The notes beneath the pieces were generated by a model. It made no database searches and was not told where the DNA came from. It saw only the letters and a program-made list of their open reading frames with translations. The translations under genes were made by a program, and so were the position numbers. Positions 1 through 18,694 of a stretch of DNA of 18,694 bases are shown here, one piece after another. Origin of the DNA: Azolla caroliniana (Eukaryota; Plantae; Polypodiophyta); assembly GCA_043228905.1 (NCBI GenBank), contig JBHGNT010000637.1:1-18694 (forward strand), given 5' to 3'. Each line of letters begins with the position of its first letter. Within the stretch, counting starts at the first letter, position 1.

Positions 1-1
1 A

Positions 2-1609
2 CACATTTCCGGGAAAGACAATGCCATGGCCGACATGCTTTCGAGGGCGCGATTCGACGACGAGGGCGGCATGGTTTCGGAGGATGAGGAAGTCGGCGTG
101 GACTTCTTCGAGGCGGCTTACGTAACAAACGAGGGGGGGAGCACTCCGGCGCTTAATGATTTCAACGAGAGCAAGTACGACGGGGAGTGGCTACAGATTG
201 GGGGATTCTTGAGGACGATGACGCCGGACGCGTCATGGACAAAGAACGAGGCCAACCGGATCCGGAAGAAAGCATACTGATTCTTTCTCCGAGACGGATA
301 CTTGTGGAAGCACCCGAAGAAGAGAAACAACATCCCGCTCCGAGTAGTGGCGATGGAGGAGGAACAGGAGGAGTTGCTGAAGGCCTACCACGACAGCCCC
401 TGGGCTGGACACCGTGGGACGTGGGCCATGTTCGAGAAACTAAAGGGGAAGTACTGGTGGCTGGGACTGTACCGGGACGTGCATCGGTTCGTGACAACTT
501 GTGAGAGCTGTCAAATACACTCCATAGTCCGACATCGGGACGAGCTTCACCCTACATACCCTCCGGTCATCCACTTCAAATGGATGGTAGATTTGGTGAC
601 GATGCCGATGGGCGTAGGGCAGATGCGATATCTGGTGCTGGCCCGGGAGGACCTGACGAACCAGGTGGAAGGCCGAGCCCTGTAGAACAAAACGACTGCG
701 GCCGTGTGTTGGTTCCTGATCGAGGACTTGATATGCCAATACGGGTGTGTCGGGAAGATCGTGGCTGACCGCGGGGAGTTGGACGCCGAAGAGGCCGAGG
801 AGCTGTTCGACCGGTTAGGGGTCAAGCTCTCGCTCACCACAACGTACAATCCGGAGGCGAACGGGAAGGTGGAGCGCGGACACGGACCGATCGTCAAAGC
901 GCTAGTTCGAGCGTGCGGAGGCCAGGTCGGGAACTGGCCACGACTGTTACCTTATGCCTTGTGGGCGGACCAGACAACGCACAGTTCGGTAACCGGGTTC
1001 ATGCCGTCAGAGCTCATGTTCGGACAGAAGCCGATCATGCCGATGGAACGGACGATCTCCTCTTGGGCGACAATGGACTGGAGAGACAAGATGAGCCGGG
1101 AAGAACTACTAGCGGCGCATATACGGCAGCTCGAGCGGAGGCCAGAGGACGTGGAACGAGCGACGGAGAGACTTCGGACGGCGAGGATGAGGAACAAAGC
1201 CCGGTTCGACCGAACGCACCGGCTCCGACCAAAGAAAATCGAGGAAGGCGACTGGGTGCTACTCTACGACAGTAGCCTCGACAACCAGCACCGGGCAACA
1301 CGGAAGTTTGCAAAGCGGTGGTTCGGGCCTTACGTGGTAACGAGCGCCAACGACAACGGGACGTATCACCTGGCGGAACTCGACGGTACGAGGATGGCGA
1401 TACCGGTAGCAGGGAAGCGGATCAAAGCGTTCAAGAAGCGCCACGACGGCGAACCGGATCTAAGAGGCCTAGACAGCGACGACGAACAGTCCGAAATGGA
1501 GGACGAACCGATGGACGAGGAACCGGAACCCGGACCGGTTTTCTCCAACCAGAACCCAATTTTGGCGCATACCGGTGGATGCGCAGTTAGGTGGGGGCGG
1601 ATGTCGTGA
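2..1609 (+). pseudogene. Gypsy A pol pseudogene (RNase H C-terminus, HHCC zinc finger, rve integrase core, acidic tail; no chromodomain)
   Basis: ORFs 26-280, 302-685 and 704-1609 are all in one frame, split by TGA 278-280 and TAG 683-685. Motifs: HISGKDNAMADMLSR, H-DSPWAG-H...C-ES-C, WMVDLV, IVADRG, YNPEANGKVER, KFAKRWFGPY. Confidence 0.93.
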
Positions 1610-2248
1610 AGAAAACCGTCCCTTAGCGTAATCGGTGCATAGCGCGCGTGAACCGGCTCTTCACGCGTGCGCGCCCTTTAATGTATATAATAGAGAATTA
1701 GGTACAAAGGTATATCCTAGGTAGTTAGATTCGGTAGGTAGGAAGTTAATGAGGGAAACGGCTCCCTTCTTGAAGCTATAAAAGAGAGGGAGACGCGGGG
1801 AGAAGGGAAGGCATTGAGGAGGACGAAGTGCTGTCAGACCGAAACCGAACGCTTCTCTTCCGTTCGTTCTCCATCGCTCTTCTCTGCAGGTTTTCGGGAG
1901 GCTCGCGCTGGTTCGAGGAACGCCCGTGTGCTTCCGGCAGCACCTCCATCCTATCCCCTTTCGTGCGTAGACGAGCAGGCATCGGCATCTGTTCGTCGGC
2001 CTGTTCGGTTGTAACCGCTCGCGTGCTCTGTTGTTTATGTGTCATTCGTTAATATACAAACATCCGTGTCTCTCTGTCTCTCTGTCCATTCGTGTCTTCC
2101 GCGTTGACGGGCCGTGTCCCTGTGTTTCTTTGCTCATACGTAACCGGGCGTCTCTCTCTTTCTCTTTCCCCTTCTATCACCTGCTCTTCGGTTCAAGACC
2201 CCGGTGGTCCCGTCTCGTTTCTCCACGCACGCGCATAGTAACGCGATA
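1602..2248 (+). repeat. 3' LTR of Gypsy A (~647 bp)
   Basis: Starts with TG directly after the PPT. TATAAAAG at 1777-1784 is followed by CT-rich R/U5-like sequence. The end CGCGATA is an imperfect inverted copy of TGTCGTG (CA mutated to TA). Confidence 0.82.
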
Positions 2249-3851
2249 ACGTAGACCATTCTACACTATTATACTTGGTCTCTAAGGCATCCCTCATGGG
2301 TAAGCTGGCCCGGTGGACATTGGTGCTACAGGAATTCGAGTTCGAAATTTATCACTAACCGGGTATACAACACGCGGTTGCCGACTATTTGAGTCGGTTA
2401 GAAACTGGCGAGACCGGTGACGGCGTACCAGATGAGTTTCCGGATGCCGAATTGTTTAAAATCACAGCAAAAACCACAGCGGATAGGACAAATCCGGACG
2501 AGGACAAATGGCTAACAAACATGCATCGGTTCTTAAGCACGGTACTACCGCTGGAAGAGATGAACAGAGACGAGTGGAAATGATTGGCGGTCCAAAGCCG
2601 ACATTTTTGTTTATTACAGGACACCCTATACCACAAGGGAGCCGATGGAATATGGCAGAGAGTGGTGTGGAGTGATGAAAAAGACATCATATTATGGGGA
2701 GCACATTGTGGAGTCACCGGAGGACACTATGTCGGTGAAGCTACAACGAGAAAGATATGGCACAGTGGGCTATGGTGGCCAACGACACTGAAAGATTTGG
2801 TCTGATATATGAAGGAATGTGATTTGTGCCAACGAATGGGCCAACTGACAGAACAAGCGCGGATGCCTCACCAGCCAGTACTACCCCTAGAACCATTTCA
2901 AAAATGGGGGCTGGACTTCGTCAGACCATTCAAGCCGCCAGATACATCATAGTTGCTACAGATTATTTCACCAAGTGGGTAGAGGCCAAGGCTTTGCGAG
3001 ACAATATTGCGGCATCAACGGCGAAGTTTCTCTACGAGTACATCTGGTGCCGTTACGGATGTCCAATCGAATTAATTAGCGACCAGGGTGAACACTTCCT
3101 CGGTCAAGTAGTGGAGAGCCTAACAACGTTCTACGCGATAGTACACAAGCGCAGCACTCCGTACTACCCGCAGGCCAATGGACTGGCCGAGTCCACCAAC
3201 AAGACACTATAGAACATCCTCCGGAAGATCGTCAACGAAAACCGGACCGATTGGGACACGAAGTTGCACAGTGCATTATGGGCGTACCGGACGGCGTATA
3301 AAACGAGCATCAGGTCGACACCATTCCAGTTAGCGTTCGGACTAGAAGCGGTGATGCCAATTGAATTTCAAGTACCGAGCTTACAAATACAGGTCTGGGA
3401 GCAACTGAGTGAAAAGGAATCAGAGAAAATATGATTGGCGGCACTATGTGAGCTAGAAGAGCATCGGATAGCGAGTATCATGCAGTTAGAACTAGAGCAA
3501 CGACGAAGGAAGGCATTCGTCAACCGGCACCGAAAGGGCAATGAGAAGTTGTTCAGAATCGGCAAGTCGGTGCTCACATTTTAGACACGGATGGGTAAGA
3601 TGTCGGGCAAGCTACAGTTCCAGTGGACCGGACCATACTGGATCACGAGAGAATTCAACGGTTCTTACCAGTTAGGCACGCTTGCCGGCGAGGTACTGGA
3701 CAAATGGGTAAATGGGTTCCGGCTTAAACCCTATTACGGACCCATGCCACCAAACCTGTTCCATCAGGTGGAGACCAATGCGGAAACCGGAAGCGGCAAG
3801 CCATTGGCCGATAACCAAGAGGAGCCGGTGTTACCAGAAACCCGGGACTAA
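2249..3851 (+). pseudogene. Gypsy B pol pseudogene (RNase H to integrase), non-chromovirus type, interrupted at 2249 by Gypsy A
   Basis: Reads VDHSTLLYLVSKASLMGKLARWTLVLQEFEFEIYH*PGIQHAVADYLSR from 2251, then HCGVTGGH...[61 protein letters not shown]. It has several stops and a frameshift near 2938. Confidence 0.92.
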
Positions 3852-4070
3852 TGATTAATTAATTAAAAATAATTAAAAATTTTAAAAAAAGAAAGAAAGA
3901 AAGAAAAGAAAAGAAAAGTCGTCATGCATAGGTGAGGAGCGAAGGCACTTTGAAAAGGGTGTGGTTGGTGGCTAATTAAAGCCTCTTTAAAAGCCCACCA
4001 TGTGTCAACCAACTGCTATAATAGTACACGACATGCATGCGTGGGAATCAAGAAAAGGCGCCAAGCAAGC

Positions 4071-4343
4071 ATGGAGAGACAAAACCTCCGCCTCACAGAG
4101 TTCCTCTCATTTCACGAGAACAAAGCACTAAGCGCACACAGCCGATTAAGAGTGATCAGACGAACGCAAGAGGAATGCACAGACATACTAATCCTACCAA
4201 GTCCCACAGACTCAGACGGCGAGATGGAACACATGGCACTCTCGGAAGCGGCCAAGAAATGGTTCAAGCAACACAGATTGGAAGGGTTCCTAAGAATCGT
4301 CAAGGCACCTCTGCACAGGGAGGCGGAGAATAAGTCGAATTAG
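4071..4343 (+). CDS. Putative accessory ORF downstream of Gypsy B pol, probably 3'-truncated near 4329; function unknown
   Basis: ATG at 4071 follows an AT/A-rich spacer (3850-3918) and TATAA (~4017). Protein-like composition (MERQNLRLTEFLSFHENKAL...KKWFKQHRLEGFLRIVKAP). Base composition changes abruptly at ~4329. Confidence 0.4.
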   Translation: MERQNLRLTEFLSFHENKALSAHSRLRVIRRTQEECTDILILPSPTDSDGEMEHMALSEAAKKWFKQHRLEGFLRIVKAPLHREAENKSN

Positions 4344-4558
4344 ATAGCGGTTTATTAATGAAAGTGTTGTTGTTCTACATCTGGTCTAATCCTTGAAGCT
4401 TAGTTAAATACCATTTTGTGCTTACTATAATCTATCTTACGCGTGTATTACGATCATTAACCACACCAGTTAGTAGCCGGTAAGGAATACGTTGTATCAC
4501 GGTCTACGCCTACCCCACTTGCACCACCCTTTGGTGAAGTGTCCTAAGGGGCACCCTG

Positions 4559-5132
4559 TGTTAGGGCTAGTTCGGCCCAAGGAGTAACAGGAATTGACCG
4601 GCCACAACCAGTTTCACGTTTGTATTCGTGTGCAAAAATCACGAACTAGTACATAGACAGAAAAACGTAAAGACACAGAGACACCGATATTTTACGTGGA
4701 AAACCTGAAATGGGAAAAACCACGGGGGTCCACAAACCCCGAGAAACAATCACTATAGTAGAGAGAAAGTACAAATACGGAACTCGGAGGCAACGACCTC
4801 GAGTTTTCCTTCGTCTAACAAACGGCTACAGAGTTACACTCTCACTCTCTCACTCACGGTTACAGAGGCAACTACCTCATTCTAACTATTTTCAATAATG
4901 GTCAACTACATTCGTATACTCTAAAGTTTGCCCTAGTTGTTTATAAACAAAAGCAACTTTCTAGCTATTTACAAGTATAACCCACAAGGGCCTTTTAGAC
5001 TATTTACAATTATAGTCTTCCGAAACAATTTCGGTATCCGATTACGATTTCAAGTTCGAGTTCGGTTTCAGTTTTGAGATACTCACCAACGCGGTCCTTC
5101 TCTTCCCATCCGGAGGGACATGTTTCCCAACA
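4559..5132 (-). mobile_element. Solo Copia-type LTR (~574 bp), minus strand, no TSD
   Basis: Plus-strand ends are TGTTAGG (4559) and CCCAACA (5132). The minus strand carries CCCGTGGTTTTTCCC...GGTTTTCCACGTAAAA (4690-4726), a motif I recognise from plant Copia LTRs. Flanks CCCTG and AGGTG differ. Confidence 0.72.
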
Positions 5133-6123
5133 AGGTGTGCAACACCAAACTTGGCCATGTTAAGGTGGATTTCTTACATCAAATCAATGAACCCAGAAGT
5201 CTGCCACATACCAGGAAAGAATAATGCCATGGCAGACATGCTATCAAGGGCAAGGTATGAAGGTGAAAGTGGCATGGTGTTAGAAGAAGAGGATGTTGCT
5301 CTCAATTTCTTGAAAACGGGCCAAGGCATATGTGGAGGAACGAGATATGCAACTGCTCAACGCCTTCAAAGAGAGCAAGTATGAAGGGGAGTGACTTCAC
5401 ACATGCGGGTTCTTGAGCTCAATGATAGCAAACATTTCATGGACAAAGGAGGTATGCTACGGGCATGACCATATGACATCCCGTGGTGAAAATTTACTGT
5501 AGTATTCTATACACGTGGATAAGTGTGAGGGTTAAACGAGAGTGTAAAGAATACTACAGTAAATTCTCACCATGGGATATTATATGGTCATGCCTGTAAC
5601 AAGGAAGCACAAAGGATCCAAAGAGAAGGCATACAAGTACTTCATGTAAGGAGAGTACCTCTAGAAGCACTAGAAGAGAAGGATGGTAACACCACAACGA
5701 GTGGTCATCAAGACCAGACAACATTAGTGTTTGAGTTCCACAAGAGTCCTTGGGCAAGCCATAGAGTGACATGGGAAAATTTTGAGAAGTCAAAAGAGAA
5801 GTATTGATGGTTGGGAATGTACAAGGATGTCGCCCATTTCATGGATACATGTGAAAGTTTCCAACTATATTCGAACATACGACATAGGGACAAGTTGCAC
5901 TTGACCTATCCACTCACCATACACTTCAAATGGTTGGTGGATCTGGTTTCAATGCCAAGGGGAGTGGGCCAAATGAAGTACCTCGTACTAGCAAAAGAGA
6001 ACCTAATGAACCAGGTAGAAGGGTGGGCCTTAGTGAAGAAGGCAACAACGGGAGTGTGCAAATTCTTACTCGAAGATGTGCATTTTCCGGTACGGATGTG
6101 TGGGAAAGATATTGGCAAACAGA
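5133..6123 (+). pseudogene. Gypsy C pol fragment, heavily degenerated homolog of Gypsy A pol (RNase H end to integrase N-half)
   Basis: CATPNLAMLRWISYIKSMNPEVCHIPGKNNAMADMLSRARYEGESGMVLEEEDV aligns with A's HISGKDNAMADMLSRARFDDEGGMVSEDEEV. RHRDKLHLTYPLTIHFKWLVDLVSMP aligns with RHRDELHPTYPPVIHFKWMVDLVTMP. Many stops and frameshifts; homology ends near 6123. Confidence 0.88.
5455..5601. mobile_element. 147-bp MITE-like hairpin element (60-bp TIRs, TG..CA ends, 5-bp TSD)
   Basis: 5455-5514 and the reverse complement of 5542-5601 match at 53/60 positions, with a 27-bp spacer. Flanks are AGGTA (5450-5454) and AGGAA (5602-5606). Removing it restores SWTKEEAQRI, homologous to SWTKNEANRI of Gypsy A. 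Confidence 0.9.
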
Positions 6124-6553
6124 AGCATGCCGAAGATGGGAAAGGTAGTTGAAAATTGGAAAAGGGATGAGGTGTAAGTGTGAGCAAAAGCAAGAGGGAG
6201 AAAAATGTGTAGCACGTGCAAAAGGGAGAAAAGCATGTGCACGTTGTTGGTGGTTCGTGTGTTCATCATTGGTGGTTCTTGTGCTCGTGTCCAACATTTG
6301 TCTTCGGTGTTCGAGTAGAGTGTTCGTCGTATTGCAAGGGTGTACACTATATTGCTCCATTCATCTCCTTACCCTTGTGAGTTCATTGTTAACTGGAAGT
6401 TGCCACCATTGTAACCCCCTTTACCTTGTAATCGGAAACCCTATTTTGTAAAAGACATTCTTTGTACTTGTAATCTAGTGTCTTGCCTTGTCAATTAGCC
6501 ATACTCCCAATAGTCATGTGTTAACCCTCTTCTTGTGCATTCGCTTGTATTTG

Positions 6554-6749
6554 TGCCTTGTGATAGATTCGGGCTTGCCCATGCAACTCCCCTCAACAAA
6601 GGTATCTTTCTTTGACTAGTCAAACACTCATGCCTTGGGATAGATTCGAGCTTGCCCAGGCATCTCCCCTCGACAAAGGCTTCTTTCTTCAACTAGTCAA
6701 ACATTCATGCCTTGGGATAGATTCGGGCTTGCCCATGCATCTCCCCTTG
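6554..6749. repeat. Tandem repeat, 77-bp unit x ~2.5
   Basis: TGCCTTG(G/T)GATAGATTCG(G/A)GCTTGCCCA(T/G)GCA.CTCCCCT starts at 6554, 6631 and 6708. Confidence 0.9.
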
Positions 6750-6774
6750 AGGCGAATTGTCGATTGTTCAATGT

Positions 6775-6932
6775 TCGACTAACCAAATTGTTGACTAGTC
6801 GAAGCCTTCGACTAGTGTGTTTGATTAAGCGAATCGTCGACTAGTCGAAGCCTTCGGCTAGTGTGTTCGATTCGGCGAATCGTTGACTAGAGCGCTCGAT
6901 AAGACGAAGCCCTCGACAAGTGCGCTCAACTA
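6775..6932. repeat. Palindrome-rich tandem repeat, 46-bp period, built on TCGACTAGT
   Basis: GACTAG units start at 6793, 6839 and 6885. ACTAGTCGAAG-C-CTTCGACTAGT (6794-6816) is a perfect inverted repeat. Confidence 0.85.
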
Positions 6933-7033
6933 GACGGATCTTCAACAAGCTATCTCCTCCATCTTTTCGACTACTTGGTCCAAGACCCCCGTGGTTCGGC
7001 TTGAGTAGCATATGCACGCACGTTTACGCAACA

Positions 7034-7413
7034 ACATGCTTATCGGTTGTTCGAAGGGAGAACGGAGTAGTCGAGAACACTAGTCCGAAATGAGGCACTA
7101 TAGCAATCAAAAGTAGTTAGGGTCAGCAACCCACTCAACTCACCATCACTGGAAGCTTCAACCCCCCCATCTTCGCTTTCCGTATATTATTATGTTAGTG
7201 GTTAGCTCTTAGATACCACTATTGTAATCTATCCCTAGAACATTTGTATACCCTACTACATAAAGGGTTCTTGCTTAATCTAGCTTTCGGCCTAAGAATA
7301 GGCTTGCATTTGGTCTCAAAATTGTTTAAATCCTTCACAATCTCGAGTTCAATATGTTAGTTGTATGTTTTGAAACTAACCTTGTGCATTAATCATTGTT
7401 CTAGTACGTGACA
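7034..7413 (+). mobile_element. Probable 3' portion of another LTR
   Basis: Non-coding; ends GTACGTGACA at 7413, similar to the ACGCGACA-type LTR ends nearby. The start was not identified. Confidence 0.35.
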
Positions 7414-7430
7414 GTGAGATGAGATGAACT

Positions 7431-7654
7431 TGTCGCGAGCCTTTAACTCATTGCGACAAGAGCCTTTAACTCATTGCTCCCTTTGACTTAATGCAAGCCT
7501 TCAACTCCTGGGAGCCTCTGACTTTTACCGAGCATTCAATTCCTTCGAGCCTTTGAGCCCCTTATGTTTGCGCCCACCTAATCTTGTGTCCTCCCTAGTC
7601 CAAGACCCCGTATGGTCCTACTCAAGTAGCACACGCCCATGCGTTTACGCGACA
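7431..7654 (+). mobile_element. Short (224 bp) LTR-like element with TGTCGCG..CGCGACA termini
   Basis: Perfect 7-bp inverted termini. The last ~55 bp resemble 6981-7033 and 2194-2248. Internal direct repeat GAGCCTTTAACTCATTGC at 7437 and 7460. No TSD (GAACT vs ACGTA). Confidence 0.55.
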
Positions 7655-7950
7655 ACGTATAAATGTTTATTTTATGGTGTAGGTATATGTGAAAATGTTA
7701 ACTTCGTGTGTGGGTGTGTTATGAAAAAAGTGAAGGTCAAATGTGAAAGCTAGGCTCGGGTGCCAAAGCCTAGGTTTGGGACCTAAAGCTGAGGTGTGGT
7801 AGGCCCCTTCATGTGATTGTGTGTTCAACCTCATTGGTAGTTGGCTAGCTACTCATTCATGTGTTTCCCATACCTATCTGTGTGATCCCAAAGCCTACCT
7901 CTTTGAGAGTTGTGGTTGAGCCGACCATTGAGCGTTTCCTATATGTGCTT

Positions 7951-8265
7951 TGTTGAGAATCAATCTCAACGTGGTCTAGTGTGTGAACTCACCTTGAGAG
8001 TGAAGAGACATTTCAACGGTCAAGAGTCACCATTATGTCACCACTTTGTATTCTAGCATTTAGTATGATTCATAGAATCATATTCTATGACACATAACTT
8101 ATGAGCTTTCACATTCCCCATGCTCCATGAGCCTTGTAGTTAATGAAGAGAGAGGGTGACTACATAAATCACCCTCCTCCCACCTTGTATCATGTTGAGT
8201 CTTTCTCCTTTGCTAATATACTTAACCTTGCGTATACTCTGTCTCTGTCTCTATCTCTGTCTCTG

Positions 8266-8297
<32 letters not shown>

Positions 8298-8366
8298 ATA
8301 CACACACATACACACACAGTTCACACCTATTCCGCTTCACAAGAATCCATCTCTTGATTCTTTACA
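7951..8366 (+). repeat. Copia 5' LTR (416 bp)
   Basis: TG..CA ends; direct repeat of 12992-13372; contains a (CTCTGT)n/(CT)n/(CA)n microsatellite at ~8236-8318. Confidence 0.97.
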
Positions 8367-8378
8367 TGGTATCAGAGC
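8367..8378 (+). promoter_or_regulatory. Primer binding site for initiator tRNA-Met
   Basis: TGGTATCAGAGC immediately follows the 5' LTR; this is the canonical plant tRNAiMet PBS. Confidence 0.96.
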
Positions 8379-8522
8379 GATTTGGTAGCTTGATCTAGCC
8401 CATTCGCCTCATCATGATCGTGTGTTGTGCTCCACGCCGACGACCAAGAACCAGCTCATCGCTATCGTAGCTTCGCTACATAGCTCGCATTCAAAGAGAG
8501 AAGAAGAAGAAGAATCGAAATA

Positions 8523-11500
8523 ATGAATACTCAAATGGGGAGCGCTCTCCCTACCGAGAAGTTGGATCGAAACAACTTCGCATCTTGGGAGTACAAGATG
8601 CACCAATACCTTGTCGGACAAGGCTATTGGAGCTACATCAAAGGAGCGCATGAAGACCGACCCGCCGAAGCGGCTCCCGGATACGCAACATGGGAGCAAG
8701 CCGCGTGATGTATTGTTTGGCAACATGTGTTCACGACCACATGCTCGGTTACATTCGAGAAGCCAAGTTGCCGAAGGAAGCGTGGGAAAATCTATGAAAG
8801 ATTTTCGCCGCCAACACGACCGCGAGGAAGCTTCAACTCCGCCAAGAGTTGAACAACATTCAACAAAGGGACATGTCCATCACGACATATACCTTGAAGA
8901 TCAAGGAGCTTTGCGACTCGCTCGACTCAATAAGCGTAAGTATAGGTGATGATGAGATGGTGCAAATATGCCTCGGTGGCCTCGCACCGCGGTTCGGCGC
9001 GATGCGAACCGCCGTTCTAGCACGGGAGAAATCTCCCTCCTTCTTCAAGCTCCAATCAATGCTATTGGTCAAAGAAAACCATGTGCATACAAGGAGCAAT
9101 GAGTCGGAAGGCCACATGCTCTACACGCACTCTAATGGAGGAAGAGGACGCGGACGAGCGAGAGGCCGATTTGGCCAAGGACAAGGCGGATGAGGTCCGA
9201 CCTACGATAACAACTCCCAACTTCGGCCGCAAAACGGAGGCCAACGAGGAACCTTCGCAAGAAGGGGGAGCTTCCACTCCGGCCGAGCCGTCAAAACGCA
9301 ACCGAATGCGAATATTGCGGAAAGCTCGGCAACCACGAAGAAGAGTGTCGAAAGAAGATGTGTGAATCGGCTTCCACAAGCCGACAACTCACGAATTACG
9401 CGCACAATTCCGACTACGAAGAGTGTAGCGGAATGTATGGGCACAACTCCGACTACGAAGATCGTGGCAGAATGTATGCATGGAACTCCGACCGTGGCGG
9501 AATGTTCATGATGAAACATAGAGCAAACTCTATGTCGGCCTCTACCTCAACTAATGCCCTCAATCCGGAGGACGTATGGTTTGTAGACTCCGGAGCCTCA
9601 AATCATATGACATCCCATAAAGAATGGTTTCTCGATCTTCGAGAGCCGGAGCGACCCGGTTATGTTGAAACCGGAGATGACACTACGCACCCGATTCGGC
9701 ACATCGGCAATGTTCCGTTCGGCGAAAGAGGTAAGCAAACATACATTAAAAATGTCTTGCATGTTCCCACCATCACAAAGAATTTGGTCTCGGTCGGCCA
9801 AATGGTTGAGCAAGGGATGCAAGTACGATTCGACCAAGAAGGGTGCTTCATCGAAAAAGAAGGCCGAATCATCACACGCGGAAGAAGAGAGGGCTGAATG
9901 TTCATTCTCGATTCACACGAGATGAAATCTGCCATGTTCGGGAAAAGCACGAAAGCCGACTCCAACATAGAGCTATGGCATAAGCGAATCGGCCACATCA
10001 ATCTCAACAAACTCAAAGCAATGAAGTCGAAAGGAGTCATCATCGGACTCCCGACATTCAAAGAGAAGGAGATTGAAGGTGTATGTGAAGCGTGCCAATT
10101 TGGCAAGCAACATCGACACCCATTCCCGAAGGAGCGGAATGTGAGCAAAGGCGTACTCGACGTAATTCATTCCGATGTATGGGGTTCGGCCCAAACGACG
10201 ACATTCGGCGGATGCCAGTATTACGTGCTCTTCATCGACGACTTTTCTAGGCACACTTGGATCTACCCGATGCGGCAAAAGAGCGAAGTGTTCGGACACT
10301 TCCAAAAGTTCAAGAATGAAGTCGAGAAAGCCACGAGCCGACATGTACGATGTCTTCGATCAGATGGCGGCAAGGAGTACTTCTCGGATGATTTCACGGC
10401 GTATCTCCGAAAGGAAGGAATTCGGCGAGAATTCACTTGCCGACACACTCCACAACAAAACGGAGTAGCCGAGCGCAAAAATCGGCACATCCTCGAAGTA
10501 GCATGGGCCATGATGAACGAGAAGCATATGCCCAAGTCATATTGGGCCGAAGCGGCAAATACGGCTGTCTACCTAATGAATTGGTGCACAACATCCGGCG
10601 TGCACGAGGTCACTCCGCACGAAAGATTCTTCAGAAAAAGCTGCACCTATCACATGTTCGGGTATTCGGCTCCATTGCGTACGTGCACATCCCCGACGAG
10701 AAACGTCAAAAGCTCGACCCGAAGTCAGAGAAATGTATCCTCGTAGGATACTCACTAGAGCAAAAGGGGTACAAGTGCTACAACCCCTCAACTCGAAAAT
10801 CTCAGGTAAGTTGAGACATCGTCTTTGACGAGTCAGCATCCTGGTACGCACCAGAGACAACTTCGCCTCTGACTCCGCTCGACCCAGAATCCACCGAACA
10901 AGAGATAGAGAATGAAGATCATCTTACGCGCATGTTCGAAGAAAGTCCGATCACGACCCGATTAAGCGGACCACAAGAGCCTTTGAGCAATCAAAGCACA
11001 TCACGGCCTAGCCCGAAGATGGACAAAGGCAAGGCGAAAATGGCGGAATATGAAGATGATTGCTTCATTGACGATGAGTCGACTCACTCACTCGACAGTG
11101 AGTTCGGCGGCTTCGAGGTACCAATCGGTGCTAAGAAAGCCCTCATTTCTGCAAATGAAAAGCTCCACCGATCCACTCGTGAAAAGAACCCCATAAGCCG
11201 ATTCGGCTACAATGATTACATGGCGTACCATTACGCCTTTATGATGAAGGTAGCGACAGTACGGGAGCTGGAAACCTTTTCGGAAGCCGCGAAGGACCCG
11301 CGATGGATCACACAAAAAGGCGATCGGATGCAGATGGATCTACAAAGTGAAGTACAACGCGGATGGTTCCGTCAACCGCTACAAAGCTCGACTCGTAGCG
11401 AAAGGATACGCTCAGACACATGGCGTCGACTACGAAGAGACCTTTGCCCCGGTGGCAAAGATGACGACGGTGCGAACCGTAATTGCGTTTGCCGCAGCGA

Positions 11501-12765
11501 AAGGGTGGCACCTCCATCAAATGGACGTCAAGAACGCCTTTCTACAAGGCGAATTAGAAGAGGAGGTGTACATGATCCAACCACCCGGCTTCAACTCGAG
11601 CACTCATCCAAAAGCCGTATGCCGACTCAAGAAGCCACTCTACGGCCTCAAGCAAGCACCGCGTGCTTGGCATTCGAAGATAACGCAATATCTTCATCAA
11701 ATTGGGTTTCGTATGTCAAAATCAGACAACTCCCTCTACATAAGAAGCGATTCCGCAAGTCCGATCGTCATCATCTTATATGTGGATGACCTAGTCATTG
11801 GAGGTGAGCATCTCGTCGAAATCAATAAGGTCAAATCCCTCCTTTCCGACAAGTTCGAGATGACGGACATGAAGGAGCTCCACTACTTCCTCGGCATCGA
11901 GGTAATTCAAACTCCGGCCGGAATCATGATCTCTCAACGGCACTACATCCTCAACCTGTTATACAAGTTCGGGATGGCTGAGTGCAAATCCGTGGCAACC
12001 CCACTCGATCGTAATCTCAAACTAGATGCGCACTCCAGCACCAAAGCGTGTGAGCCGACTCAGTATCGGCAACTCATCGGGAGTCTCATCTACCTCATGA
12101 TCACTCAACCCGATCTCAGTTATCCGGTCGGTCTCCTTAGCCAATTCATGCAAACACCGCGTGATACTCACTTGGATGGCGCTAAGCGAGTTCTACGATA
12201 CGTGAGCGGCACAATGGATTATGGCATCCTCTACAAGACCGCGATGCCAATACGACTCGAGGGGTACACAGACGCAGATTGGGTCGGCTACAAAGCTGAT
12301 AGAAGATCAACCTCCGGATTTGTTTTCTCCCTCGGTAGCGGAGCAATATCCTGGAGTAGCAAGAAGCAGCCCATCGTCGCTCTTTCGAGTACGGAGGCGG
12401 AATACAAGGGCGCAGACGTAGCTACGTGTGAAGTCGTATGGCTCAAGAGGATTTTGAAGGATCTGGGCGTACCCATCAAGGGTCCGACTTCCCTTTACTG
12501 CGACAACATGAGCAGTATCTATCTGGCTCGGAACCCGGTGTTCCACGCGCAGACAAAGCACATTGAACTACACTATCACTTCATTCGAGAGCGCGTTCTG
12601 GCTGGCGATGTCGACCTACAACACATAAGCACCAATCTTCAAACGGTTGACATCTTCACTAAAGCCTTAGGGGCCGACAAGCTATGACAATTCATGACCA
12701 ATCTCGGATTAACGATCCCTGACCTGCCAAGCTTGAGGGGGAGTACGCAAGACACTACGCAATAA
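8523..12765 (+). pseudogene. Copia gag-pol polyprotein pseudogene
   Basis: gag KLDRNNFASWEYKM; zinc knuckle CEYCGKLGNHEEEC (9307-9348); protease WFVDSGASNHMT; integrase LWHKRIGH...CEACQFGK, HSDVWG, LRSDGGKEY, PQQNGVAER; RT RYKARLVAKG, MDVKNAFL, LYGLKQAPRAW, YVDD; RNase H YTDADW, SSTEAEY, YCDN, KHIELHYHF. Stops at 8795, 9895 and 12685; frameshifts near 8705, 9200, 10635 and 11310. Natural stop TAA at 12763-12765. Confidence 0.96.
9397..9504 (+). repeat. In-frame 39-bp tandem repeat between zinc knuckle and protease
   Basis: Encodes YAHNSDYEECSGM / YGHNSDYEDRGRM / YAWNSD---RGGM, with units at 9397, 9436 and 9475. Confidence 0.9.
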
Positions 12766-12982
12766 CGCGTGGATCGCAACCACGCAACGAAGCAGCGAAG
12801 AGCCGATCTACCACGCAAAGCCGCGAAGAAAGACGCAAACCGAAGCACAGACTTCGCAACTACGCACAATGCAAGCAGGAGCACGGATTCCGCAACTCCG
12901 CATAAAGCGAGTCGACGCGGACTCCCGAACGTGAATTAAAGCGGATTTCGGATACCATCTGAAACCGACCCGACTTGAGCTT

Positions 12983-12991
12983 GAGGGGGCG
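12983..12991 (+). promoter_or_regulatory. Polypurine tract of the Copia element
   Basis: GAGGGGGCG directly precedes the 3' LTR TG at 12992. Confidence 0.9.
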
Positions 12992-13372
12992 TGTTGAGAA
13001 TCAAGCTCAACGTGGTCTAGTGTGTGAACTCACCTTGAGAGTGAAGAGACACTTCAACGGTCAAGAGTCACCATTATGTCACCACTTTGTATTCTAACAT
13101 TTAGTATGATTCATAGAATTATATGACACATAACTTATGAGCTTTCACATTCCCCATGCTCCATGAGCCTTGTAGTTAATGAAGAGAGAGGGTGACTACA
13201 TAAAGCACCCTCCTCCCACCTTGTATCATGTTGAGTCTTTCTCCTTTGCTAATATACTTAACCTTGCGTATACTCTGTCTCTGTCTCTGTCTCTGTCTCT
13301 CTCATACACACACATACACACACAATTCACACCTATTCCGCTTCACAAGAATCCATCTCTTGATTCTTTACA
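12992..13372 (+). repeat. Copia 3' LTR (381 bp)
   Basis: Matches the 5' LTR apart from about 6 substitutions, a 5-bp indel and a 30-bp shorter microsatellite. Confidence 0.97.
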
Positions 13373-14289
13373 TGCTTACATGATTACATGTTTTGCCCCT
13401 TGATGTATTGTAGTAGAGTCGATTGTCAAGTGTTCCCTCTCTCAAATTCCATTACCATGGAGTTGTGATCGACCTTTAGCGCGTTTGTGCCTCTGGAACT
13501 CAACACAATGTTTCACATACTCATATGTGTCTTTAAACATTGTGGAACACCATAAACCTAGCTAGAGGATCTTACATGTGGTGATGTTAGGTCTAATGCA
13601 TGTACCTCAATCACCAATATAATCTAATGCTCTAATATGCATCATTATAAGATATGTTCTTTGCTTTGTAGAGGTGTCCTAGTGTCATGATGAAAAACTC
13701 ACAATGGTGTAAGACTTATCTAGCAATCTCTTTACATAGTTGATAAAGGAACAAGAGCCCTTAGGTTAGGGCTCAAACAAGAGAAATGGTGCTTCATTAT
13801 CAATGCTAGAGGGGCCTTCACCACTAGTTAGGTGAGAGAAATAGTATGCCAATACGTGATCCCTCACTTTCTATACAAAGATTTTTAAACGAAACTCCAA
13901 TAGAGGCTGACAGGATATCCTATTCACAACATCGATCTTGTTCATCAATTATAAAAGTGATTGGTGATCCACACAGAAAAAGAAACATTAAGCCTATTAA
14001 TAGGTAGAGTTGAAACTTTTTGAGGTTGTATATCATCGGTAATGTTTACTTTTTACGATGTATGCCCGAAAAGGTTGAGCAAGAGAGTGAGCGTAACGCA
14101 CGAACAACACAACAACGTCTGCCCCCGATCCCCACAATAAAAAGCCCCTTCGTCTTGGTACTTACATACACCACACGCCATCCATTCATCATGTACATGT
14201 TAGAATAAGACTAGTAATAATAATGATAATAAGAAACCAGTAGCAATCATGTTTGTCTATATCTCTTGTTTCTTTGGTTTGCTTCTTCT

Positions 14290-14350
14290 TATGTGTATGT
14301 ATGTATGTATGTGTGTATGCATGTATGTATGTATATGCATTCATTCATTC
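14290..14350. repeat. (TATG)n/(CATT)n microsatellite upstream of ATP12
   Basis: TATGTGTATGTATGTATGTATGTGTGTATGCATGTATGTATGTATATGCATTCATTCATTC. Confidence 0.85.
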
Positions 14351-14372
14351 AATCATACTGAAGTATGTACAC

Positions 14373-14380
14373 TATAAAAT
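14373..14380 (+). promoter_or_regulatory. Candidate TATA box of ATP12
   Basis: TATAAAAT about 110 bp upstream of the ATG, followed by a pyrimidine-rich stretch. Supported by position only. Confidence 0.35.
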
Positions 14381-14484
14381 AAAATGCCCTGCCCTGCCCT
14401 GCACCTGTTTCATCTTTCCTTCTTGCTTCCTTACATAATAAAACTTGCAGTGAGGCAGCAGCAGGAGCAGAAGCAGCGTGCGTG

Positions 14485-14886
14485 ATGCATCTATGGCGGG
14501 GCATCGGGAGTAAGAAGAAGCTTCTCCTTCTTCCTCTTAGCAGCGGGGAGAGGGCCGGCACTGCCATCACTAGGCTCTTCTCACAGCAAGCATTGTCGTC
14601 ATTATCATCATCATCATCATCGGCAGCCAAACCCATGAGAGAGGAGGAGGGGGAGAACCTCCGAGAAGCATCAGCGCAGATGCCTGCATCGGCCCTTAGT
14701 GGGCCATCCATCGGCCGCCGCTTCTACAAGCGCGCCTATGCCGCCAGAGCTCCTGCTTCTCCGGAGGATGAGGATGGCTACGTGGTAATGCTGGATAATC
14801 GTATTCTGAAGACCCCCTCCAAGAAGCAGCTCAAGGTTCCCTCATTTGCCCTCGCTCATGCCATCGCAGCCGAGTGGGAGTATCAG
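14485..14886 (+). CDS. ATP12: ATP synthase mitochondrial F1 complex assembly factor 2, exon 1 (transit peptide plus N-terminal domain)
   Basis: ATG at 14485; Arg/Leu/Ser-rich presequence; GRRFYK, VMLDNRILKTP, VPSFALAHAIAAEWEYQ are ATP12-family motifs. Donor CAG|GT at 14886/14887, phase 0. Confidence 0.93.
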
Positions 14887-15012
14887 GTTCCTCTCTACCT
14901 ACACATTTTTGCATTTAGAATGATATGTATGCTTGCATGCAAAAGGTAATGCTCTAATCACTTGTGAGTGTGATGCTGTCTCCTCATGGGCATTGTCGTT
15001 TTCTTTTTGTAG

Positions 15013-15175
15013 GATCAAGAAGCCATTAGACCCTTCACCATGCCTTTAATGAAGCTCACATCCACTGCCATTGATAAAGTGCCAAAAGAAAGGGAGAAAA
15101 TTATAAAGAACCTGCTAGAGTTTTTCCACACAGATGCTGTCTGTTGTCGTGATAGAGATGATTCTCCTCTTGGTG
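15013..15175 (+). CDS. ATP12: ATP12 exon 2 (not in the ORF track)
   Basis: Acceptor TTTTTGTAG| at 15012; translates DQEAIRPFTMPLMKLTSTAIDKVPKEREKIIKNLLEFFHTDAVCCRDRDDSPLG; donor G|GTATGT at 15175/15176, phase 1. Confidence 0.93.
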
Positions 15176-15596
15176 GTATGTTATTAAACATAACTTTTGG
15201 AATGTAACACTGTGATACATGTTTGTACTTTTAGTTGATTACAGCCCTATTCGCTGTTTTTTTTTACTGCCATTATCGAGAAGAATTATCATATCCCATT
15301 AGATCGAATTCACATACATAATTTGAAGGGGAATATAAAGCACATAGATGGTATACTTTTTTGTAGGGGAAAAGAAGACTTTTGATTTGCTATTTACCTT
15401 AAAACCAATAGCAGTCAAGGTGTTAGAGGTTTATGGTGAATAAAGCTACATATTTCTGAACAGTTTGTGAGGCGTATTTTAAGGATTTTTTATTCGTTTT
15501 TACATCAACGCACCAAAGCAGAGTAGTCTGTAGCTCTTTTTTCATGAAGACTACATCAACATGCTGTAACATGTGATTCATGAAATGCTGTTGCAG

Positions 15597-15874
15597 AATT
15601 GCAAGCGGATGTATTGAATCCTTTGTTGGATTGGATAGAGAAAGAGTTTGGTCATAGACCAAGTCATTCAACAAATATTCTGGTTGATAACCAACCCGAT
15701 GAAGTTGTGGAGGCATTGGAAAAAGCCTTAAGGAAAGCCAATAATTGGCAATTAACAGCAGTGGATGCCCTCTCAGCAGCATCAAAGTCCCTCGTAGTTG
15801 CTATGGCTGTCGCCCGTGGCAAGCTAAGCATAGAAGAAGCGATCCAAGTGATTCGGCTCGAGGAAGACTTCCAG
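15597..15874 (+). CDS. ATP12: ATP12 exon 3; final exon(s) outside the window
   Basis: Acceptor TTGCAG| at 15596 joins exon 2 in frame (G+AA = Glu). Translates LQADVLNPLLDWIEKEFG...AASKSLVVAMA...IRLEEDFQ; donor CAG|GTAAAT at 15874/15875. Confidence 0.93.
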
Positions 15875-16864
15875 GTAAATTGATACAGATAATGTTAAAA
15901 TTCATTAGAAACACTGTACATATTTTGTGATTTTCAAGAGAAAACACCATGTGTCTTTTGTGATTTAATTACAAGAAATTACCAAACTGGTTTGTTTCTA
16001 TTGCTTCTTAGAGCGAAACTAGATTGAAATTTGTTTTTTCCAAAACATTTATTTAAGACTTTCTAGTATTTTGACAGGTTTCAAAAGTTTGTTTAATGGA
16101 TTTAGTAGGCTTTTCATAGAGAAATAATATAAAAATATGCATATCTTTTTGAATATGAACTCCCCATCTCTTTGGTATGATCATCAGCCTAGGTATTCCA
16201 CCGTTTCTCTGCATAGATGTCTTCCATCACTGCCCAACTCCATGTTTTGCTGGCACAACACTGCATACTAACATTTTTGGTACATTTTGTTTCAGTAAAA
16301 AATGCGAGGTATCTTCCTTCTGTTGCTGTTTTTTCTTTTCTTTTGGGGAATCCTTTTATAAATATTTAAAATATCTTTTGTTTATATTTATTGGTCCATG
16401 TGAGTATGAATAGAATTCTATTGTTTCAGAGTAGGGAACATGTTTCTCTTGTTTCCTTCTCCTCTGTTTTCTGACATACTAGTAATATGCATGATGCTAT
16501 CCCTTATTTTTTCCGTAAGCTAATGGGTTTTCCTAAAACACCCCCAATTTTATTGGATGTGATGATCACATCCCATCAGAAGCAGGCTCATAAAAACTAG
16601 GGTTTTTAATAATAATGTTTTTTTTATGGTATATTAAATACACACCAATTTAGTCAATATATTCAATGTTGTAGATAACTGACCTTAGAAGTTCAGCAAC
16701 TTAGCTTTTGAAATAGATCCCGAACTTTCACTCTTTATTTACTGAAGTCTTTTCGGTGTTATGGCACTTCGATTGATTCATTTATGTTTGCTTCAGTATT
16801 TGATTACATTAGCTGAAACAAGACCAATCATAGAAGACATTTCTAATTTGTATAACCTGTGTGT

Positions 16865-17468
16865 TGTTGATAGTTAGGCCCTTGTTATAACTTATTCACA
16901 TAACCTATATCAAGGTGGTTGCAACTCAATTAGAGTAAACCAAAATTTTTACAGAGCTTAAGAATTAAACTTGGAGCACAAATCAAGAAGTGTAAATAAG
17001 TGAATCCCAAGACTCTGTGAGAAAAGCTGTTAATAGCAGCAGCGGAAGACTTAAAACAAAATAGGCACAGCCAAGCTGTGAGAAGGCTGTTAGACAGCAG
17101 TAGAAAAAATGGTTGCAAAGAGTAGAGACACAGCCAAGGAATAGAGCTTGTTTTAAGTAGCAAAAAAGAAAATGAAAACTTATACAAAAGAGGCTGGTAT
17201 AGCCTATTTATACAAAATTGGGGAATGTGGGTGAAATGGCTATTTGGTAGTTAAGTGACTCTTGTACTACCAAACAGGTACAAAAAACTAGGAATATCTT
17301 GGAAAAGGTAGAGAGAAAAGGCATTTAAAGCATCGCAGATTCTAGAGAGAGAAGGCATTTAAAGAGTTGCAGATTCTAGAGAGAGAAGAATTTGAGAAAA
17401 GAGAGAATGTAGTACAAAGATAATAAATATGAAAGAGAGTGCAGGGCTGGAGCTGCCACCCTCCAACA
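16865..17468 (-). repeat. 3' LTR of the intronic Copia (~604 bp)
   Basis: Starts TGTTGGAG next to the PPT; TATAAATAGG on the minus strand at ~17203-17212; ends TATCAACA at 16865 (16862 is an alternative end). Contains a ~34-bp tandem repeat at ~17310-17395. Confidence 0.8.
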
Positions 17469-17475
17469 CCTCCTC

Positions 17476-18591
17476 TTAGCTCCAGAACGGCAGTCCAACA
17501 TTGAGTCGATCAAGGAGCTGATCAATGGCTTGCCTTGGAAGTGGCTTAGTAAATAAATCAGCCACATTTTCTTGAGTAGGGCAATATGCCAAGTTGATGA
17601 CTTGTGATTTCACTAAGTCACGAACAAAATGGTAGTGCACTTCGATGTGTTTTGTTCTACCATGAAATGCTGAGCTATGTGCCAAGGCACGTGCACTTTG
17701 GCTGTCGGTGAAAACTGCAATAGGAGAGGCTTGCAAAACACCAATGTGAGAAAACAATTGCATCAACCATAGCAACTCACAGCAAGTATCCAAGTAGGCG
17801 CGATATTCAGCTTCCGTCGATGAAGTAGAAACTGAGTTTTGCTTCTTCGATTTCCAAGAAATCAAGCCTGAACCTAACATAAAACAATAGCCAGATGTGG
17901 ACCTTCTAGAATCAATATCACCTGCCCAATCAGCATCTGAGTAGCCAACAAGCTCAATGCCGCCTCTAAAAGATAGACCATAGTCGAGTGTGTTGGCCAA
18001 ATACCGAAGAACTCGAATAGCTGCTTGCCAATGACTTTGTCTTGGAGCAGTTGAGAATTGGCTGAGAATACTCACGCTATAGGACAAATCAGGCCTGGTA
18101 TAAGTTAAGTGAAGAAGGGACCCGATTAATCTCCTATATTTCGTGATATCCTCAAATATGGGAGAATCGTCTTCACGAGATAGCTTTGAGTTTGGATCCA
18201 TTGGACAGGAGAGTGGCTTGCAATTTGTCATGCTATAGGTCTCAAGGAGCTGCCTGAGATACCTATGTTGGCTGAGAAAGATACCACCATGTGATTGATA
18301 GACCTCCATACCTATGAAATAATGGAGAAGTCCTAGATCAGTCATTTCAAAGGTTGTTTTGAGGTCAGCGCGGACCTCCTCGATTTTAGATGCAAGGGAC
18401 CCTGTAATTAGAAGGTCGTCAACATATAATATGATCAAGCAAAGCAAATTATCTTGGGAAAAAACATAGAGATTGCTGTCAGCATTACAGTTTTGAAACC
18501 CAAGAGAAAGAAAGAAGCTATCAATTTTGTCATGCCAAGCTTTGGGAGCTTGCTTTAAGCCATACAAGGCTTTGTGTAACTTGTAGACCAT
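17476..18591 (-). CDS. Copia reverse transcriptase C-half and RNase H (371 uninterrupted codons, partial)
   Basis: LYGLKQAPKAW, ILYVDDLLI, FEMTDLG, TRPDLSYSV, GYSDADWAGD, SSTEAEY, TDSQSA, TKHIEVHYHF, ADLFTKPL. Confidence 0.93.
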   Translation of the reverse strand: MVYKLHKALYGLKQAPKAWHDKIDSFFLSLGFQNCNADSNLYVFSQDNLLCLIILYVDDLLITGSLASKIEEVRADLKTTFEMTDLGLLHYFIGMEVYQSHGGIFLSQHRYLRQLLETYSMTNCKPLSCPMDPNSKLSREDDSPIFEDITKYRRLIGSLLHLTYTRPDLSYSVSILSQFSTAPRQSHWQAAIRVLRYLANTLDYGLSFRGGIELVGYSDADWAGDIDSRRSTSGYCFMLGSGLISWKSKKQNSVSTSSTEAEYRAYLDTCCELLWLMQLFSHIGVLQASPIAVFTDSQSARALAHSSAFHGRTKHIEVHYHFVRDLVKSQVINLAYCPTQENVADLFTKPLPRQAIDQLLDRLNVGLPFWS

Positions 18592-18694
18592 GTTTTTCTG
18601 CTCTAAAATCTCGAAAATCTCTTGATCTCAAACAAGCTTGTGAGATTAGAGGCAGTAGTAGTCATGTTTGCACTTTACAATTTAATAAAAATTT

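Follow-up and report, generated by a model that had tools for sequence, protein, structure and literature searches.

The hairpin element and its host fragment

The window, i.e., the whole stretch of 18,694 nucleotides of Azolla caroliniana DNA that was analysed, contains an element of 147 bp with 60-bp arms and a 27-nt loop, inserted into a degenerate Gypsy pol fragment (Table 1). The arms (5455-5514 and 5542-5601) are complementary at 53 of 60 positions, and the differences between them consist of six transitions and one transversion. The element ends with TGCTAC..GTAACA and is flanked by AGGTA and AGGAA, which was the sole match of more than 4 bases with at most one mismatch when boundary shifts from -3 to +3 and target-site duplication (TSD) lengths of 2-10 were compared. 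The 60-bp inverted arms with six transitions among seven differences, the ends of the form TG(T/C)TAC..GTAACA and the 5-bp TSD, all described by an earlier sequence-only reading, were confirmed by the arm alignment, by this boundary comparison and by the relatives listed below.

Table 1. Features of the hairpin locus (positions in the window; LTR numbering from the U3 start of the parent family)
Feature	Position	Strand	Basis
Left TSD copy, AGGTA	5450..5454	+	102 of 113 family members have a 5-bp TSD with one mismatch or none
LTR nucleotides 1-97 (U3 start, first DNA after the PPT primer)	5455..5551	+	94% identity to LTR 1-97 of full-length copy L061
LTR 51-60, 5' half of natural stem, predicted self-priming site	5505..5514	+	Single-stranded DNA fold of LTR 1-97 pairs the 3' end with 51-60
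27-nt loop, LTR 61-87	5515..5541	+	Alignment to LTR
LTR 88-97, 3' half of natural stem; fold-back point 94-97, start of PPT-like purine tract (LTR 92-104)	5542..5551	+	Junction present 52 times genome-wide
LTR 1-50, inverted copy giving second U3 end (..GTAACA)	5552..5601	-	Alignment to LTR
Right TSD copy, AGGAA	5602..5606	+	Flank comparison
Host: degenerate Gypsy pol fragment (before integrase zinc finger)	5205..6058	+	Aligns to window 1-708

By alignment with the long terminal repeat (LTR) of the parent family, the element is identified as LTR 1-97 joined to 50-1 in inverted orientation, and the turn lies at a natural 10-bp stem. This stem (LTR 51-60 with 88-97, paired at 9 of 10 positions) is among the three strongest inverted repeats of LTR 1-220, and in the predicted DNA fold of LTR 1-97 the last base pairs within the 51-60 half. 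The single transversion, at arm position 55, corresponds to a mismatch already contained in the stem of the parent LTR itself, and 9 of the 12 ungapped copies of 147 bp retain it without change in either half of the stem; as judged from the sequences, it is an inherited stem mismatch and not a mutation. The predicted RNA fold of the element has a free energy of -86.1 kcal/mol (z -14.2), and none of 200 shuffled sequences was equally stable. The miRNA-precursor-like stem-loop suggested earlier is thus real in silico, and the assembled contigs from four RNA runs (one of them probably DNA) included none over the flanks of the hairpin locus.

The left junction of the element was crossed by short-read contigs in three of four runs (X1, X2, X6) and the right junction in two of the four (X1, X2), indicating that the element is not an assembly artefact. 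An empty-site joint was not found among the joints listed for four DNA runs (assembled contigs). At 5620-5622 one base of the window is absent from contigs of three runs, at the position of the 1-base gap in the host alignment.

A paralog of the host fragment is located at window 1-708 and includes the Pfam domain Integrase_H2C2 at 281-685. Upon alignment of the two, the host showed gaps of 86 and 66, or a total of 152 bases, equal to the 147-bp element plus one TSD of 5 bases. The flanks translate as ..SWTKE / EAQRI.., and the paralog reads ..SWTKNEANRI... The proposed restoration of the Gypsy frame on removal of the element therefore stands for the local register, but not for the fragment as a whole, which is degenerate elsewhere (an upstream stop and a downstream 1-base gap in the alignment to 1-708). 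The host fragment is unrelated to the LTR of the parent family.

A stretch of contig C16 (G000:C16:11.785-11.804 Mb) carries the same insertion and matches the window at about 98% identity, so that both insertions were counted as one event. The C16 stretch is likely an alternative haplotype of the window; it has about 3.7 kb of extra sequence near window position 126. Other features of the window are tandem repeats of 77 bp and 46 bp with small palindromes downstream of the host fragment (6554-6890), a Copia element with near-identical LTRs and a simple-repeat tract within (7951-13374), an ATP12 chaperone gene (14383-15883; Pfam PF07542 on the first open reading frame), and another Copia reverse transcriptase (RT) fragment on the minus strand (17476-18627).

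The parent chromovirus and the census of inverted U3 ends

The arm of the hairpin corresponds to the first 60 bases of a chromovirus LTR, and its 18-base terminus has 2,229 exact matches in the genome. Of 886 candidates from a DNA search with the element, 40 were scored, giving 95 matches. Twelve regions with same-strand pairs of termini were taken from the genome, and these are LTR retrotransposons of one family. The family has an LTR of about 456 bp, a total length of 7.0 kb and 5-bp TSDs; its 3' LTR is preceded by the polypurine tract (PPT) and then TA before the TG start, and its 5' LTR is followed by TGGTATCA. One copy, L061, codes for gag, protease, RT, RNase H, integrase and chromodomain. 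The order gag-PR-RT-RH-IN with a C-terminal chromodomain, together with LTRs, primer-binding site (PBS), PPT and 5-bp TSD, identifies it as a chromoviral Ty3/Gypsy element. TSDs of 5 bp are reported for 93.4% of plant LTR elements (PMC6317226). The parent LTR (L061:1056-1511 and relatives) ends with TG..TA (U5 end TAATA) and not TG..CA, the boundary being confirmed by the TSDs. A PPT-like purine tract lies in U3 at nucleotides 92-104 of the L061 LTR and starts at the commonest fold-back point. Two copies of the family (L070, L071) have extra LTRs, inverted internal pieces and tandem arrangements.

The terminal inverted repeat (TIR) of the hairpin was thus found to match the start of an LTR. 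Of the two origins offered by the sequence-only reading, the joining of two LTR ends head-to-head by a retrotransposon integrase is supported, with the specification that both ends are U3 ends, that the loop is LTR 61-87 and that the fold-back lies at a natural stem. The other, a non-autonomous Ginger-like MITE, does not agree with arms that are the start of a chromovirus LTR with more than 2,000 exact copies, nor with the lack of a fixed length. The expected long partner with the same TIRs was also not found: the long elements are direct-repeat retrotransposons with RT, and among the first 100 of the 2,229 terminus matches (contig C1), pairs within 30 kb comprised 25 on the same strand, many at 5.9-7.6 kb, and only two convergent ones, at 192 and 201 bp, leaving no convergent pair at 0.3-30 kb.

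Genome search for a strict pattern, two inverted U3 ends 56-356 bp apart, yielded 110 elements, including some small-contig duplicates. The corresponding U5-U5 pattern gave no match genome-wide (control, 1). Compared with 882 PPT-U3 junctions, which represent ordinary 3' LTRs, there is about one fold-back element per eight ordinary 3' LTRs; the U5-PBS junctions numbered 365. For detailed analysis a total of 119 loci were taken, leaving out seven presumed duplicates, and subtraction of five without an end pair and one C16 duplicate left 113, a set enriched for the 147-bp class by the first query. The hairpin is therefore not single copy. A 5-bp TSD was perfect in 76 of these 113 elements and had one mismatch in 26 (102 in total); one element had a perfect 4-bp and one a perfect 6-bp TSD, and a clean 5-bp TSD was absent in 11. 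The TSDs represent 70 different 5-mers among 77, with 43% GC and no fixed motif.

The 113 elements are mosaics of LTR pieces of 61-423 bp, 63 of them with a single turn, and one element of 51 bp has a TSD matching at 4 of 5 positions. The 147-bp class is the mode, yet it accounts for only about 10 of the 110 strict elements. Its junction, 97/50, occurs 52 times in the genome, at least one occurrence (L174) being unrelated. The minimum arm length expected from the integrase footprint was not observed, arms being as short as about 9 bases in L190 and L192; a further short match, L191, was rejected as a fold-back and is an ordinary mutated LTR. The LTR start of a Copia family related to the Copia element of the window gave one inverted match (L166/L197; G000:C11:1877845-1878066), composed of LTR ~1-143 and inverted 77-1 after a PPT-like tract, with no 5' partner or TSD within 9.3 kb. 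A literature search of titles and abstract openings, covering few subscription journals and not Repbase, found no description of integrated U3-U3 fold-back elements.

Turns, arms and hybrids with cDNA

The turns within the elements are preferentially located at short inverted matches: microhomology of at least 3 was found in 34% of 44 junction classes, against 7-11% at random. Of nine internal LTR starts, one of which is no true start, five follow a TA (one case being ambiguous); this dinucleotide lies between PPT and LTR and is missing at integrated ends. Among the 42 multi-segment elements, nine clean cases had fold-back polarity at both ends, none had reverse polarity at both ends and one was mixed, leaving out two further double cases that are poorly aligned. 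Since the two turns differ in five of the nine clean composites, these five are not derivable from one simple element. The raw polarity count of 45:6 (fold-back to reverse) is overstated, because a plain indel in a simple element scores as fold-back about two times in three. Reverse polarity was found in four elements (L007, L099, L109 and L113), and the junctions of L106 and L131 lie inside spacer-less palindromes; for these six, priming between two strands fits better than fold-back. Non-LTR sequence is included in L146 (172 bp, inverted and internal) and L147 (PPT plus upstream bases, also internal), and the composite hairpin L155 (G000:C18:9686001-9686300) contains about 2.5 plant telomere repeats, possibly filler at a repaired break.

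When the arms of 51 single-turn elements were compared with the reference copy, 87 differences were common to both arms of an element, against 35 on permutation (maximum 51 in 2,000 permutations). Subfamily markers agree between arms in 49 of 51 and 48 of 49 cases, marker 19 being the one that differs in 2 of the 51. The 147-bp class (14 elements) includes six haplotypes, four of which were also found among 35 ordinary LTRs, and one haplotype is common to seven of the 14, among which a small subfamily may have copied itself. In its 12 ungapped copies only one of 25 arm-asymmetric differences is common to copies, and this is a CpG transition. Because the arms share both LTR-subfamily and rare variants, and because the 147-bp copies come from several subfamilies, the copies very probably arise independently, each hairpin having a single LTR as its own fresh template. 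Copying between arms once the element is inserted could account for part of the concordance. A rare variant carried on both arms of L012 has only one other match in the genome, itself a fold-back fragment; its donor LTR was not found in the genome search.

Later change was also detected. L136 and L158 occupy the same insertion site on two contigs and differ in their interiors, and L158 also repeats flank sequence. L129, considered as an independent crossover, was rejected and is likely a loop inversion. Since hairpins change after insertion in these cases, length diversity alone is no proof of independent origin.

Inspection of 19 of the 52 places with the 97/50 junction, with long flanks, showed hybrids. 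L171 is a full element with identical LTRs. Its U5 end keeps TT, the dinucleotide that this element has between U5 and PBS, and next come LTR 56-97 and inverted 60-1, with a perfect TSD. The hairpin thus supplies the integrated end beyond an unprocessed U5 end, and L171 has become a complete retrotransposon with 60-bp inverted U3 sequences at its two ends. The hairpin and both LTRs of L171 carry G83, a variant found in four of 113 copies examined, three of them in L171 itself. In L177, L179 and L017, a hairpin is joined to a U5 end together with some internal sequence of the parent family, and the TSD matches at 5/5, 4/5 and 5/5 positions, respectively. Another hybrid, L173, is without TSD, and L170 has lost its left end. 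Seven junction loci (L005, L022, L029, L176, L180, L183 and L184) are cut short against unrelated sequence and are uninformative either way. These hybrids suggest that, in vivo, the two ends paired by the integrase need not come from one molecule. Poor use of the U5 end on account of its terminal TA is unsupported, given that U5 ends with perfect TSDs are present both in ordinary elements and in two of the hybrids, L017 and L177.

Origin of the hairpins and comparison with known systems

An origin from LTR U3 and insertion by a retrotransposon integrase are almost certain. On the sequence evidence the hairpin is probably a by-product of reverse transcription inserted by the integrase of the family itself, and we lean towards its entering the reaction in trans, as a separate molecule. 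Plus-strand DNA primed at the PPT would stall or be displaced while still early in U3; in this hairpin the point is 94-97, where the PPT-like purine tract (LTR 92-104) begins, and this tract may itself cause the stall. The 3' end of the plus strand would then turn back through pairing of a short inverted repeat (51-60 with 88-97) and be extended by reverse transcriptase to the start, giving a hairpin with an open end that resembles the normal U3 end of cDNA. Such hairpins would be accepted by the integrase as separate substrates, filling one DNA site of the integration complex or both, and its normal 5-bp staggered cut would follow. Repair by the host would join the halves, annealing of shared arms giving simple elements such as 5455-5601 and end joining giving composite elements and hairpin-plus-cDNA hybrids; each copy would be a likely dead end, and not the template of the next. 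The evidence for this course is all genomic, the cDNA intermediates being inferred from the insertions. Precedents are known for each step: in Ty3 the PPT is primed repeatedly and plus-strand strong-stop DNA builds up as a dead end (PMC5371799); minus-strand strong-stop DNA of HIV-1 self-primes (PMC4668388); and donors with only one U3 end are used by RSV integrase for concerted integration (PMC3579926).

The main rival in our ranking, though an unlikely one, is a cis variant, in which template switching, either by fold-back plus PPT re-priming or by plus strands priming each other, forms one double-stranded palindrome with two U3 ends that is inserted whole. It would readily explain the four elements of reverse polarity, two of which (L007, L113) have an internal TA, and the spacer-less junctions of L106 and L131, and L171 could be one molecule lengthened by end-to-end jumps. 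Against it, the polarity of the double-turn elements is 9 to 0, and the telomere-repeat filler of L155 suggests a joined break. The stiffness of DNA limits the bending of short duplexes, and the 51- and 61-bp elements with TSD would probably be too short for both ends of one duplex to be bent into a single complex. Collapse after insertion, in which LTR insertions or two trans-inserted U3 ends of cDNA were shortened by template switching during replication or by deletion, is very improbable; later change is indeed seen in L136/L158 and L129, and long-armed cases such as L157 and L080 are in its favour, but the right end of a normal LTR is U5 and cannot give a clean TSD beside a second U3 end, no convergent pairs at 0.3-30 kb are present among the C1 matches listed, and the unprocessed internal TA and TT dinucleotides point to ends formed at the cDNA stage.

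Propagation of one or a few founder hairpins as an LTR-derived MITE, by cut-and-paste or re-transcription, would account for the 147-bp mode, for the 52 occurrences of one junction and for the haplotype of seven of the 14 copies in that class. This is very improbable, given that the class is a minor part of the strict set, that its six haplotypes follow LTR subfamilies with no shared asymmetric changes beyond one CpG transition, and that the hairpin is without PBS or PPT and its junction is also found in cDNA hybrids. A non-autonomous DNA transposon of the Ginger or GingerRoot type with a transposase of its own is extremely improbable. Its TGTTA..TAACA ends agree with the TGTNR termini, and 5-bp TSDs are known for TDD-4/5 (PMC2836005), but these ends are the LTR start, the only convergent pairs within 30 kb among the C1 matches are the two of 192 and 201 bp (the 25 same-strand pairs including a cluster at 5.9-7.6 kb), and the diverse 5-bp TSDs differ from the 4-bp CCGG/CCGT of Ginger1 and the 6 bp of GingerRoot (PMC2836005, PMC6839031).

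With an origin as a fold-back by-product of reverse transcription, the hairpin is likely no miniature DNA transposon, only a mimic of one, and the fold-back hairpins likely form a frequent, dead-end by-product class of a chromovirus. Tentatively, plus-strand fold-back hairpins may serve regularly in vivo as decoys for the integrase of an LTR retrotransposon, with about one insertion in ten having a hairpin in place of one cDNA end or of both. If so, a pseudo-MITE class is made without any DNA transposase, retroelement sequence gains terminal inverted repeats in one step (as in L171), a concrete route is given for the 'reverse evolution' by which Gypsy elements are proposed to have turned into Ginger-type DNA transposons (Bao et al., PMC2836005), and new small-RNA hairpin loci are steadily supplied. 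An LTR retrotransposon can repeatedly give rise to MITE-like TIR elements that have TG..CA ends with 5-bp TSDs, and entries of such build in repeat libraries, unclassified or filed as Ginger-like non-autonomous DNA elements, may be misfiled. The approximately 100 copies are a fossil record of plus-strand stall points in a plant retrotransposon and offer a first step, open to testing, by which LTR architecture could become TIR architecture.

MITEs are short, non-coding elements of many copies with TIRs and a TSD of constant length, and TRIMs have direct terminal repeats with PBS and PPT. The hairpins resemble MITEs in TIRs, constant TSD length and copy number, but differ in the lack of uniform length and founder descent (51-423 bp, 44 junction classes, haplotypes following LTR subfamilies). 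With TRIMs they share the TSD of a retro-type integrase, but have only inverted U3 pieces in place of direct repeats with PBS and PPT. The likeness to a miRNA precursor concerns the stable predicted stem-loop (z -14.2). By analogy, the snap-back defective genomes of RNA viruses arise when the polymerase turns back on its own product and gives two identical ends; the hairpins here are DNA, integrated and likely unable to replicate again. The strong-stop DNA of Ty3 (PMC5371799) and HIV-1 (PMC4668388) is similar in being abortive and in accumulating in particles or folding back and self-priming, but is described there as unintegrated, whereas the plus-strand-type fold-backs here appear integrated with a normal TSD.

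The likeness to Ginger elements lies in TGTNR ends, long inverted repeats and integrase-type chemistry. Ginger1 has TIRs of 40-270 bp, a range that includes the 60-bp arms, and its termini agree with the TGTTA of the hairpin, but its 4-bp CCGG/CCGT TSD is different from the unspecific 5-bp TSDs found here; Ginger2/TDD elements have 4-bp TSDs in AT-rich RTATAY sites, and only TDD-4/5, with 5 bp, equal the hairpin in TSD length, the TSDs here being 43% GC without fixed motif (PMC2836005). GingerRoot, with a 6-bp TSD, TIRs of 100-150 bp and a length of 3.9-12.9 kb (PMC6839031), differs from the hairpin family. All these groups are described as kilobase elements with their own transposase, and the hairpins have no such partner or fixed structure. 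Finally, the parent family shares with plant chromoviruses (Neumann et al. 2019, PMC6317226) the chromodomain after the integrase, the PBS start TGGTATCA, the PPT and the 5-bp TSD, whereas the hairpin consists of two inverted U3 ends without U5, PBS, PPT or coding sequence; both its sequence and its TSD derive from this parent chromovirus family.
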